61,801 bases of DNA from Candidatus Ryanbacteria bacterium CG10_big_fil_rev_8_21_14_0_10_43_42 (GTDB taxonomy: Bacteria; Patescibacteriota; Minisyncoccia; Ryanbacterales; 2-02-FULL-48-12), in contig PFEF01000003.1 in the NCBI GenBank assembly GCA_002793915.1, positions 104,648 through 166,448 of the forward strand, in the 5' to 3' direction. Made by a program: the position numbers and the translations under genes. The notes below the pieces were generated by a model. That model had not been told where the DNA came from. It did not search any database and was given only the letters and a program-made list of their open reading frames with translations. Of this stretch, positions 1 through 61,801 are shown in pieces (the stretch's first letter is position 1; every line of letters begins with the position of its first letter).

Positions 1-261
1 TCCGACAATCTGTCCCTCACGTAATTTAAATATTGCGATGGATTTTCGCGCCGGACGCGGACTTGGTTTTTGACCGGTAATAAGAGTTAGGTATTTTATG
101 ACTTCCTCGTGATACCATTTTTCCTTTCCGTTTTTACCAACACCAATATTTACCACTACCTTTTTAATGCGCGGCACCGCCAAAACATGAGCATACCCAA
201 ATTCCTTCTGCATGGCAGGTATAACGTCTTTGGTATATCGTTGTTCTATGGATGTAGTCAT
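1..261 (-). CDS. rplE: 50S ribosomal protein L5, N-terminal part (gene runs off the left edge)
   Basis: Own translation of minus strand from ATG at 259-261: MTTSIEQRYTKDVIPAMQKEFGYAHVLAVPRIKKVVVNIGVG...; L5-like N-terminus and canonical position after rplX. Confidence 0.8.
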   Translation of the reverse strand, partial: MTTSIEQRYTKDVIPAMQKEFGYAHVLAVPRIKKVVVNIGVGKNGKEKWYHEEVIKYLTLITGQKPSPRPARKSIAIFKLREGQIVG

Positions 262-275
262 AATAGGTCCAATGG

Positions 276-584
276 TTAGGCGCCGCATTTTTTACATACA
301 CGCCGTTTTTCACTTCCTTTTATCTCATAACCGATACGGGTTTTTTTACCGCACACATGACAGATAAGCTGAATATTCGAGACATGCATAGGAGCCGAAA
401 ATTCGGCAATTTCCCCTTTTTGTCCGGCACGGCGGGGTTTTACATGACGTTTTCTTGTATTAAGCCCTTCAATGATAATGGTATTATCATCAGGCAATGC
501 ACGACTAACAACCCCCGTTTTACCACGCTCTTTTCCCGCTATCACCAATACATTGTCTCCTTTCTTGATTCTCATATCACGCAT
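276..584 (-). CDS. rplX: 50S ribosomal protein L24 (start may be the ATG at 575)
   Basis: MRIKKGDNVLVIAGKERGKTG KOW motif, C-terminal CxxC...CxxC ribbon; synteny rplN-rplX-rplE. Confidence 0.9.
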   Translation of the reverse strand: MRDMRIKKGDNVLVIAGKERGKTGVVSRALPDDNTIIIEGLNTRKRHVKPRRAGQKGEIAEFSAPMHVSNIQLICHVCGKKTRIGYEIKGSEKRRVCKKCGA

Positions 585-602
585 TAAGAAATGATAATAT
601 CT

Positions 603-968
603 TTACACTACTTCATCTGCCAAAGAAATAATTTTCATATACCCGCGTTCTCTTAATTCCCGCGGTATCGGTCCGAAAATACGCCCTCCACGCGGCTCTT
701 TATCCTGCACGAGTACGGCGGCATTATCATCAAACCGAATATATGATCCATCCACGCGACGAAACGCCTGCGCTTGACGAACAATCACCGCACGCACAAT
801 ATCTTTTTTCTTTACCGCCTTGCGTGGCTCCGCTATCTTTACTGATGCCACCACAACATCCCCAATGCGGGCATAGCGCCGACGTGTACCTCCCAATATC
901 TTAAACACCTGGATGATACGAGCACCCGAGTTATCAGCAACTTTTAATCGTGTTTCTGGCTGAATCAT
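603..968 (-). CDS. rplN: 50S ribosomal protein L14
   Basis: [17 protein letters not shown]... canonical L14 N-terminus; synteny. Confidence 0.95.
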
Positions 969-985
969 AATAGAAGGATTAGGTG

Positions 986-1234
986 TTAATTAATCTTTTC
1001 GGTTACCCGCCATGATTTATCTTTCGACAATGGGCGTGTTTCTTGAATAATCACCTTATCTCCGACCTTATAATGGTTTTCGGCATCATGTGCTTTAAAC
1101 TTCTTACTTACCTTGTAGTACTTTCGGTACTTTGGATATTTCGTCAAACGGGTAACACGAACAACTACGGTTTTTTCCATCCGATCCGATACCACCACGC
1201 CTCTCAATTTTTTAGGATACGTTGTTTGTTCCAT
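986..1234 (-). CDS. rpsQ: 30S ribosomal protein S17
   Basis: [20 protein letters not shown]...[23 protein letters not shown]; synteny. Confidence 0.9.
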
Positions 1235-1240
1235 GTTTGT

Positions 1241-1426
1241 TTATACTCCTTCTTTGATAACGGTCTGAATGCGTGCGATAGTACGACGTAAAGAACGTAC
1301 ATTTTCACCGCTCTTTCCCTTTCCCCCCGCCATACTAAAACGCAGTTTCTGAAGCTCTTCCTGCTTTTCCCTGGCAAGTTTCACAAGATCAGCGGATTTT
1401 TTTTCCCGTAACTCCTTTACATTCAT
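1241..1426 (-). CDS. rpmC: 50S ribosomal protein L29
   Basis: 61 aa, ELREKKSADLVKLAREKQEELQKLRF; position between rplP and rpsQ. Confidence 0.85.
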   Translation of the reverse strand: MNVKELREKKSADLVKLAREKQEELQKLRFSMAGGKGKSGENVRSLRRTIARIQTVIKEGV

Positions 1427-1502
1427 ACCATAACATTAAAGTTTGGCAACCCTCGAACGAACTTCCCTCTTTGTTTGGAAACTCGTTCGAGGGGCCAAGA
1501 CC

Positions 1503-1907
1503 TTATTTAATAATAACTTTTGTTTTAATCGGCAACTTTGCATTCGCCCGATTAAACGCCGCGCGCGCTATATCCTCGGAAACACCGTCTATTTCAAATA
1601 GTATTCTTCCCGGACGAACCGGAAACACATAGTGATCAGGAGCACCCTTTCCTCCTCCGAGCGTCGTTTCGGGAGGACGCTTTGTAATGGGCTTGTCGGG
1701 AAATATACGGATCCATAATTTACCTCCCCGTTGCATATGACGTGTCATGGCGCGCCTGGCTGATTCAATCTGACGCGAATTAATCCACCGCGGCTCCAAT
1801 GCTTTAAGCCCGAAAGATCCAAACGCAAGAGTGGTGCCTCGTGTTTCCACGCCGCGTGACCGGCCTCTTTGCCATTTTCTATGTTTTACTTTTTTGGGGA
1901 CTAACAT
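1503..1907 (-). CDS. rplP: 50S ribosomal protein L16
   Basis: [19 protein letters not shown]...; canonical L16 N-terminus; synteny. Confidence 0.95.
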
Positions 1908-2626
1908 TATTCTTTCTTATCTTTATCAAAAATATCTCCTCGATAAATCCACACCTTAACGCCGATAGCACCGTAGGGTAATCGCGCCGTGCGGGATGCG
2001 TAATCGATATCGGCACGCAATGTCTGAAGCGGAATACGCCCTTTTCTAAGCCATTCGTGACGACCCATTTCAGCTCCGTCGAGGCGTCCCTTTACCGATA
2101 CCTTCACGCCCTCCACATCTTTTTGGGTCATAACTTTTTCAAGGGTGTTTTTAAGAACACGGCGAAATGACATACGACGCTCTAGCTCCTGAACTACCAT
2201 TTGGGCCACAATAGATGCACGTGATTCTGGCGACCGTACTTCTTCAATTGTTAATTTCACATTTAATTTACCCTTCTCTTTCTTTTCTATAGCATCAAGT
2301 CCGCGACGTTTTTCCACAAGAGCAGAACGAAATTCAACCCTTGCCACAAATGTGCGTATTTTTTCTTTGAGTTTTTCGGCTCCCTCTCCTCCTCTTCCAA
2401 TAAGAATACCCGGCTGGCTTGTGCTTATAATAATATGGATAATACGCGGAGAGCGTTCGATATCGATGGAATCCACCAAAATACCCTTAAGCTCTTTCCA
2501 TAAAAACTCCCGAAGAAGTGTATCTACTTTCAGATGCCGGCGATATGCGCGCTTGTCAAACCAGCGTGATCGCCAATCATTTATAATACCTAATCTGAGT
2601 CCGTATGGATGAGCAACGTGTGTCAT
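1907..2626 (-). CDS. rpsC: 30S ribosomal protein S3 (start trimmed to [13 protein letters not shown])
   Basis: [20 protein letters not shown] domain GRGGEG; trimmed start lies 4 nt after the rplV stop. Confidence 0.9.
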
Positions 2627-2630
2627 AATA

Positions 2631-2966
2631 TTATTCCTTTTCTCCCAATATAAGTCGGATATGGCTTGTACGCTTACGAAGAACGGTAGCGCGCCCATGC
2701 GCGCGCGGCAAGGATCGCTTGAACATCGGTCCGGGATCCACGAAAATTGTTTTTATAAACAACCCTGCTTCCTGTAAACCGGCATTCTTTGCATTACTTA
2801 CCGCAGAATCAAGCAACTTAGCAAGAATAGGCGCTCCCTTTTTAGGCAGAAGAAAAAGCTGGGTACGCGCCGCCGCGAGCGAAGATCCGCGTACGGCATC
2901 AACCACCAACCGCATTTTTTGCGGTGATATGCGTGCATATTTTAGTTGTGCTTTTGCTTCTTTCAT
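2631..2966 (-). CDS. rplV: 50S ribosomal protein L22
   Basis: AKAQLKYARISPQKMRLVVDAVRG; synteny rpsS-rplV-rpsC. Confidence 0.9.
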   Translation of the reverse strand: MKEAKAQLKYARISPQKMRLVVDAVRGSSLAAARTQLFLLPKKGAPILAKLLDSAVSNAKNAGLQEAGLFIKTIFVDPGPMFKRSLPRAHGRATVLRKRTSHIRLILGEKE

Positions 2967-2969
2967 AAT

Positions 2970-3266
2970 CTATTTACCGGATTTAGCTCTTACGTCCTGC
3001 GCCTTTTGTATTTTTCCGCCATGACGCACAAATTTGCGGGTGGGACTAAATTCTCCCAATCTATGTCCCACCATCTCTTCACTAATAAGCACCGCAATAT
3101 GATCCTTTCCATTATGCACCCCGAACGTATGGCCAACCATTTCCGGGCTAATCGTACTGTTCCGCGCCCACGTCTTAATAACAGCCTTGGAGCCGGGTGC
3201 TATATGAGAAATTTTCTTTAATAATTTCTCATCAATATAAGGACCTTTTTTGATACTTCGTGACAT
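2970..3266 (-). CDS. rpsS: 30S ribosomal protein S19
   Basis: [18 protein letters not shown]...[10 protein letters not shown]; canonical S19. Confidence 0.95.
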
Positions 3267-3351
3267 ATGGGAATATTATAATTCTGTTATACTGCGGTAT
3301 GCAGTGTTAGCTTTTTACCTTGTTTCTGAAACTTTGTAAAGCAATTTGGTA

Positions 3352-4176
3352 TTATTTCTTTCTTCGCTGGAGTATAAGTGCGTTTGAATATTTCTTTTTA
3401 TTACGCGTTTTTACACCGCGAATGCCCTTACCCCATTTATTCTTCGGTCGCTTCATACCGCGCTGTGTCTTACCCTCTCCTCCTCCAAACGGATGATCAA
3501 CCGGATTCATAGCAGATCCACGTACAGTAGGACGAATACCCAACCATCGGGAACGTCCTGCCTTTCCGAGGGTAACAAACCGATGTTCTTCTCCCGAAAG
3601 CTTTCCGATGGACGCCCAGCATGTATTTAAAACCTTTCGTATTTCCTTGGAAGGCATTTTAAGGGATGTATATCCCCCGTCCTGAGCAATTACCTCGGCT
3701 CCCACACCTGCCGCCCGTACCATCTTGCCGCCCGTACCCGGTTTCACTTCAATATTGTACACTGACGTTCCCACCGGAACACTTTTTAACATAGTACGAT
3801 TACCCGGTTTTATTTCTGCCGTTTCGGAAGCTATAATCTGATCGCCAACTTCCGTTTGTTGAGGAAGAAGAATATAGCGCTTTTCTCCATCGGCATAGCA
3901 CACAAGCGCAATAAAGGTCGTACGATTGGGATCATATTCATTCGAAACAATCCGCGCCGGAATATCATACTTATCCTGATAAAAGTCAATCAGTCGATAT
4001 AATCGCTTATGACCCCCTCCTTTATGACGCGTTGTTATACGTCCGGCATTATTTCTTCCCACTGCGCGCCGAAAACCAAACGTAAGATTCTTTTCAGGAT
4101 CTTTTTTTGTAAGGAATGTGCGCTCCATTACCGTCATACCACGCCTTCCCGGTGATGTTGGTTTATACTTTTTCAT
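3352..4176 (-). CDS. rplB: 50S ribosomal protein L2
   Basis: KPTSPGRRGM..., GGGHKRLYR, MNPVDHPFGGGEG. Confidence 0.95.
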   Translation of the reverse strand: MKKYKPTSPGRRGMTVMERTFLTKKDPEKNLTFGFRRAVGRNNAGRITTRHKGGGHKRLYRLIDFYQDKYDIPARIVSNEYDPNRTTFIALVCYADGEKRYILLPQQTEVGDQIIASETAEIKPGNRTMLKSVPVGTSVYNIEVKPGTGGKMVRAAGVGAEVIAQDGGYTSLKMPSKEIRKVLNTCWASIGKLSGEEHRFVTLGKAGRSRWLGIRPTVRGSAMNPVDHPFGGGEGKTQRGMKRPKNKWGKGIRGVKTRNKKKYSNALILQRRKK

Positions 4177-4577
4177 TATACAATCTCAATCTTATGACCT
4201 TCTTGTAAGGTAACCATAGCTTTCTTATATCCGGGATGCCATCCGGTTATACGCCCGCGACGTATGGTATGTCCGGGAACGCGTACCGTGCGAACGGTTT
4301 CCACTTCCACTTTGTACATCTTTTCCACCGCACTACGAATCTCTATTTTATTAGCGGCGGTATCCACTTTAAATGTATACGTTCCCTGCTCTCCCAAACG
4401 TGCCGCCTTTTCGGTGATAAGAGGAGATTTTAAAACGGTAAAGTCTTTTCGTGCGGGTGCCGCATACTTTACCTCCTTTTTAGTAACGGATTTTTTTGCA
4501 CCAGAATTATTCTTGGGCTTTTTTTCTTTTCCCAAATCCGTACTTTGCTCCTCTTTTTTTGATCCAAACAGTGCCAT
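4176..4577 (-). CDS. rplW: 50S ribosomal protein L23 with about 45-aa Lys-rich N-terminal extension
   Basis: C-terminal 90 aa L23-like (LKSPLITEKA...FKVDTAANKIEIRSAVEKMYKV); synteny rplD-rplW-rplB. Confidence 0.85.
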   Translation of the reverse strand: MALFGSKKEEQSTDLGKEKKPKNNSGAKKSVTKKEVKYAAPARKDFTVLKSPLITEKAARLGEQGTYTFKVDTAANKIEIRSAVEKMYKVEVETVRTVRVPGHTIRRGRITGWHPGYKKAMVTLQEGHKIEIV

Positions 4578-4636
4578 AATGTAAGATATAAAACGCTAGG
4601 TGAAAGGTATAAAATTATTTTTTATGATAATTCCTC

Positions 4637-5329
4637 CTATTCCTTAGATTCCGAACGTTCTTTTTTCTTAGTTGCTAATTCCGTAAGCACAGAAAGCGAT
4701 TCTTTTGGAAGAACCACATATTTGCATGCCAAAATATCTTTCGCATGCAAATTGCGTGCTTCTTCGGATCCCACAAAAGGAATGTTGCGCATTGAACGAA
4801 TAGTCGCTGCATCGTATGTCGGTAATGCCAAAAGAACACGGCCCCCCTTTTTTCCAATATGCGCCATGTGCTTTTCTGCGCGTAACGCGGTAAACGTTTG
4901 AGCGGCGTGTTTCGTGCGTCCCTCCGGAAATGTTAATGTGTCCATTACAATAATCTCTCCATCACGAGCCTTTGCAGAAAGAGACATAAGCAAAGCCTTC
5001 TTGCGCATTGTTTTTGTGATATCCTTGGCATAAACCGTGTCTTTAGTAGGTCCATGCGTAACACCTCCGCCAGACCAAATAGGAGATCTGCTTGACCCAT
5101 GACGCGCACGCCCCGTTCCCTTCTGGCGCCACGGCTTTTTTCCGCCACCGGAAACCTCTCCGCGCCCCTTCGTGTGCGCCAAATTCTGCCTTGCGCGAGA
5201 TCGCTGTACCACAACAGCCTGATGTACTAAATCCGCATTCCATGCAACACCAAATACCGCCTCCGGTAACGCCACCGTGCCGATATTTTTGCCTTCCATG
5301 TTGTATACGTTGGTTTCCATATATGTCAT
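4637..5329 (-). CDS. rplD: 50S ribosomal protein L4
   Basis: AHTKGRGEVSGGGKKPWRQKGTGRARHGS motif; ATG overlaps the rplC stop (TAATG). Confidence 0.9.
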   Translation of the reverse strand: MTYMETNVYNMEGKNIGTVALPEAVFGVAWNADLVHQAVVVQRSRARQNLAHTKGRGEVSGGGKKPWRQKGTGRARHGSSRSPIWSGGGVTHGPTKDTVYAKDITKTMRKKALLMSLSAKARDGEIIVMDTLTFPEGRTKHAAQTFTALRAEKHMAHIGKKGGRVLLALPTYDAATIRSMRNIPFVGSEEARNLHAKDILACKYVVLPKESLSVLTELATKKKERSESKE

Positions 5330-5889
5330 TATGTGCGAATTTCCACAACACTCCCCCGATTTCCGGGAATACCTCCTTTTATAGCAATCATATGCTCCTC
5401 AGGGAATATCTTCACTACCCTCGTACCACCTATAGTGACGCGGTCCGATCCCATACGTCCTGCCATTTTCTGACCTTTCAGAACTTTTTGTACACCTCCT
5501 GCGCCAATCGATCCCGGTTGTCTGTGAGCATGTTTCGTTCCGTGAGTTTTTGAAGCTCCATGAAATCCATGACGCTTTACGCCTCCCTGAAATCCTTTTC
5601 CTTTTGATATGGCACTAATGGTTATCTTTTCTCCCTCCTCGAAAGAAGAAACATCTATCATATCCCCTACGGCAAACGTAATTTCCCGTTTGCGTCCCGG
5701 CTTATCAGCACGAAACTCACGCGTAGCTTTTCCGGCACGAACCTGCACAGCCTCATACCCATCTTTTTCTTTTGTGCGTAGGGCAGTAACCTCATTTGGT
5801 ACAACGCGAACAAGCGTAGCGGAATGCGCCCGACCATCGTCGGTAAATACTTGTGTCATTTCCCATTTTGTACCCAAAAGTATTTTCAT
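5329..5889 (-). CDS. rplC: 50S ribosomal protein L3 (start trimmed to MKILLGTKWEMTQVF)
   Basis: Canonical L3 N-terminus begins at ATG 5887-5889. The 48 upstream codons of the ORF are not L3-like and encode hairpins. Confidence 0.9.
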   Translation of the reverse strand: MKILLGTKWEMTQVFTDDGRAHSATLVRVVPNEVTALRTKEKDGYEAVQVRAGKATREFRADKPGRKREITFAVGDMIDVSSFEEGEKITISAISKGKGFQGGVKRHGFHGASKTHGTKHAHRQPGSIGAGGVQKVLKGQKMAGRMGSDRVTIGGTRVVKIFPEEHMIAIKGGIPGNRGSVVEIRT

Positions 5890-6033
5890 AATAGTAGAGG
5901 TAAAACGAATGCCGTAATCACTTTCGCTTACATGCGTATGTTTGTAACAAAACGACCGGAGATGTCCGGTCGTTCGGGACAATCCACTTTCCTTTAGTCT
6001 AGTGGGACGGGACAGTATGCCGCAATGCGGCAC

Positions 6034-6363
6034 TTATCCCATCTTTATTTCAATATCAACTCCTGCGGGTAAGTTTAAATTCGTAAGCGCGTCGATAATC
6101 TTCGGTACGGGATTCAATATATCGATAAGACGCTTATGCACGCGCATTTCGAACTGTTCCCGTGCATTTTTGTGAACAAACGTCGAACGATTAACCGTAT
6201 ATTTGCGCACCTCGGTAGGAAGAGGAAGAGGACCTGCCACTTCTGCTCCATATCGCGTTGCGGTATCTACGATCTGCCGTAAGCTCGAGTCAATAATCTT
6301 ATGATCATATCCTCTAATACGAATACGGAGCCGCTGTTTGTCATCTTCGCGCTTTACTGCCAT
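6034..6363 (-). CDS. rpsJ: 30S ribosomal protein S10
   Basis: [17 protein letters not shown]...[27 protein letters not shown]. Confidence 0.95.
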
Positions 6364-6372
6364 AAATATAAT

Positions 6373-7569
6373 CTATTTATCTATTTTTGTTACTACACCG
6401 GCACCCACTGTATGTCCTCCCTCTCGAATTGCGAATCGCTGTTTTTCTTCAAGAGCAATCGGGGAAATAAGTTTTACCTTAAATGTTATCGTATCTCCGG
6501 GCATAACCATTTCCGTGCCTTCCGGCAAAGTTACGTCTCCCGTTACGTCTGTGGTACGAATGTAAAACTGTGGCTTGTATCCGTTGAAGAACGGTGTATG
6601 ACGACCTCCTTCTTCTTTGGTAAGAATATATACCTCCGCATCAAATTCAGTGTGTGGCGTAATACTACCCGGCTTTGCAAGTACTTGTCCGCGCTCTACA
6701 TCTTCCTTTTTAAGACCGCGCAAAAGAAGACCCGTGTTATCTCCCGCAATACCCTCATCAAGAGATTTGTTAAACATCTCAATACCGGTAACAACCGTCT
6801 TTTGTGTCGGACGAATACCAACAATTTCGATTTCTTCGTTTACCTTTACTTTCCCACGCTCAACACGACCCGTACATACCGTACCGCGTCCTTCAATGGA
6901 GAATACATCCTCCACCGGCATAAGAAACGGCTTTTCCGTTTCGCGTACCGGTTCCGGAATATATTCATCAAGCGTTTTGATAAGCTCAAGTACCTTCTGT
7001 ACATATTCATCATCCACAGAAGTTGCTTCAAGTGCCTTCAGACCAGATCCGCGAATAACCGGCGTTGTGTCTCCAGGAAATTCATATTTTGTGAGCAATT
7101 CCCGTATTTCCTCTTCTACGAGATCTATTAATTCCGGATCGGAAACCATATCCACCTTATTAATAAACACCACAATGGACGGCACACCAACCTGACGCGC
7201 TAAAAGAATATGCTCACGAGTTTGCGGCATAGGACCATCCACAGCAGATACCACTAAGACAGCTCCGTCCATTTGGGCCGCTCCGGTAATCATGTTCTTA
7301 ATATAATCAGCGTGTCCCGGTGCATCAATATGCGCATAGTGACGTGTTGCCGATTCATATTCGGAGTGATGGAGCGCAATGGTAATACCGCGCTTTTTTT
7401 CCTCCGGCGCCTTGTCAATCTCATCAATTTTCTCAAGCTTAACCTTCTGTCCGTCAAGATTAAGAGAATGCAAAATTGCCGCGGTTAGCGTTGTTTTTCC
7501 ATGATCCACGTGACCAATGGTACCTACATTAACGTGAGGTTTTGACCTCTCAAATTTTTCTGCTGCCAT
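6373..7569 (-). CDS. tuf: Elongation factor Tu
   Basis: [23 protein letters not shown]-motifs; 398 aa. Confidence 0.97.
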
Positions 7570-7651
7570 ATAGCTAAAATCTAGTATTTATAATAAATTT
7601 ATATTTTCACGCGTAGGTACCGTATCATACCGTGGCGTATAAAGTCAAATG

Positions 7652-8044
7652 TTATAATGGCAGATCCTCGAGATGAATCTCGTCCTCCAGAGGGATGGAT
7701 GCGAGACCCGCCCCCAATATACCTGGAGAGACTACAGAAAAAACATCGTCGGCTTTCTGTACCGGCTCGCTTTCCCCCTCTTTGGATATCTGATGCATTT
7801 CCGCCTTGAAATTCTCCGTAGAATCATCAGCATCAGTAAGATTCATACTATCAAACACTTCGTATGCTTGCAAGCGGTTAGAGTCTTCCCCCGTAAGCTC
7901 CTCATAATGACGTGCCGCCATAATCACAAAGTCCTCCCCGCGCTCGTTTGTATAGCGCATGGGTGGCCGCTTCACGTGCCAGGTATCGTCTGTTTTATCT
8001 AAAAATTGCCCGAGCTTCGTAAACATTTCTATAATGTACATCAA
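7652..8044 (-). CDS. Hypothetical acidic protein inserted between fusA and tuf (N-terminal part weakly Phd/YefM-antitoxin-like)
   Basis: 130-aa ORF, same strand as the operon; VKRPPMRYTNERGEDFVIMAARHYEEL resembles antitoxin N-domains by eye only. Confidence 0.4.
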   Translation of the reverse strand: MMYIIEMFTKLGQFLDKTDDTWHVKRPPMRYTNERGEDFVIMAARHYEELTGEDSNRLQAYEVFDSMNLTDADDSTENFKAEMHQISKEGESEPVQKADDVFSVVSPGILGAGLASIPLEDEIHLEDLPL

Positions 8045-8074
8045 ACAAAAAGATTTGACAATACTGTTTTATGT

Positions 8075-8106
8075 AGTAAAAAATCCTCACTTAAACGTGA
8101 GGATTT
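8075..8106 (-). terminator. Intrinsic terminator-like hairpin just downstream of fusA
   Basis: 9-bp stem 8082-8090/8097-8105 followed on the minus strand by TTTTAC. Confidence 0.55.
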
Positions 8107-8125
8107 TTTACATATGCATTCCTTC

Positions 8126-10222
8126 TTACTTTTTACCTTCGCGGATCTGTTCGGCAATATGCGTAGGCACTTCCTCAAAATGGGAAAATTCCATGGAAGA
8201 ACTCGCACGTCCTTCCGTCATGGAACGAAGATTCGTTGTATAACCGAACATTTCGGAGAGCGGCACATTTGCCGTTATTACTTTCACATTCGGACGATCC
8301 GCCATTTCATCAATACGTCCACGCTTTGCATTCAGATCTCCCGTAACGTCCCCCATGAATTTATCCGGTGTTGTTACCTCCACCTTCATAATCGGCTCTA
8401 ATAATACAGGATTTGCCTGTTTTACCACTTCCTGAAATGCCATGGATCCCGCTATTTTAAATGCTCCTTCCGAAGAGTCCACTTCATGGAACGAACCGTC
8501 ATAAAGAATAACTTTTACATCAATTAACGGATATCCCGCAATTACACCTTTATCCGCCGCCTCCCTGATTCCTTTTTCCACCGCCGGGATGTACTCACGC
8601 GGTATGGATCCTCCCTTGATACTGTTTTCAAATACGACTCCCGCTCCCCGCTCTAAAGGTTCAATGCGAAGCTTAACGTGTCCGTATTGTCCACGACCAC
8701 CCGACTGACGAATGTACTTCCCTTCCGCTTCGGCTCCCTTTTTAACAGTTTCTTTGTATGCAACTCGTGGCTGTCCTACATTGGTGGCTACATTAAATTC
8801 CCGCTTCATGCGATCCACTAAAATCTCAAGATGCAACTCACCCATACCGGAAATAATAGTTTCCATTGTTTCGGTATCGGTATGTACCTGAAATGTTGGA
8901 TCTTCCTCGGAAAGACGCTTAAGAGCAATACCCATTTTTTCCTGATCAGCTTTTGTTTTCGGCTCCACGCGAAGCGAAATAACAGGTGCTGAAAAATTAA
9001 TTTTTTCTAAAATAATGGGGTGGTCCGGATCCGAAAGCGTGTCTCCCGTGGTTGTATTTTTAAGTCCTACCATAGCGCCAATTTCTCCGGCATAAATCTC
9101 CTTCACTTCCTCACGGTCATTGGCATGCATACGAAGAATACGCCCTACACGCTCTTTCTCTCCTTTTGTCGCATTATAGACATATGACCCCGCCTGAAGA
9201 ACTCCGGAATATACTCGGAAATAAGTAAGCTGTCCTACATACGGATCAGTTTGTAATTTAAAAGCGAGCGCTGAAAACGATTCTTCATCATCCGCTTTAC
9301 GTGTTATCTCCTCTTCCGTTTTTGGATCAATCCCAACAACAGGAGGCACATCGAGCGGACTTGGTAAATAATCCACCACCGCGTCCAACAACATCTGAAC
9401 GCCTTTATTTTTAAGAGCGGTGCCACAAAAAACAGGCACCAACGTATAGGCAAGCGTTCCCTTTCTGATACCAGCGCGTAATTCTTCTTCGGTAATTTCA
9501 CCTCCCTCAAGATATTTTTCCGTAAGATCGTCATCCACTTCGGCAACCTTTTCAAGGAGATTCGCGCGCGCTTCTTCCGCTTCCGCCTTCATATTATCAG
9601 GGATATCGCTTACCTCAATTTTTTCTCCGTGACCACCCGAAAAGCGTACCGCCTTCATACGTACAAGATCGATAACTCCCTCAAAATCTGCCTCAAGCCC
9701 CATAGGAAGCATGGCGGGAATAGCGTTTGGCGTAAGACGTTCCAGAATAGACTGATAGCTCTGTACAAAATTCGCCCCCATACGATCAAGCTTGTTAATA
9801 AAACAAATACGAGGCACATGATATTTATCCGCCTGCCGCCACACGGTCTCCGACTGCGGCTCGACACCGGCTACTCCGTCGAAAACAACAACACCGCCAT
9901 CCAAAACGCGAAGAGAGCGTTCCACCTCGGCGGTAAAGTCCACGTGTCCGGGAGTGTCGATAATATTAAAACGATACTCGCCACCATCCGGCGCATAGGT
10001 ACGTTTCCAAAAACATGTTGTTGCCGCGGATGTAATAGTAATACCACGCTCCTGCTCCTGTTCCATCCAGTCCATAATCGCCGCTCCTTCATGAACTTCA
10101 CCTATTTTATGAGAAACGCCCGTGTAAAACAAAACCCGTTCGGTTACGGTTGTTTTTCCGGCGTCGATATGAGCGATGATTCCAAAATCTCGCACTTTTT
10201 CCAATGGGTATTGTCGTGCCAT
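8126..10222 (-). CDS. fusA: Elongation factor G
   Basis: [22 protein letters not shown]; 698 aa. Confidence 0.97.
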
Positions 10223-10391
10223 AGTCTAAATCTATGAATTTTCTAATCTTAAAATAATGGTAAGTCTCAAGGGTTTCTTGTTTGGATGCAATGCGCGGCG
10301 CGAGCAAGGGGCGAAACGAGCCGTATCGTGAATACGGTGAGTAAGACACGAAGCGAAGCAACAAAGCAGGGCGCCAAACAAGGAAGCCGCC

Positions 10392-10862
10392 CTAAAACTT
10401 GAAGTGAGCAAAGGCCTTGTTCGCATCCGCCATACGATGAGTATCCTGTTTCTTTTTAATGGCGGTTCCCTCATTATTCGATGCCGCTATAATTTCTTCC
10501 GATAACCGCTGTGCCATCGGCATACCTTTTCGTGCACGTGCCGCCGAAATTACCCACCGCATAGCAAGTGCCATACGACGCGTACCCCGCACCTCCACAG
10601 GAACCTGGTAATTAGCACCTCCCACACGACGGGAACGCACTTCCACGTTCGGTGCCACATTATCAAGAGCCAGGTCAAAAACAGTTATAGGATTTTCTAC
10701 CGATGCCTTTTTCCCAACAATATCAAGAGCATCATACACTACCTTTTCAGCCACTGTCTTTTTCCCATCCCACATAATCACGTTAATGAATCGGGCAAGC
10801 CGCTTGGATTCCCATTTTGTGTCCGGCGCAATATTTCGTGCGTAATTTCGTTTTCGTCTCAT
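10392..10862 (-). CDS. rpsG: 30S ribosomal protein S7
   Basis: [19 protein letters not shown]...; synteny rpsL-rpsG-fusA; TAG stop. Confidence 0.95.
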
Positions 10863-10864
10863 GG

Positions 10865-11278
10865 CTATTCCTTAGGTTTTTTAGCTCCATATTTACTGCG
10901 TCCGGTCTTACGCCCTTCCACACCTGACGTATCCAAAACTCCGCGCACCACATGATAACGTACGCCGGGAAGATCTTTTACCCGCCCACCGCGAAGCAAT
11001 ACAACGGAGTGCTCTTGCAGATTATGTCCGATACCGGGAATATACGCTGTTACCTCCATGCCGTTCGTAAGACGCACGCGCGCAATTTTACGAAGCGCCG
11101 AGTTTGGCTTTTTAGGTGTCATGGTACGAACCGCAACGCACACTCCCCGTTTAAACGGAGAAGCATAATCAACCGGCCTGCTCTTAAGCGTATTAAAACC
11201 GCGGCGCAATGCCGGCGTTTTTGCTTTTGCTTCCACTTTTTTTCGGCCCTTGCGAACCAGCTGATTAATCGTAGGCAT
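10865..11278 (-). CDS. rpsL: 30S ribosomal protein S12
   Basis: [14 protein letters not shown]...[10 protein letters not shown]; canonical S12. Confidence 0.95.
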
Positions 11279-11381
11279 AATACTCTATAATTCAAGCGAT
11301 ACAACCAAAATTAGCAGATAATGAAAGGCGTGTCAATAAAAAGCATTCGGCATTACGTATTTGCCGATCCGGGGATATACC

Positions 11382-12011
11382 CTAAAAGCTTGTTCCGGTG
11401 AACAATCGAAACAATATGCCTATTATGGGTAGGAGAAGATTGAAGAAGAAAAAGATAAAGATAAGAAGGAGAAAAAGGCCGTATCTCTCAAGAAATTCCT
11501 CTATGTAGCGCAGATGATATGGAAGTAAAGAAAAGAGAACTTTCGAGCCGTCCAACGGCGGAATTGGCACCAAATTAAATACGGCAAGAATAATATTAAT
11601 AAGAACAACCAAAACAGCAACTTCGGTAAGAGCAATACTTATTTCCGCCGGGAAAAAACCACTCAGGCGAATAACTGAACCGAATATGAATGCGATAAAA
11701 ATATTGGAAAGCGGTCCTGCCGCCGCAACCAGTCCGGGACCCCACTTCTGATCACGCAGATTGTACGGATTATACGGTACCGGCTTTGCCCAACCAAACA
11801 TGAATCCGCCGAATAAAATGGTAGCGGCCGGAACCAACAAAGAACCCACTGGATCAAGATGATTAAGCGGATTTAACGTAAGACGACCGGCATATTTTGC
11901 CGTCTGATCTCCTAATATGTACGCCACAAACCCATGAGATACTTCATGCACCACCACGGACATAATCAATATGGCAATTTGAAATATAAAACCTATCACA
12001 GAATCGTCCAT
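11382..12011 (-). CDS. Site-2 protease family (M50) membrane metalloprotease
   Basis: HEVSHGF (HExxH) in a TM helix and NLVPIPPLDGSKV (LDG) motif; multiple TM segments. Confidence 0.75.
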   Translation of the reverse strand: MDDSVIGFIFQIAILIMSVVVHEVSHGFVAYILGDQTAKYAGRLTLNPLNHLDPVGSLLVPAATILFGGFMFGWAKPVPYNPYNLRDQKWGPGLVAAAGPLSNIFIAFIFGSVIRLSGFFPAEISIALTEVAVLVVLINIILAVFNLVPIPPLDGSKVLFSLLPYHLRYIEEFLERYGLFLLLIFIFFFFNLLLPIIGILFRLFTGTSF

Positions 12012-12067
12012 TCCCTCTTTCTACCATAAACTTGATTCAAGATAAATATTCTGGTATAAAAACGTGT

Positions 12068-12265
12068 ATGACAAAGTCTTGCCTTATATGTGAAAAATCG
12101 TCCGTTATGGGCGGAAAACGCAAACTGCTCCGCGGACACTATAATCCCACTAAATGGGAGCGAAAATATCCCAATCTCCAGTGGGCAACGTTGCCGTCCG
12201 GCGAACGTGTAAAACTCTGTACACGCTGTATTAAGCGCGGAAAACATCTGGAACACGTGCAGTAA
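12068..12265 (+). CDS. rpmB: 50S ribosomal protein L28 (start trimmed to MTKSCLIC)
   Basis: CxxC...PNLQ...CxxC pattern (CLICEKS...YPNLQWATLPSGERVKLCTRCIK) typical of bL28. Confidence 0.6.
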   Translation: MTKSCLICEKSSVMGGKRKLLRGHYNPTKWERKYPNLQWATLPSGERVKLCTRCIKRGKHLEHVQ

Positions 12266-12277
12266 GCACTCGCTAGA

Positions 12278-12311
12278 TAAAAATCCCTTCCAAAATTGGA
12301 GGGGGTTTTTA
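12278..12311. terminator. Bidirectional hairpin terminator between rpmB and the pilin gene
   Basis: Stem 12085-like CCCTTCC/GGAGGGG at 12285-12291/12298-12304, flanked by an A-run and a T-run. Confidence 0.5.
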
Positions 12312-12331
12312 TGCGTAATTCCATAGAAACA

Positions 12332-12793
12332 TTACAACGTCGGACACGTTGGGTAGTCTTCAGAAACACCAACCAGCGCACCGGTTTCTTCAAGTACCGC
12401 CCTAATACAATAACTCTGGCACACGCCTCCCGCACATAAGTTCGGATCGAATGTAATTTGATACGCGCCGCTATTAACAGGATCACACGGTAGTGAACTC
12501 ATATATCCGTCCGTAACGAGTTCACCTAAATTTGACGTGCCGACACCCGTACACGACGTCGGAGAGCAAACAATATCCCATCCATTGCAGGAATCATTTG
12601 GATACCCATTATTACTATCAAAATATAATTCCAAAGCCGTTTGCAATTGGCGCAAATCCGCAAGGCGCCTTGCATCCCGCGAACGCATACGTGCCGTATT
12701 TAGACTTGCAAGTACAACACTTGCGAGAAGCCCTATGATGGCAATAACTACAAGAAGCTCGATTAACGTAAACCCCTTTTGTGTTTTATTCAT
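12332..12793 (-). CDS. Type IV pilin / pseudopilin-like protein
   Basis: N-terminal prepilin signal KGFTLIELLVVIAIIGLLASV (G|FTLIE cleavage/methylation motif). Confidence 0.8.
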   Translation of the reverse strand: MNKTQKGFTLIELLVVIAIIGLLASVVLASLNTARMRSRDARRLADLRQLQTALELYFDSNNGYPNDSCNGWDIVCSPTSCTGVGTSNLGELVTDGYMSSLPCDPVNSGAYQITFDPNLCAGGVCQSYCIRAVLEETGALVGVSEDYPTCPTL

Positions 12794-12807
12794 AAAATAA
12801 GTAGTTA

Positions 12808-13065
12808 TTAAAAACCGCCAAAAGGAAGATCAGAAGTACCGGGTATGACACTGGGCGCGGGTGTTCGTAGTGTAAGCAGTAAAAGAGCAGAAATAATAAT
12901 CGCCGTAACAATAATAACGATCATTATTATATAAGCCTGTGATTCATCCTTAATATATCCGCGGGATATATTAACAATAAAACGTGCGATACTCCCCCCT
13001 GATTGGGATCTTTCGTACACTAATCGCTCTTCGCCAAAATCAACTTGTCCATCACGTTCTTCCAT
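12808..13065 (-). CDS. Hypothetical small membrane protein
   Basis: 85-aa ORF with one strong TM helix; directly upstream of the pilin gene. Confidence 0.35.
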   Translation of the reverse strand: MEERDGQVDFGEERLVYERSQSGGSIARFIVNISRGYIKDESQAYIIMIVIIVTAIIISALLLLTLRTPAPSVIPGTSDLPFGGF

Positions 13066-13222
13066 TTCTTCATTGTACTACAAAGTTATTCCTTACAAAA
13101 CAATCCTGTGCGTAAACAATGTCTTTCTTTTCCAATGTCTTAATTATACAGCGCAGAATACTTGAATTAGTCCGAACTGCTTTCGCCGCCGAAGATGGGA
13201 CGAAATATTAACTTTTCCAACG

Positions 13223-13297
13223 TGGTGCCCTCGGCAGGAATCGAACCTACATTTTATCCTTAGGACGGATTTGTTCTATCCATTGAACTACAAGGGC
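13223..13297 (-). tRNA. tRNA-Arg (anticodon CCT), CCA encoded
   Basis: Minus strand GCCCTTGTAGTTCAATGGATAGAACAAATCCGTCCTAAGGATAAAATGTAGGTTCGATTCCTGCCGAGGGCACCA folds as a cloverleaf; anticodon loop GTCCTAA. Confidence 0.9.
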
Positions 13298-13411
13298 TTT
13301 TATAGGCTGTAGTATACGGTATTTATTGTCGTATATAAACAAAAATAAGTTGAATCATTGTATCACAGGGCAATAACATGGTATATAATATAAGACGACA
13401 CCCTATTACAC

Positions 13412-13434
13412 GCCCTTGTAGCTCAGTTGGTAGA
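13412..13434 (+). pseudogene. Duplicated 5-prime fragment of tRNA-Lys (acceptor 5-prime strand plus D-arm only)
   Basis: GCCCTTGTAGCTCAGTTGGTAGA is identical to 13524-13546. No anticodon or T arm follows. Confidence 0.7.
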
Positions 13435-13523
13435 TTGAAGAAGATCCTTCTTCAAGGCCTCGTCTCGCGAAGCGTTTGAGGCGTTAAATTTTAAGAGTTG
13501 AACGGAACGATACCCTATTACAC

Positions 13524-13596
13524 GCCCTTGTAGCTCAGTTGGTAGAGCAGCGGCCTCTTAAGCCGACGGTCGTAGGTTCGAACCCTACCGGGGGCA
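13524..13596 (+). tRNA. tRNA-Lys (anticodon CTT), no encoded CCA
   Basis: GCCCTTGTAGCTCAGTTGGTAGAGCAGCGGCCTCTTAAGCCGACGGTCGTAGGTTCGAACCCTACCGGGGGCA; anticodon loop CTCTTAA; GGTTCGAA T-loop. Confidence 0.9.
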
Positions 13597-13652
13597 CATT
13601 GACAAACTATTCTCTCTCATATACCATGTAGAAAAACTATAGGAGGTTTGTT

Positions 13653-14084
13653 ATGACTACATCATCCGCATGCTTCGTGAATGATAGTGCCGTACTTATC
13701 CCTGAAAACATCTCTTCGGAGGATATGTTGCAGAGAATAGGAATTAACCCCCTCACTACGAAAGAAAATATGGAGCGATTTATGGTATACACCGCTCAAG
13801 AAGAACGCGAGAGGATAAGTAAAAAGTGGGGCGTGCGCACCTCATTCTGCCAGAATGTTTGCGGCATACTTGTTTTAAGTTTAATGGTCTTCTTCTTTTC
13901 GTTGCTAGGCCTCATTGCTCTTCCATCCGTAAACCTTGAACCCTTGCACTGGTATTGCGCCCTCCTATGTGCAGTGAGTTTCAGTTATATGTCCTTCACA
14001 ATTCGCACATTGGTTTGCTTCCGGTGCGTTCGACATAACAGTCTCCTTGTTGTGTCCACCGCAGGCGAACTAAGTGATGATTAG
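13653..14084 (+). CDS. Hypothetical membrane protein
   Basis: 143-aa ORF preceded by AGGAGG; two to three TM helices. Confidence 0.45.
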   Translation: MTTSSACFVNDSAVLIPENISSEDMLQRIGINPLTTKENMERFMVYTAQEERERISKKWGVRTSFCQNVCGILVLSLMVFFFSLLGLIALPSVNLEPLHWYCALLCAVSFSYMSFTIRTLVCFRCVRHNSLLVVSTAGELSDD

Positions 14085-14316
14085 TTGCCCGGGTACAGGG
14101 ACTACTTCCTTGTACCCGCCATTCTCCCTCTTTTTGAAAATTGGGGAGACTATATGCCGGCGACATTCGCGTTAAGCTAACACACGCAAAGCATTATAAC
14201 CTTAAGGGACATATTTCATGGATAGGAGTAGATCCCATTGCTTTTGTGGAAAACGTGCCTATCGGAGCGTGGAATTGTGACTTCGATCCGAAAAAAATAT
14301 ATTAACCCCTCCTGAA

Positions 14317-14350
14317 GAAAAACCGCGATTAATACAATCGCGGATTTTTA
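14317..14350. terminator. Bidirectional terminator between convergent genes
   Basis: CCGCGATT-AATAC-AATCGCGG hairpin (14323-14343) flanked by an A-run and a T-run. Confidence 0.65.
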
Positions 14351-16186
14351 TTATGCGCTTTCTTCAAACAATAATTTTGCCTCTTCCCAAAACCGATCAT
14401 CGTTATGTTGTTCGCGAAGCCAGTACCACCACTCTCCGCCCCAGAGATAGTACGTTTCAAAATCAGCTTCCTTAGCGTACCGAATGGAATCCTGAAAAAA
14501 AGCAAAGTCCATTACCCGAAACTGTTCTTCGGGGGTAGTTTCATACGGCTGACGTTTAAGCCATGGCTCCATGCCAAGCTCAATAACAATAAATTCCTTT
14601 TCATAATCCCGGATAATGAAGCGCACAAGACGTTCTTTTAAGCGAAAAAAGGCCGGAGGCAGAGGATATTCAAAATTGCCAAATCTATCGTTATGTACCC
14701 GACGGTACATAGTAGTACCAAATACATCTCCTCGTTTTGCCGCGCGCACCCACGGGCCAATTTCTCCCGAATCGGTTACCAAAATGGGATGCAGTGGATC
14801 GATGCGCCGCACAATGCCCATCTCCGTATCCAAAAGTTCTTTCCCGGAGAGAGCACACTCTCCTTCCCCGAAAGCGAGAAACGGCTCGTTTTCTACCTGC
14901 CAATATAAAAGTGCCGGCGAATTTTTATACCGCTCCACTGTCGCCTCCACAAAACGCACGACATGTTCGTTGCGATCCTCATGTGAGACATGTTCCGCCC
15001 ACGGCGGCGTATGACACTCCGGCCACCGCGGCACTTTTTTTCCTACCGCAAGCACCACTTTCGCACCGACTTCTTCCGCTACGCGCATTTGATAATCAAG
15101 CCCGGAAAAATCATATACCCCTTCCTCCGATTCTATTAAATCCCAGTACGCAATAAGGCGAATATCCCGCACACCAAGATCGTACATTATGGCATTGTAG
15201 TTATCCTTCCAATCTCCGCCGGATCCGAAATCAAACAGGCGCGAAAACTTTTCAGAATAGGTAATCCCCCAAGTAATGGGTCGCGCTTCGTTTACCGGTG
15301 CCGTACTTCGAATATAATCTCCCACCCCAAGCACAAACGCACCTAGGAGAATAAGAACAACGGCCGTGATTTTTCCTACAAGAACGCGTCCGGTAAACCG
15401 CTCATGCAATAAGAGCCACCCGCCCAGTAAAATAAAAACAATCTTAATGCCCTGCAAGGCGTCCACTAAAGGCGGCACACCTAAAGAAATAGCGTACACC
15501 ACTAATAATGAGCCCACTCCGGCATATCCTCTGTTTGCAAAGTATCCCCATTTATTATGAAATTCATTTTTTGTATTCGGATTTAAAATAATCTTCTTCC
15601 AGCGCGGTAACAAAAGAAGCGAAAACGCGAAGAGAGCTCCTCCTATTTTTATCCATACAAATCCGGTGACAAAATTAAGCTCTCCAAACGCAAGCTTGGA
15701 GAGAACATTCGAGAGCCCTAAAAATGAAGCGGCCAATAAAACAGCCCAGAGAACTTTTACGCGCGTCCGCTCCTTTACCACTAACGCGAGGACGAATCCC
15801 CCCGCGATAAGTAATACAAAACTGACAATCTGATACGCCGTTAAATCCGTCCCGAGAAGCCATCGGGAAAATACGAGCGTTGCTATAGGGGAAAACCCCA
15901 CAAATGCCACCACGGCACCCGACGCTTCCCCCATGCAAAGCGCCCGAAAATACGCCATCATGGCAAGCATAAATACTGCTCCTGCCGAAAGAGCCGTGAA
16001 TATAGCGCCGGACAACGCCCACTCAAACCCGAATGGAACAAGCACAAGAGAAACGAGACCCAGAACGCCAAGCCAAAAAGCGTATCCGAGCGGATTCGGG
16101 TATGATTTTTTGAGAAGCAGTTTATCAAACACCGCAGATGTTCCCAATATGGCTTGAGCAACAAAAGCGACGAAGAACCAAAGCAT
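14351..16186 (-). CDS. Fusion protein: N-terminal EamA/DMT-like 10-TM domain plus C-terminal clan GH-A glycoside hydrolase-like domain
   Basis: About 290 aa of TM helices, then a TIM-barrel-like region with WQVENEP (acid/base NEP motif) and IELGMEPW. Confidence 0.6.
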   Translation of the reverse strand: MLWFFVAFVAQAILGTSAVFDKLLLKKSYPNPLGYAFWLGVLGLVSLVLVPFGFEWALSGAIFTALSAGAVFMLAMMAYFRALCMGEASGAVVAFVGFSPIATLVFSRWLLGTDLTAYQIVSFVLLIAGGFVLALVVKERTRVKVLWAVLLAASFLGLSNVLSKLAFGELNFVTGFVWIKIGGALFAFSLLLLPRWKKIILNPNTKNEFHNKWGYFANRGYAGVGSLLVVYAISLGVPPLVDALQGIKIVFILLGGWLLLHERFTGRVLVGKITAVVLILLGAFVLGVGDYIRSTAPVNEARPITWGITYSEKFSRLFDFGSGGDWKDNYNAIMYDLGVRDIRLIAYWDLIESEEGVYDFSGLDYQMRVAEEVGAKVVLAVGKKVPRWPECHTPPWAEHVSHEDRNEHVVRFVEATVERYKNSPALLYWQVENEPFLAFGEGECALSGKELLDTEMGIVRRIDPLHPILVTDSGEIGPWVRAAKRGDVFGTTMYRRVHNDRFGNFEYPLPPAFFRLKERLVRFIIRDYEKEFIVIELGMEPWLKRQPYETTPEEQFRVMDFAFFQDSIRYAKEADFETYYLWGGEWWYWLREQHNDDRFWEEAKLLFEESA

Positions 16187-16254
16187 GGTAATAATTTATG
16201 ATATAAGATTTTAGATTTGAAAACTTCTTATATATAAATCATACATCATAAATC

Positions 16255-17499
16255 TTATATCTTATATTCATCAATTATTTTTTTATATTCCCATGCGCTT
16301 TGCCGTACCGTGCGCTTAAGTGTTTTGTAGTCTATTTCGATAAGTCCAAAACGCGGCCAAAACCCTTTGTCCCATTCGAAATTATCCAAAAGTGACCAGT
16401 ATAAATACCCGCGCACGTCCACACCGGAATCGATAGCGCGAAGCACAGAGTGAAGAGAGGAACGAATAAATTCCGTACGCATAATATCACGCGCATCAGC
16501 AAGACCATTCTCGGTTACAAAAATCGGTTTTTTATATTTTTTTAAATCCATTAAAACTCGGTAGAGTGATTCCGGGTATAACTCCCAACCCATATCGGAA
16601 ATGTTTTTATTTTCATTTTTATTAAATCCATAATTAATACGATTATGAAAATAATGATTAAGCCCTATAAAATGCTGATAATCTTGAATGCGATCCAAAA
16701 AATACTTATTCCACCACCAATCCGCCATATATTTTAATATGTTATTTACCATCCTTCCCTTATACGCTTCAAAGTAAATATTATTTTTTGCAATACCAAT
16801 CTGCGCCTTCGGACACGATCGCTTTATAGTATTAAACGCATCTCGGTGAGCATGCAAAAGAGCTCCAACGGCATACATATAAGAAAATGGACTTCTCTTA
16901 TGTGGCGGCCAGGTTCCCTGCCCGTATGCATGTCCCGTATGCACGTTTGGTTCGTTTAGTGTAATCCAGTATGTTACATCGTTTTTATATTCCTCCGCCA
17001 TTTTACCCGCAAAACGCGCAAAATAGTACGAAAATTTTTTCGCATTAACACCACCCTTATCCCGCAACCAAAGAGGAATGGTCCAATGCCAAAGGGTAAC
17101 AAGCGGTTCCATGCCGCGCGTCCGAAGCGCTTGTATGACCGCACGGTAATGTTCTATTTCTTTTTTATTAAATTCCCCTTCCTTAGGCTCAATACGTGAC
17201 CATTCTACGGAAAACCGGTGCGCCGTGTGTCCGAGAGACTTTGCCAGATCAAAATCCTCTTCGTATCGATTATAATGATCCACGGCCTGAGCGGAAATAT
17301 AATTTTCCTTCTCAAGGGGACTGGGATATTTTTCCATTATGTGCCGCGCCCACTTTTTGCTCTTTGCATTTTGCGCTAAACTCTTAGCCGTCTCCCGTTC
17401 CCATTCCGACCAATCATTACACATTCCCCCTTCAACTTGATGTGCCGATGTTGCCGCTCCCCATAAAAAACCTTCCGGAAACTTCCGTGTATTATTCAT
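16255..17499 (-). CDS. Glycoside hydrolase family 1 beta-glucosidase
   Basis: FPEGFLWGAATSAHQVEGG, TLNEP and FVTENG catalytic motifs. Confidence 0.9.
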   Translation of the reverse strand: MNNTRKFPEGFLWGAATSAHQVEGGMCNDWSEWERETAKSLAQNAKSKKWARHIMEKYPSPLEKENYISAQAVDHYNRYEEDFDLAKSLGHTAHRFSVEWSRIEPKEGEFNKKEIEHYRAVIQALRTRGMEPLVTLWHWTIPLWLRDKGGVNAKKFSYYFARFAGKMAEEYKNDVTYWITLNEPNVHTGHAYGQGTWPPHKRSPFSYMYAVGALLHAHRDAFNTIKRSCPKAQIGIAKNNIYFEAYKGRMVNNILKYMADWWWNKYFLDRIQDYQHFIGLNHYFHNRINYGFNKNENKNISDMGWELYPESLYRVLMDLKKYKKPIFVTENGLADARDIMRTEFIRSSLHSVLRAIDSGVDVRGYLYWSLLDNFEWDKGFWPRFGLIEIDYKTLKRTVRQSAWEYKKIIDEYKI

Positions 17500-17525
17500 A
17501 TATGTAAGAATACTCCATACGCCGC

Positions 17526-17556
17526 AAAAAGAAAAAGCTCGTCATAACGAGCTTTA
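17526..17556 (-). terminator. Intrinsic terminator after the 17554-18246 gene
   Basis: AAAGCTCGT/ACGAGCTTT stem (17534-17555) followed on the minus strand by a T-rich run. Confidence 0.6.
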
Positions 17557-18246
17557 TGCTACTTTTTCTTTTTTACTTTCTTGGTGTTTTCTTAATGACG
17601 GTATATTTTTCATGTATGAAGGATACGCTCCTCTTATTTTCATCTCGAGCATGCGGCGAATAAATTCCGGATCTAAATTCAAAATAAGACAGATATTCAT
17701 GAACGAAAACAACATTTTTTGATCATCACTCCATATCCATGTTTTTGCCTCTTCATGTAACCGCCTTTCCCGGGGTTTTGTAGTATGAAGATATGATAAG
17801 AAATCAGAAAAAGCGCTTTCAAGAACACCCCACAAAAGAAGAATTTCTCCCAGTCGTAAAGCCGTATATTCCGTTAAGCGGGACGGCAATACAATCTTTA
17901 CTACGGAAAATCCCGGCAATTCATGTGGAATGAGCTCTGCAACCTCCTCTTTTTTCTCGGTATCTGTTCCTCCTTCAAATCTACTCTGATGCCTATACAA
18001 TGTTTCCTCATCTGTTTCATCACTATACGGAGAAACATTGATAATTTTTGCCTTCGGTTTCAGTAACTGAATGGCATCAAGAATAGTTTTCCCCTCCTGT
18101 CTCGTTAAACCGCGCAACCAGTAAAGCGGTATCTGTGGAGATTCCTCATTATGAACACAGAGAAGCAATGCGCGCTTTACGAGAGGATATTTCTCCGCTA
18201 TTTCCAGTACTTCTTTACCTGCTCCCTTCATATGAGCAACCTCCAT
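17554..18246 (-). CDS. Hypothetical protein
   Basis: 230-aa ORF, 5 nt downstream of the 18252-18800 ORF; no recognisable motif. Confidence 0.4.
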   Translation of the reverse strand: MEVAHMKGAGKEVLEIAEKYPLVKRALLLCVHNEESPQIPLYWLRGLTRQEGKTILDAIQLLKPKAKIINVSPYSDETDEETLYRHQSRFEGGTDTEKKEEVAELIPHELPGFSVVKIVLPSRLTEYTALRLGEILLLWGVLESAFSDFLSYLHTTKPRERRLHEEAKTWIWSDDQKMLFSFMNICLILNLDPEFIRRMLEMKIRGAYPSYMKNIPSLRKHQESKKEKVA

Positions 18247-18251
18247 CTTGA

Positions 18252-18800
18252 TTATTCGATAAGAGCGACTTGTTTTTCCTCCAACCCGGCAAGAACTGTT
18301 AACAGTTCTGTTCTCGTGTCTTCAGCAACCGCATATTCTCTTGCGCGGTTAATTTCCAGATCTATAAGTTTGCAAAGAGCTTTTACAGTCTGAATTTGCG
18401 CACGAACTATTATCTCCAGCGTACCACCGCCAAAATCATTTTGCCCTCCTTCCGGTACGTTTATCCTCCTAAAAGCGCTCTCTTTTACCAACGCATTATC
18501 ATGTAAAAACTCCGGCAAAACAATCTTCATACCTACCTTTACTATTACACCCTCCTCCTTAAGTTCACGAATGGCTTTTTGTGCTCCCGGAACGGGTCTT
18601 TCCGGATGAGGATGTCCTTTTTCTCTTGCAATATCTTCAGTAATTTTCCCCGGCAAACAAGGCCTTCTTGCTTGAAATAGTTTAGTAACTATAAGATTCT
18701 TCCATTCCTTATAGCCAAATCCAAATCTAAATTGAATTTTTTCCATTTCTGCGTTGTTATTATTCCGCCCTGATTCCATATTGCTTCTCCTTTTTATCAA
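18252..18800 (-). CDS. Hypothetical protein (possible winged-helix region)
   Basis: 182-aa ORF; ITEDIAREKGHPHPERPVPGAQKAIRELKEEGVIVKVG looks wHTH-like by eye. Confidence 0.4.
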   Translation of the reverse strand: MIKRRSNMESGRNNNNAEMEKIQFRFGFGYKEWKNLIVTKLFQARRPCLPGKITEDIAREKGHPHPERPVPGAQKAIRELKEEGVIVKVGMKIVLPEFLHDNALVKESAFRRINVPEGGQNDFGGGTLEIIVRAQIQTVKALCKLIDLEINRAREYAVAEDTRTELLTVLAGLEEKQVALIE

Positions 18801-18900
18801 AATATGCCATTTTAAAAATCTGCCCTTACCCTACCCCATTCATACATAAAATACCAGTTGTGCATTTTCTTCACGTAAAAAAATATTTATACTATAAAAT

Positions 18901-19983
18901 ATGAACTACGAAGATAAAATCATTACAGCCGTCAAAAAAGTAATGCCGGCCGTGGTATCTATCACCGCAACACAAGATCTGCAAAAGCTGAAAGAGGCCG
19001 CCAAACAATTAGCTCCCTTGGGCATGCCGCAACTAGACGCCATTACGCGGGCGGATGATGAAACGCTTGAACAAAATATTCCCGGTATTGAAAATGGAAA
19101 AATTCGCATGGGCGGTGGTTCCGGTTTTTTGGTGGATGAATCAGGTATTATTCTTACAAACCGCCATGTGGTTGCCGATCAAACCGCCGAATACAGTGTC
19201 GTACTTCATGACGAAAATACCTATCCGGCGCGTGTTATTGCACGTGATCCCATTCATGATATTGCCATCCTACAGATAGTGGCTGATAATCCTCTTCCCA
19301 AACTCCCCGTGCTTGAATTTGCGGAAGAGAAAGAACTTGCCCTTGGCCAAACGGTAATCGCAATCGGAAATGCTCTTGGTGAATTCAAAAATACCGTATC
19401 CACCGGAATCGTCTCCGGGCTTTCCCGATTTATCAGTGCCGTTACTGACGTTTCCGGACATCAAGAACGTCTCCGCGGCCTTATCCAAACAGACGCCGCC
19501 ATTAATCCCGGTAATTCGGGAGGACCTCTTATAGATATCACGGGACGCGCCATTGGCGTGAACGTTGCTATCGTATTTGGTGCCCAAAATATCGGCTTTG
19601 CTATTCCCATCAAAAAAGCCAAACGCGATCTAGATGACATTCGGCAATTTAAACGTATTCGGCGTCCTTTTCTAGGCGTACGTTACGTGCTTATCAATAA
19701 AATGATGGCAAAAAAATTCGGCCTTCCGGTAACCACCGGTGCGCTTGTTTTAAAAGAAGCCATTCCCGGAGATCATGCCATTATTCCGGGGAGCGCCGCT
19801 GATAAGAGCGGACTTAAAGAAGGCGACATTCTTCTTGCCTGTAATAAAAAGAACATATCCGAAAAAGAAACTCTTGAGGATATTCTGGAGGGATATATTG
19901 TGGGTGATACGCTTTCCTTTGACGTACTCCGCAACAGCAAGGAAAAGAAAACAATAAAAGTAAAGCTGGAAGAGCAAAGTTAG
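18901..19983 (+). CDS. HtrA/DegP-family serine protease with PDZ domain
   Basis: Trypsin-like triad context (TNRHV, DIAILQ, GNSGGPL) and a C-terminal PDZ-like region. Confidence 0.85.
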   Translation: MNYEDKIITAVKKVMPAVVSITATQDLQKLKEAAKQLAPLGMPQLDAITRADDETLEQNIPGIENGKIRMGGGSGFLVDESGIILTNRHVVADQTAEYSVVLHDENTYPARVIARDPIHDIAILQIVADNPLPKLPVLEFAEEKELALGQTVIAIGNALGEFKNTVSTGIVSGLSRFISAVTDVSGHQERLRGLIQTDAAINPGNSGGPLIDITGRAIGVNVAIVFGAQNIGFAIPIKKAKRDLDDIRQFKRIRRPFLGVRYVLINKMMAKKFGLPVTTGALVLKEAIPGDHAIIPGSAADKSGLKEGDILLACNKKNISEKETLEDILEGYIVGDTLSFDVLRNSKEKKTIKVKLEEQS

Positions 19984-20012
19984 ATTATGGAACGTTAGCT
20001 TTTCCGGCTTTC

Positions 20013-20043
20013 AAAAAAAACACGGCAGAAACCGTGTTTTTTC
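20013..20043. terminator. Bidirectional terminator between the htrA-like and VIT1-like genes
   Basis: A8-ACACGG-CAGAAA-CCGTGT-T6. Confidence 0.65.
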
Positions 20044-20070
20044 TTTCCTCTACCATTCTCCATTTATACA

Positions 20071-20784
20071 CTACACGATGGAACTTATAACATACCCGAT
20101 ACCATAAGCAATGACGGCCGCAATACCGCCCACAAACAACATTTCAAATCCCTCAAGGACCCAACTATTGCCGGTAAAACGAGAGCGAAGCGCGCCAACT
20201 ACAAAAAGCGTAATGGCCGTAAAAATAATAGCGGTAGAAAAGGTATCGTATGTGCCGGAAATAAAAAGATATGGCGTCAGAGGAATGACTCCTGCTATTA
20301 CGAATGCTGAAAATGTAGCCGCGCCATTCTTTATCGGATGCCCACCCTCATCCACGGGAGAAACACCCAACTCTTCCTGAAGCATAATATCGATCCAAAA
20401 ATCTTTACTTTTGAACAACAAGGGCGACAACACCGCTATATCTTCCGATGTGTATCCTTTTTTCTTTAAGATTCCCTCCATTTCGGTATATTCCCAATGG
20501 GGGTCAGCCTTAAACTCCATCTCTTCCACGCGGCGCTCCCGAAGAGTAAAATGTTTCTCGGACTTACTTCCCAGATAATTAGAGGCCGCCATAGAAAATC
20601 CGTCGGCTATCAAACTGGCGAGACCCAATAAAAGAACAACGGTTGCATCAAGTCCCGCACCGGCAACACCGGCAACCACGGCAAATGTGGTAATAATGCC
20701 ATCATTTGCACCGTACACAATATCTTTAATATAAACCCCGTTCCACGCGTGATCGGGAATATTTTTTCTTTCCGGATGATGCAT
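20071..20784 (-). CDS. VIT1/CCC1-family iron/manganese transporter
   Basis: VYGANDGIITTFAVVAGVAGA motif, central acidic helix region, C-terminal TM helices. Confidence 0.75.
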   Translation of the reverse strand: MHHPERKNIPDHAWNGVYIKDIVYGANDGIITTFAVVAGVAGAGLDATVVLLLGLASLIADGFSMAASNYLGSKSEKHFTLRERRVEEMEFKADPHWEYTEMEGILKKKGYTSEDIAVLSPLLFKSKDFWIDIMLQEELGVSPVDEGGHPIKNGAATFSAFVIAGVIPLTPYLFISGTYDTFSTAIIFTAITLFVVGALRSRFTGNSWVLEGFEMLFVGGIAAVIAYGIGYVISSIV

Positions 20785-20809
20785 AGAACATTATAGGTAT
20801 TGGATAATT

Positions 20810-21457
20810 CTACTTGATGATGATTTTTTCAATGACTATATCCACTGTCGGATGGTCGTTTTCATTTACCGAGACGGTCGCAATTTGATTAACAACATCC
20901 ATGCCGTCTATAACATTACCAAATACCGTATGCAAGCCGTCGAGCCATGGAGCGGCCTCCGCTGTTACGATAAAAAACTGACTGCCGTTTGTGTTTGGTC
21001 CTGCATTTGCCATGGCAAGAGCTCCGCGCTCTACTTTATGACTGTTAATCTCATCCTCGAACATATATCCGGGCCCGCCCCGTCCGTCATTCGACCAATC
21101 ATCGTCCTTGCTGTTTGGATCGCCTCCCTGAATCATGAAGTCTTTAATGACACGATGAAACATTGTTCCTTCATAAAACCCTTCCGTTGAAAGTTTAGCG
21201 AAATTTTCTACTGTTTTTGGAGCTTCGTTTGGAAACAATTCCACTGTGATAACGCCTTTATTGGTATGTATTTCCGCTTGTTGCATAGATGGTATGGTTG
21301 TATCTGCAGAAGAACTGGAAGATACCGTTAAATCTGATAATGTTTCTTGTTGTTCTGTTATTATTTCTTCTTCTACGGGCTGTTCTTTGTTATTTACAAA
21401 AAAAATAACGCCTCCCAAAAGTATAATTGCTATAATAATTCCTATACCTGCTTTCAT
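20810..21457 (-). CDS. Cyclophilin-type peptidyl-prolyl cis-trans isomerase, membrane anchored
   Basis: [30 protein letters not shown]. Confidence 0.9.
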
Positions 21458-21660
21458 GATAGTACAAATATTATTTCTAATATATATGCGATAATGATAA
21501 AAATCATGCCGAAAATCCCCACAACATGCTCTTGCCTCATTTCACGAAATACCCGCTTATCAATACGATGTTCCTGGCGCACGCGCCAATGCACGCGTAT
21601 AGCTGTATAAGCAATCATGAGCTTTCCGACAACATCCAAAGTGGTGATGATTATTTCCAT
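21454..21660 (-). CDS. Hypothetical small membrane protein
   Basis: 68-aa ORF overlapping the downstream start by 4 nt; two hydrophobic segments. Confidence 0.35.
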
Positions 21661-21758
21661 TACTTTAACATAGTAGCATTTCTCATACGCAGTGGGTAGT
21701 ATGGAGCATACAGAGCACGATATGCATCTTATGCTCTTTTTATCTCATATGCTACGCC

Positions 21759-22442
21759 ATGAATAATTTTCAGGATTACAAAAAGCAATGGATCAAAAAA
21801 GAATCCGCCACGGAAACAAAAAAACGGGCGGCACGGATTTATGATATTCTTCTCGCAACATATCCCCATTCCGGCATGATGCTTGCCTATGAAACACCTG
21901 TTCAACTTTTGGTAGCCGTTATGCTTTCCGCGCAGTGTACCGATAAAAAAGTAAATGAGGTTACGAAAAATCTTTTCAAAAAATATAAAACCGCCGCTGA
22001 TTTTGCGAATGCACAGCCGCACATATTTGAAAAAGAAATTTATCAAACCGGATTTTATAAAGCAAAAACAAAACACATTATCGCCACTGCTAAAATTCTG
22101 GAAAAAAAATTTTCCGGCATACTTCCTTCTAGCATAGAAGACATGCTTGTTCTTCCGGGTGTCGCGCGTAAAACCGCTAATGTCGTTTTGGGAAATGCAT
22201 ACGGTATTGTTGAAGGTATTGCGGTAGATACGCATGTATCCCGCATAGCACAGCGACTGGGACTTACAAAACACCTGCCGCCTGAAAAAATAGAGCGGGA
22301 TTTAATGATATTGTTTTCGAAAAAAAAGTGGTTTCATCTTACCTATCTCTTTATAGAGCATGGACGCGCATTATGTTCCTCTCGAAAACCCCATTGCGAC
22401 CGATGTCCTCTCAAAAAAATCTGCCCGTCTTCTTTTGTGTAG
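21759..22442 (+). CDS. nth: Endonuclease III
   Basis: HhH-GPD (LPGVARKTANVVL) and C-terminal 4Fe-4S cluster Cx6Cx2Cx5C (CSSRKPHCDRCPLKKIC). Confidence 0.9.
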   Translation: MNNFQDYKKQWIKKESATETKKRAARIYDILLATYPHSGMMLAYETPVQLLVAVMLSAQCTDKKVNEVTKNLFKKYKTAADFANAQPHIFEKEIYQTGFYKAKTKHIIATAKILEKKFSGILPSSIEDMLVLPGVARKTANVVLGNAYGIVEGIAVDTHVSRIAQRLGLTKHLPPEKIERDLMILFSKKKWFHLTYLFIEHGRALCSSRKPHCDRCPLKKICPSSFV

Positions 22443-22457
22443 CGTTATTAATCAAAA

Positions 22458-22490
22458 AACCATAAGGAAGACCATATGGTTTTTTATTTT
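22458..22490 (+). terminator. Intrinsic terminator after nth
   Basis: AACCATA/TATGGTT stem followed by TTTTTATTTTT. Confidence 0.6.
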
Positions 22491-22525
22491 TGCGCATCGT
22501 AACACTTCCCGCGCACACACTACCA

Positions 22526-22795
22526 TTACAGCATTCCCTGCATTTTTTGCGCCATAATATTTTTTACCTTTGTAAGCGCATCGGAAAATGCCTCTTTCGC
22601 ATTTCGTTCAACTGCTTCTTTTGACATATCAGCACCATCAGAAATATTTACACGAAGTACGTCTTGGTTTCCGTTTACCGTTACCTGAAACGCACTGTCT
22701 CGAGACATACCCGTAACTTCTTCTTTTGCGAGAGCCGCCTGCATTGCACGCGCCTGTTTTTGCAATTGGTATACATCTTTTAATTTATCAAACAT
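22526..22795 (-). CDS. YbaB/EbfC-family nucleoid-associated protein
   Basis: 89 aa; LQKQARAMQAAL...VTVNGNQDVLRVNI pattern. Confidence 0.7.
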   Translation of the reverse strand: MFDKLKDVYQLQKQARAMQAALAKEEVTGMSRDSAFQVTVNGNQDVLRVNISDGADMSKEAVERNAKEAFSDALTKVKNIMAQKMQGML

Positions 22796-22824
22796 GTCCG
22801 TAATAGTTAGCTATAATAAAATAT

Positions 22825-24177
22825 CTACACAGCTCGCACAGCTTCTTCTATGCTTGTTACCCCCATTTTTACTTTTTCAGCGGCACGTTCGCGCAGTGTA
22901 CGCATACCTTCCCCTTCCACATATGTCTGCAGTTCATTAAACGGCGCCCTGTCAACAATCATTGCGCGCAGTTTATTGGTAAATACAAGTACGGAATAAA
23001 TACCCATACGCCCCACATATCCGGTATTGTTACATTCCTTACACCCTACCGCCTTCATAAAAGATCCTTCTTCTTCCTTAAGACCAATATGTTCTAACGC
23101 CAGTTTTGACGGCGCCGTATCTGCCACCTTACATGCCGTGCAAAGCGAACGCAATAGCCGCTGAGCAATAATGCCATTGACCGCATATGCTATCAAACTG
23201 CGTTCAATATTCATATCAATAAGACGCGCAATGGTGCCTATGGTTGTATTGGAATGCACGGTAGACCCGACGAGTCGCCCGATAAGAGAGGCGCGCATCG
23301 CGTGCTCCGCCGTTTCCTGATCACGAATTTCCCCCACCATCAACACGTCCGGATCTTGCCGCAAAATAGAACGCATTCCCACAGCATAGGTCAATCCCCA
23401 ATCGTTACGAATTTGCGTTTGCCTAATATCTCCAAAATAAAATTCCACGGGATCTTCCAAGGTTACAATATTTTTATCCTTGCCTTTTAATTCCTGAAGA
23501 ATGGAATAGAGTGTTGTCGTTTTTCCGGATCCGGAAGGACCGGTTATAAGAAGCATGCCGTAGCTACGGGTAATGAGTCCATTTATTAAATTTCGCTCTT
23601 CCGGATTCATCCCCAAGTCGTCCAAAGGAATAAGAATATCAGAACGGTTTAGTAAACGAAACACCGCCGCATCCCCATATACGGTAGGAAAAATAGATAC
23701 GCGTACGTCCAAAACATACACGCCCGACGGATGCATGCCCGAAGAAGGCGGTGCGGGATCCTGCTCTTTAGCCGGCACATCTTCCGAAACCTCATCACCA
23801 TCATTAAATAACGCCGCTAGCGCCTCCCGTAACGGAGCCGGTTCCTTATTTTTTTCGGGCTTCTTGGGTATGCTTTTCTCCTGTGCATCCTTTATTTCCA
23901 CGGTAAGCTCAAAATGACCATCTTGAGGAAGACGACTTGTGTAATCGAGACTTGATATTGCACGCACCCTATTGAGAAGAGTTTCGAGCTCATGAAGAGG
24001 TCGTTCGGCTTGTTGTTCCAAATGCCCATCAATACGAAACCGAATACGCAATTTATCTGCGAGAGGCTCAATATGAACATCAGAAGCGCGCTTACGGGCG
24101 GCATCTTCCAAAATTACATTAAGTATTGCGGCCGCGGTTACGTCAGGTGATGAATTATTTTGTGTAGGCATACACAC
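22825..24177 (-). CDS. GspE/PilB-family type II/IV secretion ATPase
   Basis: Walker A GPSGSGKTTT, Asp/His boxes, tetracysteine motif CTACK...CKECNNTG. Confidence 0.85.
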   Translation of the reverse strand: MCMPTQNNSSPDVTAAAILNVILEDAARKRASDVHIEPLADKLRIRFRIDGHLEQQAERPLHELETLLNRVRAISSLDYTSRLPQDGHFELTVEIKDAQEKSIPKKPEKNKEPAPLREALAALFNDGDEVSEDVPAKEQDPAPPSSGMHPSGVYVLDVRVSIFPTVYGDAAVFRLLNRSDILIPLDDLGMNPEERNLINGLITRSYGMLLITGPSGSGKTTTLYSILQELKGKDKNIVTLEDPVEFYFGDIRQTQIRNDWGLTYAVGMRSILRQDPDVLMVGEIRDQETAEHAMRASLIGRLVGSTVHSNTTIGTIARLIDMNIERSLIAYAVNGIIAQRLLRSLCTACKVADTAPSKLALEHIGLKEEEGSFMKAVGCKECNNTGYVGRMGIYSVLVFTNKLRAMIVDRAPFNELQTYVEGEGMRTLRERAAEKVKMGVTSIEEAVRAV

Positions 24178-24211
24178 ATATTACCATATATGATTCGAGA
24201 GCACATATTCA

Positions 24212-24427
24212 TTACCGAATGGGCTCAATAATTATTGTTTGTTCCACCGGACGTGGCGTCAGTGTACTGTCGAGAATACGGAAACTTTGTGACGACAACT
24301 CTTGCGGAGGTACGCCATCGCCATCTAAAGCGTTATTCTTTGTATACACAACAAATCCGCCGGCAATAATAAGAAGCGCAATTAACCATATATTTTGAAA
24401 AAGTATGGCTTTAATTTCATTTCTCAT
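24212..24427 (-). CDS. Hypothetical small membrane protein
   Basis: 71-aa ORF with one TM helix. Confidence 0.3.
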   Translation of the reverse strand: MRNEIKAILFQNIWLIALLIIAGGFVVYTKNNALDGDGVPPQELSSQSFRILDSTLTPRPVEQTIIIEPIR

Positions 24428-24540
24428 GACATAACCATTATACCTCTTTAAGGATTTTTTGATAAAAAACCTCCCCCGGAAGTAATCAGAGCGAAATCAA
24501 TACGGCCTGCGCAACGCCACGCATTAAGCAAGAAGATTTT

Positions 24541-25578
24541 TTATTCCCAATCGAGGGCACCACCGGTTTGATACTCAATAACACGTGTTTCAAAAAAGTT
24601 TTTCTCTTTAGAAAGATCCGCCGCTTCCGACATCCAGGGAAAAGGATTTTCCACATTGTACTCCGCCCGAAGGCCGATACTCATGAGTCGCCTATCTGCA
24701 ATATGTTCAATATAATGCTTAAAGCCTTCCGCATTCATACCAAAAATACCCTTGGGAAAGACATTCTGCGCATATATATACTCAAGCTCAACAGCTTTCT
24801 TAATAAGATCCGTAATGTGTTGCTGAAATGCGGGCGTCCACAATTCAGGCTGTTCATCTTTTATCGTATTAATCATTTTGATACCAAAATTAAGATGCAT
24901 TGATTCATCCCGCATAATGTACTGAATTTGCTCGGCCGCTCCCACCATTTTATTTTGCCGTTGAAACCCGAATATGACCGCAAAAGAACTGTAGAAGAAA
25001 ATTCCCTCCATAATAAGTGAAAATACAATGAGATTTTCCAAAAAAGTTTGATCATTTTCAAATGTGCCGGTTTTGAAGTGAGGCGAAAAAATCCCTTCAT
25101 TAAAACCAAGAACAAATATGTCTTTGTTGTAGATGGCATCATTTTCACGGTACATATTAAATATGCGTGCTTCGTCCATACCCAAACTTTCCACGATATA
25201 CTGATAAGCGTGTGTGTGGATTGCTTCTTCATATGCCTGGCGTAAAAGATACAGCCGACATTCCGGCGATGTAATATGTTTATATGTTGCAAGAACAATA
25301 TTATTTGCCGCAAGCGAATCTGCCGTCGAAAAAAACCCGAGCGCCGTTTCCAAAGCCAAACGCTCATCCGAAGAAAGCGCGTAGGGCGATTTCCATTGCT
25401 CCACATCTCTTTGCATATTAATTTCGGTAGGCAACCAATGGTTTGCATTGGCGGCATTATATGCATCCCATGCAAACTTATGCTTTATGGGATATAGCTG
25501 TACCACATCGGCACTCTCTCCGTTTATAATACGGCGCTTATTGATATCCACGCTTTCTGTTGTTCGTTGAATAGACAT
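24541..25578 (-). CDS. nrdB: Class I ribonucleotide reductase beta subunit
   Basis: Ferritin-like di-iron ligand context (EEAIHTHAY, EGIFFYSSF, RDESMHL); adjacent to nrdA. Confidence 0.85.
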   Translation of the reverse strand: MSIQRTTESVDINKRRIINGESADVVQLYPIKHKFAWDAYNAANANHWLPTEINMQRDVEQWKSPYALSSDERLALETALGFFSTADSLAANNIVLATYKHITSPECRLYLLRQAYEEAIHTHAYQYIVESLGMDEARIFNMYRENDAIYNKDIFVLGFNEGIFSPHFKTGTFENDQTFLENLIVFSLIMEGIFFYSSFAVIFGFQRQNKMVGAAEQIQYIMRDESMHLNFGIKMINTIKDEQPELWTPAFQQHITDLIKKAVELEYIYAQNVFPKGIFGMNAEGFKHYIEHIADRRLMSIGLRAEYNVENPFPWMSEAADLSKEKNFFETRVIEYQTGGALDWE

Positions 25579-25620
25579 ACGTTTTAGAAATTTAATATTC
25601 GAATTCCAAATGTATCAATT

Positions 25621-28581
25621 TTATTGACATGATTCACAACTAGGATCATCTATCTTGCACACCGGAACATATGGTTCCGGCGCACTATCTCCGATATTGA
25701 TAGCTGATGAAGATCGTTCTTTTTCCCCCAAGCCATGCGGTAGGGCATAATCAGCGGTTGCAATATGTGGAACAGCAGACTCTTTTGCACTTTTTTCTTC
25801 CGTAATAATATGCCTATTTCCTTCCGTTAACGGTGTAACGCTAGTAGACACAGTCACGCTTTCAACGGACACTATAGCGGGCGATTCTTTCTTGCGCGTA
25901 TGTGTGGTGCCAAATTCCGATGTGCTTATCGTTGATTTTTCCACCTGCGAAGCCGCCAATGTGCGAAGATAATAGGTAGTTTTAAGCCCCATCTCCCAGG
26001 CATAATGATATATATCGGAAAGCTGTCTGCCAGAGGAACCCATGAAGAAAATATTAAGAGATTGACTTTGATCGATCCATTTTCCCCGATGAGCGGCGGC
26101 CCGGATGAGCCAGCGGGGATTAATTTGGAATACCTCTTTATATTTTTCCTTTATATGTTCCGGGATACCGGGAATGTGTTCGATATTGCCGTCCGCAAAT
26201 TTAATTTTACCGAGCATTTCCTTACTCCACAAACCCAACTTTTTCAAATCTTCTACCAGATATTCATTTACGATCGTAAAATCTCCCGACATATTCGATT
26301 TTACATAAATATTTTTATAGATGGGCTCAATGGACGGAATAGCACCCACAACATTTGACGTGCTTGCCGTGGGGGCTACAGCCAAACAATTCGAATTACG
26401 CATACCATATGCCTTTATAGATTCCCGTACCGGTGTCCAGTCCAGTTTACTGCGGCGGGATACCGGAATTTTTTCTCCGCGCTCTGATTCCAGAATATCC
26501 AACGTGTCCTGCGGTAATATACCCCTATCCCACTTGGATCCCTTAAATGTTTCATACGATCCCCGTTCGCGAGCAAGTTCACTAGAGGTAAGATATGCAT
26601 GATACGCGACAATCTCCATACTTTCATCCGCAAATTGTACGGCGGCCTCCGAATCAAATGCGACATTCATTTGATAAAGTGCATCGTGAAATCCGCCCAT
26701 ACCAAGTCCCACCGGACGATGCCTCATATTAGATTTTTCTGTTTCCTTTGTGGGATAATAATTTGCATCAATAACATTATCAAGCATACGCATCCCTATA
26801 CGCGTTGTTTCCGCGGCCTTTGCTTCGTCGAAAGAACCATTCGTCACATGACGGGCAAAATTAATCCATCCAAGATTGCATACCGCCGTTTCGTCTGCCG
26901 AATTATTAAGCGTAATTTCCGTACATAAGTTTGAATTGTGTACCACGCCCACATGATCTTGCGGAGAACGTATATTGGAAGGGTCTTTAAATGTAACCCA
27001 CGGATGTCCCGTTTCAAACAGCATAACAAGCATCTTTTTCCAAAGATCGCGCGCTTTTATGCGTTTCCATAATTGAATTTTTCCCTCATCCGCCAGACGT
27101 TCATATTGCGCATATTTCTCCTCAAACTTTTTTCCGTACAATTCATGAAGATCCGGCGTCTCGTTTGGTGAAAACAACGTCCATCCACCGTCTTCCCGAA
27201 CGCGCTTCATAAATAAATCAGGAATCCAGTTCGCCGTGTTAATATCGTGTGTTCGACGACGCTCATCACCGGTATTTTTTCTAAGCTCAAGAAAATTTTC
27301 TATCTCGTAATGCCATGTCTCTAAATACACACAGGTAGCTCCACGCTTTCGCCCGCTACGGTTAATGGAAATAGTAACGTCATTCATTATCTTAAGAAAG
27401 GGTACCACTCCTTGCGATTCCACTCCCGTAGCCTTCACCAGCGCGCCCGTTGCCCGTACCGGCGTCCAATCCATACCCATACCGCCCGCCCATTTGAGTA
27501 AATTCGCCGAATCGCCATATGACTTGAATATTTCATTCAGATCATCTCCCACCGTGCTTAAGAAACACGAAGAGAGTTGTGCTCGCGTCATGCCTGCATG
27601 ATACAGCGTAGGGCTTGATGGAACGAATCGAAGCGTGGAGAGAACGTCATAGAATTTCTGTGCCCACATATCTTTTTCCTGCTCGCCCATAGCAAGCCCC
27701 ATCGCTACACGCATCCAAAAAATCTGCGGTATCTCAAGCATCTCTTTTGTTTCGGCATTTTTTGTAAAATACTGATCACTTAACCGCTGTACACCCAAAT
27801 ACACCAGTAAATCATCCCTCTCCGGACGAAGTGCGCGAGAAAGAGCGTCCATATCAAAATCCAACATGCGCTTGTCAAATTTTCCTATATCCACCCCCTT
27901 TTGTATATTACGACGAAATGTAGAGCGGTACTGATCACCTATATCCGCATAGCGTACATCAGCCCCAATAACATCCTTATACAATTTATTCAAAAACAAA
28001 CGGGAAGCGACCTTCGCGTACGCCGGATCTATTTCTATAAATGAACGTGTCACCATAACAAGCGTGAGCGCCACCTCCGCAATCGGCATATTGTCATACA
28101 CTTCGTTCTGGCATTGAGCGGCAAGACCTTCAACGTCAACCACGTCTTCATATCCTTTTGCCGCGTACGCAAGAGAGCGACGAATTTTTTCTATGGAAAA
28201 TGGCTCAACGGCACCAGAGCGCTTCACCACATTCAACTGATGCTCTTCGATGCGCTTTAATACCTCTTTTTTCTTCTCGGCACGCTCCTTAGCATGATCA
28301 TACCGGTAAATAATATAAGACTTCGCCACATCGAAAAATCCTTCCCCCATAATCTTACGCTCCACCACATCCTGCACCTCTTCTACCGACGGTATGCTTT
28401 CTTTTTCGGAAAATATAAATTCCAACTCTGAAATAACCTGGTGCGTGATTGACCGCAGGCGATCTTCATCTATGGTGCCTTTTGTGGCAAAAAAAGCATT
28501 CTGAATGGCAAGAGTAATTTTATGCTGATCAAAATCCACAACTTCTCCGGTTCGTTTTTTGATTTTTTGTAATTTTTCCAT
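25621..28581 (-). CDS. nrdA: Class I ribonucleotide reductase alpha subunit with N-terminal ATP-cone (start set to ATG 28579-28581)
   Basis: ATP-cone (KRTGEVVDFDQHKI), catalytic region NLCTEI, C-terminal CxxC tail (CESCQ). Confidence 0.9.
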   Translation of the reverse strand: MEKLQKIKKRTGEVVDFDQHKITLAIQNAFFATKGTIDEDRLRSITHQVISELEFIFSEKESIPSVEEVQDVVERKIMGEGFFDVAKSYIIYRYDHAKERAEKKKEVLKRIEEHQLNVVKRSGAVEPFSIEKIRRSLAYAAKGYEDVVDVEGLAAQCQNEVYDNMPIAEVALTLVMVTRSFIEIDPAYAKVASRLFLNKLYKDVIGADVRYADIGDQYRSTFRRNIQKGVDIGKFDKRMLDFDMDALSRALRPERDDLLVYLGVQRLSDQYFTKNAETKEMLEIPQIFWMRVAMGLAMGEQEKDMWAQKFYDVLSTLRFVPSSPTLYHAGMTRAQLSSCFLSTVGDDLNEIFKSYGDSANLLKWAGGMGMDWTPVRATGALVKATGVESQGVVPFLKIMNDVTISINRSGRKRGATCVYLETWHYEIENFLELRKNTGDERRRTHDINTANWIPDLFMKRVREDGGWTLFSPNETPDLHELYGKKFEEKYAQYERLADEGKIQLWKRIKARDLWKKMLVMLFETGHPWVTFKDPSNIRSPQDHVGVVHNSNLCTEITLNNSADETAVCNLGWINFARHVTNGSFDEAKAAETTRIGMRMLDNVIDANYYPTKETEKSNMRHRPVGLGMGGFHDALYQMNVAFDSEAAVQFADESMEIVAYHAYLTSSELARERGSYETFKGSKWDRGILPQDTLDILESERGEKIPVSRRSKLDWTPVRESIKAYGMRNSNCLAVAPTASTSNVVGAIPSIEPIYKNIYVKSNMSGDFTIVNEYLVEDLKKLGLWSKEMLGKIKFADGNIEHIPGIPEHIKEKYKEVFQINPRWLIRAAAHRGKWIDQSQSLNIFFMGSSGRQLSDIYHYAWEMGLKTTYYLRTLAASQVEKSTISTSEFGTTHTRKKESPAIVSVESVTVSTSVTPLTEGNRHIITEEKSAKESAVPHIATADYALPHGLGEKERSSSAINIGDSAPEPYVPVCKIDDPSCESCQ

Positions 28582-28636
28582 AGGCACGAAATGAACGCTC
28601 TTGCGTAAGAACTTAAATTAATAAGGAAAATGAAAC

Positions 28637-28694
28637 GTCTTGTTACAAATTCACTTCCGTCTTTGTCAAAAGAAAAACGAACTTGTAACAAGAC
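28637..28694 (-). promoter_or_regulatory. 12-bp inverted repeat in the nrdA leader
   Basis: GTCTTGTTACAA (28637-28648) and TTGTAACAAGAC (28683-28694), 34-nt spacer, about 55 nt upstream of the nrdA start. Confidence 0.35.
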
Positions 28695-28883
28695 TTTTTA
28701 TAAGAACGCGCGGGTCATTTTTTGAACATAAACACATCTTATGCCCGCCCACCTATTCTACTACAAACATGCCCCAACATGAATGCGGCCGTAAAAAAAA
28801 CCGAGTAAACTCGATTCATGCTTGTGGATAACTTTCTGGAATTCTTGACAGTATTCTTTAAAACATGGTGCCGTAAAAAATTA

Positions 28884-29288
28884 TTACCGCGCGTGTTCCC
28901 CCTCTGGTACAAAAATGGACGGCTCCTGTGGTTTTAGAAGAATTATCAGAGCAACAGACGCACCCAACAAGCCAAAATCACGAAATGTAATCAAATCCAC
29001 GCCCGTAAATACCAATATGGAACATATTTCCAACGCGGAAAAAACAGCGGCAACGCGCACCCCTTTTTGAGGTAAAAATAATGAAAGAAATATGAATGCA
29101 AACAAAAGTTCGACCACCCCCTGCAAGCGTAAAAATGTTTCAAGGGTAGTTATAGTCATAAGTACGTCCATAAACCAGCCCGGAATAAAAGAAATCCAAT
29201 TATCGGGATTGCGCACCAAATCAAAACCGGAATAGAGATACATAGCACCCAACCCCAAACGAAGCGGTATAGAGGGAGAAATAGGCAT
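28884..29288 (-). CDS. Hypothetical 4-TM membrane protein (DoxX-like by eye)
   Basis: 134-aa ORF, four hydrophobic helices. Confidence 0.35.
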   Translation of the reverse strand: MPISPSIPLRLGLGAMYLYSGFDLVRNPDNWISFIPGWFMDVLMTITTLETFLRLQGVVELLFAFIFLSLFLPQKGVRVAAVFSALEICSILVFTGVDLITFRDFGLLGASVALIILLKPQEPSIFVPEGEHAR

Positions 29289-29549
29289 GTGTAGTATAAT
29301 ATATCACACAAAACAAAAAGAACAGGTAAAATCATAAGTAATATACCTCCATCGCGCACTAAAAAAGCCATTGGCGTACCAATGACTTCGACTCGACTGC
29401 TCTTCTCTATACTCTTTGGAATATGTCCCATACTCTTCCGACGTCCGGAGAGGATGGGTCTATGAGCAATACTCATATCCTTGCCGCTCTACGCATCTTT
29501 TTTGAAAAGACCTCAAGCCGACGCAATTCATATTCTTATATGAAACAAT

Positions 29550-30524
29550 CTAGGCGGTTTTTCTCCCATGCAAAGATACTACTTTATCATCTTCTCTCCC
29601 GCTATTGGTTTTCTTATCGTTTGGGTAGAATAACCGGGCAATAACAGAACGGGCGTTTTTTTGATTCATTTTTTGCGCCCGCCAATTTTTTTCCGGCCAG
29701 TTGGGAATTAAAAGAGATCCTTCGTGCAATATAGGAACAATAAACTTCTTTCCATCGTTCATCCCTATAACGGTAAACATATCGGCATTTGCCGCTCCGG
29801 CAAATAAATCCTCCCTCTTTTCTCCGTGCGATCCTGACGGTTCAAAGTTAGGTGTAAACATGCGAACATCTTCTCTCCCAACTAGACTATTCGACCGCGA
29901 CTGTGATTGCCGTTTCTTAGAATGTCCTTTCTTTGAATACCTTCCCGCGGTAAAACCAAATACCGCGAAAAGCAGAAACGGCCATACGGAAACTTCCGTT
30001 TTCGTTGTCTTTTCGACAAGACTGCCTCTTGCTCCAATAAAAGCTTTTTTCAACTCCGTGTTTTCTGTGGTCAATTGACCGATATTATTTGAAGGACTCA
30101 AAAGTTCCGTTTCCTGAAGGACAACCTTCGGATCAACAACACGCTTTTCCGTCTCCCGTGAAGTCATATCAGCCTGTTCATTATCCTGCGTAAGAGTGAC
30201 GATAACATTCTCTAAATCTTTAATCTTCTGTTCTTGCTCCCTTTGCCGGGCAATCATGCTCCGATACTTTTGGATGCTAATCTCCTCCTCGCATGCATAT
30301 GACGGCACTGTTACCGTATCCCCCTCACGGAGTTTGTGAAAATCTATTCCGGGGTTTAGTTGCCGAACTGCCTGATCCCCGGGCCAACGTGTTTTTGTCC
30401 GAGAAACCCATGCTTCGGAAGCTGTGGGGTTATCTTTCGAAATGGTAATCGTACTGCATTGTTCCGCTCCGGCATGAGACGTCACAGCGAGTATAATTGA
30501 TAATGCGATAAATAACAGCATCAC
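29550..30524 (-). CDS. Hypothetical secreted/membrane protein with coiled-coil and possible LysM-like N-terminal segment
   Basis: Signal peptide, QLNPGIDFHKLREGDTVTVP, heptad-rich middle, one TM helix. Confidence 0.4.
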   Translation of the reverse strand: MMLLFIALSIILAVTSHAGAEQCSTITISKDNPTASEAWVSRTKTRWPGDQAVRQLNPGIDFHKLREGDTVTVPSYACEEEISIQKYRSMIARQREQEQKIKDLENVIVTLTQDNEQADMTSRETEKRVVDPKVVLQETELLSPSNNIGQLTTENTELKKAFIGARGSLVEKTTKTEVSVWPFLLFAVFGFTAGRYSKKGHSKKRQSQSRSNSLVGREDVRMFTPNFEPSGSHGEKREDLFAGAANADMFTVIGMNDGKKFIVPILHEGSLLIPNWPEKNWRAQKMNQKNARSVIARLFYPNDKKTNSGREDDKVVSLHGRKTA

Positions 30525-30544
30525 ACAATCCCCTTTCTTGTTTG

Positions 30545-31006
30545 TTATGCCGCCCTTGAATGCAGAGCGACTCCGTTCCTTTTGTTTTCCCGTACAAAAA
30601 TCGGTACCGTGTCCGTTTTTGGATCTTCCTTTTGTGTTTTTTCTGCGAGAAGCCCCGAGCGAAGTAGTACTATTTCATCTTTCAGTTGGGCAATGTGTAT
30701 AAAAGCAAATGTAAGCCCCGCCTCCTCCAAAACCTCAAGCAGACGTCGCCGTAAAAATTCCACCTCCCACCGCAAACGACATTCGCGTATTTTCAGATTC
30801 TGCATCTCGCCTTCCTCTGTGGCAAGTATTGTTTTTGTGACAACAAGCTCCTTATTTACTTTATTTCTATCGCCCTCTATTCTGCATCGAGCTTCCCTGC
30901 TATACCTAAGTCGAGGTGAAAAATAGAAAAAGACTGCCATTCCGCCAATAATTATTCCCAAAATGGCGCCAAAAATGATACCTATTCCCAAATACCATAT
31001 GTGCAT
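30545..31006 (-). CDS. Hypothetical membrane-anchored coiled-coil protein
   Basis: N-terminal TM helix plus coiled-coil; 20 nt downstream of the previous gene. Confidence 0.4.
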   Translation of the reverse strand: MHIWYLGIGIIFGAILGIIIGGMAVFFYFSPRLRYSREARCRIEGDRNKVNKELVVTKTILATEEGEMQNLKIRECRLRWEVEFLRRRLLEVLEEAGLTFAFIHIAQLKDEIVLLRSGLLAEKTQKEDPKTDTVPIFVRENKRNGVALHSRAA

Positions 31007-31151
31007 ACCATCACCTCCCTTTTTATTATTTTGTTAAGGTTGTTCGTTGTTTTATTAAAGATTTTCTAGCACATATATTATCACAGGTCAATGTTCCGCC
31101 TTTTATTATAAAAGCATTTATCAATAAAATAATGCTCTTACTTATAAGAAA

Positions 31152-31352
31152 TTACTTTTTTGTTTCCTTTTTCTGCGGAACCACTAATGTGATAATACCG
31201 TACGCAATCATTCCCGGAAAAATACCAGTACATACAACAAAAAGCACTCCCAAAAAACGAAGAAAGTTAACGTCCCACCCGATATAATCTTCCAAACCGC
31301 CGCAAATACCGGAAATTATTCTGTTTTTTTCGCTCCTATAAAAATGTTTCAT
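31152..31352 (-). CDS. PspC-domain protein
   Basis: FYRSEKNRIISGICGGLEDYIGWDVNFLRFLGVLFVV matches the PspC domain pattern. Confidence 0.7.
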   Translation of the reverse strand: MKHFYRSEKNRIISGICGGLEDYIGWDVNFLRFLGVLFVVCTGIFPGMIAYGIITLVVPQKKETKK

Positions 31353-31690
31353 AATTCTTTTTCATCGTAGGGAACCCGAAAGAAAAACCTACCCTCCCCA
31401 TAGCAGGGTTACCGTATCACAACTTCTCCCTTAATCAGAGTAAGTCCCTCGCAAAAGTGAAGCGCTTTGGATAAGAAAACTCGCTTCTCCCTGACGATAG
31501 TAGTCCAAAAGGGTTAGTACTCCCATAAGAAGAAGTAGCAAAACAGAAATACTTATATAAATATTTCCCCTGTTCACGAAGAGGCACGGTATATGCCGCA
31601 TGCGCGACTCTACACCCCGTTATCTGATAATATACTCTCTGACTTAGAATACGGTCTTATTATAGCAATAATGTATTACGAAATATATAC

Positions 31691-32317
31691 TTATTCCTGC
31701 GTAAGGCATATTACCCCTTCTTCTATAAGAGTAAGAGCGCCCGGAATAATATTAAAGAACATAGTAAGCACGAAAATATAAATAGAATATGTCGGATTCC
31801 AAAAACTTACTATAACCGCCACAACGGCGGTGATTGGCGGTATTATAATACGAATGTATCCTCTCCGTATAATACGTTTTGCATCCCGCGGATTTTTTAT
31901 CTCACGGGAAAGATCCACGTGCCGGAGAAGCAGAAATAAAAAGAAGCTAATAATAACCACATTAACGGCATACACAAAAATAGCGAGCTCGTTTTGGGGA
32001 TAATTACCGAGAAGATGCGTCGAGAACGGAACAAGAGCCACCATAAGAAGAAAAGGGATGTTCAAATGCATGAGTTTGCGTGTAAGATTCGTAGCAAAAA
32101 CAGAAACGATAAAATGATGCCCGATCCAATAACTGGCGAGTACCAAAAAAGAGAGTATATAACTTAAGAATAACGGTGCCATATGCTGAATTTCGCGCCA
32201 AATCATTTCATTCGTAACAACACCTGAAAGCTCGGGAATTTTTAAATCCAGAGCAAGAAGCGTCATAACGATGGCAAATATACCATCAGCAAGCCCGTCT
32301 AAACGTGATTTTTGCAT
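31691..32317 (-). CDS. TMEM175/DUF1211-family putative potassium channel
   Basis: RLDGLADGIFAIVMTLLALDL signature in TM1; six TM helices. Confidence 0.6.
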   Translation of the reverse strand: MQKSRLDGLADGIFAIVMTLLALDLKIPELSGVVTNEMIWREIQHMAPLFLSYILSFLVLASYWIGHHFIVSVFATNLTRKLMHLNIPFLLMVALVPFSTHLLGNYPQNELAIFVYAVNVVIISFFLFLLLRHVDLSREIKNPRDAKRIIRRGYIRIIIPPITAVVAVIVSFWNPTYSIYIFVLTMFFNIIPGALTLIEEGVICLTQE

Positions 32318-32375
32318 ATTTCAATAGTATCACGAAGCGGTTTTTCATATACCAAAAAGAACATAATCGTGTGCA

Positions 32376-33044
32376 TTATATTCCTTCCACATTTCCGGGC
32401 ACTATCCTGTTTATTATTTCCTCCACGTCATCAACGATAGTAACCAGGTCTATGTCTCTTGCTTCATTAATAAAATAATTTTTTTTAAGGGGATAATCCT
32501 CCAACCAATCAAATAATCCCTTCCAATATGCGCGTCCCACGCATATGATCGGCACCATATCCGTGATACCGGTCTGTATAAGTGTAAGATATTCAAATAA
32601 TTCATTCAGGGTACCGTATCCGCCCGGATAAAAAATAAGCGCATCGCTCTTTATGGAAAGCACAAACCGCCGCGTGAATAAAAAATAAAACGCATACGTA
32701 TGCGTATGAATATTATCCATGCCTTTTTCAGCCGTAAGCAGTTCGGCCTTAAATCCGACAGATGGCACACCAGCCACCATAGCACCCTTATTCGCGGCTT
32801 CCATAATCCCCGGACCGCCTCCCGTTATAATAGCGAAGCCATTCTCCCCCAGAGTGCGTGCTGTATTTTCGCAATGGTTATAATAAGGATCGCCCGGCAT
32901 TGTTTTGTGCGATCCAAAAATAGTGACGATGTTTCCCGAAATACTTTCGAGAATTTCCAGTCCGGCATCAAGCTCTTCACCCGCTTTTTTTACCGTCCAA
33001 GTACTATCGGCGATATATTGTTTATTTTTATGTAGTCCCTTCAT
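32376..33044 (-). CDS. LOG-family (TIGR00730) nucleotide N-glycosidase-like protein
   Basis: ITGGGPGIMEAANKGA and PGGYGTLNELFE motifs. Confidence 0.8.
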   Translation of the reverse strand: MKGLHKNKQYIADSTWTVKKAGEELDAGLEILESISGNIVTIFGSHKTMPGDPYYNHCENTARTLGENGFAIITGGGPGIMEAANKGAMVAGVPSVGFKAELLTAEKGMDNIHTHTYAFYFLFTRRFVLSIKSDALIFYPGGYGTLNELFEYLTLIQTGITDMVPIICVGRAYWKGLFDWLEDYPLKKNYFINEARDIDLVTIVDDVEEIINRIVPGNVEGI

Positions 33045-33088
33045 TACTATAGAGTACAGAATTCAAGGAAAAGAAGAAAGGCTTTATT

Positions 33089-34108
33089 TTAATCAAATGC
33101 TTTTTGTATACTTTTTGAGAAATGCTTTGGTATACCTGCCTTATCCATACTCGCTTCCCCTCCGCCCAACACAAACAAAGCGGAAAGCACGCCGAAAAGT
33201 GTTATGTGTGAATACACATCTTCTCCGAAGAAAAAGAATGAAAGCGAAAGTATGACAAATGCCGCCGTTGCCATAAGGCGTGTTTGAAATCCCACTAACA
33301 ATAAAGTACCAACTATAAGCTCAACTATTCCGGCAGAGAACACCCACATTGCCACACTCACCGGTACGATATCCGTAAGACCATACTGTAAAACAACTTC
33401 TGCCGACAAAAATGGATTGAAAATTTTTTCATATAAAGCTAGGTATATCATAGCGCTTCCCACCCCTATCCTAAGTATTAAAGGAACCCAACGCGTAAAA
33501 TCGGAAAAAGGGGAAACAAACGGAATACCCATAATATGATCCACGCCCGGCTTGGGATCGGCAAGAATACCCAACGCAAATGCCGCCGCCAGAAAATCAA
33601 AACTTCCCACCATATATGTATCGAATAAAAATGCAATTAAAAAAAGAAAAATTGCCACCAACGTCGCCGGTGAGAGCAGCAGTCCGGAGAGAAGCAAAAA
33701 ACCGGTAAGGATCTGCAGTGTCGCAAACACACCCATACCATGTAATGCCGGAGATACAAGCACCTGCGAAGAACCCGCGCCAATAAGTGCAATACCCAAA
33801 CTAAGACGAAGCATCCAGGGAACGAGCGGCGCATACGTACGCGCTCGCTTTTGGCACAGTGTGATATACGATCGAATATACTTATTATCTTCCACTACAA
33901 GATAGACTGCAAAAATAAAACCAATCGTTGCCAGTATAAGATACCCGTTTTTGGCATCCGCAAAAACACTCGACAAAAAACGCCAACTAGTTCCTTGCCT
34001 CGCTACAACAGCTTCATCCGAAAGAACGTAGCCAACATGCGCAAATACCTGTATTGGCATTAGCACAAAAGGAAGAATATAAAAATATAATTTTTTGAAA
34101 AGAAACAT
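33089..34108 (-). CDS. Hypothetical multi-pass membrane protein
   Basis: 339 aa, signal-like N-terminus and about 9 TM helices. Confidence 0.4.
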   Translation of the reverse strand: MFLFKKLYFYILPFVLMPIQVFAHVGYVLSDEAVVARQGTSWRFLSSVFADAKNGYLILATIGFIFAVYLVVEDNKYIRSYITLCQKRARTYAPLVPWMLRLSLGIALIGAGSSQVLVSPALHGMGVFATLQILTGFLLLSGLLLSPATLVAIFLFLIAFLFDTYMVGSFDFLAAAFALGILADPKPGVDHIMGIPFVSPFSDFTRWVPLILRIGVGSAMIYLALYEKIFNPFLSAEVVLQYGLTDIVPVSVAMWVFSAGIVELIVGTLLLVGFQTRLMATAAFVILSLSFFFFGEDVYSHITLFGVLSALFVLGGGEASMDKAGIPKHFSKSIQKAFD

Positions 34109-34185
34109 AAAAAAACAAATTTGTTTTTTGTGCCACCCTATACAACCAGAATATCATGTGAAAAGATTTTTGTATTGTGGAAAAC

Positions 34186-34220
34186 AATTAAAAACTCCAC
34201 GAATGTTCGTGGAGTTTTTA
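34186..34220 (-). terminator. Intrinsic terminator after the 34235-34807 gene
   Basis: ACTCCACGAA/TTCGTGGAGT stem flanked by A/T runs. Confidence 0.6.
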
Positions 34221-34234
34221 TGAAGTAAATTTTT

Positions 34235-34807
34235 CTACCTATGGACATGTATATTTATATCTTTCATGTGTTCTTTTATAAGCTCTCGTGCCGCATCGCG
34301 GTCTCCAGCCTCCATAAGACGATGCGCTTCCGTTATTACAGAAAACTGTTCCTCGGTTATACCGGAAAGATGCGTATCTGCCGTCACTTCTTTAAACGCA
34401 TTATAGTCCCCCACTTTAATAGCCGCCGCTATATCTTTGTTATACATGCTATGCGTACCAAATCCGCGCATAAATTTGAAATCTCTTCGAAATCGATGTT
34501 TTACACCAATTTCTTTTAAGATTGCACGCGCCTCTTCTTCGTCCCCCTCTTCCCGCAAGCGAAACGCCTCGGCAAATTTCTCAAAATTATCTTCGGTTAC
34601 CAACTCCCCTATGCGCCGCCCTTCCGTAAGCGTACGCCATACATCAAAATTACCTGTCTTAAGCGCTTCTTTTACCGCTTCCCGCGTCACTGGATTAAAA
34701 TACGGCCTTGATGTATCTGCGGCAAATGCAAAAGATCCTCCGGTAAGAAGCATAACCGTTAAAACGCTCATACTTCCTCCCATAAACAATCTCTTCTTTA
34801 TATTCAT
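34235..34807 (-). CDS. Hypothetical secreted protein with two internal alpha-helical repeats (start trimmed to MNIKKRLF)
   Basis: Signal peptide after the trimmed start; two similar about 70-aa segments (..GNFDVWRTLTEG.. / ..GDYNAFKEVTAD..). Confidence 0.4.
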   Translation of the reverse strand: MNIKKRLFMGGSMSVLTVMLLTGGSFAFAADTSRPYFNPVTREAVKEALKTGNFDVWRTLTEGRRIGELVTEDNFEKFAEAFRLREEGDEEEARAILKEIGVKHRFRRDFKFMRGFGTHSMYNKDIAAAIKVGDYNAFKEVTADTHLSGITEEQFSVITEAHRLMEAGDRDAARELIKEHMKDINIHVHR

Positions 34808-34889
34808 ATCATGCTCATTAGCTATTATTATACAGTTCGGAACACCGTCCCTCCTGCATAATATACTACGCATGTCCGTTTTATTTCTT

Positions 34890-35690
34890 TCACATACCCC
34901 TACTCAAACACTCCGCAACACGCACACGCTCCCTTTCGGAAACCGTCCGCACCCCATAATCCATTCCCGTAAACTGCCGTGCTCGCCCGTATATAATCCA
35001 GGGATGAACCACACAGGCGGTAAATTCTTTCTCTCCTGTTTTTCTACCTATCATGCGCACGCGCATATATTCTTCTACGGATTGTCCCTCCGCTAAACCG
35101 GCGTCACCAAACATAACGCGCCACTCTCTTCCCCGAAAGTCTTTAAGCATAAAAGAAGCACTGGCATCGGCAATAGACATTATCTCTCCCGCAAGAAAGC
35201 CGCTCTCCGGCATATCCCATTTTGCATGCCGTACGCCCGGCATATACCTATATATGGACATATGCTTCGCAAGCGCATCGTCCACACTATCCCCGATGCC
35301 AACCATAAACCACACACCGCCCAATATTACGGGAATCCCTAGAACAATAACTGCGAAGGGTACCGTATTATACTGATATCCGTTCCTTGTATGCCGAACA
35401 TTATATACCGTAACGCCTAAAAAAACGCATGCCATGACAATCCATATGTACGGAATCGTGGAAAGTATGAATGAAAACACACCTATACCAAGAAACGGAT
35501 ACACGTCCCATTCATTATTTGCAACTAAAAACACAATAAGAGTAACAGCAACGCTCAAAAGAAGCGCGGCAAAAATACCCGCGCTCCACAACATGTAATG
35601 AACAACGAAAAAGCTCCACCGCGGTTTTGGCTCTATATGTTCATTTTCTATTTTATTCAATACCTTTTCGGCAAAATCTTTTTCATTCAT
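34890..35690 (-). CDS. Membrane protein, possible anti-sigma partner of the upstream ECF sigma factor
   Basis: Starts 4 nt after the sigma gene stop; 5 TM helices; assignment from position only. Confidence 0.35.
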   Translation of the reverse strand: MNEKDFAEKVLNKIENEHIEPKPRWSFFVVHYMLWSAGIFAALLLSVAVTLIVFLVANNEWDVYPFLGIGVFSFILSTIPYIWIVMACVFLGVTVYNVRHTRNGYQYNTVPFAVIVLGIPVILGGVWFMVGIGDSVDDALAKHMSIYRYMPGVRHAKWDMPESGFLAGEIMSIADASASFMLKDFRGREWRVMFGDAGLAEGQSVEEYMRVRMIGRKTGEKEFTACVVHPWIIYGRARQFTGMDYGVRTVSERERVRVAECLSRGM

Positions 35691-35694
35691 ATAC

Positions 35695-36291
35695 TTATGA
35701 TACCGTATTTATATGTTCCTTTTGTAATTTTTTATGTAATTGGTTTTTTGCTCTTCTTATATAAGTAGCAACCGTTCCCATGGGAATTTTCATAATATCC
35801 GATATTTCCTTATATTCCTTCTCTTCAAAAAAACGGAGGATGACAATTTCCTTATACGGATCTTGCAAACAATTGATAACTTTTCGTAAATGCTCCCCTA
35901 AAAGTGCCGCATCAACCTCGCCAACAATATCCATATCTCCCGCAAGATTTTCCAAAGAAGAATCATCCATATTCGCAAGCCACCCTTCCGGGCGCACCAT
36001 TCTTTTACGATGCATACTTATAACATGATTGCGTGCAATACGATATATCCACGAAGAAAAATTAAGCGTTTCATCGAAATCATGTAAATTTATGTACGTT
36101 TTTATAAAGACCTCCTGCAATATATCTTCGGCTTCTTCCAACGCAACATCAGTAATGCGCCGTATGTACCTAAGAAGACGGGCTTCATAGCGATAAATGA
36201 CACAGGCAAAGTAATCCTTGTCCTGCAAGGTTAAACGGATGAGATCGGTATCGGATTTTTCATTACAAATATCTTCGTGCACATGCCGCAT
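35695..36291 (-). CDS. ECF-type RNA polymerase sigma-70 family factor
   Basis: Region 2 (FSSWIYRIARNHVISMHRK) and region 4 HTH (EYKEISDIMKIPMGTVATYIRRAKNQL). Confidence 0.85.
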   Translation of the reverse strand: MRHVHEDICNEKSDTDLIRLTLQDKDYFACVIYRYEARLLRYIRRITDVALEEAEDILQEVFIKTYINLHDFDETLNFSSWIYRIARNHVISMHRKRMVRPEGWLANMDDSSLENLAGDMDIVGEVDAALLGEHLRKVINCLQDPYKEIVILRFFEEKEYKEISDIMKIPMGTVATYIRRAKNQLHKKLQKEHINTVS

Positions 36292-36361
36292 TGTACCCTA
36301 CTACGCACGAGTGTCTATAGTTCTTTCAAAAACATCCCCGGCATAGGGGGATGTTTTTTCT

Positions 36362-36778
36362 TTATAAGGATGGGACATCGGACGTACAGTGGGCGCATTT
36401 TGTCGCCTTGATTGGAATTTTAAAAACACAATGCGGACATTCTTTTTCTGTAGGAGCCGGCGGCGGTTCTTTTCGTTTAAGCTTATTTACCTGCTTTATC
36501 ACAATGAATATCGTAAAGGCGATAATGAGAAAGTTAATCACCGTATTTACAAATAAACCGTAATTAACCGTTATTGCATCAGTTGTTTCCGTCGCCTTTT
36601 TCAAGGTTATAATAAGATCGGAAAAATCGACATCACCAAGCATGAGTCCTATGGGTGGCATAATAATGTCGGTTACCAAAGAGCTTACTATCTTCCCGAA
36701 TGCACCTCCGATAATAACACCGACCGCCAAATCAACCACATTACCTTTTACGGCGAATTCTTTAAATTCTTTAAACAT
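36362..36778 (-). CDS. mscL: Large-conductance mechanosensitive channel with C-terminal CxxC...CxxC tail
   Basis: [44 protein letters not shown]; tail [20 protein letters not shown]. Confidence 0.85.
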
Positions 36779-36867
36779 AATTATTCTATTATGGTAATTA
36801 TTTTATACACATACTAACCCTACCCCTTACTGGCAAAACAAACAATAAACGCATTATAATTAAGACA

Positions 36868-37068
36868 ATGAGAAAGAAAAATACTATTTTCTCCGAACTT
36901 ACCGGATATCCTTCAACCGTTGTGTTTATTATTGTGACGCTTTCCATTGCCTTCATGCTTGCCATACATCAATATGATATTCAAAATCTCAAACGACACA
37001 TTAACACACTTGAACGAGAAAGCAATGCTCCGGCAAATATAATCAATAAAAACGATTTCTCTTATTAA
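36868..37068 (+). CDS. Hypothetical small membrane protein
   Basis: 66-aa ORF, one TM helix, followed by a terminator. Confidence 0.35.
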   Translation: MRKKNTIFSELTGYPSTVVFIIVTLSIAFMLAIHQYDIQNLKRHINTLERESNAPANIINKNDFSY

Positions 37069-37083
37069 TGAGAGCTTGTAAGC

Positions 37084-37112
37084 AAAAATCCGGCGTCCGC
37101 CGGATTTTTTTC
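37084..37112. terminator. Bidirectional terminator
   Basis: AAAAATCCGGCG-TC-CGCCGGATTTTTTT. Confidence 0.7.
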
Positions 37113-37126
37113 GGGTGACATGCCGA

Positions 37127-37258
37127 TTATCGTACTTGAGCCGATGTACCACCGTGGTACTCTTCCATAAGGAAATAGTAATTTCCTGCGAATAACGCAA
37201 CGGCAAACACGAGGAGCACGCCTACGAACCATAACAGTCCGGTAGCCGTCTTATTCAT
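37127..37258 (-). CDS. Possible 43-aa membrane peptide (not in the ORF track)
   Basis: Own translation MNKTATGLLWFVGVLLVFAVALFAGNYYFLMEEYHGGTSAQVR; no clear SD. Confidence 0.25.
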   Translation of the reverse strand: MNKTATGLLWFVGVLLVFAVALFAGNYYFLMEEYHGGTSAQVR

Positions 37259-37371
37259 TTTTTGCTGATCATGTATCATATGTGCATGATACCGCATCAC
37301 TTTACAAACACAAACAAAAAATCCACAATCATGTGGATTACCCGCAGGCGCGTTTAACGCGCTTATACTGT

Positions 37372-37593
37372 TTATTTTGGCGTAAGAACCCCTTGCAGTT
37401 CGGCCTCCATTATTTCTATCCGCCCATCCATAGAAATTTCCCGTCCCGCCACCGTTGCACGCACTATGGCTTCCGTAACATCAAACCACGCATTCTTGGG
37501 CTGAAAGCACTTCCCCATATCATCTCCCAGTGTATGGCTGGGCATTTTATTATTCACAAGAACTTCCGCCAGGAAACGAAGTGTTAACTCCAT
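37372..37593 (-). CDS. Hypothetical protein
   Basis: 73-aa ORF preceded by a strong GGAGGAGG SD. Confidence 0.4.
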   Translation of the reverse strand: MELTLRFLAEVLVNNKMPSHTLGDDMGKCFQPKNAWFDVTEAIVRATVAGREISMDGRIEIMEAELQGVLTPK

Positions 37594-37682
37594 AGAAACC
37601 TCCTCCCGTTTTTATGGTAAAAACTATACCACATTTTTTCATATTTGCAATATGCGTCCGCACCATGTACTATTGCCGTTAC

Positions 37683-38408
37683 ATGAAAAAAGAGACATTC
37701 ACTCGTATTAATAAATATCTGGCTGACAATAATTACTGTTCGCGGCGAGAGGCCGATCAGCTTATTAAGGCTGGTAATGTACTTATCAACGGCAAAAAGG
37801 CACATCTGGGAGATAAAGTGGGATCGGATGATACCGTAGAAGTTCCGAAGCGAAGTCATATGCCACGCGTGTATTATGCGTACTACAAACCCGCTGGTAT
37901 CGTTACGGTAGGCGCACAAGAAGGCGAAAAAGAAATTGCCGATAGAGCAAGGTTTCCCATTCCCGTATTCCCCCTGGGGCGCCTCGATAAGGATTCTGAA
38001 GGGCTCCTTATTATGACAAACGACGGGCGTATAACGGAACCTCTCTTGCATCCATCCGCCCGGCACGAAAAAGAATATAGCGTAACGGTAGCGCGCCCCA
38101 TTACCCATGTATTTTTGGTGGGAATGCGCGAAGGCCAGCGCATCGGCCGCGTGGACAAGATTCCCAACTATAAAACACGTCCCACAAAAATACGCCGCAC
38201 AAGCAAATTAAGTTTTGATATTGTCTTAACGGAAGGTAAAAACCGTCAAATTCGTAAGATGGTAGGAGCTCTTGGTAATAACGTACTTACCCTTAAGCGA
38301 TTTCGCATCATAAACATTACTCTCGGAAACCTTAAGGCCGGCCAGTGGCGCGAAATAAAGGGACGCGCCCTTACAGAATTTTTAAACGCACTTGGTATTG
38401 AACAATAA
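37683..38408 (+). CDS. RsuA/RluB-family pseudouridine synthase with S4 domain (start trimmed to MKKETFTRINKYL)
   Basis: S4 domain RINKYLADNNYCSRREADQLI; catalytic GRLDKDSEGLL motif. Confidence 0.85.
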   Translation: MKKETFTRINKYLADNNYCSRREADQLIKAGNVLINGKKAHLGDKVGSDDTVEVPKRSHMPRVYYAYYKPAGIVTVGAQEGEKEIADRARFPIPVFPLGRLDKDSEGLLIMTNDGRITEPLLHPSARHEKEYSVTVARPITHVFLVGMREGQRIGRVDKIPNYKTRPTKIRRTSKLSFDIVLTEGKNRQIRKMVGALGNNVLTLKRFRIINITLGNLKAGQWREIKGRALTEFLNALGIEQ

Positions 38409-38642
38409 AGATTCTTGTAAAAAGTGAGAGTGTATTATTTCCTGGCGGTAACAATATAAGGACCATACTGCGTTACATTATAAAAGCTATCGCTACGCCC
38501 CGGAGCTGAACAGAGCGAGAGAAGTATTGACAAATATATATAAATGATGTAAAAAAGTGTTAAGTTACCCGTCACGGAGGTGTTATTTAACAAAGAAGTG
38601 CCCGTATGTTTTTGTTTCCGTAGAAAAAAGAGGAGGGACGTT

Positions 38643-40025
38643 ATGGATGAATTACCGCCCAAAAACGAATCACTGGAGCCGGCACATCTTATGGAGAAAG
38701 CTGTTGAGCGAACAAAAGGGAAACTTGCTTCCCTTGCAACTGCTCAAGATGACAAACATGCGAAGACGCTTTCCGGATGGATACAGATAATTTGCTCAGA
38801 CTATTGGAGTCATGCGCAAAAAATCATCACAAAAAGCGAACATGCCGCAAAAACAGCTCTGCGGGATATTGAAACTCTCCCGCAATTGATAGAAAGGGCG
38901 GGAAGGGTCCTTAAAGTAGATTTTAAGGATACACTAGATAGGCGCGCCGAAGAACACAATCGCTATCGCCTGCAATTACGCGATATATCTGCATATATTC
39001 GACGACTTACCATTGTCCTCACCGGCAACGATGAAGGTATTGTTACGGTACCAAATGCATTTATTGATGCGGCCGTATCAATTATGGTGGTCACAGCGGT
39101 ACTTACCATCGAATACTTCCTTAATTTTGGCGTGGTGGAATTTGCAACAGATCCCACCACATCAATGATATTTTCAATTGGTATGTCGATTTCTGCCACT
39201 GCTATGGCTCAATTGGCGGCAACGAGTTTAAAACAGGTGAAATATCATCGGGGAGTTATACGAGAGTTTGAAAAAAACTTTCCGGATGGAAAAGATCCCG
39301 TAACCGATAAACGTGTCTCGCCGTTTCCCATTTCAGGATGGACGCCATACGTCATCGTATTAAGTCACGCTATATTCATAGGTATATGTGCTTTTATCCT
39401 CGGCATACGGCTTCTTGTTGTTCTTAATCAAGGGCATCCGGAAGAGCTTATCGGGTCTTTGGTTCTTGTGGCGTTAATATCTACGTACTATACGTATAAA
39501 TTCTTTACCGCATCCCCATATCCGAAAGATATCATAGAAGAATATCGTGAAAAACAGAAGGATGCGAAAGAATTGGAGAAAAAAACACTCTCCACGGCCA
39601 TCTTAATGGATGATCCGGATATTATTCCCATCGTAACGGCCTACAGCGAAGCTATTGCTGATATTGAGCAAAAACTGAACCGCAAGCTCCCCGTTTTGGA
39701 AACATATATCCGCCTTGTGGAAGAAACCCTACCGTTTCCGGGATGGATTGATGCACATGCGACTACCATGTTCCAATTACTGCAATCTCATATGGACGGC
39801 ACTAGAGAATCATTGGAACAGCTAGAGTATGACAATAATCGCACGGATATTATAGATGAGAGCGTTCTTAACAAGGCGCGGACCATCGCAAAGAATCCTC
39901 CCGTCATTGAACGAACGGAAGATCCGAGCGAAATACTTGCCAATCTCTGGCCCGAAGCACAACGCCAAGCATCACGTCGCGCGGCGCTTGCCGATCTTGC
40001 AGGATTTGAACCCACGGAGGAGTAA
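38643..40025 (+). CDS. Hypothetical membrane protein (coiled-coil / 4 TM / coiled-coil); start set to MDELPPK after AGGAGGG
   Basis: Long ORF with central TM helices and flanking helical regions. Confidence 0.45.
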   Translation: MDELPPKNESLEPAHLMEKAVERTKGKLASLATAQDDKHAKTLSGWIQIICSDYWSHAQKIITKSEHAAKTALRDIETLPQLIERAGRVLKVDFKDTLDRRAEEHNRYRLQLRDISAYIRRLTIVLTGNDEGIVTVPNAFIDAAVSIMVVTAVLTIEYFLNFGVVEFATDPTTSMIFSIGMSISATAMAQLAATSLKQVKYHRGVIREFEKNFPDGKDPVTDKRVSPFPISGWTPYVIVLSHAIFIGICAFILGIRLLVVLNQGHPEELIGSLVLVALISTYYTYKFFTASPYPKDIIEEYREKQKDAKELEKKTLSTAILMDDPDIIPIVTAYSEAIADIEQKLNRKLPVLETYIRLVEETLPFPGWIDAHATTMFQLLQSHMDGTRESLEQLEYDNNRTDIIDESVLNKARTIAKNPPVIERTEDPSEILANLWPEAQRQASRRAALADLAGFEPTEE

Positions 40026-40028
40026 TTT

Positions 40029-41042
40029 ATGGAAAACGCTAAAAAGGCATTTTCTGCCATAGGGGCGATTATTGTTCTGCTCACTTGTATTTACCTATTT
40101 GTAAATCATCAGCGCGGTATCGGAGAAAAGTATTCTTCCGATACCGATAGGTTTGTGTTTATACGAGATGTTGAAAAACACGCCGGCACACTCACGCCTG
40201 CCAGTATAATCGATGATACAAAAACCTTACGCCTCACCGACATATTCTCTGATGCAAACAAGAGCCGCTACGGTGCCGACACGCGACCACCGGATGGCGT
40301 TGGACTGATTGTTTCATTCATTTGGAGAAACAATGGAACGCGCTTGCGGGAAGAAACATTCCGTATTCCCGTCTGGAATCATAGCGAACAGCCTTCAAAT
40401 GCCCGCCGCCGCGAATTCGTTGATGAAAGCGAGCGGAAATTTGATCAACTCGTACAAGAGTTCGTTAAACCGGTTGCCGTTCGGTATCCGTATGTCCTAG
40501 TGTTGGATACCACCAACGGGGGTGACAATATTGCCCCCGGCGTACAGCACACGATAGATACCATGCTTTCCCTTAAAGATGCGGGGCATACAGTTCCCTT
40601 CCGTATACATTTTATCACGGGAACGATCTATCAAGGCGATTACTTTATCGCTGATAATGTGACGAAGGAAGCACTTGAGGAAGGCATGAACCGCGGCAGA
40701 AAAAAGCCGGTAGAGGATCAATCTTTTGTCTTTTCCTCTCTTCGCTCCGTGCTTCGAAATTTAGATGCGGGCACAACCGTGGAAATCTACACGGACGGAA
40801 CCGAGAACTCACCGCCGCCCGGCATTAACTTATACAAAAGCTCTCAACTTTTAGATGAGAGCAACTGGAAAAAACTGGATGACTATTTTTCTTTAGAAGG
40901 ACTAACTTTGGATGGCGTTACCATACGCCTCCATCCCATGAAGCTGGATGATTATAAAAAATCCCTGCTTCAAGATAAAGCACTTCAGTACATAGCTTCC
41001 CGTCTCAAACTTACAGGCGCAGAAGTGAGTATTGAGTTGTAA
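40029..41042 (+). CDS. Hypothetical membrane-anchored protein, possibly vWA-like
   Basis: N-terminal TM; VLVLDTTNGGDN and EIYTDGTENS resemble a degenerate MIDAS / vWA strand pattern. Confidence 0.4.
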   Translation: MENAKKAFSAIGAIIVLLTCIYLFVNHQRGIGEKYSSDTDRFVFIRDVEKHAGTLTPASIIDDTKTLRLTDIFSDANKSRYGADTRPPDGVGLIVSFIWRNNGTRLREETFRIPVWNHSEQPSNARRREFVDESERKFDQLVQEFVKPVAVRYPYVLVLDTTNGGDNIAPGVQHTIDTMLSLKDAGHTVPFRIHFITGTIYQGDYFIADNVTKEALEEGMNRGRKKPVEDQSFVFSSLRSVLRNLDAGTTVEIYTDGTENSPPPGINLYKSSQLLDESNWKKLDDYFSLEGLTLDGVTIRLHPMKLDDYKKSLLQDKALQYIASRLKLTGAEVSIEL

Positions 41043-41196
41043 AGTAGGAGCACCTTGAACGAAAGCGAAGTTATTAAAACTCCGCTTTTTTTATTTCAAA
41101 AAATATGTCTTCTACACGCGCTTTCGAAACTATTTGTAACTTATGCCTATTGGTACGTGTTTTATGCTTATAATACCCACATAATGAATATTTACT

Positions 41197-42531
41197 ATGG
41201 AGATACCGCAAAATAATACAAAACGAAGGGACTCTTTGCTTTTTAAACTCATAGCAATCGCGCTTCTTATGGGCGTTTCTTTAGCGGCTTCCTTTTCCGT
41301 CCTTGGTTTGGTAATAGAACGGTCCCACAGATCTGATGAAGCGATACGCGAAATAGCATCGGCATGGAGCCGTGAACAAACAATTACGGGCCCGGTGATA
41401 GCCATCCCCCTACAAACAACCGTAATCACGAGTACCGGACAAACAACAACGCAAGAAAATAACATATTCCTTCTTCCTGATACACTAACCTACGATATAT
41501 CAGTTGATACCGAAACCCGCTCTCGGGGCATATTTGAAGCGGCCGTCTACACAAGCCGCATAACGGGTACTGGCTCGTTTAACTTGGATGATGTGGACCG
41601 TACTCATATTGACGGCATCGTCCAATGGGATAATGCTACCGTGTTTATCGGTATTCCCGATACACGAGGCGTAGAATCTTCCGCTGTATTGCTCTGGAAC
41701 GGCGAAGAAATAATATTCGAACCGGGCGTACCAAGAAATAGCATAGAAGCGTCCGGCATTAGTGTTCCTCTGAACATCCAACCACTCAAGAAAGAGCATA
41801 TGTTTTCGTTCGACATAATACTGCGTGGAAGTGAGGCCATATACATAGCACCGCTCGGAAAAACAACCGACGTTTCGATATCTTCGAACTGGCCGGCACC
41901 GAGCTTTACCGGCGCATTCCTTCCCAAAGAACATAACCTTACCGATGCCGGCTTCACAGCAAAATGGAATGTATCTTCTTTCGGACGATCTCTACCGCAA
42001 TCGTGGGTGGAATCCGCAACAGGACATGATCAAACAATAAAAGAGCATATCGTCAACTCGCTATTCGGCGTTTCCCTTAACCATGGTGTTGATTTCTACA
42101 CGCAAGTAAATCGGTCGGTTAAATACTCCGTACTGTTTATAGCGCTTACGTTTCTTGTCTTTTTTATGTTTGAAGTGCTTTCCCAACTGCGCGTTCATCC
42201 GTTAAATTATCTCCTTATCGGCCTTGCCATTGCACTCTTTTATCTACTTCTATTATCACTCGCAGAACATGTCGGTTTCCTTTCGGCGTATAGCATTTCC
42301 GCAATCGCCATTACCGGTCTTATAACCGGCTATGCACGATCGGTTCTAAAAGCAAAAAAGAAAGCGGGCATTATTGCCGTCCTCCTGTCAGTTCTTTATT
42401 CATATTTATACATCCTTCTTCAGCTTGATGAATTTTCCCTCCTGTTCGGTTCCCTATTTCTCTTTGCAATACTCGCCATCGTTATGTACTTAACACGAAA
42501 TATAGACTGGTACGGCATAGGAGAACGATAA
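41197..42531 (+). CDS. CreD-family inner membrane protein
   Basis: Size (444 aa) and architecture (N-terminal TM, large periplasmic domain, 5 C-terminal TM); N-terminal SAWSREQTITGPVIAIP region resembles CreD. Confidence 0.6.
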   Translation: MEIPQNNTKRRDSLLFKLIAIALLMGVSLAASFSVLGLVIERSHRSDEAIREIASAWSREQTITGPVIAIPLQTTVITSTGQTTTQENNIFLLPDTLTYDISVDTETRSRGIFEAAVYTSRITGTGSFNLDDVDRTHIDGIVQWDNATVFIGIPDTRGVESSAVLLWNGEEIIFEPGVPRNSIEASGISVPLNIQPLKKEHMFSFDIILRGSEAIYIAPLGKTTDVSISSNWPAPSFTGAFLPKEHNLTDAGFTAKWNVSSFGRSLPQSWVESATGHDQTIKEHIVNSLFGVSLNHGVDFYTQVNRSVKYSVLFIALTFLVFFMFEVLSQLRVHPLNYLLIGLAIALFYLLLLSLAEHVGFLSAYSISAIAITGLITGYARSVLKAKKKAGIIAVLLSVLYSYLYILLQLDEFSLLFGSLFLFAILAIVMYLTRNIDWYGIGER

Positions 42532-42639
42532 GGACCCGCTTAAGTACGGTAAGAGTTCCTTTTTATGGATCGATGAGTTAAGAATGTTTGGAATTTGTCT
42601 TTGCTTCGCTAAGGATTTGTGCGCAAAGAATGTGGCAAT

Positions 42640-42672
42640 AAAAAAACAGACTCATTGAATCTGTTTAAAATT
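42640..42672. terminator. Bidirectional terminator between convergent genes
   Basis: A-run, AACAGA/TCTGTT stem, T/A-rich tail. Confidence 0.5.
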
Positions 42673-42677
42673 TACTC

Positions 42678-43952
42678 TTAAGACATAAGATCCCGTAATA
42701 CCGGATCGTTTTTAAGAAGGTCGGGAACATTTATGTTAAGTTGCTCGTGAGCCCATGCCAAACCTTCATTTACTTCCTCGCCATTAAAAGCGCTTAATAA
42801 TAAGAACACCTCTTCTTTGGAATACTGTTTTTGAAGAACGCGCCTTACCTCATCTATAATCTCTTTCTGTTCAAGACAGGGAGTATTGTTTTCCTGTCTA
42901 AGTCGTTCATTTACATGAATATCCTCCCAACCCAAACACATTAAGTTCTGCATGCCGTTTCTCTGCCGAAACGCTTTGGATGCCGCCATTTCACGAGCGA
43001 TGGTAATGGTATCTGCTCTGGCAAGAACATAAGCGAAGCGGTTATTTTTTTTCATCTTTACCGCAAGTACCGGTCCGCTACGGTGCTTGTGTACAAAATA
43101 AAAAACATATCCCGCTCCGGATTCCCAATATACTTTTACAAAAAATCTCTTTCCTTTACCGTTTCCATTTGCCAACGGAACGATGATGCCATTTTCATAA
43201 CCGCGCGGATGAACACAGTAGTACGAATCACTTCTATACATCAGGAATTCATGATGTTTTTTATTGAAGTCATTTTCTAGACGCTTGCAAACGGGTGATA
43301 TATGTGCCGAATATCGCTCGTCCGCAAACTCTTCGTCCGCATTGAGTATTGTTTCAATACCCTCTGTAAGCATAATCTTATAAAGAGCATCGGAAAGTGT
43401 TGGCATTACCCCCTGCGGTTTCGCTCTAAAACGCTTATGGGTTTTGTTTTTTCCAATATCTTTATATAACGGAAGATCATGCATGTATGTTGTCTCATCG
43501 GGACCCACAGAACACAAAACAAATGTTCCGTCTTCTCTTTGGAAAATCCATATTTGAAAATGTGCCGATTCGGGCTTTAGAGAACGTATGCGAAAAGATA
43601 TGCGCTGTCTCGGATTAAGTACGATATCTCCATACTTATTCGCTGACAATATTGCCTTACGACAGTGCCATTCACGAATGTGATCCTTTAATGTACGCTC
43701 TTCTATGAAATTCCTATTTTCTTGAAAACTCCATATAAGAGAAATAACTGCTTCCAAATGCCGCCGATATGAGCTTGTATCATTCGCATCATGCAAATGA
43801 ATAAATTGATCAATGGCATATTTTGCAAGTCGATTTCTTTCCACAGGAACCCCCTTTTTACCGTGTGGCAAACAAAGCGCGCATAAAAAACGAATAGCAT
43901 GGAACATGTCATGCGTAACAATATATTCCGGTTCGAATATTGTATACCACAA
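42678..43952 (-). CDS. Hypothetical protein
   Basis: 424-aa ORF, no recognisable motif. Confidence 0.4.
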   Translation of the reverse strand: MWYTIFEPEYIVTHDMFHAIRFLCALCLPHGKKGVPVERNRLAKYAIDQFIHLHDANDTSSYRRHLEAVISLIWSFQENRNFIEERTLKDHIREWHCRKAILSANKYGDIVLNPRQRISFRIRSLKPESAHFQIWIFQREDGTFVLCSVGPDETTYMHDLPLYKDIGKNKTHKRFRAKPQGVMPTLSDALYKIMLTEGIETILNADEEFADERYSAHISPVCKRLENDFNKKHHEFLMYRSDSYYCVHPRGYENGIIVPLANGNGKGKRFFVKVYWESGAGYVFYFVHKHRSGPVLAVKMKKNNRFAYVLARADTITIAREMAASKAFRQRNGMQNLMCLGWEDIHVNERLRQENNTPCLEQKEIIDEVRRVLQKQYSKEEVFLLLSAFNGEEVNEGLAWAHEQLNINVPDLLKNDPVLRDLMS

Positions 43953-44078
43953 AAAAATAACTCTGTCAATTATCTGACCTAGTTACTTAAAATAAAAAGA
44001 GGTTTGTTTTTACCGAATATGGAGTATGCTTTTCCAAAATGTATGCAAGTACGACTGTAAGCAAAATCACGAACCCAT

Positions 44079-44939
44079 TCAATTTTGGCCCTGAGCTTGG
44101 ATGAATGTAAATGAGTTAACGAGTGATTGAAAATCCTTGTAAATATCTGATTCCTTATCTCTATACGCACCCATGAGCACGTATACATACTGACCGTTTG
44201 CGATTATATATGTATCTATGGGATAGAGCCCGTCTGCAGTATAAAAACTCGCATTTGCGCCGCCCACCACTGCTTCTTTTGGATCATCAAGTGCAAGTCC
44301 TACGTTTGACTCAAGAGATTTTCGCTCCGGCCAGACAAATGCTGAAAGGTTATCTGGGTTTTGATACACGCGGATATGAATAGCAGGAGGACCTTCCCGT
44401 GCGTCGGTGCTGTTTTGCAGTTCTTCATATTCATTACGGTTCATGAGCATTACACCGGAAATGAAGTCAATGTCCTGACTTTCCGTGTTTTCAAGCATAA
44501 TGTAGCCATCGGGCCCTTTGCGGTATGTGAATTCATACCCCCGTGTCCGATCGCGGACGGTTTTAGTAACAGTCAAATAATGCGTAGGATCTTCGCATGG
44601 TACAATACGGCCCGGTGCATCAACATCCCCTTCAACATAAATTTGATCACCTACCTCAATATCGCCAACTAATGCAATGCGCTCAAACGCTTCACAGAAG
44701 GATAGTCCCATAGAAGGTACCGCAATAACTGCACCTTTTTCGTCATCATCTCGAACAGTTATCAGCGCAGGGCCGTCATAAGCCATTGCATCAAGATCCA
44801 CATTTGTAACAACGCCCGAAAAAGAACCGGGCAGTGGGGTTTTTGTCTCCTCTTCCAGCTCACCATCTTGCCCTACAAGAAAATAGTATCCTACTCCTAT
44901 AAGGACAAGAACAATAATAGCTATGGGTAACCTCTTCAT
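44079..44939 (-). CDS. Hypothetical secreted/anchored protein
   Basis: 286-aa ORF with an N-terminal TM/signal anchor. Confidence 0.4.
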   Translation of the reverse strand: MKRLPIAIIVLVLIGVGYYFLVGQDGELEEETKTPLPGSFSGVVTNVDLDAMAYDGPALITVRDDDEKGAVIAVPSMGLSFCEAFERIALVGDIEVGDQIYVEGDVDAPGRIVPCEDPTHYLTVTKTVRDRTRGYEFTYRKGPDGYIMLENTESQDIDFISGVMLMNRNEYEELQNSTDAREGPPAIHIRVYQNPDNLSAFVWPERKSLESNVGLALDDPKEAVVGGANASFYTADGLYPIDTYIIANGQYVYVLMGAYRDKESDIYKDFQSLVNSFTFIQAQGQN

Positions 44940-45026
44940 GGCGTCATTATAGCAGTTTAATGAGAGGGTGCCTATTTCTTTTTCGGTACAACGAGAACGA
45001 ATGCGTCAATATACTTCGCTTTTTGT

Positions 45027-45440
45027 TTAGTTGTTTTCGACATATTTTTTAAAATTATCCAGAATTGCTTGCCAACCAGAGCGTTGCACTTCCTCACTAT
45101 TCTCGCTTTCAGGATCAAACGTTTCTATTACTTTTACTCCTTCAGCAGTTTCTTTAAATTCAACTTTTACTTTACGACCATCATCCATAACGGATTCGAG
45201 TAATTCATTTTCTTTAATTTCAGTATAGGTAAGGATAAAATCAAAACTCTGACTTTTATCTTTTGCAGACATTGTGATTTTTAATTTTCCGCCAATACGC
45301 AGATCATTTTCAGGAGATAATGCCTCCCAATCATCAGAAGCAAACACCCATTTTGTGAGGTGTTTAGGCTCATTCCAGCACTCCCATACTTTTTCTATTG
45401 GAGCAGTAACTGTTGTTTGTACTGTTATTGTATTTTCCAT
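45027..45440 (-). CDS. SRPBCC/AHSA1-domain protein
   Basis: 137 aa; PIEKVWECWNEPKHLTKW...GWQAILDNFKKYVE typical of Aha1-like SRPBCC proteins. Confidence 0.7.
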   Translation of the reverse strand: MENTITVQTTVTAPIEKVWECWNEPKHLTKWVFASDDWEALSPENDLRIGGKLKITMSAKDKSQSFDFILTYTEIKENELLESVMDDGRKVKVEFKETAEGVKVIETFDPESENSEEVQRSGWQAILDNFKKYVENN

Positions 45441-45441
45441 A

Positions 45442-46344
45442 TCATTTTTTTTCTCCGGCTTTTTTGAGATCTGCTATGATTAATTTTTTCATTTTAAGCA
45501 TTGCCGGCGTTGTTTTTTCCGGATTCTTCCCCATTAATTCATTCATATTTTCAGGAACTATTTGCCACGAAACACCATACCTGTCTTTTACCCATCCACA
45601 CTGTTCAGATTCCGGCACAGCTGAAAGTTTCTCCCAATAGTAATCGATCTCTTGTTGATCTTTACAATTAACCATAAGAGAAACAGCTTCGTTGAATGCG
45701 AATTTGTGCATTTTACTACTGCCATCCATCGCAGCAAACCACTGACCTTCCAGCTTGAAATCAGTAAACATAACAGAGCCCTCCTTACCTCCCCCTGCTT
45801 CTGCACCGGCAGGATAACGAGCAATAGCGCCTCGTTTTGCATCCTTGAAGACAGAAAGATAAAAATCGGTTGCTTCTTCTGCCCTGTCACATGTGTCGGT
45901 AACAAAAAGCATTGATGGGATAATTAGAGGACGCTCATCGCCTTCGGGTTTTGTGTAGATTAACTGCCAGGAGAATCCATATTTATCTTCTACCCATCCA
46001 TATCGTTCACTAAACGGATACTCCTGGAGAGGCATAAGTGCCTTTCCGCCATCTAATAATTTTTCCCATATATCATCAATTCTTTTCCGTGCATCTTTGT
46101 CTTGTGATGGATCAAAATTAACCATTATGGAAATAGAAGGATTAAATTTAAAAAGCGGACCGGCACTAATTGCCATAAAGCTATATCCCATAACTTCGAA
46201 ACCAACAATATCACAGTCACCTGACGGTGTGTCTTTAATTTGAGTTTTATACAACACCTTAGAATCAGGAAAGGCGGAAGTATAAAACTCAGCGGCTTCT
46301 ATAGCCTCTTTATCAAACCATAAATGTGGGATAATTTTTTGCAT
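45442..46344 (-). CDS. Two-domain VOC/PhnB-like (3-demethylubiquinone methyltransferase-like fold) protein
   Basis: Repeated pattern PHLWF...AEFY...F...YGFSWQ / RYGVSWQI in both halves. Confidence 0.65.
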   Translation of the reverse strand: MQKIIPHLWFDKEAIEAAEFYTSAFPDSKVLYKTQIKDTPSGDCDIVGFEVMGYSFMAISAGPLFKFNPSISIMVNFDPSQDKDARKRIDDIWEKLLDGGKALMPLQEYPFSERYGWVEDKYGFSWQLIYTKPEGDERPLIIPSMLFVTDTCDRAEEATDFYLSVFKDAKRGAIARYPAGAEAGGGKEGSVMFTDFKLEGQWFAAMDGSSKMHKFAFNEAVSLMVNCKDQQEIDYYWEKLSAVPESEQCGWVKDRYGVSWQIVPENMNELMGKNPEKTTPAMLKMKKLIIADLKKAGEKK

Positions 46345-46686
46345 AATTATAAGAGTAATTTCTTAGTAATGCCATTATAGCAAATTTTAATGATTAATTA
46401 GAGTAATGGTGCTAATATCCGAACATACAAATTTTCATAATCTCTTTTTTACCAAGAGGCCGGAACTTGCGCCGCGAAATATCGGAGTGAATCACCCACG
46501 GCCTTGCTTCAATGTGAATACAAACCGCGTATGCTCATCCGAGGTTAAACACCACCGACATAATTCTGTTCACTAAAAGTGAAGATAAGTCGTCTATTCA
46601 CCTGCGAACTAAGCGTGAAGAAGAGATGTGGAATGATATAGATGTTCACTAAGTCCTATATCATATTAGGAAGGGAAATCCTTACA

Positions 46687-46715
46687 AACGGAACCTTTAA
46701 TGGTTCCGTTTTTTC
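46687..46715 (+). terminator. Orphan plus-strand intrinsic terminator with no upstream plus-strand gene
   Basis: CGGAACC-TTTAAT-GGTTCCG followed by TTTTTT. Confidence 0.6.
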
Positions 46716-46782
46716 TTGCTTTTTGCAGTACACATGCTATGAATGACAGCAGATTTTTGTACTTGAAAAGGAGAACAATGAA

Positions 46783-47277
46783 ATGGGAGAAAACAATCAG
46801 TCCGAGAATGTTAGACAGGAAAACCATCGTACGGAATACAATATTGTAGCTACAACATGGAGATTTTTCGTAAGCCTTCGGTTCATCGTAGCGGCGTTTG
46901 CAGTAACGTTGCATTCGGCACTTCTTACTTTGTACAGTCAGTTTTATCAACAACAGACCGTGCTTAGCCAGATTAGTATTCTAGGGCTTCCAAGTGTTGG
47001 TACCATTGCTGCTCTTGCTATTTTTCTGATTGAATTGCGGAACATTGATCTTTATATTCTCATGATACAGCGGGGCAGGGAATTGGAAGATGTTTTAGAT
47101 TTGCAAGATGCGCATTTTGCCAGATTGGGAGAGCCTTACACACGACCTCTAACGGTTTACGATCGTCTGATCAGCCATACCATGGGTATTTATATCCTTC
47201 ATGTTGGCGTCGCAACACTTTGGGTTCATTTGTTTGTTTTAAGCATATGGACATTGAGTAAAAATACTGTTACATGA
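46783..47277 (+). CDS. Hypothetical membrane protein
   Basis: 164-aa ORF after AAGGAG; 4 TM helices. Confidence 0.45.
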   Translation: MGENNQSENVRQENHRTEYNIVATTWRFFVSLRFIVAAFAVTLHSALLTLYSQFYQQQTVLSQISILGLPSVGTIAALAIFLIELRNIDLYILMIQRGRELEDVLDLQDAHFARLGEPYTRPLTVYDRLISHTMGIYILHVGVATLWVHLFVLSIWTLSKNTVT

Positions 47278-47288
47278 AAGGAGTGTAT

Positions 47289-47423
47289 ATGACAACAAAA
47301 GAATTTGTAGAGGCGCTGGAGCAACACAAAAAACACCCCGCTTGGTTTGTGTTTCCAGTTGTTACTGCGTGTACTACTGGTTTCATTGGTTGTCTGGTCG
47401 GGATAGTTTACTTTTTTTTCTAA
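47289..47423 (+). CDS. Possible 44-aa membrane peptide (not in the ORF track)
   Basis: AAGGAG SD 6 nt upstream; MTTKEFVEALEQHKKHPAWFVFPVVTACTTGFIGCLVGIVYFFF; followed by a terminator. Confidence 0.35.
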   Translation: MTTKEFVEALEQHKKHPAWFVFPVVTACTTGFIGCLVGIVYFFF

Positions 47424-47442
47424 TTGCTCTTTTACGGTATGT

Positions 47443-47486
47443 AAACGGTTTTTCATCATAACCTGCATTGAAAAACCGTTTTTTAT
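47443..47486 (+). terminator. Intrinsic terminator
   Basis: 11-bp stem AAACGGTTTTT/AAAAACCGTTT plus a T-run. Confidence 0.6.
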
Positions 47487-47594
47487 TGTAGCGTTATAGT
47501 ATAATGGTACATGCCGTTTCTTCTTTTTTTGAATCGTTCACCGCGCGCGGACGTTTTTTCATTTTCACAAAAAAGAAAATGAGGATAACAGCAA

Positions 47595-47643
47595 ATAACG
47601 GATAACGGGATAACGGGGTCAGGGATAACGGGGTCAGGGACGC
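47595..47643 (+). repeat. Forward array of GATAACGGGGTCAG-type units (left end of element copy 1)
   Basis: ATAACGGATAACGGGATAACGGGGTCAGGGATAACGGGGTCAGGGACGC. Confidence 0.85.
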
Positions 47644-47857
47644 TTTTTTGGTCGCCAAGGATCTCGAACGGTTGATTCAAGATTGAATCGGTTAATAATG
47701 CGGTTGATCCACTGTTCCCTGCCATACGGTTTGCCTCTGTTTACACTGTAGCGCAATTCTTCCAGTTCATCATCTTTTTCTGGTTCATTGACATAAGAAA
47801 TGTAATCATCGGGCATATCAGTGGGCCATTTTGGATAAGCGTCCCTGACCCCGTTAT
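47625..47857 (-). mobile_element. 233-bp non-autonomous deletion derivative of a RAYT/IS200-like element (copy 1), 19-bp perfect terminal inverted repeats
   Basis: ATAACGGGGTCAGGGACGC at 47625-47643 and its reverse complement at 47839-47857. The interior equals the last about 190 bp of a Y1 transposase gene. Confidence 0.75.
47634..47816 (-). pseudogene. C-terminal 60-codon remnant of a RAYT-type transposase gene (intact ATG-initiated ORF)
   Basis: MPDDYISYVNEPEKDDELEELRYSVNRGKPYGREQWINRIINRFNLESTVRDPWRPKKRP, 52/60 identical to the tail of the 56411-57085 protein. Confidence 0.7.
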
Positions 47858-47885
47858 CCGTTATCTGACCCCGTTATCCGTTATC
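47839..47885 (-). repeat. Reverse array of the same motif (right end of copy 1)
   Basis: GCGTCCCTGACCCCGTTATCCGTTATCTGACCCCGTTATCCGTTATC. Confidence 0.85.
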
Positions 47886-47959
47886 TCCAGAATGATATTA
47901 TAACCACTCTTTGCGATAGAGAGCTTATGGAGCTATGGCGGGAGCGGCTGGCGTATATT

Positions 47960-48688
47960 TTAAGAATTGAAAATACCGTCAAAAGCAAGTGTTAAAAACT
48001 TTTCAGCTGCCGCTGCCGTGTATGATACGCCATTTTCCGGATCAACAAGCTCGTGATTAAAACTGGGAAACTCAACCCATCCGCGCGAAAAGCAGGCAGT
48101 TGTACTGTTATAAATTTTTTGCTGTGATTCTTTTGGCACAACATCATCTTTGCCGCCGTGAAGGAAAAACAGCGAACCGTGAAATTCATTTAAAGACCCC
48201 AACAAAACAGACGTATCAGGTAATGTTGATAGAAGCGGTTTTGTTGTAGTAGGACTTTTCCCGCAACCGCTTCCTATCATAACAACTGCTTGCATTGCCT
48301 GTAATACGTTTGGGCAACCAATAAGAATAGTGCCGCCAAACGACATTGCAACAGTCCCCCACACAACTTCTTCCCGCAAGATATTCTCTTTGCAATATGT
48401 AAACGCGTTTTGTACATCATCGCATTCCTGCTGAAATGTTTTTCCGATAAACGCATCATTTTTTTCTGCATTACGCCTCCCCGTGTTAAAAAGAAACACG
48501 TTATTTTTATTTCCCAACAGCTCTGCCAGTTTGTTATCCCACGATGGTTTACTCTGTGTACCTACTAGGACATGCTGTCCATACAGCCCTTTCAAAACCA
48601 AAACAGCTTGGTTTGTTTTTTCTTTCGCAGGGTAATGAAAAATAGCGGTTTCCCCGAAGAATACGGATGACAACTTGTGCACTTTCAT
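47960..48688 (-). CDS. Alpha/beta-hydrolase fold protein (dienelactone hydrolase-like)
   Basis: Nucleophile-elbow-like VAMSFGG, late HGGKDDVVP and FNHEL segments. Confidence 0.5.
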   Translation of the reverse strand: MKVHKLSSVFFGETAIFHYPAKEKTNQAVLVLKGLYGQHVLVGTQSKPSWDNKLAELLGNKNNVFLFNTGRRNAEKNDAFIGKTFQQECDDVQNAFTYCKENILREEVVWGTVAMSFGGTILIGCPNVLQAMQAVVMIGSGCGKSPTTTKPLLSTLPDTSVLLGSLNEFHGSLFFLHGGKDDVVPKESQQKIYNSTTACFSRGWVEFPSFNHELVDPENGVSYTAAAAEKFLTLAFDGIFNS

Positions 48689-48735
48689 AATAATAGAATA
48701 CGCCCGTTACTCGGTATGAGCAACAGGCGTTGTTT

Positions 48736-49944
48736 TTACCTAAATTCCGGTTTTTCTCCGGAATCAACGAGCTGTACTTCGTTTCCAACTTGATCTTTTG
48801 CGGATGTGCCAAACCGATATGTCATTGGCGGAAAATCTGCAACTTTCCAAGCAGGTATAGCGTGGTGATAGTTTCGGATTTCCGAGATGATCTGTTCATA
48901 TGGCACAGAAAAATGAGCGCAGAAAGCTCTTGATAATCTTACCAACAAATACCTGCCAATCATACCGTCAAAAACGTGGCTATATTGTGATTGCACTGTT
49001 GTACCGGATTCCGTACCCGCAACGTGTTTGGTGAACAGTGGCAAGCCGAGCGCTGATCTTGTGCGCGAGTCGCTGTATATGCCTTGAAAATCGCGATGCA
49101 CCGCCCGCCGTAATTTCAAATTCGCGTCTATTTCCGCCAACGTGTTTTGGCCGTGAAGTTCCGGCAGAAGTCCCCGAACTGAAATCAACAACGTCCATGC
49201 CTCAAGAATGGGTCCAATGATTTCTGCAACGAAATACTCTAGCGGATGCCGATTTCCGTGCAGCTTTACAATCTGCACCAAAAGCGGCTCATCGTCCGGC
49301 TCTTGCGGATCGGAAGCATACAGTGAATGGTACGGCATTAAAACGCGTACATCTTCCACTGGAGGATGGGGACGTGTCTCCCGGAATATAACGCCGGATC
49401 CTTCATAATCCCCACCCTGCACAACCACTCCAAGAGATTCGGGCAAAAATGCATAACGTCCCGTATCGGAACGCTCATTGCACATACTTCTTAAATCGGA
49501 ACAAACAGCGATGCTGTGTTCAATGGAACTTCGGTGTAATCTCCGTATAAAGCGGAAATGCTTTTTATCCAGGTCGGTTTTGATGTAAACGCGTAAGCCG
49601 TTTTCTGTCAGCAAAGTACGCGTAGAGCTTGTTGGCTGTGTGCATACAGTACCAGCCACATCCAACCCAGGCCGCGCAACGTCAGGATGCCAAAAGAAGC
49701 GATATTTTCCGCCAATCCGTACCCAATCAAGCAGTTCTTTCGGCGGTACAGATTGCAACACGATACATTTTTCAAGAGCCAAGAGCGTATAGGGCAGATT
49801 AATATGCGGTATGGGACCTTGCGGGTCATACCGCGCGTCAACATCTGAATAATCGTAGAAGCTACCCTTCGAATCATTTAAGTACCGTTCTCCGTATATC
49901 GTGTGGCTTAACGCATCACCAACAAACAAGTCGCCTAGCTTCAT
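48736..49944 (-). CDS. IucA/IucC-like (NIS-synthetase-like) core protein, tentative
   Basis: FFWHP, PTSSTRTL, YIKTDLDK and ELHGQNTL resemble the HPWQ / SxRT / K / HxQN landmarks of IucA/IucC enzymes; recognised by eye only. Confidence 0.35.
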   Translation of the reverse strand: MKLGDLFVGDALSHTIYGERYLNDSKGSFYDYSDVDARYDPQGPIPHINLPYTLLALEKCIVLQSVPPKELLDWVRIGGKYRFFWHPDVARPGLDVAGTVCTQPTSSTRTLLTENGLRVYIKTDLDKKHFRFIRRLHRSSIEHSIAVCSDLRSMCNERSDTGRYAFLPESLGVVVQGGDYEGSGVIFRETRPHPPVEDVRVLMPYHSLYASDPQEPDDEPLLVQIVKLHGNRHPLEYFVAEIIGPILEAWTLLISVRGLLPELHGQNTLAEIDANLKLRRAVHRDFQGIYSDSRTRSALGLPLFTKHVAGTESGTTVQSQYSHVFDGMIGRYLLVRLSRAFCAHFSVPYEQIISEIRNYHHAIPAWKVADFPPMTYRFGTSAKDQVGNEVQLVDSGEKPEFR

Positions 49945-50107
49945 CTTAATCCCCCTTTCAGCGAGCTAATTTTACGAGAAGGCTACTCTTTTTAAAACGC
50001 CTTGTCAATGTCCACTTTCGGTAACACTTTATTTTTATCTAATGCGTGTTCCCGGCGAGCTACGCTTTGATAAAACCCTTCTTATCGAAAAACTTTAGAA
50101 TTTATTA

Positions 50108-50142
50108 CATAACGGGGTCAGTACATAACGATAACGAGGTCA
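50108..50142 (+). repeat. Forward array of the motif flanking the IS
   Basis: ATAACGGGGTCAG TAC ATAACGATAACGAGGTCAG. Confidence 0.75.
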
Positions 50143-50145
50143 GCC

Positions 50146-51109
50146 ATGCTCTGTAGAAAACCCCTATCCCCAAACAATCATCACGTTATGGGTGAATAAC
50201 CGGAGCATGATTTCTCTACACTGACTCCAGTAGGAACGTGCGCGAAGGAAGGAACCGAGATTACGTTTGATCATGGAGTTTACCGTTTCCACTTGCCATC
50301 TCTGACCATAGAGTTTCTTGTTGAAACGGAGAGCCATGAGTTTACGCTATTTTCCGGTAGGAAGCTTAGTGGTCTTACGACCTCCATGGGGAGGAATGAT
50401 GGTGCGAGTATGATGCTTTTCACGAGCAAATACGTGTGCCTTCTCACTATCATATCCGGCATCAGCTAAGAGCGTCTGGAAAGAGATATTCTTTTGAGCT
50501 TCCGTAACCGCTTTCTTGAAGTGTACATGATCGGGGAATGGTCCTCGTCCGGGTATGCCGGAGAGTATGATATGAGATTTACAATCAACAATAATTCCCA
50601 CCTTGGGATATCGCGTATAGTGTGTCATTTGGTAATAGGAAGCACTTTTATCTCTTCGTTTTACAAAGTATTTACTGATATGGTGGGATTCTAACTCCGT
50701 ACCGTCCAGAGCAGACAAGAGTATCTTTTTTTTCATGATCTTTCCTTTCACCGCAAGCGAAAGTATTTCTGTAATGAGTTTATCGAGTGTATTCTTTTTA
50801 GTAAGTCTCTGAGCTGCTTTTTGCAACGTAGTATAGTGAGGTATTTCTTCCAGTTCCAGTATTCTTTTGAGATCTGAAGAGTCTTCAATGATCTCTCCTA
50901 TGCCTCTGTAATCTTTTTTGAAAAATTCTTTAAGTACCAGGCAGGCGACAAGTTGATGTTGGGTGAACTTCTTGGGACTTTTGATGGTACGGTAGGCGGG
51001 TATTGATTGTTTAGCGGTTTGATATGCTACACGCGCTATATTGTTTGGAGATTTTGATGTTGTCATTACGCATATTGTACCATGGGATGTCTATGATTTC
51101 TACAGAGCA
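50146..51109 (-). mobile_element. IS4/IS5-type insertion sequence (964 bp between 13-bp inverted repeats)
   Basis: TGCTCTGTAGAAA at 50146-50158 and its reverse complement at 51097-51109 enclose a DDE transposase gene; no clear target-site duplication. Confidence 0.7.
50164..51066 (-). pseudogene. DDE (IS4/IS5-family) transposase interrupted by an in-frame TAG at 50347-50349
   Basis: LSALDGTE (D), LLADAGYDS (D). After the TAG the same frame continues RKLMALRFNKKLYGQRWQVETVNSMIKRNLG..., carrying the Y-x2-R-x3-E-x6-K signature. Confidence 0.7.
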
Positions 51110-51112
51110 GGA

Positions 51113-51142
51113 CTGACTCCGTTATTGCTGACCCCCGTTATC
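51113..51142 (-). repeat. Reverse array of the motif flanking the IS
   Basis: CTGACTCCGTTAT TG CTGACCCCCGTTATC. Confidence 0.75.
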
Positions 51143-51357
51143 TAACGATTTCGCTAGAGCTTTTTCTTTTGAAATAATGAATAGTCAGGTGGGGTAGCGT
51201 ATGCGCTCTCAGGTAAGGGGAGGTTATGTTATATGTATAAATAAGATTAAAATCTAATTTGGTCCACTTACCGACAACCCATCGAAAAATCTTTTTATGT
51301 AACAATACTAAGAAATTCTAGCTAGTTATGGAAGTCTTTGATAAACTATAAGTATAT

Positions 51358-52221
51358 ATGAAGGCAAGTATAGATGATCGTAAAACAAAAGAATCGGATA
51401 AAGCTACTAAAGATATTGTCCATTCTTGTATTAGTCTCCTAAATAAGGAGAGGAAGCTTTTGGTGTTTCCCATGCTCTCATTTGCGTTGCTAGTAACAAC
51501 TCTTCTCCTTTTCGGAGTTTATATAGATGAAATCCAAGAACTCTTTGATTATTTAACGAATAGAGATGTGTCCATATCTATTCCTATTCTTATTGGTCTC
51601 TTCATAATATTTTTTATAGAATCATTCTTTCAGGCAGCGCTCATAACAAGTACACATGTAGCAATAAAAGGGAAAAGAATAAGTATTGGATATGGTATTA
51701 CTAAAGCTTTCAATAAAATTGCAAATATCTTGCTTTGGAGCATTATTTCTACTCTAATGAATTTTGTTGACAGGTTATATGGTAAAAGCTTTGTTGGAAA
51801 AATATTTGGTCAAATTACGCTATTTGCATGGAGGATATTAACATTGTTCTCTCTACCTATTCTCATCCTTACAAATGCAGATATGGTAACAGCGATTAAG
51901 CAGTCGGCGAGCGTGCTCAAATCATCATTTGGTGAAAATATTGTAGGAAATATCAAGATATGGTTATTCCTGTTGCCCTATGTTTTTCTTTCAGTGATCG
52001 CTCTTGTCATTGGATTTCGGAGTGAAGGTATTTTCACGTCCGGTATATTTCTAGGTGGAGGTATTATCAGCCTCCTCTTTCTGTTCGTTCTAGGTAGGAC
52101 ATTGGGATCTGTATTTAGAACAGTACTTTTTGTTTATGTTGACGAGGGGAAGATCGCACACGGATTTCTAAAAGCGTCACTAGATAAATCTTTTAAGACT
52201 AAGGGCGAAAAAAATATCTAA
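51358..52221 (+). CDS. Hypothetical multi-pass membrane protein
   Basis: 287-aa ORF, about 6 TM helices, visibly AT-rich. Confidence 0.45.
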   Translation: MKASIDDRKTKESDKATKDIVHSCISLLNKERKLLVFPMLSFALLVTTLLLFGVYIDEIQELFDYLTNRDVSISIPILIGLFIIFFIESFFQAALITSTHVAIKGKRISIGYGITKAFNKIANILLWSIISTLMNFVDRLYGKSFVGKIFGQITLFAWRILTLFSLPILILTNADMVTAIKQSASVLKSSFGENIVGNIKIWLFLLPYVFLSVIALVIGFRSEGIFTSGIFLGGGIISLLFLFVLGRTLGSVFRTVLFVYVDEGKIAHGFLKASLDKSFKTKGEKNI

Positions 52222-52274
52222 AGAAGAATTAACATACTAAACATGCCTGCCTGCCGTCAAACAGGTTCTAACGT

Positions 52275-52325
52275 GATAACGGGGTCATGGATAACGGGGC
52301 ATAACGATAACGGGGTCAGGGACGC
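52275..52325 (+). repeat. Forward array of the motif (left end of copy 2)
   Basis: GATAACGGGGTCATGGATAACGGGGCATAACGATAACGGGGTCAGGGACGC. Confidence 0.85.
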
Positions 52326-52539
52326 TTTTTTGGTCGCCAAGGATCTCGAACGGTTGATTCAAGATTGAATCGGTTAATGATGCGGTTGATCCACTGTTCC
52401 CTGCCATACGGTTTGCCTCTGTTTACACTGTAGCGCAATTCTTCCAGTTCATCATCTTTTTCTGGTTCATTAACATAAGAAATGTAATCATCGGGCATAT
52501 CAGTGGGCCATTTTGGATAAGCGTCCCTGACCCCGTTAT
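52307..52539 (-). mobile_element. 233-bp non-autonomous RAYT-derived element (copy 2)
   Basis: Same length and same 19-bp IRs as copy 1; 2 mismatches to 47625-47857 by hand alignment. Confidence 0.75.
52316..52498 (-). pseudogene. C-terminal 60-codon remnant of a RAYT-type transposase gene (copy 2)
   Basis: Encodes the same 60-aa peptide as 47634-47816. Confidence 0.7.
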
Positions 52540-52882
52540 GAGCATCCGGCAGTTCTGCGACAGCGCAAAAAACCAACTAGAAAAGTGCAATGACTTTGAA
52601 TCAAAGCGCAAGTTCCTGACCGACCACATTGAGAAAGTGGTTTATCAAAACTACAAAGCAACAATCATCGGATCGGTACCCATCAGATCATCAGCTTACG
52701 AAGAAATAGACCTGCCGAATGACGAAAGCAAAATCCCATTTCGGATTGAAGGTGAAATTGATACGAGTTTGCTACATCGCGGTCCGCGACAAAAGTTTGC
52801 TGAGGATGGGCGACTAAAAAAATATGGATCGGGTAAATGCGGTATAGAAAAAATACCTTGTAAACATATAAGATTATTGTAA
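52538..52882 (+). pseudogene. Probable 3-prime fragment of a serine-recombinase-like gene, truncated at the element end
   Basis: The ATG is supplied by the IR (CCCCGTTATG). KRKFLTDHIEKVVYQNYKATIIGSVPI resembles the C-terminal region of large serine recombinases by eye. Confidence 0.3.
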
Positions 52883-52893
52883 TAATCCTCAAT

Positions 52894-53385
52894 ATGTTTA
52901 TAGCTCACTTTCCAGCAGGATATATTCTGACTAAGAAACTCCAAGAGAAACAGCGAGTAAATAAATACCTTTGGCTAGGCCTTGTTGCCAGTATATTACC
53001 CGATATCGATCTCCTATGGTTTTATCTGGTCGATAACCGCCAAACTCTACATCATGACTATTGGCTACATGTGCCGATTTTCTGGGTGGGTATCTTTGTC
53101 ATATGGTACTTATTCCTTTTAATCTCTAAACAACTCAACCAAAAATATCTCCTTCCGACAGTAATATTTTTCACAAGTATCACCCTTCATCTACTTCTGG
53201 ACACAATAGCAGGAGGCATTGCCTGGTTTTATCCATTCTCAGATACCAGCTTTGTCCTAATCGACGTTCCCGCAAAATATGGTTGGTGGGTCTGGAATTT
53301 TGTCTTTCACTGGTCGTTTCTTCTTGAGCTTGGGATTATACTCTGGGCCATAACTGTTTTTAGTAAATCACAGGGAAAGAAGTAA
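52894..53385 (+). CDS. YdjM/DUF457-like membrane-bound metal-dependent hydrolase
   Basis: MFIAHFPAGY..., LPDIDLL, HHDYWLH histidine/aspartate pattern in a 4-TM protein. Confidence 0.55.
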   Translation: MFIAHFPAGYILTKKLQEKQRVNKYLWLGLVASILPDIDLLWFYLVDNRQTLHHDYWLHVPIFWVGIFVIWYLFLLISKQLNQKYLLPTVIFFTSITLHLLLDTIAGGIAWFYPFSDTSFVLIDVPAKYGWWVWNFVFHWSFLLELGIILWAITVFSKSQGKK

Positions 53386-53416
53386 AAAGCCAGATATCCA
53401 TATCTGGCTTTTTTAA
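53385..53416. terminator. Bidirectional terminator
   Basis: AAAAAGCCAGATAT-CCAT-ATCTGGCTTTTTT. Confidence 0.7.
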
Positions 53417-53434
53417 GTGGAGATGACGAATAGA

Positions 53435-53764
53435 TCAGTCTGCTTCGAATGCTACGCGACTCACCTTCCCATCTTTAACAAAGATACGGCACTGAGCTCC
53501 ATTGTTTGTACCATAATTATATTCAGTCTCTCCAGTATATTCCCACAGAAAACCTTTTCCACTTGTGTATTTTTCATATGGCTTCATTGTGTTGAATGCT
53601 TCCTCTTGAGTCATTCCGACTTGCACTTTATTGCAAGTTTTAAAGTAGGGAGTAAACCTTATTATTAACGGATAAAACAATGCCAACAAAAGTAATACTG
53701 TCAGAATTACAACAATAGAAATAACAATGCCTAGAAATATCTTTTTTCCTTTAGTCATGCTCAT
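53435..53764 (-). CDS. Membrane-anchored small protein (BamE/SmpA-like fold by eye), putative immunity protein for the upstream RHS toxin
   Basis: Start overlaps the RHS stop by 4 nt; TM anchor plus VQVGMTQEEAFNTM...VKDGKVSRVAF. Confidence 0.4.
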   Translation of the reverse strand: MSMTKGKKIFLGIVISIVVILTVLLLLALFYPLIIRFTPYFKTCNKVQVGMTQEEAFNTMKPYEKYTSGKGFLWEYTGETEYNYGTNNGAQCRIFVKDGKVSRVAFEAD

Positions 53765-55728
53765 AGATTTGAAAGAGTTTGAACTAATTGGGTGAGACTT
53801 TTTACCAAGCTAGTAAGATTTTCCACTAAATTCGGTTGGTATGTAGAATTCGCTGAATATGATTCAATGCGCTGGCCATATCGATCTCCATGTGCTGAGC
53901 TTGGTGAATTATATGCTTTTCCAATACTGTAGGGTGTAGTTGCTCCTTGTTGCTGTATGTTCTGGATAACTTTTGCTCCAGTTAGAATATTTCTTTGTGG
54001 ATCATCTAATTGTCTTGGATCGGCTCCGACACTTAGTGCAGTATTCATAGAAACCTGCATTTCACCTACACCACCATTAACTCTATCGAAAAACGCCTGC
54101 TCGTATAATGCTTCTCCAGGAACAAGGTGCGATTGTTCTTCGTAATAGATTGACCTGATAATATTTTCACTAACGCCAGTTTCCCTGCTTGCTGCCTGAA
54201 TGTTTCCATGATTTCGGGCAATTGCTTCTAACGCACGGTCTCTTCCGCCAAAAACTTCTCCAGTTTTAAGAATTAAACCGTTATCTCTACACAAACATGT
54301 TACATCATAACCATGCCAACTCATAAATATCGGACTAGGATTTACACCATTTCCAGTTGGATCAACTAAAATTAAAGGATTGTTTCTTGCATAGCTGTAC
54401 ATATTCATCTGCTGCGGATCGGCGAGGAATTGTCCCGGATTGTCTCGAGATGCCGGATCTTGCGAAGTAAATCTTCCCTCGCTTGGATTCTGATATCTCG
54501 CACCCGCATAATTCAACCCGGTAGAATCATCAAATTCGTATCCAGTGAATTTTCTCTTCTCATTAAAATTCGTTTCCTGTTTATCAACCCGCAAGCTCCC
54601 AAACGGGTAGTAGTCGAGTGTCTGCACCAGCTCATCACTATCATCCGTTATCGCACTAGTTCCTGAAAGATGATCAGTGTGGATATAGCTTGTGGTAGTT
54701 GCGGTCTCACCTCCGCCCTCACTTGTTGCGGGTTTGAAGGATGCGGCTGATTGTGACCAGTCAGCGCCTCCCGTAACCGTGTTAGACCAGCTCATGGTGA
54801 CACTGCCTGCAGGAGTTTTAGGTCCTTCATAGCTTATGGCGCTGTCAAAGGGCGTTGTTTCTACCAATCCAACTCGTGTTTGACCCGCTCCCACTGCAGG
54901 TGTTCCTTGAGAGCCGACTTCAGAGAAGATAATGTCCACTACCCATGCATTATCCGCAATCGTTGTTACACTGGTGCTTAAGGAATTGTTATTTGTGAGG
55001 GTTGATCCATTTTGGGCGTCAAGCGGACTTAATTGATCAACGCCAGTCAGTGATATTGCTGCTCCCGTTGCTCCGCTGTTTGTACCATTTAATGTTACCG
55101 CTATAGTATTAGCACCACTTGAAGGATTCGCAAGATACCATAAACTAGTGGAGTTATTATCCGCATCATTATCGTCCTCGCGCACATTGGTCATGGCAAC
55201 GCTGTTGTATGTAATGCCTGTTACCGTTCTATCAGAATCTGTGGAATCGTTCATAGCAACACCAACAACTAAAAGCCTGTTAGTGCCGCTTGTGGTATGT
55301 GACCAATTGAAAGAACTTACGTTTAACTTACTTCCGCTGTTGCTTGTCGCGTCATATGCGATAGTTTCAGGCGTTCCTCCCCCACCCCCTGCGGTCACTT
55401 CAACGGTAGAGACTAATTGCCCGTTAGCAAAAATATGTTTGGTGGTTGTAGCACTTGAAGTGGAATAGTACTTGTTGGCGTACGTGGTTGTTGCTTGCCC
55501 TGAGCCTGTCGAAGGGCCTTCTTTGAGGAATACGCGGCTTCCCGTGTGATCGTAGCCGTAATTCGATGCTTGTGTGGTCGTCGTCGCTTTTAGTAATCGA
55601 CCTTTGGATTCTGAAATTTGTTGTGAAGGAACTTCGTGTGAGGTGGGTGTTACTGGTGTGTTTGCGAATACCAAAAATGGCGATACTAGGAACGCTGTGG
55701 TGAGAAATATGATGAGAAGGCGGATCAT
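53761..55728 (-). CDS. Secreted RHS-repeat-associated-core protein with C-terminal lytic-transglycosylase-like toxin domain
   Basis: Signal peptide; core hallmark TDHLSGTS...YYPFGS...KFTGYEFDDSTGLNYAGARYQNPSEGRFTSQDP...MYSYARNNPLILVDPTGN; tail with YYEEQSH, GVGEMQV, KAYNSP (SLT-like E-S / GLMQ / AYN pattern). Confidence 0.75.
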   Translation of the reverse strand: MIRLLIIFLTTAFLVSPFLVFANTPVTPTSHEVPSQQISESKGRLLKATTTTQASNYGYDHTGSRVFLKEGPSTGSGQATTTYANKYYSTSSATTTKHIFANGQLVSTVEVTAGGGGGTPETIAYDATSNSGSKLNVSSFNWSHTTSGTNRLLVVGVAMNDSTDSDRTVTGITYNSVAMTNVREDDNDADNNSTSLWYLANPSSGANTIAVTLNGTNSGATGAAISLTGVDQLSPLDAQNGSTLTNNNSLSTSVTTIADNAWVVDIIFSEVGSQGTPAVGAGQTRVGLVETTPFDSAISYEGPKTPAGSVTMSWSNTVTGGADWSQSAASFKPATSEGGGETATTTSYIHTDHLSGTSAITDDSDELVQTLDYYPFGSLRVDKQETNFNEKRKFTGYEFDDSTGLNYAGARYQNPSEGRFTSQDPASRDNPGQFLADPQQMNMYSYARNNPLILVDPTGNGVNPSPIFMSWHGYDVTCLCRDNGLILKTGEVFGGRDRALEAIARNHGNIQAASRETGVSENIIRSIYYEEQSHLVPGEALYEQAFFDRVNGGVGEMQVSMNTALSVGADPRQLDDPQRNILTGAKVIQNIQQQGATTPYSIGKAYNSPSSAHGDRYGQRIESYSANSTYQPNLVENLTSLVKSLTQLVQTLSNL

Positions 55729-55806
55729 AGGAATTTAAAAGTTACCAACAACTTTATAGGATTTTGTTGGATATTCACGGCCGTGGCGGTAGGGTTGTGT
55801 TGGAAT

Positions 55807-56175
55807 TTAACTATTCTGGTTTGGTAAATCAATACAAATAGTATCAACACTTTCCTTCACTTTTATAAATAAGACAAAGACTTCACTCAAAGAATAGCCC
55901 ATTCGAGTACTAAATTCGTAAATATTTAATTCTCGCATTAAATCCGATAACATGTTTCGTAAAACTTTGATCTCGTTGCAGGAAAAATTCACTTCTTCAT
56001 TTGCGGTTATATTTCTAACCATCTCGTCAATATGTTTTGCCTCTACTTCAGAAAACGAGGCAGGCGCACCGAATCGTGACAACTCAATACCTAATAATAA
56101 TTCTCGATATGCTCCCTTTATGATCTTGATTTCAACTTGTTCAAATCTCATATTTGTAATAATTAAACTTATCAT
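55807..56175 (-). CDS. Hypothetical protein, possible immunity protein of the truncated toxin upstream
   Basis: 122-aa AT-rich ORF overlapping the upstream ORF by 4 nt. Confidence 0.35.
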   Translation of the reverse strand: MISLIITNMRFEQVEIKIIKGAYRELLLGIELSRFGAPASFSEVEAKHIDEMVRNITANEEVNFSCNEIKVLRNMLSDLMRELNIYEFSTRMGYSLSEVFVLFIKVKESVDTICIDLPNQNS

Positions 56176-56401
56176 TGCTCCAATTGCCTATCGTAGTAAT
56201 CTGCTCCATCTTTTGGACGGAATGCTGTACCGTAATCTGAACTGTTACGATCAATAACAATATATGTGTTTGAGTCTGAATCATAATATTGAGTACGGTT
56301 CCTCGGCAGATCGTCAGTACGAGAAGGATTATTTATCACGTTTTCAATATGCCTCTTGAAATCATCTTGGCTACGGATACCCAATTCTTCAAATTCTGAC
56401 G
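56172..56401 (-). pseudogene. 3-prime remnant of a toxin-like gene cut off by the RAYT element
   Basis: The ORF N-terminus (MATKKASLTPLS) is read from the element IR. The remainder ...FKRHIENVINNPSRTDDLPRNRTQYYDSDSNTYIVIDRNSSDYGTAFRPKDGADYY looks like a small polymorphic-toxin C-terminal module. Confidence 0.25.
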
Positions 56402-57143
56402 ATAACGGGGTCAGGGACGCTTTTTTGGTCGCCAAGGATCTCGAATGGTTGATTCAAGGTTAAATCGGTCAACGATGCGGCTGGTCCATTGTTCCCTACC
56501 ATACGGTTTTCCTCTGTTTACACTATAGCGCACTTCTTCTAGTTCATCATCTTTTTCTGGCTCGTTGACATAGGAAAGATAGTCATCAGGAATTCCGGTT
56601 GGCCATTGGGAAAGGAGTTTTTGCTGTTCTTTGGTACCATGTTGTCTGCGCCATAAACTGGACCATTTCCAGTTTTCTGCTCGTTTGATGAGTTTAGCAC
56701 GTAATGGATTGCGTTCTACATATTTACAGAGTTGTATAAAATATTCGTTGGTTTGAACAGGAAATGATTTATACCTGCCTTGATAGAGATGTCCTGATCC
56801 GATTGTTTTATGGAATACATGCCATCTTCGGGTGTGGGTAAGCGTAAACCATCCCATGAACTTCTGTAGATCGCCGTCTTTTTTAGGATGGAGTACCAGA
56901 TGCCAATGGTTGGGCATGATGCAGTATGCAAGAATACGCATCGGTACTTGTTCTTTTGCTTCAGCGAGCGTTATTTCAAACAATTGATAATCTTTGGGTT
57001 CATTAAATATCCGCATGCGTGCATTTGCGCGGTTGATTATATGATAGATGATTCCTCCTACATCGGTGCGTTGGTTGCGGGGCATGGAATAACCATAGCA
57101 AGTGGAGAAATTATAGGTCAATAAGCGTCCCTGACCCCGTTAT
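56402..57143 (-). mobile_element. Full-length RAYT/IS200-like (HUH Y1 transposase) element with 19-bp perfect inverted repeats
   Basis: ATAACGGGGTCAGGGACGC at 56402-56420, reverse complement at 57125-57143. Confidence 0.75.
56411..57085 (-). CDS. REP-associated-type tyrosine (Y1, HUH) transposase
   Basis: IYHIINRANAR, HUH motif MPNHWHLVL, catalytic Tyr context LCKYVERNPLRAKL; start trimmed to ATG 57083-57085; the TGA stop lies inside the IR. Confidence 0.75.
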   Translation of the reverse strand: MPRNQRTDVGGIIYHIINRANARMRIFNEPKDYQLFEITLAEAKEQVPMRILAYCIMPNHWHLVLHPKKDGDLQKFMGWFTLTHTRRWHVFHKTIGSGHLYQGRYKSFPVQTNEYFIQLCKYVERNPLRAKLIKRAENWKWSSLWRRQHGTKEQQKLLSQWPTGIPDDYLSYVNEPEKDDELEEVRYSVNRGKPYGREQWTSRIVDRFNLESTIRDPWRPKKRP

Positions 57144-57152
57144 TCGTTATCG
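57125..57152 (-). repeat. Reverse array of the motif (right end of the full element)
   Basis: GCGTCCCTGACCCCGTTATTCGTTATCG. Confidence 0.8.
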
Positions 57153-57248
57153 TTCAGGCTTTATAAGCCCTGCTCCCACTTGCTCAAACTTGTGGCGAAT
57201 ATCGTCTTTATCGATATTTGGAAATGTTGCTTCGTACTCCACTTTCAT
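57147..57248 (-). pseudogene. 33-codon N-terminal stub of a CYTH-domain (class IV adenylate cyclase / triphosphatase-like) gene, truncated by the element
   Basis: Own translation MKVEYEATFPNIDKDDIRHKFEQVGAGLIKPER*. ATGA overlap with the upstream gene, and the frame runs into the motif array. Confidence 0.4.
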
Positions 57249-57571
57249 ATCTTATCATTATACTTTTCCTCAATTGTGCGAACTATATCATTCTCTGACA
57301 TGCCTATAACTTCTGCCAAACGCAACACTGCAATCAGAGCTTTAGAAATATCAGCCCTTAACTGTGCCATGTCAACCTCCTTACCATGATCAACAGCTTC
57401 ACTAATAGAAGCTACTTTGCCGGATGTCTTAGCAAGATGCAACACGGAGTGGCGAATAGCGAATATCAACCGCTGCTTATTGGAGTTATTTACCAATTCC
57501 GGATATGTTTTTTCATCAAATACAAAATGTTTTGCCGTGAATTTAATGATGCGATCAATATCTCCGTTCAT
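57245..57571 (-). CDS. MazG-like all-alpha NTP-pyrophosphohydrolase-fold protein (canonical acidic motif not evident)
   Basis: 108 aa; C-terminal LRLAEVIGMSENDIVRTIEEKYN typical of MazG-like proteins. Confidence 0.4.
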   Translation of the reverse strand: MNGDIDRIIKFTAKHFVFDEKTYPELVNNSNKQRLIFAIRHSVLHLAKTSGKVASISEAVDHGKEVDMAQLRADISKALIAVLRLAEVIGMSENDIVRTIEEKYNDKI

Positions 57572-57594
57572 GATTCTAATTTACTGAATAATCT

Positions 57595-58284
57595 CTAACA
57601 AGTCTCAAGCGCTTGAGAAAATACATTATGATATTTTTTTATATATTCTTTCAAATTCTTTCTCTGATATTGCATTATAAAACGCGGGTGCTCGATTGCG
57701 AATACATGGTTAAAAAATCCAAATTCTCTGTTCAGCTCAGTGAATTTCTTTTGATTTTTCCCAATGCCTAACAAGATCGCCGTATCTCTAGCTCCGAAAG
57801 AGCGTTGTTGTTGTAATGTGCTAACAATAAATGGTTTCGTTATCTCTAACATATCTTTATCATCGTAATAATTATAATTTACTCCATCTCGAATAAATCC
57901 AATCGGTGAAACTGCAGACAGAAAAAAGTTACTATAGAAAACCCTAGAACCACCCCACTCATTAATAAATGTATACATGAGCTCTGAGGATAATTCCCTT
58001 TTCTTCACAAAAGCATTATCAATGCCACAAAATTTTTCTAAAGCGATTGGATCAGTAAATGGCACTCCGGTTATTCCTGATCCAAAACGACCTGGGTTGA
58101 TCCCCAATACAAATATTCTCTTTTGAGTATCACAAAAGAATTTATTAAGAAATACTTTTATATTATCTCTAACATCTGCCTGCTTGTATGGATGTACAGC
58201 CTCAACCCCGTATGGCAGGTTATGCGGTGCGTATAGTCCTTCGTAGAACATACTTGCCTTTTCAGCAAATGTTGATGTTGACAT
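57595..58284 (-). CDS. Uracil-DNA glycosylase superfamily protein (SMUG/DUF4918-like)
   Basis: FVLGINPGRFGSGITGVPFTDP motif and late HPRF segment. Confidence 0.5.
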   Translation of the reverse strand: MSTSTFAEKASMFYEGLYAPHNLPYGVEAVHPYKQADVRDNIKVFLNKFFCDTQKRIFVLGINPGRFGSGITGVPFTDPIALEKFCGIDNAFVKKRELSSELMYTFINEWGGSRVFYSNFFLSAVSPIGFIRDGVNYNYYDDKDMLEITKPFIVSTLQQQRSFGARDTAILLGIGKNQKKFTELNREFGFFNHVFAIEHPRFIMQYQRKNLKEYIKKYHNVFSQALETC

Positions 58285-58370
58285 TGTTTAAATAAACCAC
58301 TTATATTTCTCATTATAAACAAATATAAAAGGGCGGTACAGATTTTGCACAACCCTCAACGATTTTGGCA

Positions 58371-59006
58371 TCATTTCCACATACTGACCGGAACAGCGAA
58401 GGTTGTCTTTGCGGCACTTCGCAAGTCGGGCTTGTGGCCAATGACCCTTTCGGTATTGTCGAAAGACCCATACCATAGGGATTGAAATTTGTTCTCGGAC
58501 ATTCCGTGCATGCGCATATCCGCAAGGTGAATAACTCCTAGAGGAGCTTCTTTCATAACCTTCTTATACCTCGGTCGTTGTTTGCTACGAAAGACAATCT
58601 CGGTAAATACCGCTTGCCGCGTTTTTGGCAAGAATTCAAAACCGCCAAAACCCGTAACCCAAGACACAGCCTTCCCAATAAGAACCCGATAGCCTAAGCA
58701 AATCATTCCCCGGAACTTCACTTCTTGTTCAAGAAAAAACGGGGATGCATCTTTTAGAAGAAGGAGAAAATTCCTAAAATCCTCAGTGGTTATAATAGAT
58801 GGGAAAATAATGCTCTGCGTTGAAACCTCATCAAGCGATATTGCTTGTTGCACCAGGCGCACTATCTCTTCTTTATCTACTTTGCTAACAGACAACCTCC
58901 ACCCATATCTAGCAGGATCGCCTGCAGCATGCGCAGCGAATAAACACCCCGCACCTCCTTTTCGATAAAACTCAAGCTGGGTTTCAATCACTTGTTGATT
59001 TTGCAT
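58371..59006 (-). CDS. Hypothetical protein (YqcI/YcgG-like by eye)
   Basis: 211-aa ORF; GAGCLFAAHAA and VTGFGGFEFLPKTRQAVFTEIVFRSKQRP segments. Confidence 0.3.
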   Translation of the reverse strand: MQNQQVIETQLEFYRKGGAGCLFAAHAAGDPARYGWRLSVSKVDKEEIVRLVQQAISLDEVSTQSIIFPSIITTEDFRNFLLLLKDASPFFLEQEVKFRGMICLGYRVLIGKAVSWVTGFGGFEFLPKTRQAVFTEIVFRSKQRPRYKKVMKEAPLGVIHLADMRMHGMSENKFQSLWYGSFDNTERVIGHKPDLRSAAKTTFAVPVSMWK

Positions 59007-59165
59007 TTTTACCTCCTATACAAAAGTTTGATTTTCTGAAAGACCAGCAGATCATGATTCCTCACATATATACCACAAATGATCATAAAATTCAACTGTT
59101 AAGAAAGTTCAACTCCCATCAGGTATAGAACTTTTTTGCATTGCAAAATAAAGATTTTTTCGATG

Positions 59166-59238
59166 GGTGGCTGATGGGATTCGAACCCACGACCACTCGG
59201 ACCACAACCGAGCGCTCTACCACTGAGCTACAGCCACC
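59166..59238 (-). tRNA. tRNA-His (anticodon GTG) with encoded G(-1)
   Basis: Minus strand GGTGGCTGTAGCTCAGTGGTAGAGCGCTCGGTTGTGGTCCGAGTGGTCGTGGGTTCGAATCCCATCAGCCACC; extra 5-prime G opposite discriminator C. Confidence 0.9.
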
Positions 59239-59356
59239 ATGCGTATTGCATATCTCCTAAGAATGCTGATACTGTACCAAAATTTACGCTCGAAAACAAT
59301 CCTTCAGAAGACTTGTGGCAGATTATTTTGGGAAAAAGAAAAAGACCATTAAGGTC

Positions 59357-59890
59357 TTAAGGATCATGTTCTTGGCAACGCATATTGTTCCGTTTACGTA
59401 TTGAGGTAATACTCCATCCTAATATAGGCACATACCCTCTTCCACAAAAAGGGCAAAATATATCAATCTCCCAACCGAAACTCTTTTTATAGTACTCAAA
59501 TACTTCGGTTGACTTACAGGGAAGTAATGTGGCGAGAAGAGCAAGGCGGGCGAAAAATGCACTATCCCCCATAAATGTACAATCGAACATGCTTTCATAC
59601 TTAGGCGTACCTCTTACTGAATTAAGTGTCGGCGTACTCCATACTGTAAGATTTGGATCGCGAAAAACCTCATTTATTGTTCCATTATCAAACAACACAT
59701 CATGCACGGCGTAAGAGTTTCGGGGAAAATAGATCTGTGTTATGTCAGTAAACTGACCTTTATATTCCACCGGTAAAAAATCAACCTCAAGATACCGTTC
59801 CCACAAAGCGCCTCCCAAACCGTTGCGATCGGCACGATAATAGCGTCTCATTTCTTCCATTATTTCGAAAAATACCTTCCGAGAAAGCAT
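59357..59890 (-). CDS. Hypothetical protein
   Basis: 177-aa ORF followed by an AAGACC/GGTCTT hairpin. Confidence 0.4.
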   Translation of the reverse strand: MLSRKVFFEIMEEMRRYYRADRNGLGGALWERYLEVDFLPVEYKGQFTDITQIYFPRNSYAVHDVLFDNGTINEVFRDPNLTVWSTPTLNSVRGTPKYESMFDCTFMGDSAFFARLALLATLLPCKSTEVFEYYKKSFGWEIDIFCPFCGRGYVPILGWSITSIRKRNNMRCQEHDP

Positions 59891-59949
59891 AGCACCCCCT
59901 TTTGTCGGAAAAAGAAAAAGGCCATGGAAGACCTATAACTATAAAGTGA

Positions 59950-60159
59950 TTAGTGATCGCCGTAAACTCCGCCAAAATTTTCATGGAGGTAGCGAAATGC
60001 TTTCAGTTTATCCGAACATTTTGTGCACTCCAAAAGATGCATTTCTTTTTCCGGTTTTTTTCCCTCAGCAAATTGCCATACTTCTTCTTCCGTAAAATGA
60101 TTATCATCGTTATTCTTTCCCGCATTGTACACCATTTCTATCATTCTCTCGGTCGACAT
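59950..60159 (-). CDS. Hypothetical small protein
   Basis: 69-aa ORF. Confidence 0.35.
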   Translation of the reverse strand: MSTERMIEMVYNAGKNNDDNHFTEEEVWQFAEGKKPEKEMHLLECTKCSDKLKAFRYLHENFGGVYGDH

Positions 60160-60258
60160 GGCGTCTCTCCTTGTATGTTAATCGAATGCTCTAGAACAAA
60201 GAATACCGCGTAACAACAGTAACGTCAATTAAAAACCGTCGGTGGCAGTTTTTAATAT

Positions 60259-61125
60259 TTACCGGGAATTTTTTATATGCACCGTTCTTTGCGGAAACGG
60301 AATCTCGATACCTTCTTTATCAAATGCCATTTTTATACGTTTTCGATACTCACGCATTACCGCCCATTGCTGCATCGGCTTAGTGTCTCCAAGTACTTTT
60401 ATCATAATGGCCGAGTCGGCAAATTCATTTACGCCCACGGACTCAATCGGCTTTATAATATCATCTTGCCATTGTTCGTCTTCCGCCATTTCCTTCCCTA
60501 CGCGGTTTAGTACCTCAATGGCTTTATCCAAATTGGTATCGTACCCGACACTTATATCCAAATGTGCCCGCGCCCAAATTTTTGTCATGTTGGATGTTAC
60601 GCTTATTTCACCATTCGGCACCGTATGTTCGACACCGTCCAAATCCCTAAGAACCGTGCGACGAATGGTAATATCTTCCACAACACCGGAAATACCGCCC
60701 ACTTTTACCACATCTCCCTTGCGATATTGATCTTCCATGATGATAAACAAACCGGAGATAAGATCGCGAATTAAATATTGACCGCCAAAACCAACAGCAA
60801 TACCGGCAATGCCGGCTGCCGCTATAAGAGGACCAATATCAATACCAAGCTCGGACGCTACCATAAGTCCGACCATAATCCATACGCCGATGTTGATAAT
60901 GGAAAAAGCGACGCCTTCAAGTGTTGCTTGGCGTTTTTCCTTGGCAACGTGGTCGCGCAGTTTATATGTTTTATCTACGACTTTTTCAAAACTGGCGCTG
61001 ATGATACGCCGAAGCAAGCGAATACCAACAAATCCGCCTGCGAAAATAAGGATAATACGGATACTATGCATTCCCATCCATGCAAGGAAAGCCTCCGCCA
61101 GCGATGAAATTGAGAAATCGATCAT
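60259..61125 (-). CDS. MscS-family small-conductance mechanosensitive channel
   Basis: 3 TM helices then LISGLFIIMEDQYRKGDVVKVGGISGVVEDITIRRTVLRDLDGVEHTVPNG beta-domain signature. Confidence 0.85.
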   Translation of the reverse strand: MIDFSISSLAEAFLAWMGMHSIRIILIFAGGFVGIRLLRRIISASFEKVVDKTYKLRDHVAKEKRQATLEGVAFSIINIGVWIMVGLMVASELGIDIGPLIAAAGIAGIAVGFGGQYLIRDLISGLFIIMEDQYRKGDVVKVGGISGVVEDITIRRTVLRDLDGVEHTVPNGEISVTSNMTKIWARAHLDISVGYDTNLDKAIEVLNRVGKEMAEDEQWQDDIIKPIESVGVNEFADSAIMIKVLGDTKPMQQWAVMREYRKRIKMAFDKEGIEIPFPQRTVHIKNSR

Positions 61126-61201
61126 ATGTCTGTTTTAGATTGTAATGAAATTATCGCACTGAAAATCGTTGCTGAATCTTGTACAGACTACTATAGGTGC
61201 T

Positions 61202-61378
61202 TTATTTTTTCCAGTCCTTGATGCGGAGTGTTTGAGTTCGCTCATCGAGCGCAAATTCTATTTTCTGCCGCTCGCGCCACTTAAGCGCACGCACCATGTC
61301 GATAGGTATGGTTACGTAATAGGTACCTCCGGATTTTTGGATATTTCGAATATTGCGGTTGTGTTGCTTTCGTGCCAT
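61202..61378 (-). CDS. AbrB/MazE/SpoVT-family DNA-binding protein, 58 aa (not in the ORF track)
   Basis: Own translation MARKQHNRNIRNIQKSGGTYYVTIPIDMVRALKWRERQKIEFALDERTQTLRIKDWKK; swapped-hairpin motif pattern. Confidence 0.6.
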   Translation of the reverse strand: MARKQHNRNIRNIQKSGGTYYVTIPIDMVRALKWRERQKIEFALDERTQTLRIKDWKK

Positions 61379-61395
61379 ATATAGATAGTATATAT

Positions 61396-61433
61396 AATCA
61401 CTAGTGATATATCTAGATATATCACTAGTGATT
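61396..61433. promoter_or_regulatory. 38-bp perfect palindrome (two ATCACTAGTGAT boxes), candidate operator of the AbrB-like gene
   Basis: AATCACTAGTGATATATCTAGATATATCACTAGTGATT is its own reverse complement; lies 18-55 nt upstream of the AbrB-like start. Confidence 0.6.
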
Positions 61434-61438
61434 TATTC

Positions 61439-61510
61439 GCTCCCATAGTTCAATGGATAGAATGCAGGCTTCCGGAGCCTGTGATAGAGGTTCGAATCCT
61501 CTTGGGAGCA
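61439..61510 (+). tRNA. tRNA-Arg (anticodon CCG)
   Basis: GCTCCCATAGTTCAATGGATAGAATGCAGGCTTCCGGAGCCTGTGATAGAGGTTCGAATCCTCTTGGGAGCA; anticodon loop TTCCGGA. Confidence 0.9.
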
Positions 61511-61704
61511 CATTTGCTTTTATAGCATGATTTGGTATCATTTTTGCAACATACTCCCCGTCTGCCGCCTATGTAAACCGAGAAGGCCTGGGCGATTGCC
61601 CGAAATGAAATGGCCAAAGCGGCAACAGACATCGGCAGACATCTTCTTCCGGACGCCCTCGGAATTGCTGTATGCATTCCGAGGGTATTTCTATGCCTGT
61701 CGAA

Positions 61705-61736
61705 AAATAAAAAGCGCCGCAACAGGCGCTTTTTAT
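61705..61736. terminator. Hairpin terminator
   Basis: A-run, AGCGCC-GCAACA-GGCGCT, T-run. Confidence 0.65.
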
Positions 61737-61801
61737 ATGTGTGTCTCTATTGTACCAAGTTAAAACCTATTTCAAAAACCGGTAATGTGCCACGCGCGGA
61801 G

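Follow-up and report, generated by a model that had tools for sequence, protein, structure and literature searches.

The window analysed in this study is a 62-kb stretch of DNA, and copies in this genome were counted within it. Between 47.6 and 57.2 kb, it contains one autonomous element of ~750 bp, two 234-bp derivatives, and one body-less relic that carries a broken IS5-family element. The features are as follows.

47584..47623, plus strand: left stutter array of mini-element 1 (sequence read directly, TRF), with the units GATAAC (47584-89), AATAACG (47594-600), GATAACGG (47601-08), and GATAACGGGGTCAGG (47609-23)
47624..47858, minus strand: mini-element 1, 234 bp (47624-47857), an internal-deletion derivative
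47859..47885, plus strand: right stutter array of mini-element 1, CGTTATC / TGACCCCGTTATC / CGTTATC (TRF score 84)
50108..50146, plus strand: forward half of the relic, consisting of CATAACGGGGTCAG, TA, CATAACG, ATAACGAGGTCAG, and CCA touching the IS5 end
50147..51109, minus strand: IS5-family insertion sequence, 963 bp, with ends TGCTCTGTAGAAA / TTTCTACAGAGCA (ends set from relatives)
51110..51142, plus strand: reverse half of the relic, consisting of GGA, CTGACTCCGTTATT, G, and CTGACCCCCGTTATC
52275..52305, plus strand: left stutter array of mini-element 2, GATAACGGGGTCATG / GATAACGGGG / CATAAC (sequence, TRF)
52306..52539, minus strand: mini-element 2, 234 bp, whose right side has no array
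56401..57143, minus strand: autonomous element, with inverted repeats at 56401-56424 and 57120-57143
56411-57085, minus strand: Y1 transposase gene (ATG start, 224 aa; a TTG at 57121 would make 236 aa)
56411-56413, minus strand: stop codon TGA of the Y1 gene, within the repeat core
57144..57152, plus strand: a lone short stutter unit, TCGTTATC, beyond the end that lies 5′ of the gene

Mini-element 1 retains the inverted repeat at either end (22-23 nt; 47623-47645 and 47837-47859). Of the Y1 gene, ~190 nt from the 3′ part remain in it, and it contains a 60-aa open reading frame at 47634-47816. It differs from mini-element 2 at two positions. The mini-elements match the full copy in two parts (181/207 identical positions at 56401-56607 and 23/23 at 57121-57143); therefore, they derive from an internal deletion of ~513 bp. 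An earlier note on this DNA had described two 233-bp derivatives of the transposase gene, and the two derivatives are indeed present, although their size is 234 bp. Both must be moved in trans. At the fourth locus, the body of the element is lost and a palindromic pair of end fragments is left. The core in the forward half of this relic stops exactly 3 nt short of the IS end, as it does in 14 flanks of related IS copies.

Eight short arrays had been placed at 47595-57152, with every left-hand array forward and every right-hand one reverse, and all of these coordinates and orientations hold on re-reading the sequence. A search of both strands of the window for GATAACGGGGTCAG with ≤2 mismatches returned 12 matches, all between 47609 and 57144, compared with an average of 0.32 matches in shuffled sequences (0/100 shuffles get to 12). 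Forward matches within 47.6-57.2 kb lie on the left side and reverse matches on the right side, without exception. As the earlier note had proposed, the motif is clustered and paired and not scattered at random, with 12/12 matches of this window-wide scan inside the region. At 3 mismatches, the match frequency in the window outside 47.6-57.2 kb was not above chance. The arrays are also the top three tandem repeats of the window (TRF scores of 84, 68, and 57, the rest being ≤41), and the TRF scan of the window found no similar arrays elsewhere in it. They are not an assembly artefact, because in three further samples, contigs match the window at 100% identity throughout the region, including the arrays. 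The 14-mer had been taken as the repeated unit; it forms the outer part of the true unit, which the inverted-repeat pairs in the window identify as a terminal inverted repeat of 22-24 nt (GATAACGGGGTCAGGGACGCTT / AAGCGTCCCTGACCCCGTTATC) with 96-100% complementarity. The mobile DNA that the paired arrays were said to enclose was all found between them, namely, the Y1 gene copy, the two derivatives, and the IS5-family element. Local rearrangement and an atypical GC skew are further features of the region of 47.6-57.2 kb.

From the outside inwards, an end is made up of a tip specific to the subfamily (here GATAAC), a conserved core (GGGGTCAG), and an inner arm, located just past the 14-mer, with which the tip arm pairs. 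The terminal end is predicted to form an imperfect, REP-like hairpin in which the core occupies the loop and its surroundings. Across 57 distinct ends, pairing occurs in 76% of cells versus 68.9% in shuffles (0/500 reach 76%) and 36-61% in a control with slid partners, and several base pairs of the hairpin have compensatory changes. Folding the window ends as single-stranded DNA, as the earlier note had suggested, gave no support; the hairpins of the window's own subfamily are weak, with energies like those of shuffled sequence (z = -0.6 to 0 for these hairpins, and between -0.9 and +0.7 over the window ends folded). The end hairpin is therefore convincing because of covariation across subfamilies and not because of folding energies in the window. 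The contrast once drawn between a tandem direct repeat and a self-complementary hairpin largely falls away, since the end itself is a predicted hairpin whose inner arm is missing only in the outer, truncated copies. The core's GGGG, C, and A do not vary among the 57 distinct ends, and no conserved GTAG occurs at the hairpin foot in these ends, whose tips are GATAAC, AAAT, AAAA, and similar. An inverted repeat with a GGGGTCAG-like core was found at all 73 of the 73 related loci having enough flank, and proteobacterial plasmid relatives (28-30% identity), which are annotated only as 'transposase', have the same core inside inverted repeats. The innermost unit is fused to the transposase stop codon, as had been observed, with the TGA lying inside CCCTGACCCC of the end; it is hardly a departure from what is known, because overlap between an inverted repeat and the 3′ end of a TIRYT gene has already been described as "3'ov" (PMC3733652).

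The Y1 gene was confirmed at 56411-57085/57121 on the minus strand with the model that had been proposed for this purpose, PF01797 (Y1_Tnp; E = 1.6e-17). The HUH motif NHWH (H60-W-H62) and the tyrosine motif YVERNP (Y---NP; Y122-VER-NP) are invariant in the window protein and 17 aligned relatives. The protein scores 72.8 bits with the NCBIfam model REP_Tyr_transpos, under the cut-off of 80, and 17.6 bits with transpos_IS200, for which the cut-off is 55. The best PDB match of its AF2 model (pLDDT 81) is 4ER8, which is TnpAREP bound to a REP hairpin (E = 6e-8), and the IS200/IS608 transposases rank behind. Because of these two scores and the structural match, the gene is RAYT-like and not IS200-like, in keeping with the comparison to RAYT genes in the earlier note. 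Pfam detects no HTH domain in the C-terminal part of the protein; in the AF2 model, this part has a small helical region of three short helices (residues 169-208) and a disordered, AT-hook-like basic tail.

The architecture of the window recurs at ~90 related Patescibacteria loci, and mini derivatives are present in two subfamilies. The same protein, identical in sequence, recurs in at least four gene contexts, and many of the 6781 homologues lie on contigs of ~1 kb, which suggests a multi-copy, IS-like habit of the Y1 gene. When two neighbouring window proteins were looked up in other assemblies for empty sites, only window-identical (100%) contigs with the same insertions were found, and no empty site was among them.

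According to these features, the closest known kind is the TIRtron/TIRYT of Di Nocera et al. (2013, PMC3733652), which is subclass 2.1 of TnpAY1 (Quentin et al., 2018, PMC6006769) and Group 1 of the RAYTs (Bertels et al., 2017, PMC5581495), a little-studied kind that is very common in Patescibacteria. Both have a RAYT-like Y1 gene of ~225-240 aa with a Y---NP motif, both have terminal inverted repeats flanking the gene in place of GTAG-tagged REPs, and the published repeat consensus GGGGWSAS (PMC3733652; PMC6006769) is present in the repeats (here GGGGTCAG), which in both may reach into the 3′ end of the gene. Self-complementarity is seen in some of the published repeats, and this group is the most IS-like among the RAYT groups. 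However, the window HUH motif NHWH is close to but not among the published subclass 2.1 motifs, NHVH and NH[YF]H. A C-terminal HTH-like extension (Bac_DnaA_C, HTH_23, or HTH_28) is a feature of these proteins of ~238 aa; the window protein, with 224 aa, fits in length, gives no Pfam HTH match, and is modelled with the three short helices and AT-hook-like tail. Furthermore, the window family is hugely expanded in Patescibacteria (the 6781 homologues), includes mini derivatives, and has tip-anchored stutter arrays outside both ends.

The REPtron (E. coli YafM; PMC3333891; PDB 4ER8) is the best structural match, its gene is also flanked by inverted hairpin repeats, and tandem amplification of its neighbouring repeats is known (BIME-2) and attributed to relaxed cleavage followed by strand transfer. 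Nevertheless, the hairpin foot of the window family lacks a GT[AG]G tag, and its gene appears to be multi-copy and mobile whereas the REPtron gene is single-copy, vertically inherited, and domesticated, with many short REPINs. Furthermore, what is amplified in the window family is a truncated half-hairpin repeated in direct orientation, where the REPtron amplifies whole REP pairs that alternate in orientation. The Y1 protein is 18% identical to the REPtron protein (RAYT/TnpAREP), and its REP_Tyr_transpos score is under the NCBIfam cut-off. A canonical GTAG REPtron (RAYT groups 2/3) was rejected on the basis of the missing GT[AG]G foot in 57 ends and the score of 72.8 bits (<80). The IS200/IS605 family (IS608, ISDra2) shares the HUH/Y1 chemistry, a size of ~0.7 kb, and hairpins at the ends, and short non-autonomous derivatives are known in that family. 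However, IS200/IS605 has Y---Q where the window protein has Y---NP, and it has two like-oriented subterminal hairpins and no terminal inverted repeats, whereas the window ends are near-perfect inverted repeats. An IS200/IS605 identity was rejected because of the YVERNP motif, the score of 17.6 bits versus a cut-off of 55, and the inverted-repeat ends.

Comparison of the related loci shows that the arrays repeat parts of the element's own end head to tail. The units begin at the tip and finish either in the G-run or after TCAG; occasionally, a unit extends 20-55 nt inside the element. The outer boundary is thus fixed at the element tip and the inner boundary varies; in the left array of mini-element 1, all units begin at the tip of the end and finish in the G-run or right after TCAG. 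At least one extra copy of the end's own tip 7-mer was found within 100 nt outside 53 of 110 distinct ends, compared with a mean of 1.6 and a maximum of 5 when another element's tip was used for the same ends (200 permutations). Extra tips in the opposite orientation occurred at 1/62 and 0/51 loci. The length of the 144 units is bimodal, at 6-9 nt and 12-13 nt, and 92 of them adjoin the next unit within 2 nt, with a possible microhomology of 0-2 nt at the junctions. A G is adjacent to the inner break point in 9 of 18 long units, a small number, against a G background of 14%, and a nick preference and a 1-nt microhomology are indistinguishable as its cause.

The arrays arise locally, with units added on the element side. 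In one related locus (L006), the inner units have the current tip, GTTTTC, and the outer units have GTTATC; therefore, growth proceeds from the element side. Strains that are 98-99% identical carry differing arrays. The contig pairs concerned also have 10-24 substitutions elsewhere over 1.3-2.3 kb; therefore, we claim array polymorphism and no raised rate, and the idea of hypervariable arrays was dropped. The two proteobacterial relatives that were inspected have no clear arrays, so host or subfamily may determine whether the process takes place. We found no published description of tip-anchored stutter arrays, which are absent from PMC3733652 and PMC6006769. The elements themselves have already been described, and the part that looks new is the short stuttered copies of the tips bordering the ends. 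The earlier note had seen these tandem partial copies and gave no interpretation of them, yet they are the apparently undescribed part.

A scheme of cleavage, extension, and rejoining has been proposed for the tandem amplification of BIMEs by E. coli TnpAREP, an enzyme whose single-stranded cuts around a bound REP need only C|T and which also performs strand transfer (PMC3333891). By analogy, the arrays probably originate when the transposase cuts at the foot and at a looser second site and rejoins the strands. The transposase bound to the terminal hairpin would nick single-stranded DNA at the hairpin foot, and the same transposase would nick a second, less specific site nearby; after limited synthesis, it would rejoin the strands, and the segment between both nicks would be duplicated. 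The ends are inverted, and each strand has only one end in a given hairpin orientation; therefore, simple one-strand excision of the IS608 type is not obviously applicable. We suggest, tentatively and at somewhat less than even odds, that stutter arrays are a natural, ordered record of RAYT-type cleave-and-rejoin events at the element's own ends, with the newest unit next to the element.

Slippage or template switching independent of the transposase could also produce arrays if the hairpin stalls the polymerase and adjoining short segments are re-copied. This would suit the short units (6-13 nt in most cases), their direct orientation, and their frequent end in a G-run; the junctions permit 1-2 nt of microhomology, and close strains vary in their arrays in a microsatellite-like manner. 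However, slippage has no reason to respect a transposon end, where the outer boundary of every unit is set, and there is no repeat to slip on for the units that extend 20-55 nt into the element. Moreover, the rest of the window has no comparable arrays, and the new units at L006 seemingly come only from the innermost, hairpin-bearing copy. We regard slippage as unlikely, with perhaps one chance in a few.

It is less probable still that the arrays are footprints of repeated cycles, in which imprecise excision leaves part of an end and the element re-inserts beside the remnant by homing, so that arrays are a preferred target. IS200/IS605 elements insert beside one specific short sequence, which is related to their own ends; the IS5 site (50108-51142) has the look of two facing arrays without a body, like a relic of excision or deletion; and at one related locus (L034) an orphan array in the opposite orientation adjoins an element. 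However, this explanation requires many successive returns to exactly the same nucleotide, and units of 6 nt lack the hairpin needed for recognition. Re-insertion at a remnant also predicts mixed orientations, which the rarity of opposite extra tips contradicts. Finally, body-less doublets (facing cores at a short distance) are absent from ~130 other fetched loci, the window IS5 site being the only one; the other facing-core matches are 3′ coding sequence (G-R-P codons) or IS ends.

The IS5-family reading frame is broken into pieces of 239 and 57 aa, compared with 297-305 aa in intact relatives, which carry the name IS5 family transposase, and the gene is therefore a pseudogene. Pfam DDE_Tnp_1 gives 21.6 bits for the 239-aa piece (cut-off 23) and 24.0 bits for the 57-aa piece; the top model for both, NCBIfam transpos_IS5_2, gives 80 and 48 bits, under its cut-off of 140 because the gene is broken. 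The element has its own perfect 13-nt inverted ends, TGCTCYGTAGAA, which are conserved in relatives. Among 31 distinct IS5 flanks, 14 have the core stopping exactly 3 nt from the IS end (background rate 3.3%), and most of the remaining flanks, judged by eye, correspond to the other half of such a hairpin, complementary to the first. The flanks were counted singly because one left flank pairs with different right flanks on short IS5 contigs, which could result from assembly or recombination. The relatives have 9-bp duplications within hairpin loops (L100 TGTCTGGTA, L126 TGGCTGTCC); therefore, the hairpin is their target and not their end. The relatives thus demonstrate that this lineage recognises TIRYT-type end hairpins and inserts in the loop with a 9-bp duplication, and the window copy presumably did the same. 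No 9-bp duplication can be recognised around the window copy (GGTCAGCCA vs GGACTGACT, 5/9 identical). Both flanks of this copy are outer halves, and a further event is therefore required: either two IS copies recombined, or a palindromic target that was symmetric decayed. Some copies of the lineage (P0178 type) occupy the middle of long palindromes that belong to an unrelated repeat family.

REP-targeting insertion sequences such as IS1397/ISKpn1, ISPpu9/10, ISRm22, and others are already known, and IS5 is among the five families with REP-targeting members (Tobes & Pareja, 2006, PMC1525189). The present lineage resembles them as a DDE lineage with copies at a fixed position inside palindromic repeats; it differs in that it targets the loop of TIRYT-type end hairpins in Patescibacteria, and the 9-bp duplication spans the loop. 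Because of its own ends and the repeated insertion of its relatives at a fixed position in the loop, the IS5 element is a guest in the repeat and not its user. The bracketing of a DDE transposase by the same arrays therefore hardly counts as a departure from known systems, and the preferred insertion target, which the earlier note had also considered, survives for the IS5 lineage with the hairpin, and not the array, as the target. That the arrays are terminal or binding-site repeats shared by Y1 and DDE transposases, as the motif bracketing both gene types in the window might suggest, can hardly be true and is already contradicted by the IS5 element's own 13-nt ends, conserved in relatives with unrelated flanks (on which account the arrays were also rejected as IS5 ends), by the duplications of hairpin-loop sequence in relatives, and by a few IS5 copies at motif-free sites, e.g., ATCTTGAAC.

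We consider it probable, at about 0.6, that the region holds four copies or relics of a single IS-like family of the TIRtron type, that its arrays arose through cleaving and rejoining by the transposase, and that the IS5 lineage is separate and inserts in the hairpin loop. To our knowledge, the biochemistry of RAYT/TIRYT enzymes covers one E. coli enzyme only and no TIRYT. The question of how these enzymes mobilise inversely oriented flanking repeats dates back to the discovery of REPs. The family described here can contribute natural copies in the thousands, whose ends co-vary, and mini derivatives, which we take as proof of mobilisation in trans. Its short arrays show one outer site that stays fixed and inner break points that are preferentially the G-run or the position directly behind TCAG. 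Together, these yield concrete, testable predictions of cleavage sites. The Y1 elements and the hairpin-homing IS5 lineage also break Patescibacteria metagenome assemblies. If the arrays are indeed a record of cleavage and rejoining, thousands of Patescibacteria loci would reveal where and how RAYT-type enzymes cut in vivo, and the arrays could serve as a sacrificial buffer that preserves the functional end.

The earlier note had described four mobile loci, each bracketed by inverted arrays of one 14-mer. All eight arrays are in place, always with the forward array at the left and the reverse array at the right, and their contents are as described, namely a Y1_Tnp gene, two derivatives and one DDE element:

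56401-57143, minus strand: autonomous Y1 element
47624-47858: mini-element 1
52306-52539: mini-element 2
50108-51142: relic bearing the IS5-family element

The clustering of the motif is also real: GATAACGGGGTCAG has 12 matches with at most two mismatches in the 61.8-kb window, all within 47609-57144, against a chance expectation of 0.32, and no shuffle reaches 12. At three mismatches, matches in the window outside this region are not above chance frequency. The arrays are the three top-scoring tandem repeats of the window. Assembly noise can be dismissed as their source, since three other samples yielded contigs that match the whole region, with its arrays, at 100% identity. However, the 14-mer is only the outer part of the functional unit, which the repeat finder delimits as a 22-24-nt terminal inverted repeat, GATAACGGGGTCAGGGACGCTT / AAGCGTCCCTGACCCCGTTATC. 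The two derivatives, 234 bp each and different at 2 positions, equal the full copy minus approximately 513 internal bases. The DDE element is of the IS5 family, and its gene is split into pieces of 239 aa and 57 aa.

Approximately 90 related loci with 53-90% identity were fetched from genomes and metagenomes. Every locus with enough flanking sequence has an inverted repeat of similar build, in which a variable tip is followed by the core GGGGTCAG (at some ends GGTGTCAG or GGGGACAG) and a variable inner arm. Changes in the tip are matched by changes in the inner arm, as in the combinations AAATGG/CCATTT and AAAGGT/ACCTTT, and compensatory changes occur at three base pairs of the stem. Among 57 distinct ends, tip and inner arm pair in 76% of cells versus 68.9% in shuffles (0 of 500 shuffles reach 76%), and pairing falls to 36-61% of cells when the partner is slid. 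This pairing and co-variation show that each end is an imperfect, REP-like hairpin in which the conserved core occupies the loop and adjoining positions. The hairpin of the window's own subfamily is weak (a 5+2 bp stem with a bulge, folding no better than shuffles), which explains why the earlier note noticed no palindrome; its claim that the unit is not a self-complementary hairpin is overturned by the pairing across the 57 ends. The TGA of CTGACCCC serves as stop codon in 51 of 78 distinct 3′ ends, and the fusion of end and stop codon, also presented as a departure from the RAYT/REP picture, is an overlap already reported for TIRtrons.

The Y1 proteins terminate in a conserved basic, AT-hook-like tail, P-G/W-R-P-K-K-G-S (window 56411-56440), which is disordered in the AF2 model. 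Since the inner arm of the 3′ hairpin consists of the codons for this tail, the same stretch serves at once as coding sequence and as DNA signal. At the other end, the stretch of approximately 35 nt between the 5′ hairpin and the ATG (57086-57120, minus strand) has a TATAAT box immediately behind the hairpin, and most relatives have TATGATATAAT-like sequences at this position. Judging from these sequences, a promoter belonging to the element itself seems to adjoin the hairpin.

RAYT-like genes with flanking inverted repeats have been named TIRYTs and their units TIRtrons (Di Nocera et al., PMC3733652). Many TIRYT repeats share GGGGWSAS, some are self-complementary, and overlap with the gene ends is possible (PMC3733652). 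Most TIRYTs belong to TnpAY1 subclass 2.1, which has a median length of 238 aa, a Y---NP motif and a C-terminal HTH-like tail (Quentin et al., PMC6006769) and corresponds to Bertels' RAYT group 1, among the most IS-like RAYT groups (PMC5581495). The window Y1 protein has 6781 homologues, the named ones labelled Paceibacterota or Patescibacteria, and because nearly all are 224 aa long, the ATG at 57085 is the true start. The window core fits the published GGGGWSAS, and the tyrosine motif, YVERNP, fits Y---NP. The best structural match of the AF2 model (pLDDT 81) is 4ER8, TnpAREP bound to a REP hairpin (E = 6e-8), with IS200/IS608 enzymes ranking behind. Distant relatives (28-30% identity) on plasmids of P. 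aeruginosa and R. rubrum have inverted repeats that contain GGGGACAG or GGGGTCAG. However, the HUH motif, NHWH, is absent from the listed subclass variants, Pfam detects no C-terminal HTH, and the NCBIfam RAYT model scores 72.8 bits, under its cut-off of 80. Weighing the core, the tyrosine motif, the structural match and the repeats of the distant relatives against these three differences, we consider the window element to be of the TIRtron type and its membership in subclass 2.1 to be probable. A GTAG REPtron was rejected because there is no GTAG tag, and IS200/IS605 was rejected because Y---Q is missing, inverted repeats are present and the score is 17.6 bits against a cut-off of 55.

The Y1 element has the habits of an insertion sequence. 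Protein P0001, which shares 90% identity with that of the window, is found in identical form beside at least four different gene sets, and many homologues lie on contigs of approximately 1 kb, as expected of repeats that break assemblies. Mini-elements derived by internal deletion with both ends kept were found in two subfamilies; the retained part of the gene is the 3′ part in the window and the 5′ part in the mini-element of the related locus L050. The latter (5690-6040) keeps the first 100 nt or so of the gene, and its arrays are unusually long (six or more units on the 3′ side), their repeated unit taking in GGTGG outside the usual tip. An intact ORF of 60 aa that starts at an ATG of its own survives on the minus strand of both window mini-elements (47634-47816 and 52316-52498). 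Of the transposase it covers no more than the helical C-terminal region and the basic tail, and it might be expressed, for instance as a regulator. A 114-aa ORF without a Pfam match (52538-52882) begins with an ATG overlapping the last bases of mini-element 2 (GTTATGAGC); a gene may have been cut short or given a new start by this mini-element.

About half of the elements carry head-to-tail partial copies of their own end outside the ends. At least one extra copy of the element's own tip 7-mer occurs within 100 nt outside 53 of 110 distinct ends, and the control with another element's tip gives a mean of 1.6 and a maximum of 5 (200 permutations). All 144 array units begin at the tip, and 92 lie within 2 nt of the next unit. 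The lengths fall mainly into two classes, one of 6-9 nt whose units end in the G-run and one of 12-13 nt whose units end at TCAG, with a tail of longer units reaching up to 55 nt into the element. Because the units match each subfamily's own tip, we consider the arrays to be made locally from the end and not to represent a pre-existing common target. In the related locus L006, the element's present tip, GTTTTC, occurs in the inner units and GTTATC in the outer ones, which indicates that new units are added beside the element and older ones are pushed outward. Arrays also vary between strains that are otherwise 98-99% identical. In another related locus, L034, an orphan array of 3′-type units (CCATTTC and similar; 1-110) lies in opposite orientation immediately outside the element's 5′ array and may be what is left of an adjacent copy since lost. 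No description of such stutter arrays was found in the open-access text of the papers that name TIRYTs or of the RAYT literature consulted.

E. coli TnpAREP cuts single-stranded DNA around a bound REP, with C|T as the only need, and also performs strand transfer (Ton-Hoang et al., PMC3333891). In the model proposed for this enzyme, a first nick is followed by primer extension and a second nick on the new strand (Ton-Hoang et al., PMC3333891), and rejoining to the first 5′-phosphotyrosine end would duplicate the segment between the sites (PMC3333891). We believe, with a probability of roughly 0.6, that the arrays were made by transposase nicking and rejoining of this kind. A site-specific nick would account for the outer boundary, which is fixed at the transposon tip, and a second nick at a looser site for the variable inner boundary of the units; applied here, the scheme would yield tip-anchored direct partial copies beside a functional hairpin. 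Transposase-independent slippage at the hairpin is compatible with the 0-2 nt of microhomology that the junctions allow, but it leaves both the fixed tip boundary and the long units unexplained, and we regard it as rather unlikely. Repeated excision followed by homing is quite improbable, because the mixed orientations that it predicts are almost absent: on the 5′ side, extra tips in opposite orientation occur at 1 of 62 loci, and on the 3′ side at none of 51.

The arrays do bracket the DDE element, but this departure dissolves as well, because the choice of target, rather than shared ends, explains its presence. The ends of the element, defined from relatives, are TGCTCYGTAGAA... / ...TTCTACRGAGCA. 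Two related loci have clean 9-bp duplications within the hairpin loop, AAAAAGG[TGTCTGGTA]CCATTT in L100 and AATGG[TGGCTGTCC]CCATTT in L126. Moreover, the GGGGWSAS core ends exactly 3 nt from the IS end in 14 of 31 distinct flanks (five IS sub-lineages), against a background of 3.3%, and most other flanks are, by eye, the complementary half of such a hairpin. On the evidence of these duplications and this fixed spacing, we consider the IS5 lineage to target the hairpin loop. The targeting of REPs by insertion sequences, IS5-family members among them, is known (PMC1525189), and this lineage is a new example. In the related locus L089, an IS5 copy adjoins a partial end upstream of a Y1 gene. Both flanks of the window copy are outer halves, and their 9-mers, GGTCAGCCA and GGACTGACT, agree at only 5 of 9 positions. 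It is possible that the target was a symmetric palindromic relic of two facing arrays that has since decayed; it is also possible that two IS copies in both ends of one element recombined, with deletion of the body. In L106-L115, which carry P0178-type IS5 relatives, the copies lie exactly in the centre of near-perfect palindromes of 85-100 nt from a different repeat family (...GTCATTCCCG...CGGGAATGAC...). The flanks there are inverted and not direct repeats, and the central 9-mer is oppositely oriented at two sites.

GC skew is strongly negative in most of the first 45 kb (-0.10 to -0.24) but near zero across 45-57 kb, and the mobile-element cluster therefore lies in a compositionally atypical accessory patch that also contains:

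48736-49944: IucA/IucC-like gene
53761-55728: 655-aa protein with an SLT domain

The three claimed departures from the RAYT/REP picture largely dissolve. The element represents a well-populated, IS-like branch, in Patescibacteria, of a known but little-studied kind, to which this case adds stutter arrays anchored at the tip, which appear to be undescribed and are informative about mechanism, and a dedicated hairpin-targeting IS5 lineage.
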